A stretch of DNA of 64,000 nt from Sedimentisphaerales bacterium (lineage in GTDB: Bacteria > Planctomycetota > Phycisphaerae > Sedimentisphaerales > SM23-30), in the NCBI GenBank assembly GCA_963666285.1, contig OY762711.1; one strand, given 5' to 3'. The position numbers and the translations under genes are program-made. Positions 1 through 64,000 of this stretch are shown piece after piece (within the stretch, counting starts at the first letter, position 1; the number at the start of each line of letters is the position of its first letter). The notes under the pieces are model-generated. The model was not told the DNA's origin. It saw only the letters and a list, made by a program, of their open reading frames with translations, and did no database searches.

Positions 1-1
1 T

Positions 2-1504
2 GCTGACCCTTTTGTCTATAAACACACTGATGGATACTATTATTTCTGTCAATCAGAAGGTGACAAGGGTATCGCTATCTGGAAATCAGATAAGTTAACT
101 GACAAAGGTGTCAAACGTCTGGTCTGGAAAGCTCCTGACAAAGGCTGGAACTCAAGCGAGGTCTGGGCTCCGGAAATCCATTACCTGCAAGGGAAATGGT
201 ACATCTATTACGCTGCTGACAGTGGTAATAACATCAACCATCGTACCGGAGTGCTTCAAAGCAAAACCCAGGACGCGCAAGGTGAATATATAGATATGGG
301 CATGGTCTATACCGGAGATGAAATTAAAACAAAAACAAACAATCGCTGGGCTATCGATGCTACCCCTCTGGAAATGAATAACAAGCTTTATCTTATATGG
401 TCTGGCTGGAATGGATATGATGATGACATTCAATCCCTTTTTATTGCTGAAATGAGCAACCAGTGGACTGTAATTACTAATCGTGTTAAAATAGCTCCTA
501 ACAATACATACCCATGGGAACGTGTTTCAAATAATCCAAATGGCAAGGGGCTTAATGAAGGTGCCCAGATACTTCGTTACGGCAAAAAAGTTTATGTTAT
601 ATATTCTTGCAGTGGTTCCTGGGAAAAAACATACAAACTCGGTCAGCTTTCGATCGAGCTGGGTAAAGACCCAATGGACCCTAAAAACTGGGTAAAAAAG
701 AGCACTCCCGCCTGCCAGGGAACAGACAAGGTGCTTGGCGTTGGACACTGCTCATTCACTAAATCCCCTGACAATACCGAAGACTGGATGGTTTATCATT
801 CAAAAATTGCCGAACAGCACGGGTGGCAGCGTAATGTTCGTATCGAAAAGTTTTCCTGGAACTCCGACGGTTCGCCCAATTTCCCTTCGCCAACCGAAGC
901 TGGTACAATCCTGCAAAAACCTTCTGGTGAAGAACCTCCTGTATGTGGCTTACTTTATTCAGACTCTTTCGACAATAATCTTTGGGATAATTGGGTATAT
1001 TATGGCTATAATCGCTTTATAGCTGTCCGGGACAAGAGACTGGTTATAGGCGTTAATCCGGGTTGGGGAATCGCTAACAACTATCGCTGCGGCGAAAAAG
1101 CCGTTATCCGTGACATGATCTGGGACAATTTCACCTTCGAGGCTAATGTCAAAATTGTCAAAGGCAACCGTGATGCCGGACTTATATTCAGAACCAATCA
1201 TCCTGCCGTTGGCTATGACGCAATGAAAGGCTATTTCGCCGGCATAATACCATCTACCAACCTGGCTATTATCGGTAAAATGGATGGTCGCAGCTGGCAT
1301 GAAATTAAACGCTCAAATTTTTCAGCGATAGCCGGACAGTCATATGATCTGAAAATCGTCGCAAAAGGTCCGCTAATTCAATTCTACGTAGATGGCAAAA
1401 AACTGATTGAAGTTAGCGATGACCAATACCCGACCGGTCTTGCCGGAGTCAGAGTAATAGACTCAGAAGCAGAGTTTGATAATATCATAATTCATAAAAA
1501 TTAA
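2..1504 (+). CDS. GH43 glycoside hydrolase (arabinofuranosidase/arabinanase-like) with C-terminal ConA/DUF1080-like domain; 5'-truncated by the window edge
   Basis: Frame is open from base 2: ADPFVYKH...EVWAPEIHYLQGKWYIYYAA, then IDAT, LNEGAQ and GVGHCSF GH43 motifs. Confidence 0.85.
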   Translation, partial: ADPFVYKHTDGYYYFCQSEGDKGIAIWKSDKLTDKGVKRLVWKAPDKGWNSSEVWAPEIHYLQGKWYIYYAADSGNNINHRTGVLQSKTQDAQGEYIDMGMVYTGDEIKTKTNNRWAIDATPLEMNNKLYLIWSGWNGYDDDIQSLFIAEMSNQWTVITNRVKIAPNNTYPWERVSNNPNGKGLNEGAQILRYGKKVYVIYSCSGSWEKTYKLGQLSIELGKDPMDPKNWVKKSTPACQGTDKVLGVGHCSFTKSPDNTEDWMVYHSKIAEQHGWQRNVRIEKFSWNSDGSPNFPSPTEAGTILQKPSGEEPPVCGLLYSDSFDNNLWDNWVYYGYNRFIAVRDKRLVIGVNPGWGIANNYRCGEKAVIRDMIWDNFTFEANVKIVKGNRDAGLIFRTNHPAVGYDAMKGYFAGIIPSTNLAIIGKMDGRSWHEIKRSNFSAIAGQSYDLKIVAKGPLIQFYVDGKKLIEVSDDQYPTGLAGVRVIDSEAEFDNIIIHKN

Positions 1505-1604
1505 ATTGTCTCTGAAAATTGCTTTTGCTGCGAAAGATGATTCTTTCACTCAAAATGTTTTTAGAGGTTCCATTACGAGTTTTCTAATTACGGAATAGGA
1601 TATA

Positions 1605-3887
1605 ATGATAAACCATATAAATAAAATCATTCTTATTGCAGCCATATTTGCCTGCAATCCAGCTGTGGCCGATATAGTTGATTATCCTCAACTTGTAAAA
1701 ATCGATAGCACCGATTCAGAAGAAGTTATTATTGGCAAAGCTGCCAATGTTCGCCCTTCCGAAAGGCAGATGGGCCACCACCAGGATGAATTTATCGCCT
1801 TTATCCATTTCGGGCCTAACTCCTTTACCGGAGTTGAATGGGGTAATGGCAAAGAAGACCCCAAGGTTTTCAACCCGCCTGTTGTCGATACCGACCAATG
1901 GTGCAGATTGATTAAAGCTGCCGGCATGACCAAAGTTGTCATTACGGTCAAACACCATGACGGATACTGTACCTGGCAAACTCGCTATAACAAAGCCTTT
2001 TCCATCCACCAGTCTCCCTGGAAAAATGGGAAAGGTGATGTCCTTCGAATGCTGTCTGATTCTGCCAAAAAATATGGACTCAAACTTGGCATCTACATGA
2101 GTCCTGCTGACCTCTACCAGATAGAAAACCAAAACGGCCTTTACGGCAACCTAAGCAAATACCAGGAAAGTATCATTCCTACCGCCGTGGATACATTTAG
2201 AACGAACCCTCTGAAACAGCGAGAAGCACCGGAGCATTTCCCAACATTTAAGGTCAATGCCGATGACTACAATCGCTACTTTATGAACCAGCTGTATGAA
2301 GTTCTCACTGAATACGGGCCTATTCACGAGGTATGGTTTGACGGAGCCCACCCGAAGCGCAAAGGCGGCCAGACATATATACGTGACGAATGGTTCGCTA
2401 TGGTTCGAAAACTAGCCCCGGAAGCTGTTATTTTTGGCGGACCAGATGTTCGCTGGTGCGGCAACGAGCATGGCGGTACCCGGAAAAGTGAATGGAATGT
2501 TCTTCCCATTGATAATGTTAAAGTCTCAGGCTATGACCGTCCAGAAGACGAAATCGCCACTGACCGAATGGTAACAGCTAAAGAATATTCAGTTTACGGT
2601 GAAACTTTCAAAAACAACTATCTTTACTACCTGATACCGGAAGTTGATACATCAATTCGCCATGGCTGGTTCTGGCGGAATGACACTGAGCAATATGTAA
2701 AAAATCCGGATAAAATCTTCGATATTTACGAACGATCTGTCGGAGGGAATTGTGTATTTCTACTCAATATACCTCCTAATCGATATGGAAAATTCTCAGA
2801 TAAGGACGAAAAGTGCCTTATTGCAGTTGGCAAACGAATCAGGTCAACATACTATAAGAACCTGAGCGAAGGTGCTATTGCCAATATCAGTAATTTACTT
2901 GATAATAATATTGAAACATACTGGCAGGCTGCAAATAATTCCTGTTCATTCACTATTACGCTGCCAGAAGCCCAAAAGATAAACAGGATCGTACTCCAGG
3001 AGGCAATTTCCAAAGTAGGCCAGCGGGTTAAAGAGCATGCCCTGGATGCCTGGATTGATGGAAACTGGAAACAGATTGCTGCCGGCACAACAATCGGGTA
3101 TAAAAAGATTTTGCGTTTCGATGCTGTTACTACTGATAAGTTCCGCGTAAGAATACTGGATTCACGTAAAGCGCCGGCTATTGCCTCTTTCTCTGCTCAT
3201 TACTATCAAAGCCCACCGCTACCGGTAACACTGACAAGAACAATAGATGGAACCGTTTCTCTTGCCGCTATGAAACCTGACGGCAAACCTGCTGCTAATA
3301 TATCGATATATTATTCACTCGACGGCAGTATACCGGAAAACAATTCCAAGCTTTACGACAAACCATTTAAACTCCCTAAAGGTGGTAATGTAAAAGCCAG
3401 AACATACGCAAATGAAACTTATGGGCCGGTCAATTCCAATTACATTGGAATCGCTAAAACAAACTGGAAAGTCACAGCCAGCAGCAGCCACAACGACAAG
3501 TGGAATGCGATTAAGGCAATTGACGGAAAACCGGAATCATTCTGGCATTCATCATGGACAAAACCAGCACCAGACCACCCGCATTTCTTCACTATAGACT
3601 TCGGCAAAACTGAAGATGTCGGCGGATTTGCCTACTTGCCGCGACAGGATAGACGTATTCCTGACGGCATGATAGAAACCGGCTGCATTGAAATTAGCGA
3701 TGATGGCATAAGCTGGCTCAATATATGTGATTTCACCTTTGGAAATCTTGTTAATAGCCCGGACCAGCGTATCAAATTCTTTGACAAAAACTATAAAGCG
3801 AGATACTTCAGACTGAAATCTACTTCCGGTGCCGATAATAAACCCTACGCTGCCATTGCCGAACTCGAGATCTTTGCGGCTAAGTAA
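1605..3887 (+). CDS. GH29 alpha-L-fucosidase with F5/8 type C and FN3-associated domains, signal peptide
   Basis: FIHFGPN, TVKHHDGYCTW, EVWFDGA, SIRHGWFW, LLNIPPN motifs; YYSLDGSIP; C-terminal discoidin domain. Confidence 0.9.
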   Translation: MINHINKIILIAAIFACNPAVADIVDYPQLVKIDSTDSEEVIIGKAANVRPSERQMGHHQDEFIAFIHFGPNSFTGVEWGNGKEDPKVFNPPVVDTDQWCRLIKAAGMTKVVITVKHHDGYCTWQTRYNKAFSIHQSPWKNGKGDVLRMLSDSAKKYGLKLGIYMSPADLYQIENQNGLYGNLSKYQESIIPTAVDTFRTNPLKQREAPEHFPTFKVNADDYNRYFMNQLYEVLTEYGPIHEVWFDGAHPKRKGGQTYIRDEWFAMVRKLAPEAVIFGGPDVRWCGNEHGGTRKSEWNVLPIDNVKVSGYDRPEDEIATDRMVTAKEYSVYGETFKNNYLYYLIPEVDTSIRHGWFWRNDTEQYVKNPDKIFDIYERSVGGNCVFLLNIPPNRYGKFSDKDEKCLIAVGKRIRSTYYKNLSEGAIANISNLLDNNIETYWQAANNSCSFTITLPEAQKINRIVLQEAISKVGQRVKEHALDAWIDGNWKQIAAGTTIGYKKILRFDAVTTDKFRVRILDSRKAPAIASFSAHYYQSPPLPVTLTRTIDGTVSLAAMKPDGKPAANISIYYSLDGSIPENNSKLYDKPFKLPKGGNVKARTYANETYGPVNSNYIGIAKTNWKVTASSSHNDKWNAIKAIDGKPESFWHSSWTKPAPDHPHFFTIDFGKTEDVGGFAYLPRQDRRIPDGMIETGCIEISDDGISWLNICDFTFGNLVNSPDQRIKFFDKNYKARYFRLKSTSGADNKPYAAIAELEIFAAK

Positions 3888-4248
3888 AGTTTAATTCTCA
3901 ACTTATATACTTTGTAGTTTGTATAATAATTTTATGATGCCCAAGGCCCTGCAGCATTCTTTGCCTGGGTACCTGGCACCTCTCAAACTCAAAATCATCG
4001 CCGCAAACAAATAACAGCATATAAGCTATTATTACCTATAACGTTAAGAACAAAAACGTCATTTTCAAAATAAACAATTTTGTGCATTTTCAAAATATAC
4101 TTCATAAAGTCATTATATTTACCGAAAATGGCTTTGGGTGACAATTACCAGTTTGTATTTGGGGATATTTCAAAAAATAATACAACATAAATTCTTAATA
4201 TATTTAAATTTAGATATTTATGCTATAATGGGTGATTCAAAATACAAA

Positions 4249-6474
4249 ATGATACAGGATATCATAAGACCAAACAGAAATTGGGTATATTTCTTTTTAG
4301 CTTTAGCATTGTTCTGGACTTTGGCTATCGCAATATCACTTGTCAGAGATATAAATCAGCAAAATATAAATGCTTACGAAGCTGCAAAAATACAGGCAAT
4401 TGAGGCATTAAATAAAGACCTGGTATATCGCAGATGGGTTGCCGGCCACGGTGGCGTCTATGTACCAGAATCTGACAATACTCCTCCTAATCCATTTTTG
4501 TCAAAAATTAACGAAAGAGATATTACCACACCTTCCGGAAAGAAATTGACTCTTGTCAACCCTGCTTACATGACTCGACAGGTTTATGAATTGGCACAAG
4601 AACAGTATGGCGTACGCGGCCATATCACAAGCCTGACACCGTTAAGACCGGAAAATAAACCTGATGAATGGGAAATGAAGGCCCTAAAGGAATTTGAAAA
4701 AGGTGCAAAAGAAGTAAGCTCCATTGGCATAATAAATGATGAGCCGTATCTGAGAATAATGATCCCGCTTATTACCGAAGAAAAATGCCTCAAATGCCAT
4801 CTTGAACAAGGATATAAAGTCGGTGACCTGAGAGGTGGAATTAGCACTTCTTCTCCTGTTAAACCTCATATGAACACCGCCAAAGCTTTCAACCAGTCTC
4901 TCTTAGTTGACCATATGTTGATCTTATTCGCAGGATTACTGGGAATTGCAACAAGCGGATTTTTCATTATAAAACGTAACTATTCCCAATCATTAATTAT
5001 GGAAGAAGTTAGACAATACGCTTGTATAGTCGCAAGTTCAAGTGACATAATGGCATTATTAGATAAACAATATAATTACCTGGCTGTAAATGAAGCATTT
5101 CTAAAAACTTTCAGAATGTCAAAAGCACAAGTCATAGGACATTCTGCAGCTGACATTTTAGGACAAGATTACTTTAACAATATTGTTAAACCTAATGCAG
5201 ACACATGCCTTAAAGGCGAAGAGGTCCACTACGAAAGTTGGTTCGATTTTCCAGAAAATAGTCGTAAATACCTCACTGTTACATATTCTCCTTATATGGA
5301 TTCCAGTAATACAATTCTGGGATTCACTGTTAATGCAAAAGACACTACAAAACAAAAACAAGCTGAAGATGTCATCAAAAGTTATAATATTAAACTGGAA
5401 AAGCAGGTCAAAGAAAGAACTGAAAAACTTGAGAAAGAAATAAAAGAGCGGATAAATGCTGAACACGAACTCAAAAATGCAACTTCACGACTGATTCAAA
5501 CTGAAAAATTATCTACGATCGGACAATTAGCTGCCAGCATGGCCCATGAAATCAACAACCCGCTTGGAGCTATTTATTCTTCAAGTAATGTCATCGAAAA
5601 TCAGTTTAATGAACTGATTCATAATATAGAAACTGAATTCAACATATATAAAAATAATAAAGATCTCATAAATACCATTATCTACAGACTTCCGGAAAAT
5701 AAACCTTACCTATCTTACAAACAAACCAGACAGATAAAAAAAGATATTGAAGATAATCTAAAACAAATTGGTATCTCAAATGCAAAAAATGCTTCGGCTT
5801 TCCTGGTAAGAGTTGGAATTACAAAAGAATATGAACCTATTATTCCAGTGTTTCAGAGCCAATGCTGTGATAATATCATGGAGTTTATCCTTCGTATTTC
5901 TGATATAATCGATAGCAAAAATATTATTAATACTGCTATTCAGCAATCCTCCAAAGTAATACAGGCGTTGAAAGATTATTCCCGGTCAAACGAAAATCAA
6001 AAGGCGGTTGAAGCTAATATCAAAGAAACGATCGAAACTGCCCTTATTTTATATGGCAATAAAATTAAACATGGCATTACACTTGTAACAAACTTTGACG
6101 AAGTACCAAACATTACAGGATATCCTCATGAACTTAGCCAGGTTTGGACTAATATAATACATAATGCTATTCAAGCTATGGACAACTGTGGAATACTCAC
6201 CATAGACCTAAAGCATCAAAACGACAATATAGAGGTCTCTATAACAGATACCGGAAAAGGGATCCCTGATGCTATAAAACACAAAATATTTGATCCGCTT
6301 TTCACGACAAAAAAACAAGGTGAAGGTACAGGTCTTGGCCTGGATATTGCAAAAAAAATTATCGAAAGACACAACGGTTCAATTCATCTTATAAGCGAAG
6401 AGAACCACGGATCAACCTTTACTGTCAAATTACCAGTTATGCAAACATCTCAGGTTCACTTGGAAACGGCTTAG
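4249..6474 (+). CDS. Membrane sensor histidine kinase (DUF3365-like periplasmic domain with CxxCH, PAS, HisKA, HATPase)
   Basis: TM segments, CLKCH, PAS-like region, AHEINNPL H-box, NAIQAM, DTGKGI, FTTK, GTGLGL; start codon uncertain (4228 or 4249). Confidence 0.9.
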   Translation: MIQDIIRPNRNWVYFFLALALFWTLAIAISLVRDINQQNINAYEAAKIQAIEALNKDLVYRRWVAGHGGVYVPESDNTPPNPFLSKINERDITTPSGKKLTLVNPAYMTRQVYELAQEQYGVRGHITSLTPLRPENKPDEWEMKALKEFEKGAKEVSSIGIINDEPYLRIMIPLITEEKCLKCHLEQGYKVGDLRGGISTSSPVKPHMNTAKAFNQSLLVDHMLILFAGLLGIATSGFFIIKRNYSQSLIMEEVRQYACIVASSSDIMALLDKQYNYLAVNEAFLKTFRMSKAQVIGHSAADILGQDYFNNIVKPNADTCLKGEEVHYESWFDFPENSRKYLTVTYSPYMDSSNTILGFTVNAKDTTKQKQAEDVIKSYNIKLEKQVKERTEKLEKEIKERINAEHELKNATSRLIQTEKLSTIGQLAASMAHEINNPLGAIYSSSNVIENQFNELIHNIETEFNIYKNNKDLINTIIYRLPENKPYLSYKQTRQIKKDIEDNLKQIGISNAKNASAFLVRVGITKEYEPIIPVFQSQCCDNIMEFILRISDIIDSKNIINTAIQQSSKVIQALKDYSRSNENQKAVEANIKETIETALILYGNKIKHGITLVTNFDEVPNITGYPHELSQVWTNIIHNAIQAMDNCGILTIDLKHQNDNIEVSITDTGKGIPDAIKHKIFDPLFTTKKQGEGTGLGLDIAKKIIERHNGSIHLISEENHGSTFTVKLPVMQTSQVHLETA

Positions 6475-6475
6475 C

Positions 6476-7171
6476 TTACTGAATATCAGATAGAATATAA
6501 GAATTATTTGCATTATATATTATTTTAGACGGACAACCTTCAATAGACATCGTCTCAGTTTCAATATTTCTCAATGCATCAGCTTTGCCCTGACCGGTCA
6601 CCAGCAAAATCGAGCTTGCTGCTTCTTCCAGCATCTTCCTCGAAGCAGATATCCTTCCGGCCGGCGGCTTGGGGGAATTATCAACAGCTATATATCCTGT
6701 ACTAAAATCTGATACCGATGGATGATTAGGAAATAAACTAGCAATATGACCATCAGGCCCGGCACTCAACAGCGAAAGTGCTATTTTACCACCTAGCTCA
6801 ATAAATTCCCTGTTATATTTAGCCAGCCCCTCTTCAACTGCCAGATCAGTTCTAAATGGATGTAAATTTGCTTCATTTAGCTTACCGTTTTCCTGCAAAC
6901 GCTTAAACAAAGTATCCATAGCCAGCTTGTAATTACTATCAGGGTTATCAATTGGCACTAACCGTTCATCAGCCATAAAGAAATGCACCCTCTCCCATTC
7001 CAGCTCCAGATTGGCCATTTGTGTAAATATACCCGCAACACTCGAACCACCGCATATAGCCATTATCGCATTATCATTTAATCTCAGATATTCATTTAAT
7101 GCGTTTTCGATCAAAACAACCGCATTTTTATGGAGATTTTCTACATTACAGAACCGGATTATTTCAGCCAT
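6476..7171 (-). CDS. pgl: 6-phosphogluconolactonase
   Basis: GGSS, FMADERLVP...DSNY, GPDGHIASLFP, SPKPPAGRIS motifs. Confidence 0.85.
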   Translation of the reverse strand: MAEIIRFCNVENLHKNAVVLIENALNEYLRLNDNAIMAICGGSSVAGIFTQMANLELEWERVHFFMADERLVPIDNPDSNYKLAMDTLFKRLQENGKLNEANLHPFRTDLAVEEGLAKYNREFIELGGKIALSLLSAGPDGHIASLFPNHPSVSDFSTGYIAVDNSPKPPAGRISASRKMLEEAASSILLVTGQGKADALRNIETETMSIEGCPSKIIYNANNSYILSDIQ

Positions 7172-7223
7172 AACAGATACCCTCAAATTCAAACTGTAAT
7201 GGTCACAGAATATAAAGAAAAAA

Positions 7224-7309
7224 TGCCGAAGGTGGGAATCGAACCCACACTCCTAATAAAAGGAACGGGATTTTGAATCCCGCGCGTCTGCCAGTTCCGC
7301 CACTTCGGC
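7224..7309 (-). tRNA. tRNA-Leu(CAA)
   Basis: Reverse complement GCCGAAGTGGCGGAACTGGCAGACGCG CGGGA TTCAAAA TCCCG, long variable arm, GGTTCGATTCCC...TTCGGCA; CCA not encoded. Confidence 0.95.
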
Positions 7310-7590
7310 AAATAATTATAAAATAAAGACTTACATTAATTAAGTCTTCTTTATTAAATTGTAAATCAAGTCAATGAGCTGATAAAGACTCCTGTTTTAG
7401 CTCAAGAACTTGACAGAAAAGAAAAGTATATATATTTTCTGCGCCCAGTCAATAAAATATTTTAACTATGTTAATTTATGCGTATTTCGAAAAATTACAC
7501 TGCTTGATTATAAACTCTATTATTGATAGAATCCGGCATAAGAATTTTAATAAAGAAATACTATTACTCCAGACATAAGTGAGGTAATCA

Positions 7591-8892
7591 ATGAGTGAAA
7601 ATAAATACAAACCTGAAACAATCGCAATTCACGGCGGATATAAACCTGATGGCCAAACTGCCAGGGCTTGTACAGTACCAATAGTACAGTCTGCAAGCTT
7701 TGTTTTTCGTGACACCGAACACGCTGCAAATCTGTTTGACCTGAAGGAATTCGGAGATATATACTCCAGGCTTACCAACCCCACAGTAGCAGCATGGGAA
7801 GCTCGCATGGCCGAACTGGAAGGTGGAACTGCAGGCGTTGGAACTTCCAGCGGCATGGCGGCGATATTCCTCACTATACATACTATCGCTGGCGTTGGCG
7901 ACCATATAATTGCCTCTGCCTCACTTTACGGCGGAACCGATACTCTTTTCAGATATACCCTGCCGCAAGTAGGTATCGAATGCGATTTTGTTCCAAATGC
8001 TGATCCGGAAAAGATTAAATCTGCGGTTAAGCCAAATACAAAAGCAATTTACATCGAAACTATCGGCAACCCGGCTTGTGAAGTCCCGGACTTTGAAACT
8101 ATCGCCAAAATAGCACACGATGCTGGCGTCCCATTAATTGTCGATAATACCTTTGCACCTATTATCTGCCGACCATTCGATTATGGGGCAGATATCGTTA
8201 TACATTCCTGCACCAAATGGGTTGGCGGCCATGGCACTACCATTGGTGGCGTTACTATTGATGGCGGAACCTTCGATTGGTCTGCCAGCGGTAAATATCC
8301 TATGTTTACCGAGCCGGATAAAAGCTACCATGGTGTAAAATACTGGGATGTTTTCGGCAACCTTAACGGGGCAAACATTGCCTTTGCTATTCGTGCCAGA
8401 ACCCAGGGACTGCGAAACTGGGGACCTTGCGCCTCACCGTTCTCGGCGTTCCAGTTCATGGTCGGCCTGGACTCTCTCGGAGTAAGAATCCAGCGGCACT
8501 GTGAAAATGCTGCAGCTTTGGTAGCTTATCTACAGAAAAGCGATAAGGTTGAATGGGTTCAATATGCCGGCCTGGAAAGTAACCCCAGCTATGCAAACGC
8601 CAAAAAGTATCTCAAAGGAGGCTTCGGCAGCGTTATTAGCTTCGGCATCAAAGGCGGACGCGACGCTGGTGAAAAATTTATCAACTCCGTCGAGCTGGCA
8701 TACCACCTGGCAAATGTAGGCGACTCAAAGACACTTGTCATCCATCCTGCCAGCACCACCCATCGCCAGATGAACGATGCGGAATTGGAAACCTGTGGTA
8801 TAAAACCAGGCAGTATAAGGGTATCTGTTGGCATCGAACATATCGATGATATCATTGCCGATATTGACCAGGCCATCAACAAAGCGATATAA
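7591..8892 (+). CDS. metY: O-acetylhomoserine/O-acetylserine sulfhydrylase
   Basis: YSRLTNPT, SSGMAA, VDNTFA, HSCTKWVGGHG (PLP Lys), HLANVGDSKTLVIHPASTTH. Confidence 0.9.
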   Translation: MSENKYKPETIAIHGGYKPDGQTARACTVPIVQSASFVFRDTEHAANLFDLKEFGDIYSRLTNPTVAAWEARMAELEGGTAGVGTSSGMAAIFLTIHTIAGVGDHIIASASLYGGTDTLFRYTLPQVGIECDFVPNADPEKIKSAVKPNTKAIYIETIGNPACEVPDFETIAKIAHDAGVPLIVDNTFAPIICRPFDYGADIVIHSCTKWVGGHGTTIGGVTIDGGTFDWSASGKYPMFTEPDKSYHGVKYWDVFGNLNGANIAFAIRARTQGLRNWGPCASPFSAFQFMVGLDSLGVRIQRHCENAAALVAYLQKSDKVEWVQYAGLESNPSYANAKKYLKGGFGSVISFGIKGGRDAGEKFINSVELAYHLANVGDSKTLVIHPASTTHRQMNDAELETCGIKPGSIRVSVGIEHIDDIIADIDQAINKAI

Positions 8893-8914
8893 AAACTATC
8901 CCGCTATAAATCAC

Positions 8915-8952
8915 AAAAGCAGCCCTACACCATATGCGTAGAGCTGCTTTTT
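8915..8952. terminator. Bidirectional intrinsic terminator between convergent genes
   Basis: AAAAGCAGC...GCTGCTTTT inverted repeat. Confidence 0.7.
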
Positions 8953-8979
8953 CTTTTCTAGAACACACGAATAATCAGA

Positions 8980-11808
8980 TCAGATTATTCCACTTTTTTC
9001 TTCTTTAACTTCGCTTTTCTTTTTGGCATCTTTTTGCTCATCTCCGGCAGTTTTAGCTTTATCCGCCTTCTTTTCAGCCTTCTTCTCTTTCTTACCTTCT
9101 GCTTTTTTAACCTCAGTTTTATCTGCCTTTTCCTTTAGCTTCTTGGCGGTTTTTTTCTTCCCCTTTCCTTTTCCTTTCTTCTTTTTCGCATCAGCATCAG
9201 CTACGCCTTCCTTGGCGACAGCATCAACCCCGGACTCAGCTTCAGCCTCAACTTCAACTTTAACTCCGGCATCAGCCTCAACTTTTTCTTCAGCCTCAGC
9301 GTTTCCACTTCCAATCACCCGCAGCAAAAAGTCCTCATACTTCCTGAACCGGTTCAAAGGCTTAACATCACCACCCAACGCATGTCCGCCTGTTGGATCC
9401 AAAAACAGCTCCACCAGCGTTTCCTTACCGGCCTTGAGCAGCTCTCGATAAACCCGGACCGTATCCTGGTACAACACATTCGAATCTTCCATACCATGCA
9501 CCAGCAGCAAATGCGACTTTAAATTCTTCGCCAGCGGCAGCAGCGAATACTTGCCCAGATCAGTCTTGCCAACCCGGCTGTCATCAATTGTCTGGGTGGT
9601 ATAATGTGAGTTATAATTCTCCCATTCGGTCGGACCTGCCCCTGCCATTCCGGCTGCAAACACATCCGGCTCAGTATACAAACACATCTGTGTCTCAAAA
9701 CCACCAAAACTCCAGCCATGAATCGCTACACGATCCTTATCAACACCATAGTTCTCAATCATAAACTTAACACCGTCAACCAGATCTTCAACCTGCGGCT
9801 TGCCAACCTGTTCGTAATTTGCTTTTTCAAACACACCGCCATAGCCGCTATTGCCTCGCGGATCAATCGTACATGTTATATAACCATGTTTCTTTGCCAT
9901 GTAATAGCCAAAGAAGTAGCTGCTCTGCTGATACATACCGTCAGCAACCTGCTTCTGCGTCCCCAACGGTCCTCCGTAAATATAAATCAGCAAAGGACGC
10001 TTCTCATCTTTATTCCAGCCATCCGGCTTAAACATATGGCCGTAGATCGTATGACCGTGCCTGTTCTTATAATCGAAAAACTCCGGCACCGGCTCCAGCA
10101 GTTTCTTGGCCTCGTCGCTATGCGAATCTGTCAAGACTTTTTGCGTCTTCGCCTTGCTGTCAATATACACCAGTTCCGGCATCATTCCAAACCGTATGTA
10201 GCGTGCCAGTGTCTTGCTGCCATCCTCTGTTACGGCAACCTCTCGGTAATTACCGTCCTCTCTTGACAATCTTGTCATTTTGCCTGTCTTCATGGATACC
10301 CGGTATATTTCCTTGCGGGATGGATGCTCTTTTGTCGCTGTTACGATCATCCAGTCGCGATTCTTCGATAAACCGACCGGGTAAACCTCGAAATAACCAC
10401 TAGTCAGAGGCCTGCTGCTCTCATACAACGGATCCAATACATGTAAATGCCTGAATCCGGTCTGCTCACTCAAATATACTATCGTCTTATTATCCGACAG
10501 ATATTGCGGATTCGTCATTCTCGGCGTCGTCGGACCGGCTGTATGCATATAGCGATACACAACTTTTGCCGCCTCAAAGATTTCCTTATCTGCTTTTGCT
10601 GCTTCCTTATCCTCTTGCTTACTCTCCTGCTCTTTTTCCTTAACACATGCCTCATACAGGCATATCTCACCAGTATCATGTGTAAACACATCAAAAACAA
10701 TCTTCTTGGAATTCGCTGACCATTTTGGATCACCCGTTATATCACAAGGGTGTTTATGAGTTCTGCGAAACACCTCTTTCAAAACAGAATTATCTTCTTT
10801 CAGATCATTAATCTCATATAAATACACTATCCTGTCATATGTCCTGAAAGGCATATCAGCTGTCTGACGAGTATACTTTTTAGGGTTCATAAACCTGTCT
10901 CGATAATTTGCAATATCAACAGTCTTTGACGAAGCAGCAGGCTCCGGACCCCATTTATATGCTGTAAATGCGATTCGATTACCATCCGGGCTTATCTCAT
11001 AACCACTCATTGTCTCACCACTGGGAAACTTAGGGTCTAGCTGTTCTATCAAATGGCTGCCGAATTTAACCCGCATAAGATTATTATCAACTCGATAAGT
11101 ATAACCAGACCCATCAGGCAAATAGGCTACCGACTTTTCCTGGCAATTCGTCATGGTCAGCCGATCAATTTTTCCACTCTTAACATCATAGCTGTAAATA
11201 TCATCATCAGAAACAAATAACATCTTCTCGGCTTTTGGTGCCCAGATATAAGAGCTAACCCCGCTATAACGCGGTGCCTTACTATCGTCTGCATCCTTAT
11301 CAGAAACATAATTTTTCAATTCGTCTTCGCTCTGCTCCTTTTTATCTGCATCTGACTCGTCTTTATCCCCTTCCTTACCCTCACTATCACCTTTTTTCTC
11401 TTCGTCCTTTATATCTTCATCTTTCTTGTCCTTTTTCTTCTCAGCCTTTGCCTTTTTTACCCTGTCTTCGCAAACCTTACGAGCTTCCTCCTGAAATTCT
11501 GCCATAATAGCTGCCGAGGTTACACGTATTTGCTTATCATTTTTCACATCATAAAGCCAGATATCTGATCCATGACGACGTTCTATATACGGCCGGTATA
11601 AATATGCTCCATATTTACCATCCGCAGAAAATGTTACCTCCGATACCCCCGGACCAAACATACTCTTCTCCGGATACAGCTTTTCTAATGTAAGCTCTTC
11701 TTTTTTATCAACCTTGGAATCATCTTTCTCAACTGCTTTATCATCAGCCAACAGATTAACTCCCAATACCAATACTAAAAATGCTGCTGCTACTTTTGTG
11801 ATTCTCAT
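8980..11808 (-). CDS. S9 (dipeptidyl peptidase IV-like) serine peptidase, secreted, with charged low-complexity segments
   Basis: YGGP, IDPRG, GWSFGG nucleophile motif, HGMEDSNV, GGH; beta-propeller N-terminus; signal peptide. Confidence 0.9.
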   Translation of the reverse strand: MRITKVAAAFLVLVLGVNLLADDKAVEKDDSKVDKKEELTLEKLYPEKSMFGPGVSEVTFSADGKYGAYLYRPYIERRHGSDIWLYDVKNDKQIRVTSAAIMAEFQEEARKVCEDRVKKAKAEKKKDKKDEDIKDEEKKGDSEGKEGDKDESDADKKEQSEDELKNYVSDKDADDSKAPRYSGVSSYIWAPKAEKMLFVSDDDIYSYDVKSGKIDRLTMTNCQEKSVAYLPDGSGYTYRVDNNLMRVKFGSHLIEQLDPKFPSGETMSGYEISPDGNRIAFTAYKWGPEPAASSKTVDIANYRDRFMNPKKYTRQTADMPFRTYDRIVYLYEINDLKEDNSVLKEVFRRTHKHPCDITGDPKWSANSKKIVFDVFTHDTGEICLYEACVKEKEQESKQEDKEAAKADKEIFEAAKVVYRYMHTAGPTTPRMTNPQYLSDNKTIVYLSEQTGFRHLHVLDPLYESSRPLTSGYFEVYPVGLSKNRDWMIVTATKEHPSRKEIYRVSMKTGKMTRLSREDGNYREVAVTEDGSKTLARYIRFGMMPELVYIDSKAKTQKVLTDSHSDEAKKLLEPVPEFFDYKNRHGHTIYGHMFKPDGWNKDEKRPLLIYIYGGPLGTQKQVADGMYQQSSYFFGYYMAKKHGYITCTIDPRGNSGYGGVFEKANYEQVGKPQVEDLVDGVKFMIENYGVDKDRVAIHGWSFGGFETQMCLYTEPDVFAAGMAGAGPTEWENYNSHYTTQTIDDSRVGKTDLGKYSLLPLAKNLKSHLLLVHGMEDSNVLYQDTVRVYRELLKAGKETLVELFLDPTGGHALGGDVKPLNRFRKYEDFLLRVIGSGNAEAEEKVEADAGVKVEVEAEAESGVDAVAKEGVADADAKKKKGKGKGKKKTAKKLKEKADKTEVKKAEGKKEKKAEKKADKAKTAGDEQKDAKKKSEVKEEKSGII

Positions 11809-11950
11809 ATGTATTCCTCAAAATAATATTCGATCATAAGATCAATACAAAAAACATAATTAAATGTAAAGTTTTTCATTCATAAGGCCATATTCCGACC
11901 TTTGCGTGTAATGCTGAACAGTCCAAAGTAAACCACGCATATAATGCAAA

Positions 11951-12329
11951 GCATAATAAACCGCACCTTTTCTAAAACAATTGAAATTGCCCGAAAGAGC
12001 GTGGCATGAATGATTACAATATCATTATTTACTCTATGATTGCTCGGACGAAATCATACACGAGGTACGTATATTGTAAATTATCTTTAAATAAATCTCT
12101 AGGGACATTTTTAACTTATAATTAACCTATTCTATATAAACTTCAAGATTAAAACCACCTTAACCTATTGCAATAAAAATATTTAGGCACACAAACACTA
12201 ATTTTACAGCATAAACCCGAACCAAAATACGAATAACAATTGATAATGCCGGATCGAGCGTGGTAAAAATAAATGCAATTTCATTTTAACTTACATGCGA
12301 TCGACATAATCATACAAGAGGTGTATATA
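11951..12329. repeat. Two diverged ~120-bp direct repeats (11951-12073 and 12209-12329) in a long intergenic region
   Basis: Shared collinear blocks GCATA..AAACC, AACAATTGA.A.TGCC.GA..GAGCGTGG, CAAT.TCATT, GAC..AATCATACA.GAGGT. Confidence 0.7.
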
Positions 12330-12629
12330 GACCCTGACGACCTCAATTGATCAATATCTCCGCGACTATACTGCGTCCATACCGCAAGCTCTCTTTGACA
12401 AGTAAATAGATTAAACGAATTACAATATATCGAACAAAAATATAAAGTCTTACAATTCAAAGACTTACTACTGCGGCTGTTAAAATCAGACTCTATTGAA
12501 TTATCCCCTTGAGATGTATCTATTAAAGGTTATAATAGCCAGTTGGAACAGTATTCTATTATATAGCTTCTGTTCTCACAAAACCTTGATTAGCAACACC
12601 TTATAACAATTTCCAGAAAGGAGCCATGA

Positions 12630-13490
12630 TTGGAAGCAAACGAATTTGTCTTTCTGAACAATCAATTGGTCAATGCCGATAATGCCTCTATAAGCATTTA
12701 TGATACCAGTGTTATGCACGGTATCGGGCTATTTGAGAGTATGCGGGCTTACAGCGGTAAACTTTTTCGCATGAAGGATCATCTTGACCGGTTATTTAAC
12801 TCTGCTTCCATTCTTAAGCTTAATATTACACAAAGCCGTGAGGATATCGTCAAGGGAATTGAATCACTGCTGGAAGCTAACAACTTAATAGAAAAAGATG
12901 CCAGGATGAGGCTAACAGTTACACCTGGCAACATGCGAGAAGCAACCGAAGACGGCCCGCCTGATAATTCGATTATTATCACTGCTGCGGCAATGCCGGC
13001 ACAAACAGACCAGAAAAAAAATATGATGCCGGTTATTATTAGTTCATATAGACTCAATAGCGAAGAGCCTACCGCCGGCCACAAAACTTTGAACTATTTC
13101 AACCGGTTAACAATACTGCAGCAGGCTCATACCGAAGGCTTTGGAGAAGCCTTATGCTTTTCTGTTAAAGGTTTCCTTTGTGGCGGCTGCCTGAATAATG
13201 TTTTTCTGGTTAAAGACGGAAAACTTATAACTCCGGCATTGACTAAACCTGTTATTCCAGGTATTACCCGCAAAGTAGTTCTGGAAATCGCACGTAAAGC
13301 CGGCATACAAACTGACGAACATGACATAACTTCACAAGAACTAATGGCCGCAGATGAAATATTCTTCACCAGTAGCTCTCAAGGTATTATAGCCACTGGT
13401 AACATAGGCACACACAAAATCGGTGAAGGTGCCGCCGGGGTAATTACATGTAAGATTATGGAAAAATACGATATTTTAACACGAGAATAA
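12630..13490 (+). CDS. Class IV aminotransferase (branched-chain amino acid aminotransferase/ADC lyase family)
   Basis: HGIGLFESMR, HLDRL, HKTLNY, PGITRK, ADEIFFTSS. Confidence 0.85.
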   Translation: MEANEFVFLNNQLVNADNASISIYDTSVMHGIGLFESMRAYSGKLFRMKDHLDRLFNSASILKLNITQSREDIVKGIESLLEANNLIEKDARMRLTVTPGNMREATEDGPPDNSIIITAAAMPAQTDQKKNMMPVIISSYRLNSEEPTAGHKTLNYFNRLTILQQAHTEGFGEALCFSVKGFLCGGCLNNVFLVKDGKLITPALTKPVIPGITRKVVLEIARKAGIQTDEHDITSQELMAADEIFFTSSSQGIIATGNIGTHKIGEGAAGVITCKIMEKYDILTRE

Positions 13491-13521
13491 TTGTTAAACA
13501 TATACTACTGAGAATATAATC

Positions 13522-14211
13522 ATGATTTCAAAAGAAGCCGTATTTATACTGTTATTATGCATCCTGGGACTGGTCGCTATACTAAATGCTCAGGACACTG
13601 CCGATCAGCCTGCTGCGAAAGCACAAACACCGGCTCCACAGCTTAGCGAAGAAGAAATGATTGCGGCAATTGCCAAAAAGAACATCTTCAAACCTAAACT
13701 TGTTGTTGAAAATACCAACAAAAGACCGTTAGCTAAGAGTTACGAGATTGTCACCGGCCCGGAATCTCTGGTAAGACCTTTTACGCTGATCGGAATCAAT
13801 ATTGGCGAAGAAAAAGCTATGGCACAATTGCTTTTCAGCAATCCGGTAGATAGAAAAGCTGCTACTGTTGACGACGTATTTGAAACTTTGACAATAACCG
13901 AAATCCACAGCACATATATCCGATGCGATTATGATGGATACGATGTTAAAATTGATGTTGGTGAAAGCAGCGAAGACGCACGTAACAGGATATTGGGTTT
14001 CAACAAAGACTTCGAATTTATTGGTACTACTATTACTGAAAAAGAAGCTTTTGCATATATCAAAATTGCCAACGAAACTCTTAGACTTGAGGTTGGCGAC
14101 GCTTTGGGAGATTCTGAAATTATACGCATTGAGGAAGGCAAACTCTGGATCAGACATGCCAACGGACTGGAATTCGCCATCGATCCTACCAGCCTCAACA
14201 CTAGCGAATAA
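13522..14211 (+). CDS. Secreted hypothetical protein, possibly two GspC/PilP-like domains
   Basis: Signal peptide; NIF...LIGI...A; second FIGT...AYI...VGD...IIRI repeat resembling the T2SS-C/PilP fold. Confidence 0.45.
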   Translation: MISKEAVFILLLCILGLVAILNAQDTADQPAAKAQTPAPQLSEEEMIAAIAKKNIFKPKLVVENTNKRPLAKSYEIVTGPESLVRPFTLIGINIGEEKAMAQLLFSNPVDRKAATVDDVFETLTITEIHSTYIRCDYDGYDVKIDVGESSEDARNRILGFNKDFEFIGTTITEKEAFAYIKIANETLRLEVGDALGDSEIIRIEEGKLWIRHANGLEFAIDPTSLNTSE

Positions 14212-14515
14212 TAAAACAAACCCTTTAGGGTGCCTCTAGAATTTCATTTTCTGCTGTAACGCTGGACAAAGCAGCTATTTGCAAATGCAGTACTATTATT
14301 AGCCGTTCATTCTGAACGTATGCTATCCGCACCTTCTCAACTTATCTTTTTATTCTATAAGTATATACGTTTTCTTAATATTGTTATAATAAATATGATT
14401 GACCCTATAGTCATATTTGGTATTATTGCTCATAAGAAAATTTGATATTGGCCGGGAATTATTTCATACTTTTCCAGCTAAGACTATTATTCGGTATTTT
14501 GATAGGAGAATGTTC

Positions 14516-17500
14516 ATGAACAGTGTAAATCCCATTATTAGAGTAACTCTTTTAGCCATATTAACATGTTTTGTGTCAACAATTTATGGCAGCGACATAT
14601 CAGACCTGATTAAGTATTCAAAAAATGGAGATTTGACAAATATTAAATCGCTGATCGAAAAAGGTATTGATATAAATTCTTCGGAAGATAAAAGAGGTAA
14701 TACAGCTCTCATAGCTGCTGTCTCTGGGAAACAATATGCTACTGTTGAATACCTGATCTCTCAGGGAGCTGATGTTAACAGAACAAATAGCAAGGGAAAT
14801 ACGGCACTGCACACTGCAATTGAAAAAGGTGACAAAGTCGCGGTAAAACTCCTTCTCACACACAATGCCAGCACTGAGATTCAGACAGATAGCGGCGTAA
14901 CTCCGCTATTTATGGCAATAATAGCTAAGAATAAAGAAATATTTGAGCTATTGCTTGATAATGGAGCAGATATAAATGCCAATATGATGGCTGAAGGTTT
15001 CAACGACAAATTTGGCCTTACTATCCTCCATAATGCAGTTGGATATGGTGATATTAAGCTGGTCAAATACCTGCTTTCAAAAGGGGCTGATACCGAGGTA
15101 AGAGACAGTAGCGGCTACACACCGCTTTTATACGTTAATGACAATATTGAAATGGCAAAGCTGTTAATTGATAATGGTGCCTATGTAAACGCCTTAACTC
15201 AATATGGAACAACTCCTCTAAGTCATGCCGTAGGTAATAATGTTCAATTTTTGTCAGGTCAGGGTGGAAATGTATCACCAGTCGCACAACTTCTGATTAA
15301 TAATAAAGCATGGTCACATTTTGCCCCTAAACCCCAAAAACCAGCCTGGCTCAATAAATTCACAAAGGAAGAAGTAAAAGCTTTTATTTCAAAAGGAGGA
15401 GACATAAATCAGCAAGACGCAAATGGAAATACAGCTTTACACTGGATTACTAGCCAATTTTTCCTAAAGCTGAATGATGATTTTCTGAACTCTCTATTAC
15501 AAAACAATATAAACCTTTCTGCCAAAAACTATGATGGAAATTCACCACTGCATTTTTCATGTATGCACTTTAATGTCGAGATGGTAAAGTTCCTTTTAGA
15601 CAATAATGTTGACCCTAATATCAAAAATAAAAACAAAATTGCGCCATTGCATAATATATGCAATAATCCAGAGGTTACTGACAACAATGGAAGCAGTACC
15701 CAAATAGCTGAAAAAATCATTGAGTTACTGCTTGAACATGGTGCTGACATCAATATTGAAGACTCAGTAGGAAAAACCCCGCTTCACTATGCTGCCTCAA
15801 CAAATATGGATAGATTTGCACCCTTTGTACAGTTTTTACTTGATAATGGAGCTGATATTGACGCTCAGGACATTGGCCTGAACACACCTCTGCATGAAGC
15901 TGTTGACGGCTCTACAGCTGTAGTCGAACTACTATTAAGCTCTGGGGCAAATCCAAACATCAAAAATATCTATGGACATAGTTCGCAAAAATCCGCTGAA
16001 TTTAAGGGAAATAAAGAAAAGCTGGCTCTCTTTGCCAAGTTCAAAGGAATTGGCAGTATCCATAATGCGGCAGAACATGGCGTACTGGATAAGATAAAAA
16101 GTCTTGTCGAACAAGGAACTGACGTTAACTCGCTTAACGAAAATGGTTTTACTGCTTTACAGATTGCTACATGGTCAGAACAGCTGGAAGCTGTTAAGCT
16201 CCTAATTGAACTTGGGGCAGAGGTTAATTTAGCAACTGATAAAATGATCACCCCACTTCATTATGCAGTTGACAGAAATAATATTAATATAGCAAACGTA
16301 TTATTAGATAATAAAGCCTCTGTCGATATTGATACTCTAAGCGGAACTAATGCTGCAGGAGAAGCTTTTGCATGGAATCGCCTAATCATTTACGACACAA
16401 TTATGGAATTATATCCTGAAGTAACTGCTAAATACGTAAATATTGAAACTCTGGAAGATATTCGGAAACAAGCCAGAATTGATGCCCGTAAAGATAAACA
16501 TAAATACTTTAACCACGATGTATCCGTTTGGGCAACTGATTCCAAAAGTAAACTGCATCAAGCTGTATACTATGGCGATAAAAGCCAGATCGTCAAACTT
16601 CTTTCCAAAGGAGCAGATATTAACGGCTTCGATGCTAAAGGAGATACCCCGCTAAACTGTGCTGTTAATATTGATAATGAAGATATTTTTAACCTGCTGA
16701 TAAAAAAAGGTGCTGATATTAACAAACTCAACAAAAATGGAACCGGACTGATACACTCAGCTGCCGACCAAGGTCGTGTTGAATTTATTGAATTACTCCT
16801 TAACAAAGGGATAGATATCAATCAAAAAGCAAAAAATGGCCAGACTGCGTTCCACTATGCAGTAGGATTTGATCTGGATGATACCATGCAAACTTTGCTG
16901 GAAAACGGAGCTGATATTAACGCTGTTGATAATGAAGGTAAAACTCCCCTCTTAATTGCCATAAAATGCCTTGAACTGAACCAGATATGGTTTTTATTAA
17001 AAAATGGTGCTGATATTAACCATGTCGATAATAAAGGTAGAAATGTCATTGATTTAGTATTTGAAAACTGGGAAGATTTCGGTCAGAAACATGTTGATGT
17101 GATATCTTATTTAATGGATATTGGCGTTAATTATGACAAGAAAGATCTATTTGGTAAAAATCTGCTGCATAAAGCTGTTGAAGAACTATCTATCCCACTA
17201 GTTAAAATTCTTCTGGAAAAAGGATTTGATGCTAATTCGCCAGACAGTAATGGAAACACACCAATACATATACACACAGACCCTTTCTATGAAAGAAATG
17301 GAGATGCTTTCGAGATGATGTCATTGTTAATCCAATATGGTGCTGATGTAAATAAAAAGAGCTGCCATGGACTAACACCATTGTATGGAGCAGTAGAACT
17401 TAATAAACCCAAAATAGTACAGCTACTTATAGATAAAGGTGCTGACGTTAATACTCAAAGCAGTTCCAAAACTACACCACTCCACGTTGCTGTTCAAAAG

Positions 17501-17647
17501 AAAAACTATGATATGGTTAAACTGTTATTAGAAAACAAGGCTGATACAAAAGCCAAAGACAGGTTTAGAAAAACTCCTGCAGATATGATCAAATTTTCCA
17601 TGGACGAAGATAGCAAAAAAATAAAGGAACTACTTAACCAATACTAA
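14516..17647 (+). CDS. Large secreted ankyrin-repeat protein
   Basis: More than 20 G-x-T-(P/A)-L-H...GADIN repeats; AGGAG RBS before ATG 14516; signal peptide. Confidence 0.92.
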   Translation: MNSVNPIIRVTLLAILTCFVSTIYGSDISDLIKYSKNGDLTNIKSLIEKGIDINSSEDKRGNTALIAAVSGKQYATVEYLISQGADVNRTNSKGNTALHTAIEKGDKVAVKLLLTHNASTEIQTDSGVTPLFMAIIAKNKEIFELLLDNGADINANMMAEGFNDKFGLTILHNAVGYGDIKLVKYLLSKGADTEVRDSSGYTPLLYVNDNIEMAKLLIDNGAYVNALTQYGTTPLSHAVGNNVQFLSGQGGNVSPVAQLLINNKAWSHFAPKPQKPAWLNKFTKEEVKAFISKGGDINQQDANGNTALHWITSQFFLKLNDDFLNSLLQNNINLSAKNYDGNSPLHFSCMHFNVEMVKFLLDNNVDPNIKNKNKIAPLHNICNNPEVTDNNGSSTQIAEKIIELLLEHGADINIEDSVGKTPLHYAASTNMDRFAPFVQFLLDNGADIDAQDIGLNTPLHEAVDGSTAVVELLLSSGANPNIKNIYGHSSQKSAEFKGNKEKLALFAKFKGIGSIHNAAEHGVLDKIKSLVEQGTDVNSLNENGFTALQIATWSEQLEAVKLLIELGAEVNLATDKMITPLHYAVDRNNINIANVLLDNKASVDIDTLSGTNAAGEAFAWNRLIIYDTIMELYPEVTAKYVNIETLEDIRKQARIDARKDKHKYFNHDVSVWATDSKSKLHQAVYYGDKSQIVKLLSKGADINGFDAKGDTPLNCAVNIDNEDIFNLLIKKGADINKLNKNGTGLIHSAADQGRVEFIELLLNKGIDINQKAKNGQTAFHYAVGFDLDDTMQTLLENGADINAVDNEGKTPLLIAIKCLELNQIWFLLKNGADINHVDNKGRNVIDLVFENWEDFGQKHVDVISYLMDIGVNYDKKDLFGKNLLHKAVEELSIPLVKILLEKGFDANSPDSNGNTPIHIHTDPFYERNGDAFEMMSLLIQYGADVNKKSCHGLTPLYGAVELNKPKIVQLLIDKGADVNTQSSSKTTPLHVAVQKKNYDMVKLLLENKADTKAKDRFRKTPADMIKFSMDEDSKKIKELLNQY

Positions 17648-18696
17648 ACAAAGTACTTTACTGATTCTTTTTTGTATTCCATAAGAGTATAAAGCTGTTC
17701 ATATTTTTGGGGTTTGATAAGATCAATCATTTTACCAATAGCTTTTTTTAACTCTGTTTCAGTTTTGGCATGAGTCATAGCGTAGAGGTTGTAATGCCAT
17801 AAATCATTGGTACTACGGTGATAGCAATGACTTACGCATGGCATTTCAGCCAATGCCGCCCCGGCATTATCAATATCTGCCGGTTCAACCCTAAACACGA
17901 CCATCGCATTAGCTAGATAGCCTACTTTTTTATGGCGTACCCGCCCTGCAATCCGGCGGATGGCCCCCTGCCGTTTCCAGCTGTTTAATAAATCAACAAT
18001 GGTTCCTGAATCAAAACTATCTTCACCGAGAGCTGAATTTGCGGCCTTTGCAATTGCTTCATATGGTCGCTCTACAATGGGTATACCTTTTTGCAGCTCT
18101 CGTATCATCTGTTTTTGCTCTTCACTAACAATAAGAGGTTCTGATACGGCAGATAAGCTATGCAAATCAAAGCTGGAATGGGGTAAATCACCAGAAGCTG
18201 ATTTTTTACCAAATTGCACCTTAAGTTTATACATCTTCCGGGATGGCAGACTCATTATCTCATCAATGGGAAAATCGTCTTTCAAAGAAGAAAGTACCGG
18301 CTCAAAGGGATCAGCTCCGGCAATGGAATTGGGAACTGTAAGCGTAAACCAGATATTAAATTTATGCTGACGTGCATAATTATGAGAAACACCGGCAAAG
18401 GAGTTTATACGTTTAACCAAATCTGGTACCACCATATCTGACACAGAAACAGCTACCAGGGTACTGGAGTAACCTATCTTGCGGGCATTAAAAACCGGGG
18501 ATATTTCACGGATCACCCCCGCTTTTACCAGCCGGTTCGCAGCCTCAAACAGAATAGCTTTTTCGATGCCCAGTTTTTCTGCTAAGTCATTGAAAGGACT
18601 GTCAGTTATAGCAAGGCCTGCCTGTAGTTCGGTTATTATCTTCTCTTCCACATCCGGCAAAGGCATTCCTGAAATATTATCTTGTATGTCTTTCAT
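17644..18696 (-). CDS. Fused AhbA/AhbB (NirDL-like) siroheme decarboxylase, Lrp/AsnC fold x2
   Basis: VSHNYARQHKFNIWFT and VSHCYHR...WHYNLYAMTH halves; GYSSTLVA, GYLANAMVV. Confidence 0.8.
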   Translation of the reverse strand: MKDIQDNISGMPLPDVEEKIITELQAGLAITDSPFNDLAEKLGIEKAILFEAANRLVKAGVIREISPVFNARKIGYSSTLVAVSVSDMVVPDLVKRINSFAGVSHNYARQHKFNIWFTLTVPNSIAGADPFEPVLSSLKDDFPIDEIMSLPSRKMYKLKVQFGKKSASGDLPHSSFDLHSLSAVSEPLIVSEEQKQMIRELQKGIPIVERPYEAIAKAANSALGEDSFDSGTIVDLLNSWKRQGAIRRIAGRVRHKKVGYLANAMVVFRVEPADIDNAGAALAEMPCVSHCYHRSTNDLWHYNLYAMTHAKTETELKKAIGKMIDLIKPQKYEQLYTLMEYKKESVKYFV

Positions 18697-18831
18697 ATTG
18701 TCTTTAGAATAAGCTATTATAGAATACTGAGATACGAGTATTCTGAACCATTTAATTATTTGCTTATTGTATTATTTACAAAGATTTTTTCATCTGGCTA
18801 GTAATTATAGTATATTTACGACAGGAAATAA

Positions 18832-19569
18832 ATGCTGTTCTATTTGTGGAATATTTTAGCCGAAAACGGACTTGATGACATTGTCAGCAAAGGAACTGAT
18901 AAAAAGCCGATGCTGGAGCTTAGCGATATATTGACTATAGCCCTGATGATGGTGGTAGTTTTTATCGTTATGCGGTCAACGAGAAGAAAAACCGTTAACA
19001 GCAGGAATAAAAACAGGTCGAATGCTAAAGAACTGGTAGGAAGAAAGTTAGAGGAAAATCCTAACGTAACAATCAATCGGCTCCAGGAACTGATGGCGGC
19101 ATTGGCCGATATGTCTCGCGAAATCAACGGCGAGCTTGACACCCGAACAGCCAAACTGGAGATTTTACTGGCAAAAGCCGACAGCCAGATAGCTGAATAC
19201 GAGAAAAAACTGAAAAAGTTACAGGCTTCTCAGGCTTTAACCAACCTCGGAACCGGTAAACCGCCCCTAATTGAGCGGCACAATAGCGGAATTCAGGAAA
19301 TTAAAGACGAAATCGACAAGATCACGAGCAGAATGCCGGAAATTGAATCAACGATAGCCCCGCCACCGGTCAAAGAAGCTGTGCCAGAACTGGAACCGAA
19401 ACCTGATACCAATAACGCAGGCCTTGACCGTCCGGCAAACTCTGTTAATGATCAGATAATAAAACTGGCAAAAGACGGCATACCACTTGCAGAAATATCA
19501 AGAGCTACAGGCAGACCGTCCGGCGAAATTGAACTAATACTGAACTTAAATGGAATTAAGTTTAGATAA
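18832..19569 (+). CDS. Membrane-anchored coiled-coil protein with C-terminal HTH-like motif
   Basis: N-terminal TM, coiled coil, IIKLAKDG...EIS...GEIELILNL. Confidence 0.6.
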   Translation: MLFYLWNILAENGLDDIVSKGTDKKPMLELSDILTIALMMVVVFIVMRSTRRKTVNSRNKNRSNAKELVGRKLEENPNVTINRLQELMAALADMSREINGELDTRTAKLEILLAKADSQIAEYEKKLKKLQASQALTNLGTGKPPLIERHNSGIQEIKDEIDKITSRMPEIESTIAPPPVKEAVPELEPKPDTNNAGLDRPANSVNDQIIKLAKDGIPLAEISRATGRPSGEIELILNLNGIKFR

Positions 19570-19585
19570 TTAAGAATGGAAATAT

Positions 19586-20149
19586 ATGTTTTTCAAAGAA
19601 TTTCTTAGATCACCTGGCAGTATCGGTGCCATAAAACCGAGCAGCAAATACCTGGCAGCAGAAATGGTTGCCCAGGCACGCATATCAGAAGCTGATACAA
19701 TATTTGAGCTTGGTGCCGGAACCGGTCCATTTACAGAGATGATAATCAAGACAAAAAAGGAAACAGCTGCTTTTGTCGCACTTGAGATAAATGAAAACCT
19801 GGTAAAGGTACTTAAGGAGAAGTTTCCTGATGTCGATATTATCGAGGATTCAGTTGAGAATTTACGAAATATTATGGCTGATAAAGGGATCGAAAAGATA
19901 GATTCGATCGTCTGCGGGCTGCCCTGGGCGGCGTTCAGTAAAGAACTGCAGGATAAACTGTTTAATGCAATTGTTGATTCACTTCAGCCGGGCGGTCGGT
20001 TCTGCACATTTGCCTACCTTCAAGGGCTGCTGCTGCCTGCCGGGCAGAGATTCCGTAAAACACTCAAGCAGAACTTCAGCAAAGTAAGCCAATCTCGTAC
20101 AGTATGGCGTAATACCCCACCGGCATTTATCTATAATTGCGTAAAATAG
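19586..20149 (+). CDS. SAM-dependent methyltransferase (phospholipid N-methyltransferase PmtA-like)
   Basis: IGAIKPSS, ELGAGTG, GLPW, VWRNTPPA. Confidence 0.8.
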   Translation: MFFKEFLRSPGSIGAIKPSSKYLAAEMVAQARISEADTIFELGAGTGPFTEMIIKTKKETAAFVALEINENLVKVLKEKFPDVDIIEDSVENLRNIMADKGIEKIDSIVCGLPWAAFSKELQDKLFNAIVDSLQPGGRFCTFAYLQGLLLPAGQRFRKTLKQNFSKVSQSRTVWRNTPPAFIYNCVK

Positions 20150-20236
20150 CAAGGTAAATCCTTAACCAAGCTCTATTCAGTCAGTCTGGCCCAGGGTATG
20201 CAATGAAATCGAAAACATTATTTAATCTATAAACAA

Positions 20237-20875
20237 ATGGATAAGAGATTTATATTCCATAAACTTTGCATCATAAGTATTTTCAGCATTATACTTGCTT
20301 TTACCAACTTTATCTATAAAAGTGGCGCTGTTGGCGGTATAGATCCAGGATATTCAATGCAAGACGGTTATGATATATGGAATGGAGGATATGAAGTATG
20401 GGGCTGGCCAGGTTCCTTATACTTCACTGGCCACTTAAAACTAAACAATGAGATATCTGGTTGCCAAACTTTAATTTTGGTAGGACTAGACTCATTCTGG
20501 TTTAACAAAGACTGGATTATCGGTACCGCAAGAAGTAATGAACAAGGTAAAGGTTTTTTTGCAGTCAAAAAGGTGGATATTTCTAATCAAAACTTTTCAG
20601 ATTACAGTGAGGTTGAAGAATACCTTGAAAAGAAAGTATATTTTCCACTTGAGACAATCGATGATATATCAGCCATTGTCGGATTTGATGCAAATAAAAT
20701 AGTTTTATCAAAAGAAATGCCTCTTGAAAGAGGAGTTCACTACCCTTCAGTAAGGAAATTATATCTAAGAAAGTTAATTGTTATTTTTTCTTTAGGATTT
20801 TTCTCTTTAATCGGGCCACTTAATATCTTGAATTTCTTTTCTAAAGTGATTTTCAAAAACAAAAACAATAAATAG
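20237..20875 (+). CDS. Hypothetical membrane protein
   Basis: 212-aa ORF with N- and C-terminal hydrophobic helices. Confidence 0.6.
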   Translation: MDKRFIFHKLCIISIFSIILAFTNFIYKSGAVGGIDPGYSMQDGYDIWNGGYEVWGWPGSLYFTGHLKLNNEISGCQTLILVGLDSFWFNKDWIIGTARSNEQGKGFFAVKKVDISNQNFSDYSEVEEYLEKKVYFPLETIDDISAIVGFDANKIVLSKEMPLERGVHYPSVRKLYLRKLIVIFSLGFFSLIGPLNILNFFSKVIFKNKNNK

Positions 20876-20882
20876 CAATTGA

Positions 20883-22034
20883 TTACATATTTTCCAATAT
20901 CCTAGCGATATCAAATTCGGTCATAGCTGCGGTAAGAGAAAAACGCAGTCTGGCGGTGTTGAATGGCACAGTTGGCGGTCGTATAGCAAATACAAGCAGT
21001 CCAGCTTCCTGAAATTTATCAGCCATATCAAGAGCAGCCTGATTTTCACCCACAATAAGAGGTACTACCTGGCTGCTGCCTGCAGTTATCAACCCTTTAT
21101 CAATGATACCCTGTCGAAGTTTACCGGCAATTAACTGCAAATGCTCCCTACGGCTGTTCATGGTAATAATCTTTTTCAGCATAAAATATGTCCAGCTGAC
21201 GTTTATCGGAGGCAAAGCAGTAGTAAAAATAAAAGAACGGGTCTTATTGATCAGATAATCCCTGGTAACCGGGTCCATGATCGCACAAGCACCAATCGAA
21301 CATAGCGATTTACCAAAAGTACATATGATAATATCGACATCAGCCATAACGCCCTGCTGCTGGGCTATGCCACAACCGGTTTCACCAAACAGGCCGAAGG
21401 CGTGAGCTTCGTCAACAATGAGAACCGCGTTATATTTTCTTTTAAGCTGCACAATCCGTCTCAAATCGGCGATATCGCCGTCCATGCTAAAGATAGATTC
21501 GGTGATTATGAAAATATTGCGATAGCGACCGGTGTTTTTGATAAGCATATCTTCGAGATGTTCATAGTCGGCATGTCGAAACCGTTTCAACTTGGCTTCT
21601 GACAGACCAGAACCATCAATAATACTGGCATGGTTGAGTTTATCGCTCAGGATAAGGTCGCCTTTGCCGGAGATAGCGGAAAGGATACCAATATTGGCAT
21701 GATAACCGCTGTTGAATACTAAAGCCGACCTGTTGCCAAAAAGTTCAGATAAAAGAGCTTCGAGCTTATCGTACTGGCTGTGGCTACCGGTAAGAAGCCG
21801 GGAAGATGCGGCGGCCAGGCTGAATTTTGAAGAATCGGTTTTCAGATCGCTGAAGAATTCCTCCTGCAGGTCAGGGTTATTTGCCAGTCCCAGGTAATCA
21901 TTCGAGGACAGGTTCAACATTTTCCGGTCATTATAGCAGGCGTTACCATCCGGATCAGAGGTAATCGCTTTAAGGTTTCGGTATTGGCTCTTTTCTTTTA
22001 GTGCGTCAAGCTGTTTTTGCAGAAACTCTTTCAA
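20883..22034 (-). CDS. bioF: 8-amino-7-oxononanoate synthase
   Basis: SSNDYLGL, SGYHAN, NHASIIDG, FSMDGD, DEAH, TFGKS, IRPPTVP; adjacent to bioB. Confidence 0.92.
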   Translation of the reverse strand: MKEFLQKQLDALKEKSQYRNLKAITSDPDGNACYNDRKMLNLSSNDYLGLANNPDLQEEFFSDLKTDSSKFSLAAASSRLLTGSHSQYDKLEALLSELFGNRSALVFNSGYHANIGILSAISGKGDLILSDKLNHASIIDGSGLSEAKLKRFRHADYEHLEDMLIKNTGRYRNIFIITESIFSMDGDIADLRRIVQLKRKYNAVLIVDEAHAFGLFGETGCGIAQQQGVMADVDIIICTFGKSLCSIGACAIMDPVTRDYLINKTRSFIFTTALPPINVSWTYFMLKKIITMNSRREHLQLIAGKLRQGIIDKGLITAGSSQVVPLIVGENQAALDMADKFQEAGLLVFAIRPPTVPFNTARLRFSLTAAMTEFDIARILENM

Positions 22035-22093
22035 AATATCTCCGTGGCAAGTGAGGGTAAACTGTGTTTATGTCTTATACCCAAATATATCGG

Positions 22094-23056
22094 CTATTCT
22101 ATGGAATAACCTAAGTTGTTAATCATTAGTATATCAGTTTCCGGTGTCTGGCCGGAAGTCGTCAGGTAGTTGCCGGTCATAAGAGCATTAGCCCCGGCTT
22201 CAAACATTTCGCCCTGCCGGTCGCCGAGAACGGTAATACGTCCACCGCAGATACGGATAGTCCTGTCAGGAAGTATAAGGCGATAGATCGCAATGATCTT
22301 TAAGGCATCGTCCGGACTGAGCAGTTTATTATTTTCCAGCGGTGTGCCTGGATGAGGATACAGGAAATTGATCGGGACACTATCGATACCCAGCAAAGCA
22401 ATAGATAATGCCAGTTCGATACGGTCAGCCCAGCTTTCACCGAGTCCGAACAGCCCGCCGCAGCAGACTTTCATTCCTTTTGCAAGTGCCGCTTTGACGG
22501 TATCGAGTCGGTCAGACCAGCTCTGAGTTGAGCATATATCCGGGTAGAAGGCTTGCGAGGTCTCAAGGTTATGGTGCAGACGATTAACACCTGCTCCTTT
22601 GAGTTTATCGATATCGGAATCGGACAGCCTGCCAAAAGAAGCGCAAATATCAAAATGAACATTTGGCCGGACAGAATTGACAGATTCGATGAATTTATCG
22701 ATATCATCTGAGGATAATTTACCGCCGCTGGTAACTATGCCGCAGTTGTTGACATTATAGCAGTCGTTCAGTTTGAGCTCGCTGGTCAGTTTATCAGTTT
22801 CAAGAAAGGGATACACCGGGGCGTCTGCCTTGTTGTGTGCACTTTGGCTGCAGAACCTGCAATCCATATCGCAAACTCCTGATTTAGCATTGATTATGCT
22901 GCATAGTTTGATTTTTTTGGCAAAGAAATGTTCTCTAACGGCATTTGCAGCGTTTTTTAGCTCTGCTGTGGAGCAGTTTAGTACTAAATCCAGAGCAGAT
23001 TCTCTATCGCAGCCGATGCCGGAGATGGCCTCTTTCGTAATATCGTCTAATGTCAT
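22094..23056 (-). CDS. bioB: Biotin synthase (radical SAM)
   Basis: INAKSGVCDMDCRFCSQS (CxxxCxxC), HNLET, SVPINFL, GNYLTT. Confidence 0.95.
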   Translation of the reverse strand: MTLDDITKEAISGIGCDRESALDLVLNCSTAELKNAANAVREHFFAKKIKLCSIINAKSGVCDMDCRFCSQSAHNKADAPVYPFLETDKLTSELKLNDCYNVNNCGIVTSGGKLSSDDIDKFIESVNSVRPNVHFDICASFGRLSDSDIDKLKGAGVNRLHHNLETSQAFYPDICSTQSWSDRLDTVKAALAKGMKVCCGGLFGLGESWADRIELALSIALLGIDSVPINFLYPHPGTPLENNKLLSPDDALKIIAIYRLILPDRTIRICGGRITVLGDRQGEMFEAGANALMTGNYLTTSGQTPETDILMINNLGYSIE

Positions 23057-23091
23057 AGGGGGTATTTTACTGTATAAGCCCCGTCATGCAA

Positions 23092-23127
23092 TAAAAAAAG
23101 CACTCATGGAATTACCGGGAGTGCTTA
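23092..23127 (-). terminator. Probable intrinsic terminator downstream of the PEP-CTERM gene
   Basis: AAGCACTC...GAGTGCTT stem preceded by an A-run on +. Confidence 0.55.
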
Positions 23128-23250
23128 TTGTTGTTGAGCTAAACTATTTTAGACATAGTAGCGATAATCAACAACCAGGTACCAGTTTTCTGAATTAATA
23201 CAAAAGTAATCCAATAATCTCTTGAACATAAATATCTCCGTTTCAATATA

Positions 23251-23940
23251 TTAGCAAGTCTTGTTTCTTTTTCGTAATATTACCAGTGAACCGGCAGCGA
23301 CCAGTGCAAAAGTAGCAGGTTCCGGTACGGCAGTCTTTGAGCCGGGTGACATATCAGAAATTGACAGGAACTTAAACTGAGCCTCTGAAGAGGACCATGT
23401 TCGTAAACCGATCGAAGAACCGACCAGGTTCATATTGCCTGTATAGTTCATCACTTCGACACCATCCTGCAATGCGGAAAAACCGGTTGAGCTGATGGTC
23501 AAAGAAAAGGTATGATCGGTATTGTAGTCCAGATCGGAACGTACCCACTTGAGGGTTGATTCTTTATCGTTATCCCATTTGCGAAGCACAAATGCGTTGC
23601 CGGCACCCGGGTCGTACTGGAAGGCCATGCCTGACACTTTATTGGTATTATCGGCCAGTTCGGAGCCGAAGTACAGGCCCCAGCCTTTGCCGGTTAACAG
23701 GTTACCGGTAAATTCAATTGTGTAAGAATCGGAACTTATATCGATGTCAGTAAAGATACGGTTTTCGCCACTTTTACTGTTGGAAATACCGTCTGAACTG
23801 TAATCCCATTTGCCCTTTGTAATATTCCAGCTATCGGCATTTGTGCCGTCAAATGAATCCTGATAGATCAGGCCGCCAAGTGCAAACTGGGTAATAGTTA
23901 ACAACATAGCTAATAACAACAAAGATTTAGATTTGGTCAA
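23251..23940 (-). CDS. PEP-CTERM sorting-domain protein with lectin-like (ConA/DUF1080-like) domain
   Basis: Signal peptide; C-terminal VPEPATFALVAAGSLVILRKR. Confidence 0.88.
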   Translation of the reverse strand: MTKSKSLLLLAMLLTITQFALGGLIYQDSFDGTNADSWNITKGKWDYSSDGISNSKSGENRIFTDIDISSDSYTIEFTGNLLTGKGWGLYFGSELADNTNKVSGMAFQYDPGAGNAFVLRKWDNDKESTLKWVRSDLDYNTDHTFSLTISSTGFSALQDGVEVMNYTGNMNLVGSSIGLRTWSSSEAQFKFLSISDMSPGSKTAVPEPATFALVAAGSLVILRKRNKTC

Positions 23941-24485
23941 TATAAATTATCCTCTCTATTAAGAACCGTTCCTCTCACTCATATACAGGCGTATAAACGC
24001 TTAACGTTGATTAAGCATCCAATTTAAACGGGTTAAAGTCAAATATCGCAAGATGATAGCGGACAGATGAAAGGTGAAACCATCCTCATAATCGTTATAA
24101 CCGTTATTGTCAGAGCAGGCATAGCCTGGAACAGACCTTGCTTTGCTCGGCGACGAATTGAGATTGTCAATTCTAAAGGGCAAATCAGAATGATTTGCCG
24201 AGGCGTGATATAAATATTCAATTGTCAAAGAATAATTTCTTATGGTTAAGACGAGTTTTCGTCGTTGTTATGTTTTAGAGAGAGCTGATTTTTGTTGGTT
24301 CTCATTTTTTGTCGGCTCTCTACAATTGGATGGTATGTCGAAAGTGCGCTGATTTTTTTGGTGGGATGGTTGGCCCGGAAGATTGTAAGGTGTTGGGGAT
24401 AAGCGGGATAAAAAAATTGAAGATTTTAGATTTTCGCGATTTGGTGGTTGTAAAAACGCGGTGATTTTTTCTTTGAAAAAATCAA

Positions 24486-25171
24486 GTGAAGAATTGCGGT
24501 GTCGCTTCGCGACGGGTAATTGATGGGTGACGGAGGGAGTACGGCATATATACGGGGCAGCGCGGCGGGTGAACGGCGGTGAAAAGGCAAATGGATTTGA
24601 ACGGCGGTGAATTGCGGGCCGCGGACAGTATACGGCGGGACGTTGAATGGGTGCGGCGGTATACGGACGGGGGCGAAGCGGAGACGGGAAGGCAGGTAAA
24701 AAGTAAGAGGTAAGAGGTAAGAGTTGATGTGTCCGCTTCGCGGACAGCTTGTTTTAAACGGCTACGCCGAGCGACGGAAGGTCGCTGGAAAGTTGACAGG
24801 AGAGCAGCTAAAAAGCAAAGAGCTATCAGCGGTGAGTTACGCTAAGTGAAAAATGAATAATGAAAAGTTAAGGTGTCCGCTTCGCGGACGGCATATTTAA
24901 AATGGTGGTGCCGAATGTGCCGAGCTCCGCCTGAGGCGTATTTCATTCTGCCCGGCGTTTGCAGAGGTGAAGGAGGGATTAAAAAACGGAATGAAATTGA
25001 AGGGTGCGGGGATGTTATAACGAGTGCGAGGTGGGGTTAGGAAAGAGGTGCGGCGGGCAGGGAATTTTGCGGGAGTAGTTGTAAGTTGTTGTTTTTGGGT
25101 GTTGGGCGGACCAGACAGGTGCCGTGAAACGGCACCTGAAGTCTGAAGTTTGAAGTCTGAATTCTGAAAAA
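24486..25171. repeat. Cluster of short heptamer-tandem plus hairpin elements
   Basis: GTCGC-TTC-GCGAC (24501), GTCCGC-TTC-GCGGAC (24731, 24875), CAGGTGCCGT-GAA-ACGGCACCTG (25116-25138); 7-nt tandems GTAAGAG x3 and TGAAGTY-like x4. Confidence 0.8.
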
Positions 25172-25308
25172 GATGTCAACCACGAAAATACAATGAAAGC
25201 CAGAATATTCCTGTAGCATGGCTTGTGTTATAATACACAATAATTTTAGCACGAGCTGTCACAGGGACGCTCAAATATTTAACCAATTTTATACGGAGTA
25301 TTCTGGCT

Positions 25309-26355
25309 ATGAAGACTATTATGTCAATTGATTTAGGAAAATTCAAGAGTGTAGTTTGTTTTTATGAGGTAAAAAGCTGTAAGGCTATATATAAGTCGTT
25401 TAAGACTAACCCTCAAGAGCTTCATGACCTGGCAGTATCTCACCCTGCTGATCTTATTGTATTTGAGGCTTGTGATATCATAGGCTGGATTTGTGACCTT
25501 TTTGACACCCTGGAATTAAAATATGAAGTGGCAAATACTAATACCGGCGAATGGTCTGGCAGAAAATTGAAGAAGAAAACAGATAAAAAGGATGCATTTT
25601 GGCTGGCCAAGCGTGCTGCTTTAGGAGATTTATCAACTGTCTATGTTCCTAAAAAGGAAATTCGAGAGAAACGATCTTTAATTAATTATCGCCAGAGCCT
25701 TACAGAACGGATAACTCAGGTAAAAAATACTATTCGTTCTTTATTAAATGCCCAGGCGTATTCGTTGCCGTCAGGCAGAAAGTGCTGGTCTAAGCAGAAT
25801 CTGGAACAGTTAAGAAGTATGGCTATGCCAATGGATAAAGTTAAACCAGATGAGCTCTGGAAAGGCAATCTATGGAGCGAGCTTATATTACTGGAACAAT
25901 TAACAGACGCTTTGCAAGTAGTTGAAGATAAACTGGAAGAGTTAAATAGTACTGATGAAAAGGTAAAACTATTACAGACTGTTCCCGGAGTTGGCCCACG
26001 TCTGGCAGAGGCAGTTGCAGCTTATATTGATGATCCACATAGATTTAAGAATTGCAAACAAGTTGGCAGCTATATTGGTATGACACCGCGTCAGTACCAA
26101 TCAGGTAATACAGACCGTCATGGGCGGATAAGTAAATATGGCAATAGGTTATTGCGAGCATTACTTGTTGAGGTTTGCTGGCTGGGTTTGCGTTGGAATC
26201 CATGGATAAAAGAAACATACGAAAGAATAAAGAGGGGAAGTAAAACTCGTGCAAAAATAGCGATAGTAGCTACAGCCCGACGGTTGTTTGTGCGATTGTG
26301 GGCGATGATGCGAGATGGGACGAGCTGGAAGATGCCTGAATTGCAAGGTGCTTGA
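25309..26355 (+). CDS. IS110-family DEDD recombinase/transposase
   Basis: SIDLGK, FEA, KTDKKDA (DEDD); TVPGVG; YIGMTPRQYQSG (catalytic Ser); GRISKYGN; AIVATARRL. Confidence 0.95.
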   Translation: MKTIMSIDLGKFKSVVCFYEVKSCKAIYKSFKTNPQELHDLAVSHPADLIVFEACDIIGWICDLFDTLELKYEVANTNTGEWSGRKLKKKTDKKDAFWLAKRAALGDLSTVYVPKKEIREKRSLINYRQSLTERITQVKNTIRSLLNAQAYSLPSGRKCWSKQNLEQLRSMAMPMDKVKPDELWKGNLWSELILLEQLTDALQVVEDKLEELNSTDEKVKLLQTVPGVGPRLAEAVAAYIDDPHRFKNCKQVGSYIGMTPRQYQSGNTDRHGRISKYGNRLLRALLVEVCWLGLRWNPWIKETYERIKRGSKTRAKIAIVATARRLFVRLWAMMRDGTSWKMPELQGA

Positions 26356-26399
26356 TAAAAATATAAGTAGAAAAATATAAATATTACCTATGATTTTTC

Positions 26400-26700
26400 C
26401 CGATTGAAATCGATACGGAACCTTGGTCGTGCATTTGGGTTTTGAACCTGACACGAAAATTAAGCCGTATCGCAATATATATAATGGAACCATGGCGTAA
26501 AATACAGCCTCGGACACTCCGGATAGAAAGATGAAACAATCAGGTAAATAATGATTCGCTACGCGAAAATTGTTTTAAATAGGTTTATCGCATAAGGTCA
26601 AAAAGCAAAAAACGAGGCGGTGTAAAACCGCCCCGGCTTCTTGACAACTTGCAACGCTCGGGTTGCTCCTCAGCAGAGCCCTATCCTTTGCAAGATAAAG
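26400..26700 (+). ncRNA. Putative bridge/seek RNA of the IS1111-group element (ends approximate)
   Basis: Stem CGATACGG/CCGTATCG enclosing two 10-nt target-matching segments around an inner hairpin; further hairpins at 26616-26632 and 26648-26694. Confidence 0.75.
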
Positions 26701-27059
26701 GAATTATAGCAAAAATGAATAAAATTAGAAAATTAATGTTGCATTCAGGCTTCATAGAAATTCACGAAAGAACACGAAAAAAATACTGTTGTTCGCAGAA
26801 GCCGCAAAGATCGCAAAGAATATTATTTGACCATGAAGGGAATGCTTTAAATTTAAAATTAAAAATTGAGAATTAAGAATTAAAAAGAACTGAAAAATAC
26901 AAGACTGTGATAAGTGCCAATGATTATAAGGTGGCTAGCTTCAGTCTTCGCCAAAGCTATGGTTCGACAAGAGCGTACGTGATTAATAATTTTGAACCAC
27001 TGATGCACGCGGATGGACACCGATAAGAAAATGTTTAGATAACTTGACGGTAAATTTTA

Positions 27060-27116
27060 CAACCACGAAAATTCACGAAAGAACACGAAAAAAATACTGT
27101 TGCTCGCAGAGGCCGC
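27060..27116. repeat. Empty copy of the IS target repeat (CACGAAA 10-nt period element)
   Basis: CAACCACGAAAATTCACGAAAGAACACGAAAAAAATACTGTTG... equals 25177-25189 joined to 26762-26805, with 2 mismatches. Confidence 0.9.
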
Positions 27117-27119
27117 TGT

Positions 27120-27265
27120 GCGGCAAGTGAAGAACTAAAAGTGAATAGTGAAGAATTGCGGTGTCCTGCACCGTACGGTACAGGACCTTGTTTTAAACGG
27201 CTTCGCCTATCGTCCCTACAGGGTTCTTCATCTTGGAACTCCAAGAGCCAAATAGGGTTGGTTGG
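27120..27265. repeat. ~145-bp structured repeat, copy A
   Basis: Near-identical to 28149-28293; contains GTCCTGCACCG-TA-CGGTACAGGAC hairpin. Confidence 0.92.
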
Positions 27266-27287
27266 AAATGGATTAAGACAGTAAGAG

Positions 27288-27890
27288 TCAAAGATATTCA
27301 GAAATATCAAAACTGTCTTTTGAATTAGCAATTAAATGATGATTATCATTGCCTAACATAACTGCAATAATGATATCATCGATAAGAATAATTCTCATTT
27401 GATTGTCATAAATATCTAAAATTGCCCGTTCTCTTATCGTATTTAATCGATTATTATCAATATCTAATTCTTGAAGATTGTTAAAGGTACCCATTGCAAG
27501 ATTGTATAGCATCATAAAAAGAGAAAAAGTAGAAAATACCAAATCTTCATTGTGCCATTCAATTGGTTCACTACTAGTTGCAATTTGGACAATTGGGTCA
27601 TCTTCTTTAAGCCGTGCAATCTCAACACCCCATAAAACAACTCCTTGGTTTTCTTCGGCAAATACTAACCTATCATTTTCTATATACCATTCTTCAGGAG
27701 ACAATATCTTATTAAAAGACTCTGTGCATTCAAAAGTGTTTGCATATTTTCTATAAAAATCTTTAATAGATATTGGTAAATTCACATTAAGACTTTTAGA
27801 ATATTTATCAATAACCTGTGCCTTATAGCCTTCAGTTAAAGAAATTCCAACTTTATTAAGTATATGCCCGTGTTCCATTATTTTTTCCAT
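27288..27890 (-). CDS. Putative orphan immunity protein (SMI1/KNR4-like)
   Basis: LNVNLPISIKDFY...LVFAEENQGVVLWG...DDPIV pattern; AT-rich; in a toxin locus. Confidence 0.65.
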   Translation of the reverse strand: MEKIMEHGHILNKVGISLTEGYKAQVIDKYSKSLNVNLPISIKDFYRKYANTFECTESFNKILSPEEWYIENDRLVFAEENQGVVLWGVEIARLKEDDPIVQIATSSEPIEWHNEDLVFSTFSLFMMLYNLAMGTFNNLQELDIDNNRLNTIRERAILDIYDNQMRIILIDDIIIAVMLGNDNHHLIANSKDSFDISEYL

Positions 27891-28148
27891 AAGGTTATAA
27901 ACTATTGATAGATGTCTCTTGGATGAGACCAGACCTTGTCTGGACTAGACCTCGCTCCGCTCGGAGATTAATTGCAACTGTTAGATAAATGAGCCTCGCA
28001 TACTGCTCGGCAAAAAGTCTATCTGATAATAATAAAATAGAACCACAGATGAACACCGATGCACACAGATATAATAGGAAATAATAAGTTTTCAAGGCTC
28101 CAAGGAATTATTTTTATCAGGCTCCCCCCATACCCCTAATGCCGCTAA

Positions 28149-28293
28149 GCGACAAGTGAAGAACAAAGAACTAAGAGTGAAGAATTGTGGTGTCCTGCAC
28201 CGTACGGTACAGGACCTTGTTTTAAACGGCTTCGCCTATCACCCTAACGGGTTCTTCATCCTGGGACTCCAAGAGCCAAATAAGGTTGGTTGG
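28149..28293. repeat. ~145-bp structured repeat, copy B
   Basis: Near-identical to 27120-27265. Confidence 0.92.
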
Positions 28294-28331
28294 GGAGATG
28301 GCTTCATTATTTATATAATAATCAACAATAA

Positions 28332-28913
28332 CTACCCAATTAACAAGTAAATATTTTCTGAGTTAACAGACTCAAGATAGTCTTTTATATTTATAAGTAT
28401 TTTCTTTAAATCAGTAGGCTTCCTACTTTTCTTTATCAGAACATCACCTATCGGACAATCAGCATCTGTCTTAATAACATCCTGCATTGAAACATCAATT
28501 GGTTTATCTACTTTTATTTTCCCATCATTGTCAACCCACTTTCTTCTCATTTCACACTTCCCCAATTCAACCATTAGTGAATACTCATAACCATCAATCT
28601 TAAGCCCTGAAACCATCCATCCACCTTCCTCATAATTACCACTTCCAGAAGGCTCTTGAATATATATTTTATATGTAATAGGCAAAATATTATTACTTTC
28701 AATTTCTGTAAGCAATTTAACAACAGAACTTATCATATCATTTTGATTTCGAAATAACTTCTTGCCAAAGTCATCTACTCCAAACAAAAGATTAACTTCA
28801 TTTTCGTATCCGTTTTCAGAAAGATATTTCAATACATCAATTATATTCGGCGTTAACTGTTGCTTAAACTCACATTCACCACTATTAGTTGATAATACAA
28901 TATCTAGTCCCAT
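28332..28913 (-). CDS. Hypothetical protein, probable cognate immunity protein of the upstream Rhs toxin
   Basis: AT-rich 193-aa ORF 27 bp downstream of the toxin tip, AAGGTGA RBS; function inferred from position only. Confidence 0.6.
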   Translation of the reverse strand: MGLDIVLSTNSGECEFKQQLTPNIIDVLKYLSENGYENEVNLLFGVDDFGKKLFRNQNDMISSVVKLLTEIESNNILPITYKIYIQEPSGSGNYEEGGWMVSGLKIDGYEYSLMVELGKCEMRRKWVDNDGKIKVDKPIDVSMQDVIKTDADCPIGDVLIKKSRKPTDLKKILINIKDYLESVNSENIYLLIG

Positions 28914-28940
28914 TGAATATTCACCTTATTAAAGATTTAA

Positions 28941-29675
28941 TCAAAATCCAAGCATTGCTGTTCTAATTGTAATTGCAGTTGTCCATGCCAACATTCCTGT
29001 CATGACAACCATTCCAACATTATATGCCATCCTACGAGACATTACCATTGCAAAAGCAGTATCTGCTTGTTGATTAAGGTAATCCATTGCTCCTACCAAA
29101 GCATCAGCACCTTGACCTGCTAACTGCTTAATCTGTTGTGTAACATCTTTTAAGGAATCTGCTAATAAGGAAATCATAACAGCCGTCAAAGCAACTGCTA
29201 CTGGTGTTTTAGGCACCTTAAATGCCTTGTAAAAGATTAACCCATAAGCATTTCCTAACGTAACAGCAAAATAGTTTGAGTATTGAGGTGGCAACGATAT
29301 TTGTCTTATACCTACATTCCAAGCACTACCAGTCCATGGTTTTGAAGTTGCCCCAGGTAACCCTAAGAAGTTGGCTGCTTTAAGATATGCCAATAGTTGA
29401 ATTGGACCAGAACTTAATCCATAACTCGACAATGGTTTTATTTCAGCAATTTCTTTCAGTTGAAAGTCCATTATATCAGGCATCAATGCTCCAGCCAAAC
29501 CAGGCATGCCTTTTCCATACCGTATTCTTCCAATATGTTCCAAGTCATACATATTACTTACTTCTCTGTGTATTGCCTTTCCTAATTCTGCAAAGAACCA
29601 TGCCATTCCCGAGGGGTCTGTATAGTTAACCGGGTTAGCGTGGCAATATAGATACCGGAGTGGTTTGGGGAAGAT
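28941..29675 (-). pseudogene. Orphan Rhs C-terminal toxin module with PD-(D/E)xK nuclease-like tip
   Basis: In-frame YLYCHANPVNYTDPSG (29654-29607) precedes the ORF; in-frame stop at 29676-29678; PDI...EIKP...QL..Y motif. Confidence 0.8.
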
Positions 29676-29870
29676 TTACTTGTGAAAGAGCCATAATTTA
29701 TGCAATGATTATAGATTATTGGTGTGAGAATGCCAAAGGAAAACGGAATAAAAATAGTGTTTGGAGTTGGTTCAGGAGAAGAAAAAACCTCCATATTCGA
29801 CGTTGGATCTTAGCTAGAGAGCCAAAATCGAAATGGAGGTTTATGATTCAATAATTCAGGGTTAATGCCT

Positions 29871-32666
29871 TTAGCGGCTAAGGCTGATGGAATAAGTCTT
29901 GCCGGCTTTAGCGTTAAATGAAATAGTATCGCCTGTCTTTTTATGCGGTATGGTTCTGGTGCCTTCGAGGACGGTGATATTGGCGGCCTGTTCGATCGGG
30001 TCAGATTTGACAGAGCATGTGCCGTTATAGCGGGCGAGGATCTCGGTGCGGGTCAAACTGTGATTGTTCCAGAATATGTTTACCTGATAGCCGCCGCGGG
30101 CACAGAGGCCGGTTATACTGCCGGAGGGCCAAGCGTCTGGCAAGGCGGGCAGCAGATGTATAAGACCGGAATGGCTCTGGATGAACATTTCGGCGATGCC
30201 GGCGGTGCCGCCGAAGTTGCCGTCGATCTGGAATGGAGGATGGGTATCGAAGAGGTTTGCCAGTGTGCTCTGGTCGAGCTGTTCCTTGAGCATTAGATAG
30301 GCATGGTTACCGTCGAACAGCCTGGCCCAGAAGTTGATCTTCCATGCCTTGCTCCATCCGGTACCGCCGTCGCCGCGGGCCTTTAGGGATACCCTGGCGG
30401 CATCGGCAAAGGCCGGTGTGGTAAGAGGCGAGATCTGGCGGCCGGGATGCAGTGCGAACAGGTGCGATACGTGCCTGTGTCGGTCGGTTTTGCTGTCCCA
30501 GTCGGGTTTCCATTCCTGCAGCTGGCCCCAGCTTCCGATACGGAGCCCCGGATCGAGCTTGTCTTTGGTGGAGATCATAGTCTGCCTGAACCGGCGGTCT
30601 ATGCCGAGGATCTGTGAGGACTCGATAGTGTTGGTTAGCAGGTCCCAGCCTATCTGCTGGTCCATGGCACAACCTGCGGAGATGCGGCCATGCTCTGGCG
30701 AATAGGAAGGAGACGAGACGAGCGTGTTGTCGTCTATGTCGGTAACGAGATAGTCGAACCAGAACTCTACTGCCTCTTTCATGATCGGGTATGCCTTGTC
30801 GGCAAGATATTCCCGGTCGCCGGTGAAGGCGTAATGCTCCCAGAGGTGCTGACACATCCATGCGGCAGCAGTTGGGAAATAGAACGCGCCGCTGGTACTT
30901 GGTCCGGTATGACCGAAGATATTGTTTTCATGGTGGGTAGTCCAGCCGCGGGCACCGTAATGGAGCATGGCTGATTCGCGGCCCCTGGGTCGCAGGCTGT
31001 CGGTATATTCGATAAGCGGCAGGTGACATTCGCTGAGGTTTGTTACCTCGGCGGGCCAATAGTTCATCTGAACGTTGATATTGGTATGATAGTCGGCGTT
31101 CCATGGCGGGGTGTTGACATTGTTCCATATGCCCTGCAAGTTGGCAGGAAGTGTGCCGGGGCGAGAGGAGCTAATTAGCAGATAACGACCGTACTGGAAG
31201 TATAGTTTTTCCAGAGCCGGGTTGCCGCCCTTGTAGGAAGCGAGTACCTCGTCGGTCGGCAGGTCGAGTTTATCAGCTTTCAGGTCGAGTTTGACCCTGT
31301 GGAACAGGCCCTGGTAGTCGGCTAGATGGCGGTCGCGGAGCTGCCGGTATGACATGGCAGCAGCGGCGTTGACACGCGCGGTAACGACGGCGTGCGGATG
31401 GGTACCTTTGAAGGTCGGATATTCGTTCACGTAATCTGTGCCAAGTGCCATGATGATGGTTACTGAGTCGGCATCGGCGACTTTAATACAGTCGAGTTCG
31501 GTGGTGACGGTACCGCCATCATTCAGCAGTTGGGCCTGGGACTCGAACGCCATTGAATTGCTAAGAGCACCGCTGAGGGTTAGCCTGCCGTTTGCGGTGG
31601 TTATGACAGAATTGTTATGCGGAGTAGTTTGTCGAAGAGTGAAGTTCAGGTTGCCGCGTGGTTTAGCGGTTAAACGCATGACCATGACATTATCGGGATA
31701 GCTGGTGAAATATTCACGGGTATATTGGACGCCGTCAACCTGGTAGCTGACGCGTGCCATGCCGTCGTTGAGGTCGAGCAGGCGGCGATAGTCAGAGATA
31801 ACAAACTGCGGACCCTGTTCGTGGAGGATAATTTCGGCGAGCTGGAGAGTTGGTCCGGCATTGTTTTCAAAATTGAAGCGATAATACTGGTAGGCAGTCG
31901 AATTGGTAAAGAAGAAATCTTTCTTTTGACGCCTATCGGGAAAATCAACCGCGGACCGGGTGTCGATAGTAACCCATTCTGTACCGTTGTTGGAGGCCTG
32001 AACAGACCAGTTGAGCGGGTCACGGTCGGGCACGTCGTTAGCGGAGATGATGGAATATCCGTCAATCACGATGGCGTTGCGGCATTTGGCCTGAATCCAG
32101 AATGGCGGGTTGTTCTGGTCGCCGGTGAACCATTTGGTAGCAGCAGTGCCGTCGAAAGCCTTGAGCATGCCTTCGTAATCGTCTTTCTGGCCGCTGGCGG
32201 TTACAGTTTGTATATCAAGCCCGTCAATAAAATCGAAATAGAGGTCGCCAAAGGTCTGGTAAGCACCAAACCCGTCACGGAGACCTTTGAGCTGCGGCAT
32301 AAGAGAATTGACTTCATCGTATTTTTTCTGGTCGAGCAGCCTTCGTATTTGGGCGAGTATAGCGGTACGGTCGGTATTGTTGCCGCCGGTATAGGAAGCT
32401 AATTCACCGGGGCCGCCGGTCCAAAGGCTTTTTTCGTTTAGATTGATATGCTCCTGGCGGACGCCACCGAAGACCATACCGCCGATATAGCCGTTGCCAA
32501 GCGGCAGAGCCTGCGATTCCCAGTCATATGCGGGAGTGCTATACCAGAGGGTAAGGTCTGAACAGCTGTCGAAAGCCGGACCGGGCTCACCCGCTGCCCG
32601 GGTGATTTGCGGAGTTATACATAAAATAATAGTGAGAAAACTTAAAACATAAGAATAATACTTCAT
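29871..32666 (-). CDS. GH95 alpha-L-fucosidase with inserted F5/8-like domain
   Basis: [65 protein letters not shown]. Confidence 0.92.
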
Positions 32667-32716
32667 AAACAAGACCTCTTTCAAAGTAAGTAATATTTAG
32701 AAAACATTCAACGAAA

Positions 32717-33118
32717 TCACTTATTATTGTAAGCAATACAGGAAGCCATGGCAATACCACCGGCGTGGCTGATACTGATATCAAAGGCGGTGATGCCGAT
32801 CTGGTCGGCTTTTTCCCGGGCGATGCCGGAAATGGTAACAAAAGGTCGACCAAGATCATCATTTTGGGTTTCGATATCGGTCATATTTATGCCACCGCGT
32901 AGTCCGGTGCCAAGAGCTTTCAGGAGAGCTTCCTTAACTGCATACCGCCCTGCCAGTCTTTCGGCAGGATTTTTTTTGAATCGTGCGGCATATTCAATTT
33001 CCTTTTCGGTGAAGATTCTGCCGAGCCCGTCGAGCCCGTGCCGTTCGATCATCTGTTCAATGCGGCTGATCTCTACCAGGTCGATACCATGACTAATAAA
33101 ATTACCATTTATGTCCAT
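32717..33118 (-). CDS. acpS: Holo-[acyl-carrier-protein] synthase
   Basis: HGIDLVEISRI, RYAVKEALLKALGTG, ISISH. Confidence 0.92.
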   Translation of the reverse strand: MDINGNFISHGIDLVEISRIEQMIERHGLDGLGRIFTEKEIEYAARFKKNPAERLAGRYAVKEALLKALGTGLRGGINMTDIETQNDDLGRPFVTISGIAREKADQIGITAFDISISHAGGIAMASCIAYNNK

Positions 33119-33134
33119 ATCACAATCTCACAAA

Positions 33135-34577
33135 TTACCAAGCCAATAAAAGTACAGTAAGGACGAACACCAGGATAACGCCAAGTTTGATGAGTCTGAG
33201 TTTTTTTCTGAAACTTTTCAACATTCCCGGCTTAACGGAAAGCTCGAACAGAAGCTCCATCCTGTTGGATAAGCTGGAATGACGCCATGACCTGGCGGTA
33301 ACCGACATACCGTTAATGAATGACAGCCGCTGAAGTGAAGAAGTCATAATTGCCGAGCCGATAGAACTGAGTCGCCCGTCTATGCCAGGCTGGAAATTAT
33401 CAGCAGCTTCGGCACCATAGATATCGGCCTCACATTCCAGGTTTCTAGAGATAAACCCAAATACCGAAAGGCCGATTAGCAAAGAAATCAGCCCGAGGCT
33501 ATAACCGATAGCCTCCTGACTCCATGCAGGCCAATATTCCGGAACATAGGCCAGTGCCTCCTCAACAAACATTCCGAACATGGAAATAATGGAAATAACA
33601 GCCAGCAGCAGCAGCGGCATATGTTTATGGTATATATGGCCGGCCTCATGGCCGAAAACGGCACGCAGCTGGTCAGGGGTTAAGTTTTCAAGGAGCCTGT
33701 CGCTAACGATAACATAGCGCAGGACCGGGAGTAATCCGGTAACAGCGGCATTGCCGACCATTCGATATGTTTTCCAAAGCAGGATATTACTGTATTTGAG
33801 ATTTATACTTTTACAGAAGGCCTCAAGATGGTCACGCTGCGGGCCCTGCGGCATTGAACTGGTCATCCAGACATAACGCAGAATAAGCGGCGCAAACAAA
33901 TATGCCAGGCCGATAGCGACAACTGACAGAAAAGCTTTTAAATATGAAATAGAAGAGTCGGGCGTATCAGAAGGATAGCGGCTGTCGATATATTCAAAGA
34001 TAGAAGTCCCTGCATCGGCCATAAATGTGATAAACAGAATGGGAACTATAATACCAAGAAGATTATGTCGTAAATGGTAGGTAAGATAGCCGGATCTTGA
34101 CCATATGCCGGAATCGGGGTCACATTGTGCGGGCAGGCATCCCTTGCGACAATATATATCAAGTTCATAGCAGAAATATAGCTGCAAAAAGATTAGAATA
34201 ATAAACGGGAGCATCCAGAGCAGCATTTGCAGCATATAAATATCAGTAATATACTCCGCAAAGCGTCCCCAACCGAGCACAAAGCTGAATATTCCGGCCA
34301 GAAAAACGGTGCCGGTCCGCCATAAGGAAATAATCTTTGCGGCCTTGCTGACATACCTGCCTTTGCGAATAGCTGCGGCAATAATACTATTGACTGAAAA
34401 CACCGAGATGGCAAACAGAACAATCAGGCCACCGGTAATGCCGGCGAGCAGCCAGGGTTTATCAGCAAAAACAGCCCAGTATTGCCCCTGCTGATTATCT
34501 TCACCGGTAACGGCCTGGCCGCCGACAACCATAAGAATAATACCGATTATAATTGAAATCTGCATCAGGTTTCTCAA
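33135..34577 (-). CDS. M48 family membrane zinc metallopeptidase
   Basis: Multiple TMs; NAAVTG, HEAGH, SRNLECEAD, RHSS...R. Confidence 0.85.
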   Translation of the reverse strand: MRNLMQISIIIGIILMVVGGQAVTGEDNQQGQYWAVFADKPWLLAGITGGLIVLFAISVFSVNSIIAAAIRKGRYVSKAAKIISLWRTGTVFLAGIFSFVLGWGRFAEYITDIYMLQMLLWMLPFIILIFLQLYFCYELDIYCRKGCLPAQCDPDSGIWSRSGYLTYHLRHNLLGIIVPILFITFMADAGTSIFEYIDSRYPSDTPDSSISYLKAFLSVVAIGLAYLFAPLILRYVWMTSSMPQGPQRDHLEAFCKSINLKYSNILLWKTYRMVGNAAVTGLLPVLRYVIVSDRLLENLTPDQLRAVFGHEAGHIYHKHMPLLLLAVISIISMFGMFVEEALAYVPEYWPAWSQEAIGYSLGLISLLIGLSVFGFISRNLECEADIYGAEAADNFQPGIDGRLSSIGSAIMTSSLQRLSFINGMSVTARSWRHSSLSNRMELLFELSVKPGMLKSFRKKLRLIKLGVILVFVLTVLLLAW

Positions 34578-34583
34578 AAGACC

Positions 34584-34611
34584 AAAAGCTCCGCAAAATC
34601 ACGGAGCTTTT
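34584..34611 (-). terminator. Hairpin / intrinsic terminator
   Basis: AAAAGCTCCG...CGGAGCTTTT. Confidence 0.6.
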
Positions 34612-34678
34612 GTTTTATCAATATAAACCCAGCTGCCAGTCCATTGAAGATCGGTAACCGGATTAGAAAAATCAAAAT

Positions 34679-35458
34679 CTATTTGCTGTTGATAGCTTTA
34701 ATCCTGTTTTTGGCATAAGTAACATTTGCGGTATAAGCCGGCTCTAACTGGATAGCTTTTTCATAAAATTCGCAAGCGCGAGTATAATTATGGAACTCAT
34801 CATCATAAATTTTAGCAACTGCAAATCTAGCAGAATACGGATTGTCAGAATCCCATTGCCATACTCTTTGGTAATAGAACATAGCAACATAGCAATCGTC
34901 GAGGTCGCGATTATAAATTTCAGCAATCTGCCAGGCAGCATCATCAATCTTGTCACTGGTAGGATAAGTAGCAATAAGATTTTCCAGTTTTTCCTTGGCA
35001 GCGAGCAGCCCTTTCATATCACTAAAGACACCGCGAGAATCGGTAATCTGTTGGACAGCTTCCATGTATATTCCGTCAGCTTCAGCAATCGATTCGGAGG
35101 CTTCCAGGTCCGGGCTGGTAATTTCAGCGACAACGATATAAGGCCTCTTGTCAATCTTTGCCAAGGCGTCCAATTCCTGCTTGGCCCATACAGCTTTCAT
35201 CTGGTTGCCCTGACGATCATAGAATTTGCCGAGTTTTTCCAGCTGTTCGATATAACTGCTGCGATAGGAAACCATCTGTTCAACGAGCTGAACCTCGGTA
35301 GCACGAATAGCATCATCTTCGATAAATTTCAGCGGATCACCAGCTACTTCGACCACTTTCGGCTCTTTGCTTTCCTGAACTTCCTGAGGAGTCGGATTGC
35401 CACAACCAGAGATCAATAATGCCGCAAATACCATAAGGATCAATGATAGTTTTTTCAT
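34679..35458 (-). CDS. TPR-containing lipoprotein
   Basis: Lipobox LISGC; YPTSDKIDDAAWQIAEIY TPR-like repeats. Confidence 0.75.
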   Translation of the reverse strand: MKKLSLILMVFAALLISGCGNPTPQEVQESKEPKVVEVAGDPLKFIEDDAIRATEVQLVEQMVSYRSSYIEQLEKLGKFYDRQGNQMKAVWAKQELDALAKIDKRPYIVVAEITSPDLEASESIAEADGIYMEAVQQITDSRGVFSDMKGLLAAKEKLENLIATYPTSDKIDDAAWQIAEIYNRDLDDCYVAMFYYQRVWQWDSDNPYSARFAVAKIYDDEFHNYTRACEFYEKAIQLEPAYTANVTYAKNRIKAINSK

Positions 35459-35667
35459 TTAAGGCTCCTGTCTTTCTTCGCAATTAAATTATAAGACAAA
35501 TATTCATAAGAACTTACAAATATAAGTCGTCATTTGTAAATCATACACAATCTGCACTAAGTACTGACAGTATATGATTTTAGCGACCATAGGCCATTTT
35601 GCAAGATGAAAATCACAGCATTTGAAGGAATAGAGGATAATTTATGTCAATAAAAAGCAGAAAACAT

Positions 35668-35694
35668 GGAACTATTCACCGGGTTGGTTGTATC
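35668..35694 (+). promoter_or_regulatory. Candidate ECF-sigma (autoregulatory) promoter
   Basis: GGAACT-N16-GTATC ending 36 bp upstream of the ECF sigma gene. Confidence 0.5.
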
Positions 35695-35730
35695 ACTAAT
35701 AGTAAGTTAATCCAATAAAAGAAAAAATCA

Positions 35731-36264
35731 ATGGTTGATGAAGAAATCATAATTAAAGAAATACTAAGCGGAAATACAGAATCATTCAAAGTTCTTGTGC
35801 AAAGGTACGAGAGACCTGTTATCAGCATGGTAAAAAACCTGATTGGCGACTTTCACGAGTGTGAAGATATCGCCCAGGATGTTTTCCTTGAAGTATACAA
35901 TAAACTTGGTTCATTTAACGCCGAAAAGGGCAAATTTTCCACGTGGCTTTTTACCATAGCCAGAAATAAGAGTATAAATATATTGAAAAAGAAACGACCG
36001 GTAATAACAGATGAATTTCCGGAGCTGCCGGCAACCAATACGCCAATAGAAGAGCTAACAGAAAAAGAAATATTCGAGCTTTTGGATAAAGTCCTTCAAA
36101 CACTATCGACTGAACATAAAACCGCATTTGTCCTGGCGGAATTTGAAAACCTGTCTTACGAAGAAATTGCTCAAATCGAAGGTATAAAAACCGGTACTGT
36201 AAAATCCAGAATAAACAGGGCAAAGGAAAAATTGCGAAAAGCAGTAAAAGGTATAGAGCTATGA
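35731..36264 (+). CDS. ECF sigma-70 factor
   Basis: EDIAQDVF, FSTWLFTIARN, LSYEEIA...GTVKSRINRA. Confidence 0.92.
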   Translation: MVDEEIIIKEILSGNTESFKVLVQRYERPVISMVKNLIGDFHECEDIAQDVFLEVYNKLGSFNAEKGKFSTWLFTIARNKSINILKKKRPVITDEFPELPATNTPIEELTEKEIFELLDKVLQTLSTEHKTAFVLAEFENLSYEEIAQIEGIKTGTVKSRINRAKEKLRKAVKGIEL

Positions 36265-36512
36265 ACAATAGACATTACGACAAATGGGTAACCAGTAAAA
36301 GCGAATTTACAATAAGTGACAATTTCGCCGACGAAGTTATGCAAAAGATAAGTCAGCAGGATAATGACACAAGTAAAAAGTACAGCAAGATACCTGGTTT
36401 TCTCTTATCAATATACAATACGAGACTGGCGAAGGCTGGTATCTTTATAACAGCAGCAATGTTAGGTGTTTCGAGAGTTCTACTGATAATTTACCTTGTT
36501 TTTGAATTATAA
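36261..36512 (+). CDS. Small membrane protein, probable anti-sigma factor
   Basis: 4-bp overlap with the sigma gene; NFADEVMQKI; C-terminal TM. Confidence 0.65.
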   Translation: MNNRHYDKWVTSKSEFTISDNFADEVMQKISQQDNDTSKKYSKIPGFLLSIYNTRLAKAGIFITAAMLGVSRVLLIIYLVFEL

Positions 36513-36596
36513 CAAACTCAAACAGAGCGATTGAATTGAAGTGATATTTCAATATAAAGTGCCAAATCAGTCACTTCGAATAAAAAGGAATATGCC

Positions 36597-37517
36597 ATGG
36601 AAACAAATAAATATACAAGAAAAGGCTCAACTGCATTATTGCTGTCAATGATTATGCCGGGACTTGGCCAGATATATTGCGGGGCATTTACAACGGGCTT
36701 AATAATAGCATTTATCGGCATAATACTAATCCCGGTTATAGGCTTCTCAATTATCAGTGAGAATACTACCATGATTATCTTGAGCTGTACAGCTACAGTA
36801 ATATATATGCCGGCAGCCATGGCGGATGCTATTATTCGAGCCAGGCGTGTTGGCAAAGAATATCAACTGAAAGAATATAACCGCTGGTATGTTTACCTGC
36901 TGCTGGTACTGATAAGTATGGGTGGCGTACTGCCTACGGTACTGGTCGTTAAGAGCTATGTAGCTGAAGCATTTATTGTGCCGGTAGCGTCGAATTACCC
37001 ATCTATCCTGCCGGGCGAGCGTGTCCTGACAAACAAGTTGGTGTATAAGAAACACGAGCCAAATCGTGGCGAGATGATAGTATTTATCAACCCTCAAAAC
37101 AGGCATATTAAATATATCAAAAGAATAATCGCTATTGCAGGTGAAAGCGTTGAAATTCGTGACAATGATGTCTATGTGAATGACATAAAACTTGAAAGAG
37201 AAGCAATATCCAACCAATATCTCAACGACATAAGTATCAATATAGAAGGTCAGCCGCTAACCGGTAAAGGATATTATGAGACAAGCGGAAATAACACCTA
37301 TAAAATATTCCTGGCTGACCTGCCACACGATAAAGCATCACATAACATGGCGAAAATAACAGTTCCTGCCAATCACTGCTTTGTACTGGGCGACAACCGG
37401 AACCTGACCGAAGACAGTCGAGTATTTGGCCCGGTTCCGCTGGCGACAATAATCGGAAAAGCTGAATATTTATATTTTCCGAGTAAAGACTGGTCCAGAT
37501 TTGGCAAACTACAATAA
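36597..37517 (+). CDS. lepB: Signal peptidase I with extra N-terminal multi-TM domain
   Basis: ASNYPSI (Ser box), YIKRII, FVLGDNR..EDSRVFG; N-terminal MPGLGQIY motif. Confidence 0.85.
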   Translation: METNKYTRKGSTALLLSMIMPGLGQIYCGAFTTGLIIAFIGIILIPVIGFSIISENTTMIILSCTATVIYMPAAMADAIIRARRVGKEYQLKEYNRWYVYLLLVLISMGGVLPTVLVVKSYVAEAFIVPVASNYPSILPGERVLTNKLVYKKHEPNRGEMIVFINPQNRHIKYIKRIIAIAGESVEIRDNDVYVNDIKLEREAISNQYLNDISINIEGQPLTGKGYYETSGNNTYKIFLADLPHDKASHNMAKITVPANHCFVLGDNRNLTEDSRVFGPVPLATIIGKAEYLYFPSKDWSRFGKLQ

Positions 37518-37520
37518 CAG

Positions 37521-37551
37521 TACTCAAACTGCCCGATGGCCAGTTTGAGTA
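37521..37551. terminator. Hairpin between convergent genes
   Basis: TACTCAAACTG...CAGTTTGAGTA. Confidence 0.6.
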
Positions 37552-37566
37552 ACAGTATAGAATTCG

Positions 37567-38853
37567 TTATTGGCCAATACTTTTCCAGTAGTCCTTACTT
37601 ACCTCTTTAAGATGCGAGACAATATCAGGGTGATCAGCGGCCTGGTTATTTGCTTCACCAAGATCGTTTGGAATATCGTACAATTCTGTTTTATCGCCCT
37701 GAACAATCAGTTTCCAGTTGTCTTCACGTACAGCATATCTCTTGTCGCTATACTTCCAGTTAAAACTCTTATGCAGAGTAGTATGATCAGGAGACTTGAC
37801 AACCGGCAGCAGGCTTTTGCCATCGATTTTATGGTCAGCAGCAGGCAGCCCGCAAAGTTCGAGGATGGTCGGATACCAGTCGCAACCGGTAACCATCTGG
37901 GATCGAACCTGGTCCTGCGGCAGATGTCCGGGCCAAGAGATGATAGCCGGGATACGCAAGCCGCCCTCGTAGAGGCTGAACTTTTCGCCGCGATACGGTC
38001 CGGAGTTGCCGCCGCCGGAATGGGCACGAACCTCTTTTGATGCACCATGGTCTGACTGATAGATAATAATAGTGTCATCTCTTAGCCCCAGCGAATCCAG
38101 TTTTCCGAGCAGGCTACCGATACGTTCGTCAGCGGTAGAGACAAAAGCGGCATAAAGATTGCGAGGGTAAGGCAGGTCCTTGTAATATTCGAGCCATTTC
38201 GGTTCGCCCTGATATGGGTAATGCGGATTGTTCATGGCATAGTAAATGAAGAAAGGCTTGTCCTTGTTTTTGTCGAGGAATTCTTCAGCCTCTTTAAGCA
38301 TGAGGTCAGGGAAATACTGGCCGGGATAATGAACCTCTTTGCCGTTACGCCAGAGGTCATGCTTGTTGGGGCCGTCCCAATAGAAGAAATGGGAATAATT
38401 ATCAATACATCCGACCAGATGGCCAAAGCTGTGATCGAAGCCTTGTGCGTTAGGGATGGTATCTGCGTGATGGCCCAGGTGCCATTTACCGATATGTGCG
38501 GTGGCATAGCCGGCTTTTTTGAGCTCCTCAGCAATAGTAACCTGTGCAGACGGCATACCTTCAGCATTTATCCCGACATTGCCGTGCAATCCGCCATGCT
38601 GCGGGGTACGGCCGGTTAAAAGAGCAACTCGTGAAGGAGAGCAAACCGAGGCGGCGGCATAAAACTGGGTGAACCTGACGCCACGTTTTGCCAGGCTGTC
38701 CATGTGCGGGGTTACCAGGTCTTTGGCACCGTAAACATTCATATCAATCGAACCCTGATCATCGGTAAAGATAATAATAACATTTGGTTTCCGGGCGAAA
38801 AGACTGGAAGATAACAACAAACAAGACAAAACAATAAAACAATACTTTTTCAT
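37567..38853 (-). CDS. Formylglycine-dependent sulfatase (S1)
   Basis: PNVIIIFTDDQG, CSPSRVALLTGR, GKWHLG, SDHG, YEGGLRIP. Confidence 0.93.
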   Translation of the reverse strand: MKKYCFIVLSCLLLSSSLFARKPNVIIIFTDDQGSIDMNVYGAKDLVTPHMDSLAKRGVRFTQFYAAASVCSPSRVALLTGRTPQHGGLHGNVGINAEGMPSAQVTIAEELKKAGYATAHIGKWHLGHHADTIPNAQGFDHSFGHLVGCIDNYSHFFYWDGPNKHDLWRNGKEVHYPGQYFPDLMLKEAEEFLDKNKDKPFFIYYAMNNPHYPYQGEPKWLEYYKDLPYPRNLYAAFVSTADERIGSLLGKLDSLGLRDDTIIIYQSDHGASKEVRAHSGGGNSGPYRGEKFSLYEGGLRIPAIISWPGHLPQDQVRSQMVTGCDWYPTILELCGLPAADHKIDGKSLLPVVKSPDHTTLHKSFNWKYSDKRYAVREDNWKLIVQGDKTELYDIPNDLGEANNQAADHPDIVSHLKEVSKDYWKSIGQ

Positions 38854-38904
38854 TTTTTCAACCTTACTAATTTTCAATGCTTAAGGCAACCTTAATAAAA
38901 ACAA

Positions 38905-39489
38905 TTATAATTCTATTAGTATCGCCCTTGTCGGTACAGCTTCGGCATTGTGGACCTTGAGCGGGAGCCCGCAATAGGCATAATCACCTGGCGGTACGCC
39001 GGTAAGCGAAAGATTTTCAACAATAACAATTTCACCGGCAAGCAGGATCTTATGGATAAGATGATCGTGAGAATCCTGCGGGTCAACAGACATTTTTTCG
39101 ACACCGATCAGTTTGACACCGGAGTTTAGTATCAATTCAGCCGCTTCCGGGTGGATAACAAGCTCATCGCCAAGTGTTTTTATGAGAAGCCGTTCAGGTT
39201 TATCAAACAAAACCGGCTTGAGAAACTGTTCAGAGACTTCTACTTCGGCTTCGATAACCCGGGCCGGCCCCCAGAAGACATCAAGCGGAATTTGATCGGC
39301 GGATTTACCGCCTTTGAAGAAATGGGACGGGAAATCGATATGTGTCCCGGCATGGCTGGACATTTCAAACCATGAGAGGGAATAACCATCATTTTCCAGG
39401 GAAGCCTGCATATGGCGTGAAAAAGGTTTATCACCCGGCCAAACTTCCGTCTCACTAGATAATGAATTGCTTATATCGTATATCTTCAC
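38905..39489 (-). CDS. Cyclase/kynurenine formamidase family protein
   Basis: WPGD, HAGTHIDFPSH, IVENL, PLK; start at GTG 39489 uncertain. Confidence 0.85.
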   Translation of the reverse strand: MKIYDISNSLSSETEVWPGDKPFSRHMQASLENDGYSLSWFEMSSHAGTHIDFPSHFFKGGKSADQIPLDVFWGPARVIEAEVEVSEQFLKPVLFDKPERLLIKTLGDELVIHPEAAELILNSGVKLIGVEKMSVDPQDSHDHLIHKILLAGEIVIVENLSLTGVPPGDYAYCGLPLKVHNAEAVPTRAILIEL

Positions 39490-39663
39490 AGGGCACTTGC
39501 CTGACCAAACCCAGCCGCCCAAAAGAGGCGGCATAACCTAATTCGCAATCTCTCCAATTGTCCAACGCCATAGTGACAATAAAATAAAGAGATGCGAAGA
39601 CGAACTTAATACAAACTTCGCATCTATATATTTTATGTTATAAGCGTTCAGACAAAAACGCTC

Positions 39664-39900
39664 TTACTGGACAGCGATAACTTCTTCGATTTCAGGAATG
39701 TCTTCGCGAAGTTTGCGTTCGATACCCATTTTGAGAGTCATCGCAGCACCTGGACAGCCCTGACATGCTCCCTGGAAACGGATCTTAACGACCATTCCGT
39801 CGATTCCCACTAATTCGCAATCACCACCATCATTCTGAAGCATAGGCCTGATTGTATCGATGCTATCCTGTACGCGCTGTTCAAAAGTTTTTTCTGACAT
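39664..39900 (-). CDS. NifU-like Fe-S carrier protein
   Basis: IRPMLQNDGGD...GACQGCP. Confidence 0.92.
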   Translation of the reverse strand: MSEKTFEQRVQDSIDTIRPMLQNDGGDCELVGIDGMVVKIRFQGACQGCPGAAMTLKMGIERKLREDIPEIEEVIAVQ

Positions 39901-39903
39901 CTA

Positions 39904-40392
39904 TTAGTCTCCGTCATTTAATTTATCTAAAAGTTCAATCATACTGAGTTTTGATACCGGATGAACTGCGTCCGGTGCAATCTCAGCCATTAATTCCAAA
40001 ATAAATTTTCTCTCACACATTCTCGGATGTGGTACTACCAACTGTTCCTCACCCTGATCTATTATTTCATCGCCAAAAAGCAAAATGTCAAGGTCAATTG
40101 TCCTGGGCCCGTTGGTTTTCTCCCTGATACGGTTAAGCCTGCTTTCAGTTTCGAGTAGAAAATCCAGAAGTTCCCAAGGAGTAAGCTCACATCTAAGCTC
40201 GGTAATAGCATTATAATATGCACCCTGCTCCGGACCGCCCAACGGCTCAGTCTCGACAATACTTGACAGCTTAGCCATTTCAATGCCATTAGCAGCCTCA
40301 ATATAAGCAAGTGCTTTATTGATATAACCACCCCTGTCACCGAGGTTACTTCCCAGAGCAACATAAACTATTGTTTTTTCGTCATTTGTCAT
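39904..40392 (-). CDS. folK: 2-amino-4-hydroxy-6-hydroxymethyldihydropteridine diphosphokinase
   Basis: ALGSNLGDR, GPRTIDLDILL, VPHPRM. Confidence 0.95.
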   Translation of the reverse strand: MTNDEKTIVYVALGSNLGDRGGYINKALAYIEAANGIEMAKLSSIVETEPLGGPEQGAYYNAITELRCELTPWELLDFLLETESRLNRIREKTNGPRTIDLDILLFGDEIIDQGEEQLVVPHPRMCERKFILELMAEIAPDAVHPVSKLSMIELLDKLNDGD

Positions 40393-40685
40393 AAAAAATC
40401 TGCTATTATCTCAAAAACAGCATCAGCAGAGAAATCGGCAAGTCGCAAAACTTTTCTCTGATCCTTTTCGCCAGAAACAATTGTAATGCCAGATTTAGGT
40501 ATGTCCAGTGTTTTAGCTAAAAATTTAACCAGCTCTTTATTGGCCTTGCCCTTTTCCGGGGCCGCAGCAACATTGACTTTAATCGCATCACCGAGCATGC
40601 CCGCAATTTTAGTTTTGCTGCTGCCTGGAACAACCTTAATATCTATCAAACTATCTGTGCCATCTGATCTAATCGCCGGACACAT
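40389..40685 (-). CDS. DUF167 (YggU-like) protein
   Basis: VVPGSS...AAPEKGKANKEL...IVSGE. Confidence 0.85.
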   Translation of the reverse strand: MCPAIRSDGTDSLIDIKVVPGSSKTKIAGMLGDAIKVNVAAAPEKGKANKELVKFLAKTLDIPKSGITIVSGEKDQRKVLRLADFSADAVFEIIADFL

Positions 40686-41154
40686 AAAGCCACTTTCAGT
40701 AAAATGAGATAAAAAAATCTCGATAAAAAATTATATATCACAGATTCATAGTAAATCATGATAATCAATCAAAACTAACACTTTTTTCGGTATTAACGTG
40801 CTAACCTCTGTAATTAAATTAGCTAAGTGCTAATTGTAGTTCATTCAGCGAAATGTATCCAACATTTTCTTCGTTGTGCGGCTCGGCATATATGATAGTT
40901 CAATATATTGGCAAATGCCATAACAAGGCCGATAAAGAGAAAATATATAATAAAAATTCAAAACTAATTGATTTCAAATAATTTATAATTACATTTCATC
41001 AAAATCCAGATTCGAAATTCATAATTTATACTTGCTTTTCGCACTAAAAACGGGGATAATTTCTGGACTACATTAATTTATTTTTTGGAGCAATAGGCCA
41101 AAAATGACATTAAATAACAGTAATTCCTTATAATACAAGTAGATAGGAGAAGCT

Positions 41155-41871
41155 ATGGGCCCAGTTCTAACTTCGCTGGTTGACCTTCAGGCCGTGGAAA
41201 ATGAGTTACGAAACACCAAGGCCAAACTAAAAAAGGCTAACCAGGCGCTGTTAAGGCAGCAGCATAAGATAAAACAGCTTCAAGAGTCGCAGGTAGCGAA
41301 AAAAGATCAAATCCTGCAGACCCGTAAACATTACGACAGCCTGGACCTTGATAGAAAAAGCCGCGAAGATGATATTGCAAAAATGCGAGTAGCTCTAAAT
41401 TCAGCCAGAACAAATAAAGAATACAGTACTGTCCTGTCACGAATCAATACCGATAAAGCCGATCTCTCCAAATTAGAAGAAAAACTGCTCCAGATCATGA
41501 TGGAAATCGAATCATTAGAGCAGGAAACCGCTCAATTTGATGAACAGATAAAAATCGAAGATGAAAACCTGGAAAAAGTCAAAAATGACCTTGAAACGAC
41601 CAAGGAAAGTATCCAGGGCGATCTAGACTCTCTAGAAGGCAAAAAAGCCGAATTATCCAACTCAATCGATCCAAAGCACTTTGACATGTTTGACAGACTT
41701 GCCGACCGTTATGACGGAGAAGTAGTATCAGAAGTCGAACAGAAAGATCAGATATGCGGCGGGTGTTATATGAGTATCCCGCTTGAACTGGTAAACAGGC
41801 TACTGACCAGAGACGAAGTAATCACCTGTCCAAGCTGTGGCAGAATCCTGACAATAAAACAAGGATCATAA
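41155..41871 (+). CDS. Coiled-coil protein with C4 zinc ribbon (DUF164-like)
   Basis: Long coiled coil; CGGC...CPSCGRIL. Confidence 0.88.
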   Translation: MGPVLTSLVDLQAVENELRNTKAKLKKANQALLRQQHKIKQLQESQVAKKDQILQTRKHYDSLDLDRKSREDDIAKMRVALNSARTNKEYSTVLSRINTDKADLSKLEEKLLQIMMEIESLEQETAQFDEQIKIEDENLEKVKNDLETTKESIQGDLDSLEGKKAELSNSIDPKHFDMFDRLADRYDGEVVSEVEQKDQICGGCYMSIPLELVNRLLTRDEVITCPSCGRILTIKQGS

Positions 41872-41878
41872 AAAAAAC

Positions 41879-41911
41879 AAAGGGTGCTATCAGACGATAG
41901 TGCCCTTTTTT
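41879..41911 (+). terminator. Intrinsic terminator
   Basis: AAAGGGTGCTATC-AGAC-GATAGTGCCCTTTTTT. Confidence 0.7.
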
Positions 41912-41962
41912 AATAGATCTTTTTCGGACAATACTTCTCCTTTTGAACCCAAAGAAAGTGAG

Positions 41963-42937
41963 TTATTGTTTAGTCCATATTCTCCTGTTAAGGTTCAGGT
42001 CTTCGACGATGCCAATGAGAGTTGTGAGATCTCGATAGTATTCCTCAATAGGGGCGAACTCTAGAACGGAAGTAAACATTTTCGGCTCGAACATATCTCT
42101 ATTATAGTTAATCGCAATATTCACATTCGAATGGATAAAGCTTATCCTGATCTCTCTGCCTGTCCGTTTACGGAATTCGGTAATCCTTTGCATAAGAGCG
42201 GGGGTAAGGATATAGCGGGCCTCAACCTGGTCACTGCCGTAGACGACGAAATACTTTTCGAACTCGGGGTCTTCGAGTTTAACAAGCTGCCCTTTACTGC
42301 TGAACTTCTGGAAGAACTGGCCTATGCCTGAAAGAAACCCTCCCCCACCACTATGATCCGGCATAACAATAGTCGATCCATTGAAATGTTTATTGAAATC
42401 GGCAATAAAAAACACTCCCTTAAAGATTGTGTGCCAGTGAGTTGTCCTTCTGCCCTTGCTGTCAGTTGTAGTAGTTTTATATTGTGAATGAAGCTCGGAG
42501 AACTTGATACTGGTTTTGCCAACCATTCCTGAGACATAATCTTCGCCTTTATACTTGTCAGGCCTGTGCTCGTACAGTCTGCTTTCAAGATAATGTTGTT
42601 TGAGTATATAGTTACCTGGTTCATAGTTAAGCTCAGGCGAAATGAACTTAACTATCTTCCCGACAATATCAACCTTATAGTTCTGGCTATAAGATCCGGT
42701 AAATATGCCGCAAAATACAAGAGTTATAATAACGGCAACGATACCTATTCCAACCAGAAACCCGGGAGAGCCGCCCTGACCGACAACAATTAAACCGGCA
42801 ATGATAGCAATGCCAAAAATAACACAGGCGGCAATCAGGCTGTTTTTTAAGATTCCCTTGCGACGAGCCTCGAACTTCTGCAAAGTTTCCATAAGCTCAT
42901 TTTCATAAAACTCTCGTAATTGACTCAAATCTTTCAT
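41963..42937 (-). CDS. DUF3137-like membrane protein
   Basis: Two N-terminal TMs; IFKGVF, LEDPEFEKYFVVY..DQVEARYILTP. Confidence 0.8.
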   Translation of the reverse strand: MKDLSQLREFYENELMETLQKFEARRKGILKNSLIAACVIFGIAIIAGLIVVGQGGSPGFLVGIGIVAVIITLVFCGIFTGSYSQNYKVDIVGKIVKFISPELNYEPGNYILKQHYLESRLYEHRPDKYKGEDYVSGMVGKTSIKFSELHSQYKTTTTDSKGRRTTHWHTIFKGVFFIADFNKHFNGSTIVMPDHSGGGGFLSGIGQFFQKFSSKGQLVKLEDPEFEKYFVVYGSDQVEARYILTPALMQRITEFRKRTGREIRISFIHSNVNIAINYNRDMFEPKMFTSVLEFAPIEEYYRDLTTLIGIVEDLNLNRRIWTKQ

Positions 42938-43259
42938 AGCAGCATTATAACAGGATAGTTACTTCCGGCCAATAAAAAAGAGGACGGCCTGTATGCTGTC
43001 CTCTTTGATAAGCCATCTGCCCACTTGGCTTTACAGTTATTTTGGTTATTACTTTCGGGCCGGTTTTGCGTTTTGCCGGCTCATAACACTTCAGGCAACA
43101 GATATTAATCTAAGCCAAAGCGTTAGCCTATATTTTAACATATCAGCATATAATAAAAGGTCATAATTCTTGCAGTCCAGGTAAAAAATCTTTGTATCAG
43201 TAAAATGGATTCAATCCAAACAAGACAATCTACCTATTTTATCATGCCAAAACAATAAA

Positions 43260-43484
43260 TCATCGATAATGGGCCTGCCGCGGCAAAAACAGGTATAGAA
43301 TACTGCCGAGGAACCCAAGGGTAACAATTAGCACAATACCTATGACCCTGTTGGTATCTGACAGGCGATTATTGCTGATGCAGTGAATAAGAGACCAGAG
43401 CCATAATATCGACCCTACAATAACCGCTAAAACAGCGATAACACCAATACCGGATACCAGGAATGATGCAAAATTCAAGTGCAT
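43260..43484 (-). CDS. Small membrane protein, PLDc N-terminal-like
   Basis: LWLWSLIHC...GSILYLF. Confidence 0.65.
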   Translation of the reverse strand: MHLNFASFLVSGIGVIAVLAVIVGSILWLWSLIHCISNNRLSDTNRVIGIVLIVTLGFLGSILYLFLPRQAHYR

Positions 43485-43698
43485 ATACTATCTCCAAATT
43501 GTAACAGACATATTTACTACTATAACGATCAACTTTAATGTCGGGCAACAGCCTGGAATATTTCAGAAATTTAGAAAATAGCAGAACTTGTTTCGAGTTT
43601 TCCTCATCATTGACAAATCGGGTTAAATACATTATCCTAATTGACTTACACGAATAAGGCGTAAATACATAAACTACTGTAATCAACGGAGTTAATAA

Positions 43699-45321
43699 AT
43701 GATAGTCACTCGTTTTGCACCCAGTCCGACCGGATATCTTCATATTGGCGGAGCTCGCACGGCATTGTTTTGCCTGCTGATGGCACGCCATAACAACGGC
43801 AAATTTATCCTGAGAATTGAAGATACCGATCAGAAACGCAATACCCCCACCGCTACTCAGCAGGTAATGGAAGACCTGAAATGGCTTGGCATCGAGTGGG
43901 ATGAAGGACCGGACTGCGGCGGACCGGGCGCACCATATAAACAGTCAGAAAGACTGGAGATCTACGATAAACATATCAACCAGCTTTTAGATGATGGTAA
44001 GGCATATTACTGCTGGGACACCTCTGAAGAGCTGGCAGAGATGCGTGATAAAGCCCAGGCGGAAAAGCGTTCGTTTATATATCCAAGGCCGGAAAAGTTT
44101 CCTACCAGAGAGGAAGCTGATGCGGCTGCCGCTGAAGGTAAACCGGTAATAGTAAGATTGTGTATGCCTGAAGGTGATATCGTCGTCAAAGACCTGGTTC
44201 GAGGTGAAGTGACCTTTCAGGCCGGCGAGTTCAGCGACTTTGTTATCCGTAAATCAGACGGGTTCCCAACGTATCATCTGGCATGTGTGGTAGATGATGA
44301 GCTTATGGGCGTAACCCATATTTTCCGCGGTCAGGAACATCTTATGAATACGCCGGGCCACCAGGCCCTGCAGGATGCGTTAGGTTTCAGCAGGCCGACA
44401 TATGCCCATATGTCTGTAACGGTGAGCGAAGGCGGCGGCAAGCTGAGCAAACGCGAACGCGGCAAGGCACTGGCAAAAGCAATAAAAGCAGACCTCGAAA
44501 TTGACCGTGAAGAACTGGCAAAGATCGGTGAGATGAGTATCGAAGATTTTGACGAGTTTTTGAACGGTAAGATAACACCAGATGCACCGCTGGTAACAGC
44601 GATGGCAAAACATATCGAGCTGCATCTTCCGGAGATCAATGTAGTAGACTTTAAGGAGTCCGGTTTTCTGCCGGAAGCAGTAACAAACTTTGTCGCACTG
44701 CTGGGCTGGTCATCACCAGACGGACAGGAGATTATGCCGTTTGAAAAACTGATAGAAAATTTCGATCCGACCAGGTTCAATAAGACCAACAGTTTGTTTG
44801 ACCGCAAGAAACTACAGGCATTCAATACCGAGCATATGAAGATGGTAGACTCAGATAAGCTGCTGGGCTATTTCAAAGACTACCTGGTTCTAAACGAGCT
44901 GGAGATGGGCAAGTTCGATGATGATACATTAGCTACATTATTGAAGCTTTGCGAAGGGGCAAGAAACTTTGAAGATGTTGTCAATAAGAGCAACTTTATC
45001 ATGCTCAAAGCTGATACTATTGAGTTTGACCCGAATGCCGTCAAGAAGGTACTGAGCAAAGACGGCGTTGCCGAGATACTGACAGAGGTCAAAGACCGCT
45101 TGAATAACCTGGAGGCGTGGGAAGCCGAGCCAATCCATAAAGTTATCGAGGTCATGTGCGAAGAAAAGCAACTTGGTATGGGTAAAGTAGCCCAGCCGAT
45201 CCGTGTTGCGATTGCCGGATGTATGGTAAGTCCGGCAATTGATGCAACCCTTGTTATGCTGGGTAAAGATGAAACTATCGCCAGGATTGACCATGCGATA
45301 GAATTTGTAAAAGGGTTATAG
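43699..45321 (+). CDS. gltX: Glutamate--tRNA ligase
   Basis: TRFAPSPTGYLHIGG, LRIEDTD, KLSKR, anticodon domain PIRVAIAG. Confidence 0.96.
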   Translation: MIVTRFAPSPTGYLHIGGARTALFCLLMARHNNGKFILRIEDTDQKRNTPTATQQVMEDLKWLGIEWDEGPDCGGPGAPYKQSERLEIYDKHINQLLDDGKAYYCWDTSEELAEMRDKAQAEKRSFIYPRPEKFPTREEADAAAAEGKPVIVRLCMPEGDIVVKDLVRGEVTFQAGEFSDFVIRKSDGFPTYHLACVVDDELMGVTHIFRGQEHLMNTPGHQALQDALGFSRPTYAHMSVTVSEGGGKLSKRERGKALAKAIKADLEIDREELAKIGEMSIEDFDEFLNGKITPDAPLVTAMAKHIELHLPEINVVDFKESGFLPEAVTNFVALLGWSSPDGQEIMPFEKLIENFDPTRFNKTNSLFDRKKLQAFNTEHMKMVDSDKLLGYFKDYLVLNELEMGKFDDDTLATLLKLCEGARNFEDVVNKSNFIMLKADTIEFDPNAVKKVLSKDGVAEILTEVKDRLNNLEAWEAEPIHKVIEVMCEEKQLGMGKVAQPIRVAIAGCMVSPAIDATLVMLGKDETIARIDHAIEFVKGL

Positions 45322-45387
45322 AGCCGGATACAATTTATAAAAATGTTAGATAATGACATTTTTGCATTACAAATTGTTATAACAATA

Positions 45388-45437
45388 TAAAAACTGCGTT
45401 ATTCCCAAGTTGAAACTTGAAATAACGCAGTTTTTTT
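45388..45437 (+). terminator. Intrinsic terminator after gltX
   Basis: AAAAACTGCGTTATT...AATAACGCAGTTTTTTT. Confidence 0.75.
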
Positions 45438-45500
45438 GTACATTAAGTCTAAGTAAATAAATAGTTTATAAGTTGCATGCCGAGGAATAGGAGCCTGAAA

Positions 45501-48473
45501 ATGCTAAAGAATTGTCTATTACCAGTTATCATCTTGCTATTTGCTTTCCAGCTTAATGCCGCGATAACAGCCGATGGCAGCCGCGAGACATACAACTTTA
45601 ATCCCGGCTGGAAAGTATCTGTGGGTGACCCCGAAGGTGCCGAGCAGAAGCAATTTAATGACAGCAGCTGGCAGAATGTATCACTGCCCTATTCCTGGAA
45701 CCAGCATGAAGCTTTCAAGCTGGATATCCACGATCTTTCCACAGGTATTGCCTGGTATCGAAAACATTTTCTAATTCCGACAGAACAGGCAGATAAAAAA
45801 GTATTCCTGGAGTTTGAAGGCATTCGCCAAGGAGGCGAGTTTTACCTGAACGGCAAATATATCGGCCGCCATGAAAACGGGGCAATGGCGTTTGGCTTTG
45901 ACATTACCAATCTGGCAAACTACGGTTCGGTAGAAAATATTATTGCCGTCCGCATCGATAACAGCTGGGATTATCGCGAGAAGGCGACGAATTCCAGGTA
46001 CCAGTGGAGTGATAAAAATTTTAATGCAAACTACGGCGGTATTCCCAAGAACGTATCGATTCATTTTACCGACAAACTGTACCAGACATTACCGTTATAT
46101 TCTACATTGGGCACAACAGGGGTATATGTTTATGTCGAAGATTTTGATATAGCCAATAAAACGGCAGTTATTTCAGCTGAATCGCAAGTGCGAAATGAAT
46201 ATTCGGTTGCAAGCACATTCGAATATGAAGTTACCATAAAGGAAACTGACGGCACAATATTAAAAAGCTTCAAAGGCTATCCTTGTACTGTTTCGCCGGG
46301 AGGAACCGGTATCGCAAAGGCATCAGCAAAAGTTGAAGGACTAAACTTCTGGAGCTGGGGCTACGGCTACCTGTACGATGTAGAAACTGTAATAAAAATT
46401 GACGGACGTGAAATCGATAAAGTAGTCACCCGCACCGGGTTTCGCAAGACCCAATTTGCCAATGGTATGATCTGGCTGAACGACCGGGTGATCCAGGTAA
46501 AAGGCTATGCCCAGCGTACATCGAACGAATGGCCCGCAGTTGGTATATCTATACCGCCGTGGCTAAGCGATTTCAGCAATAAGCTTATAGTCGAAAGTAA
46601 TGCAAACCTTGTGAGATGGATGCATATAACGCCAAGCAAGCAGGATATCAGGTCGTGTGACCGTGTCGGGCTTATGCAGGCGATGCCGGCCGGTGATGCC
46701 GAAAAGGATGTTACCGGCCGTCGCTGGCAGCAGCGAACCGAGCTTATGCGAGATGCAATAATCTATAACCGCAATAATCCAAGTATCATATTTTATGAAG
46801 GCGGTAACGAAAGCATCAGCGAAGAACACATGCAGGAGTTGAAAAATTTCCGTAATACATACGACCCGCACGGCGGACGTGCGATCGGCAGTAGAGAAAT
46901 GCTCGACAGCGAAGTAGCTGAATATGGCGGTGAGATGCTGTATATCAATAAGAGCGGCGATATCCCGATGTGGGCGATGGAATATTCCAGGGATGAAGGA
47001 CTACGTAAATACTGGGATGAGTTTTCACCGCCCTACCACAAGGACGGAGCCGGCCCCCAGCGAGGCAAAAACGCTCCCGGACCGTACAACCACAACCAGG
47101 ACTCACATGCAATTGAAGATATCATCCGCTGGTTCGATTACTGGGAACAGCGTCCCGGCACAGGCAATCGCGTAAGTTCCGGCGGAGTTAACATTGTTTT
47201 TTCCGATACCAATACCCACTATCGCGGCGAAGAGAACTATCGTCGCAGCGGCGAAGTTGACCCGATGCGTTTGCCAAAGGACGGTTTTTATGCCCACCAG
47301 GTTATGTGGGACTGCTGGGTTGATATCGAAAAGCCGCTAATCCACCTGATGGGACACTGGAACTATCAACCGAACACCGTTAAAGATATTTACGCTGTTT
47401 CTACCGCTGAAAAAGTGGAGCTGTTCGTTAACGGCAGATCAATGGGCTTTGGTCAACAGAGCTATCGTTTCCTTTATACTTTCAAGAATATCAAATGGCA
47501 GCCGGGCAAAGTACAGGTTGTTGGATACGATAAAGACGGACATAAACTTTGCGAGACAGAGCTTCAAACAGCAGGCGAACCGAAACGGGTACGGCTGACA
47601 GTTCATACCGGACCTGGCGGACTCAAAGCCAACAACACTGACATCGCCCTGATAGATGTCGAGGTTGTAGATAAAGAAGGCAGACGATGCCCGGTAGCGA
47701 TGAATATGATAGATTTCGAACTTGCCGGTCCGGCGAAATGGATAGGCGGCATCGCACAAGGGCCGGACAATTATATAATGTCTAAAAAGCTGCCGGTAGA
47801 ATGCGGAGTTAACCGAGTGATGGTTGGATCGACAAATGATGCCGGCAAGATAATCATGACGGCAAAATCAGAAGGCCTGGAGCCTGCTTCAATTGAACTT
47901 GTCTCTACCCCTGTTGTAGTTTCAGGAGGATTGTGCCATAACATGCCGGACGATGGATTACCTTGCAGCCTGGATAGAGGCCCTACACCAGCCGGGGAGT
48001 CTTATACAGTTTCACGAATACCTATTAAGATATTAAAAGTAACTGGCGGAGCCAACCTGGAAAATATCTATGCAACCATTGATGACAATGAACTGACAGA
48101 CTGGCAAAATGACGGCAAGCTGTCAACAGCATGGCTTAAATACGATTTCACAGAAGCTGCCGATGTAAGTGAGGTAGTTGTAAAGTTTGGCAACTGGCGT
48201 CGACAGAGCTACCCGATACGAATCCTGGTTGATACGAAAGAAGCTTTCACAGGAGAAACCAAACAGAACCTGGGCTATTATACGATCAAATTCGAGCCGG
48301 TACGAGGCAAAAGTCTGACACTTGAACTGATCGGAGCCGGTTCCAATCGAGACGCTTTTGGTCTGGTCGAGGTAACCGGCAAAGTTGACCAGGCAGACGA
48401 TGCTTCAAAAGATCCTAATGCCAAAGGAACATTAAAGGTAGTCGAACTGGAAATTTACCGTAAAACTGAATAA
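45501..48473 (+). CDS. GH2 glycoside hydrolase (beta-galactosidase-like, DUF4982-type C-terminus)
   Basis: WYRKHF, FLEFEG, NYGGI, RNNPSIIFYEGGNE, VELFVNG, WQPG; AGGAG RBS. Confidence 0.88.
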   Translation: MLKNCLLPVIILLFAFQLNAAITADGSRETYNFNPGWKVSVGDPEGAEQKQFNDSSWQNVSLPYSWNQHEAFKLDIHDLSTGIAWYRKHFLIPTEQADKKVFLEFEGIRQGGEFYLNGKYIGRHENGAMAFGFDITNLANYGSVENIIAVRIDNSWDYREKATNSRYQWSDKNFNANYGGIPKNVSIHFTDKLYQTLPLYSTLGTTGVYVYVEDFDIANKTAVISAESQVRNEYSVASTFEYEVTIKETDGTILKSFKGYPCTVSPGGTGIAKASAKVEGLNFWSWGYGYLYDVETVIKIDGREIDKVVTRTGFRKTQFANGMIWLNDRVIQVKGYAQRTSNEWPAVGISIPPWLSDFSNKLIVESNANLVRWMHITPSKQDIRSCDRVGLMQAMPAGDAEKDVTGRRWQQRTELMRDAIIYNRNNPSIIFYEGGNESISEEHMQELKNFRNTYDPHGGRAIGSREMLDSEVAEYGGEMLYINKSGDIPMWAMEYSRDEGLRKYWDEFSPPYHKDGAGPQRGKNAPGPYNHNQDSHAIEDIIRWFDYWEQRPGTGNRVSSGGVNIVFSDTNTHYRGEENYRRSGEVDPMRLPKDGFYAHQVMWDCWVDIEKPLIHLMGHWNYQPNTVKDIYAVSTAEKVELFVNGRSMGFGQQSYRFLYTFKNIKWQPGKVQVVGYDKDGHKLCETELQTAGEPKRVRLTVHTGPGGLKANNTDIALIDVEVVDKEGRRCPVAMNMIDFELAGPAKWIGGIAQGPDNYIMSKKLPVECGVNRVMVGSTNDAGKIIMTAKSEGLEPASIELVSTPVVVSGGLCHNMPDDGLPCSLDRGPTPAGESYTVSRIPIKILKVTGGANLENIYATIDDNELTDWQNDGKLSTAWLKYDFTEAADVSEVVVKFGNWRRQSYPIRILVDTKEAFTGETKQNLGYYTIKFEPVRGKSLTLELIGAGSNRDAFGLVEVTGKVDQADDASKDPNAKGTLKVVELEIYRKTE

Positions 48474-48500
48474 GCAGCCAGATGGTTTCGAGGCCGGCAA

Positions 48501-49952
48501 TTATACCATTTTGCCCAGATCGTATACCAATTCGTTCAATGATTCGACCTGACTGTTTAATTCCTCGGCAGCACTGGCAGATTCCTCAGCACTGGCAGCA
48601 TTCTGCTGAGTTGCCTTATCCATCTCGGCAATAGCATTTGACAGCTGCTGAATACCGAACGATTGTTCCTGGCTGCCTTCACTAATATCATTAACCAGAG
48701 AAGAAGATTCGGTAACCGAACTGTTAATTTCATTGAGCAGATTAGAGACATTCTCTACAACCTGAATATCACCGGCAGCACTTTTAACTGATTTGTCAAT
48801 TATTATAGAGGTATTATGAGCTGCTTCTGCACTTCTCATAGCAAGGTTACGCACCTCTTCGGCAACAACAGCAAATCCTTTACCGGACTCACCTGCCCTG
48901 GCAGCTTCAACCGCGGCATTTAATGCCAGCAAATTAGTCTGAAATGCAATCTCATCAATTACTTTAATAATTTTGGCCGACTCATTTGCGTTATTCTGAA
49001 TTTCGCCAATTGCACCATTCAAAAGTTCAATAGATTCACCCCCGCGCTCAGCAACTTCCCTGGCTCTTCCTGCCATTTCGTTAGCTTTAAGAGACTTGCC
49101 TGCATTATCCTTTGAAATAGAATCTACATTGGCAATATTACTATTACTTTCTTCAAGACAAGCGGCAACTTCCGAAGCAGACTGCGCCAGGGATTGGGCA
49201 GAATCGGCTATCTGGCCGGAAGCAGATGCCAGCTGTTCGGCTCCATTTCTCAGGCATGATATAACTTTCTTTAACTTACCAACAATACTTCTCGAAATTA
49301 GCCAGGCAGCTAAAACCGAAATAAAGATTGCAGCAGCACCGCTGATATACATGACAAACTGAACCATAGAATTCAGATCCACTATTTCAGCTTTTTGCTG
49401 TTCAGCAGCACCGGACACAGACGCACGTATTTCGCCCAGAATCTTTTGTACCTTTGCCAGGGCAGCTTTTGTCTGCTCATTATATATCTTGCATGCCTGT
49501 TTGATTTCAGAAGGCAGCAGTTTCCCAAATTCATCCTTTTGACCATTTGCATATACATTACCAATAGCTATTGCTGAACTATGAAGCTCATGATGGTACG
49601 GTTCGATTTCTACAAGAATCTCAGTTAATTCCGGAACCAGCTGTTCTGTATACTTTCGTTCATCACCAAAAAGCCACTTGCCAAAAGCACATTTATGATC
49701 ATCTGTCTGTACTGAAAGCTGAGTGGACGAATCATCAGTTAAAACCTTTGCTATCGCCTCACACCAGTTGAGATGATCTATTTCACGCTGTGCGATATTC
49801 ATCTCAAGTTTGTCAAGTTCAATAACAACATTAGTTTTTTGTGAAATGCTATGAATTAAAAAGGAAGCACATAAAACCAGCATTAAAATAGAAGCGATAA
49901 TTAATCCAAAGCCACAATACAGCTTTGTTGATATTTTTAGATCTTTCAACAT
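48501..49952 (-). CDS. Methyl-accepting chemotaxis protein with CZB-like sensor domain
   Basis: [34 protein letters not shown]...CAFGKW...H..LH. Confidence 0.92.
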
Positions 49953-50431
49953 TTTTCTCTCCAATATTACTTACATTCTTCACATATATCTTATAAGAAA
50001 ATATCGGCATAGAATTTCATGACTTAAGCTAATTTGGCCGGCAATACAAACCTCTAAGCTCTAGAAAGGTCCTATAAATATCTGAAATTTCACCACTACT
50101 TCAAATTGCTGTTATCGCAATATTTTTCAAACATGCATAACGCGAAGAAATAACTCTATTTCATAGAATCTAATATATAAAAACTCCATTAAATCACAAA
50201 TACAGTAGAAAACACAGCCTGACCGCTTATTCAGACCACAAGATATGTAAAAAACAATTAAATATTGCAGACAATCGTCAATGTAATTCGTTGAAGTTTT
50301 AACTCAAACTGCATTAACAATAACTACCAGAATACAGTGGAGTTCAAATTTTAAAAAGATAAATTATTTTTACCAAAAAACCCTGGAAAAACACTTTTTT
50401 GAGGCCAAATACAGGCACAGCATTAAAATCC

Positions 50432-52771
50432 TCACTGAGAAACAATTTCGCTTAGATACTTAACAACTTTTTTCTTGCCGCGTTTTTCGGCAATCTGCAA
50501 TGGTGTAATACCGGTTTTACTGGCTATTGTAATATCGGCACCAGACTTAAACAAAACCTTAACAACCGGCAAAAAGTCTGCTTCAGCTGCTTTATATAGA
50601 CCGGTTTCACCGGCTTTATCCTGTATGTTAATATCGAATTTCGGCAGTATCTTTTTATCAAGAAAAACTTTTACCGCATCAGCTTTTCCCCTGGCACATG
50701 CGACATGGAAAGGAATAATACCTTTATTATCTGCTGACAGGTAATTTGCTTTTCGGGCAAGTAAAGTCTTTATTACAGGAACACAATTGAGCTCGGCTGC
50801 ATAATGCAGAGCAGTAAAGCCGTTATCAGCGGAAGCATTGACATCGGCACCGTCGGCAAGCAACTGTTCCACAACAGCATTGTTTTTATTAGCAGCGGCA
50901 GTCATAAGAGGAGTTATCCCACTTTCATCCCTGACATTAGCTGATGCCCCCGCCTCAAGCAGTGGCTTAACAACATCCCTGTTCTTTTCACATGCCAGAT
51001 GCAACGGTGTTTTACCACGGCTATCAATAGCATTTATATCAGGATTAGCCTTCAGCAGCAGTTTCAATATTCCGATATTGCCATTTGCCGCGGCAATATG
51101 CAACGGGCTTTGACCTGACCGGTCAACAATATCAACATTTACCCCGGCATCAATTAAAACTTCAAGAACCGCCTTATTAGTTTTTTTAACAGCCAGCATT
51201 AAAGAATTATTATTTTCACTGTCAACAGCATTAAGATTTGCTCCTGCTTTTATAAGCAACTCTGCAATCCTTGCGTTGCCTTTTTCTACAACCGCCAGCA
51301 AAGGAGTCATACCGGATTTATCTTTAGCTTCAAGATTCATGCCGGATTCCAGCAGAAGATCGACAATTTTTGCTTTTCCAGCCAGGGCAGCGTTAAATAA
51401 CTCGGTACGACCATCTTTATCTACCGCATCGGCATCGGCACCTGCCTTTACAAGCTCCTTAATAACATCAAGACGCTCTTTCCGGATAGCGATACTTAAA
51501 AGTGAATTGCCCTTTTTATCGGTTTGGTTTAGATTGGCACCGGCACCAATAAGCAATTTGACAATATCATCCTGACCTTTTTCTACAGCAAAAAGCATAG
51601 CAGTTCGATCATTGCTGTCTTCAACGTCAACCCGGGCACCCGCATCAATTAAAGCTTTAACAATACGACGATGATCAGACTCAACTGCCGTCAGAAGCGG
51701 CGTAACCCTTTCATCATTATAAAGGTTTACATCAGCACCATGCACGATAAGTTCTTCAGCAGCTTCGAAATGGCCATTTTTGCACGCCAGCCAGAGCGCT
51801 GTTCGATCCTGGCCATCCTGTTTGTTTATCCTGGCTCTTGCCTTTATAAGCTGCCTGACAACCCGGTCGTGACCCTGCGAGGCAGCTTTATGTATCGCCC
51901 TGCTGCCTTTGGTGTCTGATCTTTCGACATCAGCATCAGCAAATACCAGCAACTTAACCATATCGGCATGACCCTCTTTGGCAGCCGCCATTAAAGGGGT
52001 TTCCATTTCATTATCACAGCGGTCTATCCCGGCACCTGCGGTAAGTAATACCGATGCGTTCGATTCATTTCCATTGGCACTGGCAAGCCAAAGGGCTGTT
52101 CTCCCATTGGTATCAACAGCATTAACATCAGCACCGGATAAAATCAGATCACGAACCTTGTAAGGGGTATCATTAACCGCAGCAATAATCAACTGCTCGT
52201 TGAGCTCTGCCTGCGTTATTTCATTTTCATTCAGTACATTATTGACAGATTTAGATATTTCCTGGTTACTGGCAACCACAACAGGTATATTATTATTTTC
52301 AAACTCCGGCTCTATACTGTCTTTTTTATTTTTCTTTTCCCGGGCTTGCTCTTCTTCATCACCGGTATAACGCTTATCGAAAATCTTATCTATTTCACTT
52401 ACAACCGTTACAACATTACTAATCGGGTCAGATTCCGCATTGTTTCCCTGATTCAAAACCTCTGAAACTTTCTCTATTTTGGTAACAACATCTCTAACTT
52501 CCGGATCAATAGTCTTGGGATCTTCAATTGCCTCTTTGACTTTTTCGATAGTTTCATTAGCTTTGGCAACTTTTTCGATGACTTCCTTATTAACCTCTAT
52601 ACCAATATCTGATTTTTCATTTTCCTGGTTATTGAGAGATTTATCGGCGGTAGAAGTAACCTGGACAGCAGAGCCTGATTTATCTGCAGTATCATCTTTA
52701 CAGCCACTCAAAGCGAAAAGAAACTGGAGAATAATAAACGTATAAACAATATTTCTGAACTTCATGGGCAA
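50432..52771 (-). CDS. Ankyrin-repeat lipoprotein
   Basis: Lipobox LSGC; acidic linker; about 17 ankyrin repeats. Confidence 0.9.
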   Translation of the reverse strand: MPMKFRNIVYTFIILQFLFALSGCKDDTADKSGSAVQVTSTADKSLNNQENEKSDIGIEVNKEVIEKVAKANETIEKVKEAIEDPKTIDPEVRDVVTKIEKVSEVLNQGNNAESDPISNVVTVVSEIDKIFDKRYTGDEEEQAREKKNKKDSIEPEFENNNIPVVVASNQEISKSVNNVLNENEITQAELNEQLIIAAVNDTPYKVRDLILSGADVNAVDTNGRTALWLASANGNESNASVLLTAGAGIDRCDNEMETPLMAAAKEGHADMVKLLVFADADVERSDTKGSRAIHKAASQGHDRVVRQLIKARARINKQDGQDRTALWLACKNGHFEAAEELIVHGADVNLYNDERVTPLLTAVESDHRRIVKALIDAGARVDVEDSNDRTAMLFAVEKGQDDIVKLLIGAGANLNQTDKKGNSLLSIAIRKERLDVIKELVKAGADADAVDKDGRTELFNAALAGKAKIVDLLLESGMNLEAKDKSGMTPLLAVVEKGNARIAELLIKAGANLNAVDSENNNSLMLAVKKTNKAVLEVLIDAGVNVDIVDRSGQSPLHIAAANGNIGILKLLLKANPDINAIDSRGKTPLHLACEKNRDVVKPLLEAGASANVRDESGITPLMTAAANKNNAVVEQLLADGADVNASADNGFTALHYAAELNCVPVIKTLLARKANYLSADNKGIIPFHVACARGKADAVKVFLDKKILPKFDINIQDKAGETGLYKAAEADFLPVVKVLFKSGADITIASKTGITPLQIAEKRGKKKVVKYLSEIVSQ

Positions 52772-52939
52772 GCTTCCTTCCCTGAAATCATAAGTCCTTA
52801 TTCTATATTAAAAAGCAGACAAAACGTCCCTGCTGACAATTTATATCACAGTTATCGGAGAAAAGTTACACAATTTCCACTGAAAAATCTAAACTTATGA
52901 AAAAAAACTATAAAGATAAAAATTGTTAACATATTGATA

Positions 52940-53929
52940 TCAAAGGTCTTCAGAAAAATCTACATACCATTTTTTCAGACCGGCGACCATCTGTTCTCTG
53001 GTTTTAGCAAAGATAAGCTCCATCATCATCTTTTTGCGACTAGGATGACGGCGAGCGTATTTGGCCATAAATTTGCGGAAATAACGTACGGCACCAATCT
53101 CTTCGCTATGCTCCAATATACGGCTAAAATGTTCGGTGATAACATCGTACTGCTCGGCAAGATCCGGGGGGGCAGGTAATGGTTCACCGTTGAGAACGGC
53201 CCTGCAATCACTAAAAATCCACGGGTTGCCTATCATGCCGCGGGCCGCGATCACCCCGTCAATACCCGTTTGCTCCAATCTTTCCTTAATGGTCTGTGCA
53301 TCCATAAGATCGCCGCTGCCGATAATAATACTATCAGGGTACTTTTGTTTGACCTGCTCAATGATCTTCCAGTCAGCTTCGCCTTTATAAAGCTGCATCG
53401 TGGTACGCCCATGAATATAAAGTGCTTCCAATCCGATATTTACAGCCCCTTCGCAAATCTGCCAGAATTTCTCTCGAGACTCTTCTGAGTTGTCAAAACC
53501 GCGACGCAGTTTGACAGAAAGCGGGCATGAAACAACATCTCTTACAGCTTTGATTATTTCAAGAACACGCGATGGGTCTTTAAGGAGAGCTCCTCCCCTG
53601 CCGCGACGAACAACTTTCGGTGCCGGACAGGCAAAGTTCAGGTCCACAATATCATAACCAAACTCCACCAGGGCTTTTGCTGCTTGGGCCATAACCTCAG
53701 GCTCTGTGCCGCATATCTGACCGCCAACCGGGTGGTCGCCGTCTATAACAGTGAACTCCGGCTTGCGAAGAACTTTCTTATAAGCAGTCGATTTATCCAG
53801 CATAAGCCCGCCAAAAGTAAGCTCACAGCCAAAACGGCGGTTGATCATTCGCATAGCGGTATCGGAATAGCCGCTAAGAGGTGCAGCTATTACTGGTGAC
53901 GAAAGAGTGATATTTCCTATTTTTAGCAT
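52940..53929 (-). CDS. dusB: tRNA-dihydrouridine synthase
   Basis: APLSG, DLNFACPAPKV..G.GGALL, IHGRT, ARG.IGNPWIF. Confidence 0.88.
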   Translation of the reverse strand: MLKIGNITLSSPVIAAPLSGYSDTAMRMINRRFGCELTFGGLMLDKSTAYKKVLRKPEFTVIDGDHPVGGQICGTEPEVMAQAAKALVEFGYDIVDLNFACPAPKVVRRGRGGALLKDPSRVLEIIKAVRDVVSCPLSVKLRRGFDNSEESREKFWQICEGAVNIGLEALYIHGRTTMQLYKGEADWKIIEQVKQKYPDSIIIGSGDLMDAQTIKERLEQTGIDGVIAARGMIGNPWIFSDCRAVLNGEPLPAPPDLAEQYDVITEHFSRILEHSEEIGAVRYFRKFMAKYARRHPSRKKMMMELIFAKTREQMVAGLKKWYVDFSEDL

Positions 53930-54088
53930 AATAAAGTAATAAGTATCAAATAATAAGATATAAGCCAAGAGTATTTGTTTGTATGAAACAAACTCATGGA
54001 TAGCGATATCACATACGGTAATTCTGAGTTGCTTCATTCATCAAGATTATGATTGAAGATAATGCTCTGAAATCACCTCATCTTTAGC

Positions 54089-55372
54089 TTACAAATTGAA
54101 TTTTATAACGCCGTTGACGATAGTACAGATTGGTCTGGCTGGCAGTTCCCAGCCGTGCCATGGGCAATTCCTGCTTTGAGATTTGAAATTGTTAACGTCA
54201 ACAGACCATTTCATATCCGGGTCAATTATGGTTATATCGGCATCAGCACCAACAGAAAGAGTACCTTTATCGATATTAACAATCTGTGCCGGTTTGATAG
54301 TCATCATTTCGATCATTCTCGGCCAGTCACATACCTTTTCCTCAATGAGAGCTTTTGCATACAGGCCGAAAGCACAATCCAGGCCAACAATGCCAAATGG
54401 AGCGGTCAGGAACTCAAGCTCTTTTTCGCTAAGCAAATGAGGAGCATGGTCGGTAACCAGACAATCGATAGTACCATCTGCAACTGCTTCACGTACAGCC
54501 TCCACATCTTTCTGACGACGCAGCGGCGGATTCATCTTGTAGTTGGTGTCATAACCGTAAACACATTCCTCAGTGAGCAGCAGATGATGCGGGGTAACTT
54601 CTGCGGTAACAGCAACACCTTCGGCCTTGCCCTGTCGCAGAATCTTGACAGCACCGGCAGTTGAGATATGCTGGGCATGGATACGTCCACCGCAAGCCTT
54701 GGCAAGCTGGATATCACGCTGGAGCATAAGTTCTTCGGCCAGATGGCTCATGCCCGGCAGGCCCAGCACGGTAGCATGGTAGCCGGAGTTCATAACGCCG
54801 CTGCCGGCAATAGCATTACACTGGCAATGCTGCATAAGAACCTTATCGAACATTTTTACATAATTGAAAGCTTTGAGCATAACAGCGGGGTTCTGGACAC
54901 CGCTGCCATCATCGGTAAAGGCAACAGCCCCGGCACGAACCATCTGGCCCATCTCGGCGAGCTCTTCGCCGCTGCGACCCTTGGTAATGGCACCAGAGGC
55001 AAATACATTGGCCATATTGGCACGAGCTGCCTGGCGATAGACAAAATCAACCGTAGCTTCGCTGTCTATAGCCGGTTCGGTATTAGGCATGCATACAATA
55101 GAACTAAAACCGCCGGCAACCGCAGCAGCAGAACCGCTGGCAATAGTTTCTTCTTCTTCGTCGCCTGGTTCACGCAGATGAACATGAATATCAATAAGGC
55201 CTGGAGCAACAATCATGCCCTTGGCATCGATGACTTCTGCACCTTTGCTGTCAGCCGCCAGGTTTACACCGACAGCTTCAATTTTACCGCCGGAAACAGC
55301 TACATCAGCAACTTTGTCAATATTATTCGCAGGATCAATAATCCTGCCATTTGCAATAATCAAATCAGCCAT
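54089..55372 (-). CDS. pyrC: Dihydroorotase
   Basis: DIHVHLREPG, MPNT, EVTPHHL, KMNPPLR, TDHAPH. Confidence 0.93.
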   Translation of the reverse strand: MADLIIANGRIIDPANNIDKVADVAVSGGKIEAVGVNLAADSKGAEVIDAKGMIVAPGLIDIHVHLREPGDEEEETIASGSAAAVAGGFSSIVCMPNTEPAIDSEATVDFVYRQAARANMANVFASGAITKGRSGEELAEMGQMVRAGAVAFTDDGSGVQNPAVMLKAFNYVKMFDKVLMQHCQCNAIAGSGVMNSGYHATVLGLPGMSHLAEELMLQRDIQLAKACGGRIHAQHISTAGAVKILRQGKAEGVAVTAEVTPHHLLLTEECVYGYDTNYKMNPPLRRQKDVEAVREAVADGTIDCLVTDHAPHLLSEKELEFLTAPFGIVGLDCAFGLYAKALIEEKVCDWPRMIEMMTIKPAQIVNIDKGTLSVGADADITIIDPDMKWSVDVNNFKSQSRNCPWHGWELPARPICTIVNGVIKFNL

Positions 55373-55712
55373 AGAAGTTTAACCTCTTAGCATATAATAA
55401 CTTAAAATAGCATCCAACCAGAAGCACCGCAAGCATATCCTGGACAGCCCTTGCTGGTAACTCGTTATATGGTAATCGTTTCAGTAATAATATGCTATAA
55501 AAAACTCTATTGTCCAATAATCAAGATAAAATATAAGTATTTATGCATAATTGCTGTTTGTGTCCTATAATATCTTGTTTTTCAATATTAGCACGCTACC
55601 TGGTATCCCATAGTATTATCTGACTAAATATCCAGGAAGAACTTTCCGAAATAACTATACATAAAGGCAACATAAAAAAATATTACCCTTTATTGGGCTT
55701 GAGGTAATAAGA

Positions 55713-56120
55713 ATGGCAATTATGCAATGGTCTGATGAACTATCTATTGGCATGCCGGAGATAGATCATCAACATCAGACGATAATAAATATTATCAATA
55801 AAATTCACAGCAGCTACTCTGAAAATAAAAATAATGAGACAATGAATAAACTGCTGCCGGAACTGAAATGGTATGCCGAAGAACATTTTAAGCATGAAGA
55901 GCTGCTAATGCTGGAAACAGATTTTCCACACTACAAAGAACATAAAGCAATTCATCAGGAAATGCTGGAAAAAGTAAATAATCTCATCCAGGTATATTCA
56001 AAAAATGAAATACCTGACGGAAACGAAACACTAAACTTTTTTGTAAACTGGCTAACCGGCCATATCAAAGTAGATGACCTCAAGCTTGGTAAACATGCTA
56101 ATATAGCTGCAGCCCAGTAA
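55713..56120 (+). CDS. Bacteriohemerythrin
   Basis: W....SIG..EID.QH, HFKHEE, HKAIH, WLTGHI...D. Confidence 0.92.
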   Translation: MAIMQWSDELSIGMPEIDHQHQTIINIINKIHSSYSENKNNETMNKLLPELKWYAEEHFKHEELLMLETDFPHYKEHKAIHQEMLEKVNNLIQVYSKNEIPDGNETLNFFVNWLTGHIKVDDLKLGKHANIAAAQ

Positions 56121-56171
56121 TATTGTAAAATAACTTTTCAACAGTATATAAGAGAAAGCAAGGAACAAAAA

Positions 56172-56576
56172 ATGTCAATAATGCAGTGGACAGAAGATTT
56201 GTCAGTTGGTGTAACAGAAATTGACTACCAACACAAAGCTCTAATCAATATCATCAATAAAATTCATTCCTGTTATTCAAACGAGGGAAGTCGCGATAAT
56301 TTAATTTCACTGCTTCCTGAGTTGAGCTGGTATGCCGGAGAGCATTTCAAAAATGAAGAAGAATTTATGGAAAATAACGGGTATCCTGACCTGGAACAGC
56401 ATAAACAAATCCATGCATCCATGCTAAGGCAGCTTGGCCAATTAATCGCAAAATGCCAAAACGGCAACAATCTGGCATCAAGCGAGACTTCGGAATTTCT
56501 AAAAAACTGGCTGATCAATCATATCAAAGTTGAAGATCATAAATATGCCAAACACGCACAAACCGTTAAGGCATAG
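56172..56576 (+). CDS. Bacteriohemerythrin (tandem paralog)
   Basis: IDYQH, HFKNEE, HKQIH, WLINHIKVED. Confidence 0.92.
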   Translation: MSIMQWTEDLSVGVTEIDYQHKALINIINKIHSCYSNEGSRDNLISLLPELSWYAGEHFKNEEEFMENNGYPDLEQHKQIHASMLRQLGQLIAKCQNGNNLASSETSEFLKNWLINHIKVEDHKYAKHAQTVKA

Positions 56577-56610
56577 TTCAAGCCAATAGTGTTGAGCTAG
56601 ATTAAAAATC

Positions 56611-56646
56611 TACAGGCAGGTAAGTCATGAAAACCACCTGCCTGTA
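56611..56646. terminator. Hairpin between convergent genes
   Basis: TACAGGCAGGT...ACCTGCCTGTA. Confidence 0.6.
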
Positions 56647-56681
56647 AGAAAATTTATTTAATTGTAATCATATCCCGATTG

Positions 56682-59315
56682 TTAAGGATTAACATCTATC
56701 AGCCAGTTTTCTGCCATGGCCGCAAAGTCGCTTAGATCTACCCTGCAGTCCGGCATTCCGCCGGGACCGGTAATATCGCCAACCGGATATGGATGTTCCA
56801 AGTCGCCACAGACCGGACCAAGCGGAGTATCAACACTTAACTTATACAGACCGGCCGCATCAGAAATTTTTATTAGATGAAGACCGGCAGACAAGTCAAA
56901 TGAATACTCTTCAACTTCCGCCCTTACATTGGCATCATAAATTTGCGACAATGTTCCTGTACCTGTTAAAGAATACAGTCTGAAATGCATATAAGAAGAT
57001 GTGACATTTTCATACATCAATTCAAATGCCCCATCCTGTGGAACAATAAAGCTATACCAGTCAATATCATCACTTGTGGAAATAGTATTCACAGTTATAC
57101 TTCCATCATGTTCAACAGGAGTAACTTCTAATTCTTCAACAACAATAGTATAAAAACTGCTGGTGCCGCCATCGATACTGATATAATAATCGCCAGATTG
57201 AGGGGCAGCAAACATATAACTGGATGAGTTATTGCTAACTAGATTGTTAAAATTGCTGTCATAAAGATCGAATGCAGCAGATGAACCAACGGCACCACGG
57301 TCAATAGTAACCTGGTAAAGCTTCCATTGATCTGCAGCAAATACAAAGGTGTCAATATCACCATCTTCCAGATTGTCAGGGCAGGTAGTTCCGGCAAGCG
57401 GAGCAGCATCAACTATTATCTCCTGCGGACTATCAAATGTTTCCGGGTAATAATCCGGAGGCGTAACGTCTAAAAGATCAACACATATTGTGTATTCTCC
57501 AGTATATTGTGAACTGCTATTTGGACCACTTCCAGCAACATTAATATAACAAGTAGCATCGCTAGTCAAAAAAACTGTAGAAGAAATTGGCGACGAAGTT
57601 AAATAAGTGAACACATGCGTACCACTTGACGAAGAAAGATCTATTGGAGCTAAAGATCCTTCAGATGCCTCTTGATATAAATTACAATACCGATATCCAC
57701 CTCCTGTTGTAAGTGTTATCTCATACCGACCATATTGGACAGGAGTGAAAGCGAACCAATCCTCATCGCCAGCTTCTCCAATAAAACCTCCTGTAACTGT
57801 GCCATCAGCAGCGATTGGAGTCAGCGGAATTTCTTCCACCCATATTTCATAATAACTGGAAGAGCCGCCATCAATACTTAAATAATACTCTCCTGTATAG
57901 GTAGATGTAAATATCTTTTCTGTTGTATTACTCACAAGATAATTAAATGAATCATCACATAGATCAAAACCTGCAGATGACCCTACCGCTCCTCTACCCA
58001 AAACAACTCTATACACACGATCAGCTTCAGTAGCGAAGCTAAAACAATCAAAATCAAAACCTTCCAGATTATCCGGACAGGTTGTACCGGCAAGTGGAGC
58101 ATCACCAACTATTATCTCCTGTGGACTATCAAATGTTTCCGGATAATAATCCGGAGGTGTAACATCTAAAAGATCAACACATATTGTATATACTCCAGTA
58201 TCTTGTGAACTGCTATTTGGACCACTTCCAGCAATATTAATATAACAAGTAGCATCGCTAGTCAAAAAAACTGTAGAAGAAATTGGCGACGAAGTTAAAT
58301 AAGTGAACACATGCGTGCCACTTGACGAAGAAAGATCTATTGAAGCTAATGATCCTTCAGATGTCTCTTGATATAAATTACAATACCGATATCCACCTCC
58401 TGTTGTAAGTGTTATCTCATACCGACCATATTGGACCGGAGTGAAAGTGAACCAATCCTCATCGCCAGCTTCTCCAATAAAACCTCCTGTAACTGTGCCA
58501 TCAGCAGCGATTGGAGTCAGCGGAATTTCCTCCACCCATATTTCATAATAACTGGAAGAGCCACCATCAACGTTTAAATAATAATTTCCTGTATAGGTAG
58601 ATGTAAATATCTTTTCCATTACATTGCTTGCCATTGCATTCATGCTACCGTCATAAAGATCAAAAGTAGCATTTGCCCCAATTGCCCCATTAACTAGTAA
58701 AACACTATACATATGACCTGATTCTGTAGCAAAGCTGAAACAGTCAAGATCAAAACCTTCCAGGTTATCCGGACAGGTTGTACCGGCAAGTGGAGCATCA
58801 CCAACTATTATCTCCTGTGGACTATCAAATGTTTCCGGATAATAATCCGGAGGTGTAACATCTAAAAGATCAACACATATTGTATATACTCCAGTATCTT
58901 GTGAACTGCTATTTGGACCACTTCCAGCAATATTAATATAACAAGTAGCATCGCTAGTCAAAAAAACTGTAGAAGAAATTGGCGACGAAGTTAAATAAGT
59001 GAACACATGCGTGCCACTTGACGAAGAAAGATCTATTGAAGCTAATGATCCTTCAGATGCCTCTTGATATAAATTACAATACCGATATCCACCTCCTGTT
59101 GTAAGTGTTATTTCATACCGACCATACTGAACCGGAGTAAAGACAAACCAATCCTGGTCACTAGTAGACGTTATCTCACCTTCTACTACAGTACCATCAG
59201 CAACAATAGGTTCTGCGGTTGATTCATCGTTACCATAATCCGGACTTTCCGCCATAACCATACCACACAAACATACCAGAACCAGAGCCAACATTCTTTT
59301 CGTTTTGTTGAACAT
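56682..59315 (-). CDS. Secreted protein with three 232-aa repeats (PPC-like pairs) and a dockerin-like C-terminus
   Basis: Signal peptide from ATG 59315; D.DWF.F motifs; 696-bp DNA period; GDITG...DCRVDLSDFAAMAENWL. Confidence 0.85.
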   Translation of the reverse strand: MFNKTKRMLALVLVCLCGMVMAESPDYGNDESTAEPIVADGTVVEGEITSTSDQDWFVFTPVQYGRYEITLTTGGGYRYCNLYQEASEGSLASIDLSSSSGTHVFTYLTSSPISSTVFLTSDATCYINIAGSGPNSSSQDTGVYTICVDLLDVTPPDYYPETFDSPQEIIVGDAPLAGTTCPDNLEGFDLDCFSFATESGHMYSVLLVNGAIGANATFDLYDGSMNAMASNVMEKIFTSTYTGNYYLNVDGGSSSYYEIWVEEIPLTPIAADGTVTGGFIGEAGDEDWFTFTPVQYGRYEITLTTGGGYRYCNLYQETSEGSLASIDLSSSSGTHVFTYLTSSPISSTVFLTSDATCYINIAGSGPNSSSQDTGVYTICVDLLDVTPPDYYPETFDSPQEIIVGDAPLAGTTCPDNLEGFDFDCFSFATEADRVYRVVLGRGAVGSSAGFDLCDDSFNYLVSNTTEKIFTSTYTGEYYLSIDGGSSSYYEIWVEEIPLTPIAADGTVTGGFIGEAGDEDWFAFTPVQYGRYEITLTTGGGYRYCNLYQEASEGSLAPIDLSSSSGTHVFTYLTSSPISSTVFLTSDATCYINVAGSGPNSSSQYTGEYTICVDLLDVTPPDYYPETFDSPQEIIVDAAPLAGTTCPDNLEDGDIDTFVFAADQWKLYQVTIDRGAVGSSAAFDLYDSNFNNLVSNNSSSYMFAAPQSGDYYISIDGGTSSFYTIVVEELEVTPVEHDGSITVNTISTSDDIDWYSFIVPQDGAFELMYENVTSSYMHFRLYSLTGTGTLSQIYDANVRAEVEEYSFDLSAGLHLIKISDAAGLYKLSVDTPLGPVCGDLEHPYPVGDITGPGGMPDCRVDLSDFAAMAENWLIDVNP

Positions 59316-59842
59316 TTCCTTTTTCCTTTCTGCCCCTAAAGGCATATACCAGATTAACACACTAATGCTATATAGAATAAGTAAATAAAGACTTATCAAA
59401 AATTGAAACAAGGTGCAAACGAAATCCAGATACAATGACATTTGTCATTTTATCTGAACATAGTAATTGCCTCAACAAAAAAACATGCAACAAAGTTATA
59501 AATCACATTTGGCAACAATTATTCCACTCACAACCACTACAATCAACACATTTGCCCCAATTTTACAATAAAACGTCAAAAAAAAACAAAACAAGGTTTA
59601 TTTCGAAAAAAATCATTAAAATTGGCCTGTACTATTCCGTGCAGACCTGGTTAAAATAAACTTTTACTAAGATAAATTGATAACAAAAATCAGCTAGAAC
59701 AGTCATTCCCTGAGTTCAACATCGAAATACCCAGTCAGTTATGCTGATCGTAGATATGTTGCTGTTGGTGGTACTAAAGTTGAAATCACAAAAAAACATT
59801 TGAAAGCCTGTAATTAACTCTATCCACCACATCACAGAATAT

Positions 59843-59872
59843 AAAAAGGCCCGGAGCAAAAGCCCCAGGCCT
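59843..59872 (-). terminator. Probable intrinsic terminator
   Basis: AAAAAGGCC...GGCCT imperfect stem downstream of the minus-strand gene. Confidence 0.5.
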
Positions 59873-59933
59873 AATCCTTTAATTACATACATGCCGCAGC
59901 ATAAGTGCTATACTGCAAAACATTCAACAACCA

Positions 59934-62078
59934 TTAGTTATTATCATCATAGATACGATGAGAATCCATCCAGGTTGCTGCAAAGATTGCAAAGTCAGGC
60001 AGGTCGATTACACAGTTGCCATTGTAATCATAAGGTAATGATTCCTGGTCATAGTCACATACCCAGCCGCCTGCAATATTCATATAATCCTGAGCAACTT
60101 CCTCTGTTGTCAAAGCGTAGTTATAGATTTTAACTTCGTCAATCTTACCTTCGAAATATGGATCCACTGCAAATTGGCTCTTAGCGAAATAGTTCAGCTC
60201 TGGATCTACATCGATAGGATCAATTGTTGTTTCCTCATTGATACCTAACATTTCACCATTAACATACAGTTTGGCAGTGTCGCCGGAAAGAGTAACAGCA
60301 ATATAAGTCCATTCATCCTGAACCATTGCAAAGGTAGAGTCAACTATCTGCTCATCGCCGCCATTACGAATAACAAAACGAACTGTATTACCATCACTTG
60401 GTGTCAGGAATACATAGTGAGTATCATCATTACCAAAATCCCATATACGCTGGAATGCGGAGCTACCTGACCATTTGGCCCAGCATGATATAGTCATATC
60501 ACCATAGTTTACTGCACCGGCAGGAATCTGGCCATATACACCATTGGGATCATTTTCAGAAGGATTAACAAAGCTCATACTGCTTGCACCCAGCTCGACA
60601 TCTACAACATCAGTATCTAAAACTGGAAGACCGATAGCTGCCTCATCATCACTCATCAGAGCCATGTCCCAACCATCAACAGTATCAGGAGTAGCTCCTT
60701 CACTGACAGATTCGATTGGATAATAGCTAACCAGCCTGGCTACCATCGCATGGCCGGAACCGGTTTCCTCATTAGATACAGAACCTACTGTATTAGAACC
60801 AACACAGTAGAATACACCTTCATCAGCAAGCTGCATATCCAAAATTGTAAGAGTATCTGTTGTCACACCGGAATATTCAGCTCCATCTACCAGCGGCTCT
60901 GTTTCGCCAACCTTGTACCACTGGAAATTTGCAATATTAATAGCCCTACTAAGGCCAAATACAACTGGAGAACCGGCTTCGGCAACACCAACTTCTGGAA
61001 CAACATCACCGATAACAGGATGTTCCGGCACTGTCCTAAAGCTGGAAACCGGGGTAGGTGATATCACATTAGAACTGGCATCATAAGCAATTACTTTCCA
61101 GTAATATACCGTGTCATATTCCAGGTTGGCAGATAATTCGCTTTCCAGGTCAACCGTATATTGCTCTCCGTTTGTAACTGCCATGTCTTGCACTAGTGAG
61201 TATTCAGCCCAGCTCAAGTTAGGATCAGGATACGGTGCCAACTGTACATCTACAGATACAATCCTTGGATCGGAAACAGTAAAGCTCAAATCATTTGAAG
61301 AGTTTTCAGGTTCCACATTAATTTCACCTTCACCCTCAGGAACATCTACACCACCATCAGCAGGTGAATTATTTTCTACTGTCAGAATCCTGATATTGTC
61401 AACTCCTATAAAGTTCCAGGAATCAATCGTCAATTCATACTGATGTATACGAAGGAAAAGTTCGCCGCTCCCTGCTGATGATAAATCAAACTGCCATACT
61501 TCTTCTTGCCCAGGATCACCGGTTGTCAATACAGATGTCTTGGTAACCTGGTCAACCACTGTTACTCCTGATGCTCCAAAAATATCAAGAGCTGCTCCAT
61601 TTTCCGGAGTAAAAGTACCATTTGATTCCAGAATTGTGAAAGTCAAACCAATTTCCAGTGGATCCGCACCCTGATCTGTTAGGCGAGCCCAATCAAACGC
61701 TATTTGGATGACAGTATCTCCAGCTTCCTTTGTGCCGATACTTTGATATGCCCAGTTATTTTGTAAATCCGTTCCTAAATCACCAGGATCAGGATTAGTA
61801 TTGATATTATCAGCCTCTCCTGACAATACCAGAACACCACCTTCATTATAAGAGGAGCCGGCAATCTTTACCCAGGCATTATACCAGCTGTATGAATGAA
61901 TATACCAGCCTACTTTATTCACCTCAAAATCCCAGATATCGGCTGCTACAACAAGACCGTCTTCGTCATATTCTGTATTAGCCTCAAAATCTCCATTTGT
62001 AATCCCAAGCTCTGCTTTTAAAACACCAGCAAAACATACAATAAAACATACCAAAACCAACAGAAATGTTTTTTTCAT
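59934..62078 (-). CDS. Secreted LamG/ConA + Ig-like domain protein with dockerin-like C-terminus
   Basis: YYWKV, FQWYK...DEGVFYC (Ig), WTYIAVT...LYVNG...FEGKIDEVKIYNYALT (LamG), YDYNGNCVIDLPDFAIFAATW. Confidence 0.85.
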   Translation of the reverse strand: MKKTFLLVLVCFIVCFAGVLKAELGITNGDFEANTEYDEDGLVVAADIWDFEVNKVGWYIHSYSWYNAWVKIAGSSYNEGGVLVLSGEADNINTNPDPGDLGTDLQNNWAYQSIGTKEAGDTVIQIAFDWARLTDQGADPLEIGLTFTILESNGTFTPENGAALDIFGASGVTVVDQVTKTSVLTTGDPGQEEVWQFDLSSAGSGELFLRIHQYELTIDSWNFIGVDNIRILTVENNSPADGGVDVPEGEGEINVEPENSSNDLSFTVSDPRIVSVDVQLAPYPDPNLSWAEYSLVQDMAVTNGEQYTVDLESELSANLEYDTVYYWKVIAYDASSNVISPTPVSSFRTVPEHPVIGDVVPEVGVAEAGSPVVFGLSRAINIANFQWYKVGETEPLVDGAEYSGVTTDTLTILDMQLADEGVFYCVGSNTVGSVSNEETGSGHAMVARLVSYYPIESVSEGATPDTVDGWDMALMSDDEAAIGLPVLDTDVVDVELGASSMSFVNPSENDPNGVYGQIPAGAVNYGDMTISCWAKWSGSSAFQRIWDFGNDDTHYVFLTPSDGNTVRFVIRNGGDEQIVDSTFAMVQDEWTYIAVTLSGDTAKLYVNGEMLGINEETTIDPIDVDPELNYFAKSQFAVDPYFEGKIDEVKIYNYALTTEEVAQDYMNIAGGWVCDYDQESLPYDYNGNCVIDLPDFAIFAATWMDSHRIYDDNN

Positions 62079-62951
62079 TTTTCAGTCTCCATTTTTCTCG
62101 AATTACACCAGTTAAAACGTTCCTTTGTATATTTAGAACTCCACGAACACACAAATATTTAGACGTCCAGTAACCTCCTTCCAGAAGAACCTGTAAAAAT
62201 AGCTGAAAAGCTAATCATAGATAGAAATAGTCTTTTATATTTTTGAACTTATTATAATTTTACAATATTTATACAATAAGGTATAGAATAAGACCTGACA
62301 AATGACTGAATTTAGCGCATATTGCTCCAGATTATAAGTATTTACTGAAATAGAATTAATATAGCAGAATCACAAATACCTCTTTACCACTTTTAGACTA
62401 ACACAATAACAAGTCTCACGAAAGCGCGCAAACACACACAGTCAAGTGACTTACACAACAAAGCCAAATAACTGTACATTGTATTATTTGCATCCAAAAA
62501 ATATTATATTGCGCGAAATACGCTATATAACTTGAAATTTCATTGAACTAATTAAAATTAGCAACATTAACTAAGTCCAGACGCCCAAGAATGACGCCTA
62601 CACAGGACAATAACTTAGTCAATACTAATACATTTTACCTAACCGCAAAATTATTTTCAATATTATTTTTTAGGCAGATAAAAACGCCCCGGAATGATAT
62701 TTTTCTGGTTTCCAGATTCCATTCCAATGACATTCCATTTACTACCTTAAAGCAGAATCTGGCCAGACTGTGCCGCAAGTTAGATAGTGATATATCTCTC
62801 CGCAGAATTAAATTTACATAAGAAAATGATGCTGAACAGCCAAAAGTGCGATACCACACAATACTGTATCTCTATAGTAATTATCAAAGCGATAATAACA
62901 CAATTTCTAATACACCATATACTAAATAAAATTAAGTAAGAAATGTGATTA

Positions 62952-63971
62952 TTATGCTTTCACATATTTCTGTTCAAACTTACTTATCGAACCGGCCTGA
63001 CCGGTCATAATAATTGTATCGCCTACTCTCAAAATAGTGTCAGGATGCGGGTTAAACATATTGGTGCCATCTCCGCGAGTAACAGCAATAACGAGAATGC
63101 CAAGCTCCCGTGGCAGATTGGCATCGCGAAGAGAAACTCCTTCCAATCCGTCTTTTTCTCGTACAGTATACTGGTCCGCTTCGAGATCAATTCCATGTGC
63201 TGCAAAATCAATAAAGTCAACCACCCCCGGTCTGGTCATAATATTAGCAAGCCGCGAACCGCTGATCTCATACGGACATATTGCCCTGTTTGCACCTGCA
63301 CGCATTAACCTGTTCTGACTTTCCGGACGATCGCTTCTCGCAACAATAGTAACCTTGTTGTTAAGGTCCCTGGCAACAAGAGTAGCAAATACATTCGATG
63401 CATCATTGCCAAGTACACAGATAACTCCCCTGGCCTGTTCGATGCCGGCACTCTTTAAAACATTCTCATCTGTAGCATCACCTAACACATAAAGCAGTCC
63501 GGCCTGTTCTGCCTCTGAGGTATACTCGCTATCTTGGTCGATAACCACTATCTGCACTTTATGCATCTTGAGGTTTTCGCATACTGATGAACCCATACGA
63601 CCGTAGCCGCAAACGATAATATGATCTTGTAAAGAAGCTATTTTTCTGTCCACTTTACGTCTCCCAAAAACACCACGAATCTGACCTTCTACAACAGCAC
63701 TGGTAATAATAGTAAGGGATATCATTGCAGTAGCAATACCGCCTGCAATCATAATAATTATCCATATTTTTTCCAGTTCCGATAAAGGGTCAGCTCCGCT
63801 TGGAGCCATTCCAAGAGTACTAACAGTAATAAGAGAAAAGTATAGAGAGTCGATGAAACTGCGATTGCCGAGCAATGCAAAACCCATCGTTCCAATAACA
63901 ACGACACCTACCAGCAGCAGGAACGCTACCATAATATTTTTCAATGATGACGGTATTTTTTTTACAGGCAT
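62952..63971 (-). CDS. Potassium channel with TrkA-N/TrkA-C (RCK) domains
   Basis: SLYFSLITVSTLG pore, HIIVCGYGRMG, GDAT, FNPHPD. Confidence 0.9.
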   Translation of the reverse strand: MPVKKIPSSLKNIMVAFLLLVGVVVIGTMGFALLGNRSFIDSLYFSLITVSTLGMAPSGADPLSELEKIWIIIMIAGGIATAMISLTIITSAVVEGQIRGVFGRRKVDRKIASLQDHIIVCGYGRMGSSVCENLKMHKVQIVVIDQDSEYTSEAEQAGLLYVLGDATDENVLKSAGIEQARGVICVLGNDASNVFATLVARDLNNKVTIVARSDRPESQNRLMRAGANRAICPYEISGSRLANIMTRPGVVDFIDFAAHGIDLEADQYTVREKDGLEGVSLRDANLPRELGILVIAVTRGDGTNMFNPHPDTILRVGDTIIMTGQAGSISKFEQKYVKA

Positions 63972-64000
63972 ACAGCATTTTTCGGCTATCTATATGCTGT

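Follow-up and report, generated by a model that had tools for sequence, protein, structure and literature searches.

A predicted seekRNA target-binding arm 3′ of the recombinase gene in an IS1111-type element of the IS110 family

The stretch at 26403-26476 of the window, the 64,000-nucleotide piece of DNA analyzed here, is very probably the target-binding arm of the seekRNA (bridge RNA) of an IS1111-type element of the IS110 family, located 3′ of the recombinase gene. The kind of system is already known, its class having been described in 2024. In the ~1.57-kb element, subterminal inverted repeats enclose a recombinase gene and the long non-coding region 3′ of it; the element is present as nine near-identical full copies (98-99% identity) in the window's genome (6.35 Mb, 4 contigs). 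The initial annotation had marked these 74 nt as the guide loop of the recombinase; they probably do form the target-binding arm, but they make up only part of a predicted RNA of ~140 nt (26402-26541, plus strand) that is closed by a helix we call P0.

The recombinase gene tnp (25309-26355, plus strand) encodes a DEDD recombinase of 348 aa, and its frame is open in all nine copies. The N-terminal DEDD/RuvC-like and the C-terminal Transposase_20 domains were matched by PF01548 (51.7 bits) and PF02371 (93 bits), respectively, and the NCBIfam model NF033542, 'IS110 family RNA-guided transposase', scored 213.5 bits against a cutoff of 140. These profile matches support the assignment of tnp to the IS110-family RNA-guided transposases and, together with the IS1111-type layout of the element, bear out the recombinase class first proposed for this locus. 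In an alignment of 21 proteins (tnp and 20 homologs with 53-91% identity), D8, E53, D92 and D95 as well as S265-G266 were invariant, and we take these to be the catalytic residues, with roles known from the literature. The segment GMTPRQYQSG of tnp aligned with GLTPRRYESG, the serine motif (G--P----SG) of the solved ISCro4 transposase; the likeness to the ISCro4 and IS621 transposases in PDB is limited to the C-terminal domain. The closest protein was 92% identical and the closest named one, from a Sedimentisphaerales MAG, 73%, and the best relative in the plasmid collection (42% identical, Acaryochloris) is annotated only as 'IS110 family transposase'. A single-protein scan of the genome contigs yielded just two distant relatives (28-32% identity), which were set aside. 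The same genome also carries a second, distant IS110-family transposase gene (C1:1589823-1590821, 36% identical). With 348 aa, tnp falls within the range of 330-350 aa reported for IS1111 transposases (PMC11187229).

The insertion sequence proper (~1568 bp, 25190-26757, plus strand) lies between two copies of AAAT, and the sequence leaves the crossover free to fall anywhere within AAAT. Directly after the left flank, ACAATGAAAGCC follows in all nine copies, and the right end reads ...GGCTTCATAG in each of them, after which AAAT or a slightly different sequence comes next. The left subterminal inverted repeat ATGAAAGCCAGAAT (25193-25206, plus strand) and the right one ATTCAGGCTTCAT (26743-26755, plus strand) correspond over 13 bp with a one-base indel and are situated 3 and 2 nt inward from the AAAT copies; both motifs were found in 13 of 13 representatives, the window counted. 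The right repeat has the consensus ATTCTGGCTTCAT. Its position 26747 is A in the window copy only (one of nine) and T in the other eight as well as in the collapsed contigs described below, and written with both variants the repeat reads ATTC(T/A)GGCTTCAT (26743-55). The pair was absent from the output of an automated repeat search, which missed it because of the one-base indel and the private mutation of the window copy.

At 13 bp, the subterminal repeats are within the 7-17 bp that characterize IS1111 elements, and the longer non-coding region lies, again as in IS1111, 3′ of tnp (~405 nt vs ~119 nt on the 5′ side). Insertion is both site- and orientation-specific, with the same left flank and the same orientation to the target in all nine copies and at most 4 nt (AAAT) duplicated; as is typical of IS110 elements, none of the nine shows long target duplications or terminal inverted repeats. 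With every testable defining feature of IS110 and IS1111 present, the layout, the repeats and the protein length point to an element of the IS1111 type. Contigs assembled from three DNA runs over 24700-27300 break at the element ends, and one collapsed high-depth contig covers 25177-26760. The joint between right and left end that a circle would produce was not among the contigs of these runs over that interval; contigs drop rare forms, and its absence therefore carries no information on excision. Among the public sequencing runs, none from RNA was listed as containing the element.

All nine copies reside at sites resembling ...CCACGAAAAT followed by TCACGAAAG. The left flank ends in ...CCACGAAAAT in every copy, and the left target arm with the left AAAT copy (CACGAAAAT, 25181-25189, plus strand, AAAT at 25186-25189) is identical throughout. 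On the other side, the right AAAT copy (26758-61) and the right target arm TCACGA (26762-67) occupy 26758-26767 of the plus strand; the right flank is AAAT plus TCACGAAAG in seven copies (with an additional A in two of these) and reads ACACAAAAAT and ACACGAAAGG in the other two. Uninterrupted sites were found as well: a loose pattern, CACGAAA(A)TTCACGAAAG, occurs nine times in the genome, and at five of these nine sites the exact unoccupied 15-mer target CACGAAAATTCACGA is present. One of the five is inside the window, where an unoccupied target copy, AACCACGAAAATTCACGAAAGAAC (27061-27084, plus strand), lies 300 bp downstream of the element. The empty target quoted in the initial annotation is therefore real.

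The target is part of a direct repeat of three units, CCACGAAAAT TCACGAAAG AACACGAAAAA, and corresponds to the point where the first unit meets the second; triple CACGAA arrays number 13 in the genome. The intergenic DNA at 24690-25170, 26760-26830 and 27064-27093 is composed of short units repeated about three times each (GTAAGAG, CTGAAGT, CACGAAA and CGCAAAG), some of which are followed by the palindrome GTCCGCTTCGCGGAC, of which the genome has 13 occurrences and the window two (24731 and 24875). Three relatives from other genomes (L085, L086 and L088) land between units of similar triple repeats or, beside a similar palindrome, at the junction of AATTAAGAA and GGTGTCCGG. Element copies are clustered, two of them 477 bp apart (C1:714500-718111) and two more within 6 kb of each other (C1:909038-916638), with empty targets nearby, which fits insertion into local arrays of the target repeat. 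The ninth copy (C1, minus strand) is an off-consensus insertion that has the same 22-bp sequence, atctacaacagtagaaatttaa, on both sides and is placed inside a different tandem repeat.

The predicted RNA was delineated on the plus strand by comparison of 13 sequences. Helix P0 is formed by GATTG (26402-06) and CAATC (26537-41); it appears in the minimum-energy fold of 13 of 13 members of the set, with 92% of the cells paired, and a U-A to C-G exchange was seen in five sequences. Within it, the target arm (26411-26472) is built on the stem P1, in which CGATACGG (26411-18) pairs with CCGTATCG (26465-72), and which encloses P1b, CTTG (26422-25) with TAAG (26461-64), where 100% of the cells are paired and three of the four pairs have changed on both sides. 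The loop inside P1b presents two segments flanking an inner hairpin. The first, here called T (TCGTGCATTT, 26427-26436), is complementary to the top strand of AAAT plus TCACGA at 9 of 10 positions, with C26432 facing T26762. The hairpin P2 (26437-26449) consists of GGGTT and AACCT with the loop TTG, is paired in 100% of the cells across the 13 sequences and is extended by an invariant U26436·G26450 pair. The second segment, B (CACGAAAAT, 26452-26460), repeats the top strand of the left arm plus core and would pair with the bottom strand. A junction strand (26473-26484) leads from P1 to P3 and includes the candidate right-donor guide UAUA (26478-81). The second arm (26485-26521) is held by P3, TGGA (26485-88) with TCCG (26518-21), which encloses a variable hairpin; 98% of its cells are paired, and three of the four pairs have changed on both sides.

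Taken over the four aligned helices (P0, P1b, P2 and P3), 97.4% of 234 cells form standard pairs, compared with 19-44% when the same structure was slid by 1-3 columns, and 9 of the 18 pairs have changed on both sides among the 13 sequences. In single-sequence folds, whose dot-brackets were read by eye, P0 and P2 were each recovered in all 13 sequences and P1, the variable outer stem, in 12; the relative G017 folds differently. The placement of two segments in the internal loop of a conserved RNA scaffold, as envisaged at the outset, is hence borne out by covariation, and the sequences first reported for both strands of P1, for T, for the inner hairpin and for the second segment in its ten-base form (CACGAAAATT, 26452-61) are all present at those positions.

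Throughout the 13 sequences, three scaffold pairs are of the G·U or U·G type, and there are additional G·U variants. On the other strand the invariant pairs would be A·C, which fits an RNA read from the plus strand. All 13 sequences share T26461, which forms a G·U pair with G26425, and T26436 is likewise an invariant U·G partner. As invariant pairing partners, both bases are structural, and the match of the second segment, originally counted as 10/10, is 9/9: its agreement with the left arm plus core stands, but its tenth base, T26461, belongs to the scaffold.

The interval 26399-26641 is invariant among the nine copies, and the whole predicted guide RNA is identical in all of them. Searches of 24900-27100 on both strands against Rfam 15 gave no match at E values up to 1, ARAGORN found no tRNA or tmRNA, and a whole-element search of this genome found no standalone copy of the 26402-26541 module beyond the nine elements. 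A terminator-like hairpin followed by a T-run is located on the minus strand inside the element (26613-26635), and by eye a similar hairpin is in the same place in the relatives G098 and L083; it could stop antisense transcription that enters from the right flank. This hairpin is part of a block of ~150 nt (26545-26700), situated between the guide RNA and the right end, that is conserved in the window element, G098 and L083 but missing from the other relatives.

Seen in isolation, the hairpin might play a common structural or regulatory part in the tnp transcript, for instance as a 3′ stabilizer or an attenuator, its likeness to the target having arisen by chance with the help of an A-rich, repetitive target. 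The 74-nt stretch folds at -22.5 kcal/mol (z = -3.0), and its minimum-energy fold speaks for such a reading in that it is a plain long hairpin in which TCGTG pairs with CACGA, i.e., the guide segments pair with each other. Since CACGA is directly repeated in the two target arms, the segments are mutually complementary, which makes their two matches partly redundant and not fully independent. To measure the contribution of chance, we shuffled the 404-nt 3′ non-coding region 5000 times with its dinucleotides preserved. A top-strand 10-mer across the core was matched exactly in 52 of these shuffles, and a bottom-strand 10-mer across the core, with at most one mismatch, in 514, a frequency that on its own would again favor coincidence, but both matches in the observed order within 40 nt were obtained only once (1/5000). 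The guide-target match exceeds chance. Moreover, no T-run follows the stem and no plus-strand terminator was called there, and the guide segments of relatives, described next, follow the flanks of those elements while the stems are kept. We consider a fortuitous match in an ordinary transcript element very improbable.

Across the nine copies, B agrees with the left junction at 9 of 9 positions in every case, and T agrees with the right flank at 9 of 10 positions in seven copies and at 8 of 10 in two; the agreement of 9/10 initially given for the first segment against the bottom strand of core plus right arm was reproduced. For a wider comparison, a protein search covered 201 genomes of the same order; at E ≤ 1e-20, 38 of them, including that of the window, contained a match. 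From these, 12 elements with 46-66% protein identity were taken from 11 genomes, with extra copies in multi-copy genomes fixing the ends. A homologous module was found in the 3′ non-coding region of all 13 representatives. In the relatives, B, on the 3′ side of the inner hairpin, repeats the element's own left flank, and T, on the 5′ side, corresponds to the right flank in reverse complement. The relative G098, whose protein is 66% identical, offers a natural re-targeting pair: P1 is nearly unchanged, B is CGTGAAGAT and the left flank is CCGTGAAGAT. Similarly, the reverse complement of T in G017 and its right flank are both AGGATCGACA, and B and the left flank of G113 are both TTGCGAGAA.

When each of eight target classes was represented by a single element, guide and flank matched at 134 of 152 positions, and 14,833 derangements of the guide-flank pairing gave a mean of 73.4 and a maximum of 93. 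A metagenome scan added 80 loci; strict patterns recognized the left-end motif in 21 of them and the right-end motif in 48, and they picked up the target loop in 19; the five closest relatives (L083-L086 and L088) were analyzed, and the other 75 loci, unparsed by the strict patterns, were set aside. On average, B matched the left junction at 8.5 of 9 positions in matched pairs (18 elements) vs 5.5 in cross pairs, and T matched the right flank at 7.7 of 10 positions (17 elements) vs 5.2. The T segment is at chance level (4-5/10) in three of the five metagenomic relatives (L083, L084 and L088) and reaches only 7/10 in G098 and G129a. The alignment of homologous 3′ ends that had been suggested as a check on the initial annotation thus shows the segments covarying with the flanks (134/152), with the exception of T in the three metagenomic relatives named. 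This comparison supports the view that the guide segments change together with each relative's flanks while the scaffold is kept.

A different account would have the segments act as DNA: the recombinase would bind them as a partial target carried inside the element, which might serve as a decoy, confer immunity or offer another site for recombination. CACGAAAATT is indeed a literal duplex copy of the left arm plus core; however, the other segment is inverted, so that no duplex target is rebuilt, and the three scaffold pairs that are G·U in 13 of 13 sequences are stable only in plus-strand RNA or as a single strand. The published IS1111 systems, as presented in PMC11187229, use RNA. A function of the segments as DNA is therefore scarcely credible to us, and we retain a guide RNA as the probable product of this region.

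The single mismatch between T and the target had been taken to predict a preferred target, CACGAAAAT-G-CACGA. The genome lends this prediction no support: the sequence is found nowhere in it (0 occurrences), all nine insertions have T or A at that position, and the mismatches of the relatives are scattered. The window element and G129b also raised the idea that a base directly following the core is conserved as unpaired, which was rejected because the other relatives have their mismatches at scattered positions.

A minor but real possibility is that this reading is right for the family while the window copy itself is impaired, in which case 'apparently intact', the term used for the recombinase in the initial annotation, would be too strong. 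Of the nine, only the window copy shows the T>A change in the right subterminal repeat (26747), and further substitutions close to the 3′ end of tnp (26289, 26292, 26322, 26325 and 26329) are likewise found in no other copy; the collapsed contigs show the majority letters. Against impairment, its tnp frame is open and 99% identical to the other copies, its guide RNA is the same as in all of them, and RNA and protein from the other eight copies could act in trans. The term holds for the open reading frame and the RNA but not for the right repeat of the window copy, with its private change.

Beyond the target arm, the predicted RNA contains stretches that may read the donor. ATAGAAA (26523-26529, plus strand), a putative left-donor guide, is a copy of the right end plus core (26754-26760), and the three bases after ATAG track the right junction of each element in four variants (AAA, AAG, AGG or GAG). 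This partly supports the idea that a second module, which copies the element's right end, serves as a donor-reading module. For the left end, the sole candidate partner is the tentative right-donor guide UAUA (26478-81), which is complementary to TACA (25189-92) at 3 of 4 positions, and in a by-eye comparison over four left-end variants the UAUA-type stretch fits the bases just before the left repeat at 3-4 of 4 positions, which hints only faintly at such a role. The core had been put at up to 4 nt (AAAT); the 4-nt duplication does bound it in this way, but its position inside AAAT cannot be fixed from the sequence. The window junctions fit equally well with an element that begins with ATACAATG and was inserted in a three-A target variant, and this variant accounts for four of the nine empty sites. 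In the relative L086, for which an uninterrupted target copy is on the same contig, the last AT of B seems to correspond to the first two bases of the element and not to the target, and in the window element too B may read less of the target at the core than its match suggests.

The 5′ leader (25198-25308, plus strand) can form a long-range pairing between 25198-25211, which belongs to the left-end repeat sequence, and 25295-25308 that covers the Shine-Dalgarno sequence GGAG (25295-98) just before the tnp start codon, and the same pairing, made of different sequences, was present in the minimum-energy fold of 13 of 13 relatives. A TGnTATAAT motif (25226-25234) lies between the two pairing strands; transcripts starting there would escape the pairing, and read-through transcripts would not. 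The leader may thereby combine promoter and translation-control roles, an arrangement that resembles the classical protection of insertion sequences against outside transcription. At the other end, TTGCAT (26739-44) is followed by a 16-nt spacer up to 26761 (26739-26761, plus strand), and on circularization T26761 would join ACAAT (25190-94) to give TACAAT. TTGCAT-16 nt-TACAAT is a conceivable promoter at the circle junction, and the analogous junction of G098 would read TTGACC-N17-TATCAT.

By analogy with what is described for ISEc11 and its relatives (PMC11187229) and for IS621 (PMC11208160, PMC13626964, PMC13604230), a mechanism can be drawn for the element. It would be excised as a circle, and the joined ends would form a promoter, from which, mainly, the RNA would be transcribed together with tnp. 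The RNA would then bind the DEDD recombinase, its internal loop would pair with both strands of CACGAAAAT and the adjoining TCACGA, and the second module, with ATAGAAA at 26523-29, would read the element's own right end. Strand exchange within the AAAT core would finally insert the circle in one orientation. In this scheme, transcription, protein binding, recombination chemistry, the exact core and the donor-reading segments are inferred.

We also considered whether the RNA of this clade departs from the published designs in three respects at once, a joint claim to which we give little credence. The outer helix GAUUG/CAAUC may close a three-way junction, in which case the donor would be read by junction strands and not by a second internal loop. 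The elements may specialize on tandem direct repeats, with complementary guides that close into a masking hairpin and are opened only by the recombinase or the target. Finally, the 3′ guide may use its last two bases, in the manner of a handshake guide, to read the first bases of the element and not the target.

The known mechanism is unchanged by this finding. What it adds is a well-documented natural RNA-guided recombinase from a little-studied phylum (Planctomycetota-like), and it helps to annotate the repeat-rich intergenic regions of these genomes. IS1111-type seekRNA systems are far less studied than IS621, and nine insertions, empty sites and relatives that re-aim one scaffold are raw material for engineering them.

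Among known systems, the element is closest in organization to the IS1111 seekRNA elements ISEc11, ISPa11, ISKpn4 and ISPst6 described by Siddiquee et al. 2024 (PMC11187229), with which it shares, as they are presented there, a recombinase of 330-350 aa (348 here), subterminal inverted repeats and a long non-coding region 3′ of tnp. According to the same source, IS1111 seekRNAs lie 3′ of tnp and carry two short segments that match both target strands and overlap at the insertion point, the top-strand match being 5′ of the bottom-strand match. Bridge RNAs have also been predicted in the right end of IS1111 elements by Durrant et al. (PMC11208160). Like ISPa11, which is reported to target REP sequences, the window element inserts within a repeated intergenic sequence, and its relation to G098, with the stem kept and the guides changed, mirrors that of ISEc11 to ISXne4 (both PMC11187229). 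Unlike the four elements named, it belongs to another host lineage, targets the unit boundary in a triple CACGAAA repeat and is known here from sequence alone. With IS621 and ISCro4, in the descriptions of PMC11208160 and PMC11208158, it has in common a DEDD plus Ser recombinase and, as proposed here, a circle-junction promoter, and perhaps also a single RNA that recognizes both strands of the target as well as both strands of the donor, its guides overlapping at the core. In IS621, however, the RNA is placed 5′ of the gene and the bottom-strand-pairing guide comes first (PMC11208160), whereas here the top-strand-complementary segment is 5′, which is the order given for IS1111 seekRNAs and the reverse of IS621 (PMC11187229, PMC11208160). 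The subterminal repeats of IS621 are given as only 2-3 bp (PMC11208160), compared with 13 bp in this element, and the donor-reading strands here seem to lie in the P0-closed three-way junction, unlike the second internal loop of IS621. Finally, ISPpu9 of Pseudomonas putida, with its RNA Ssr9 (PMC12288879), is described as another IS110-family element within repeated extragenic sequences that has a small RNA gene downstream of the transposase; in that account ISPpu9 is accompanied by extra stand-alone copies of the RNA gene, whereas in the window's genome the whole-element search met the module only within the nine elements.
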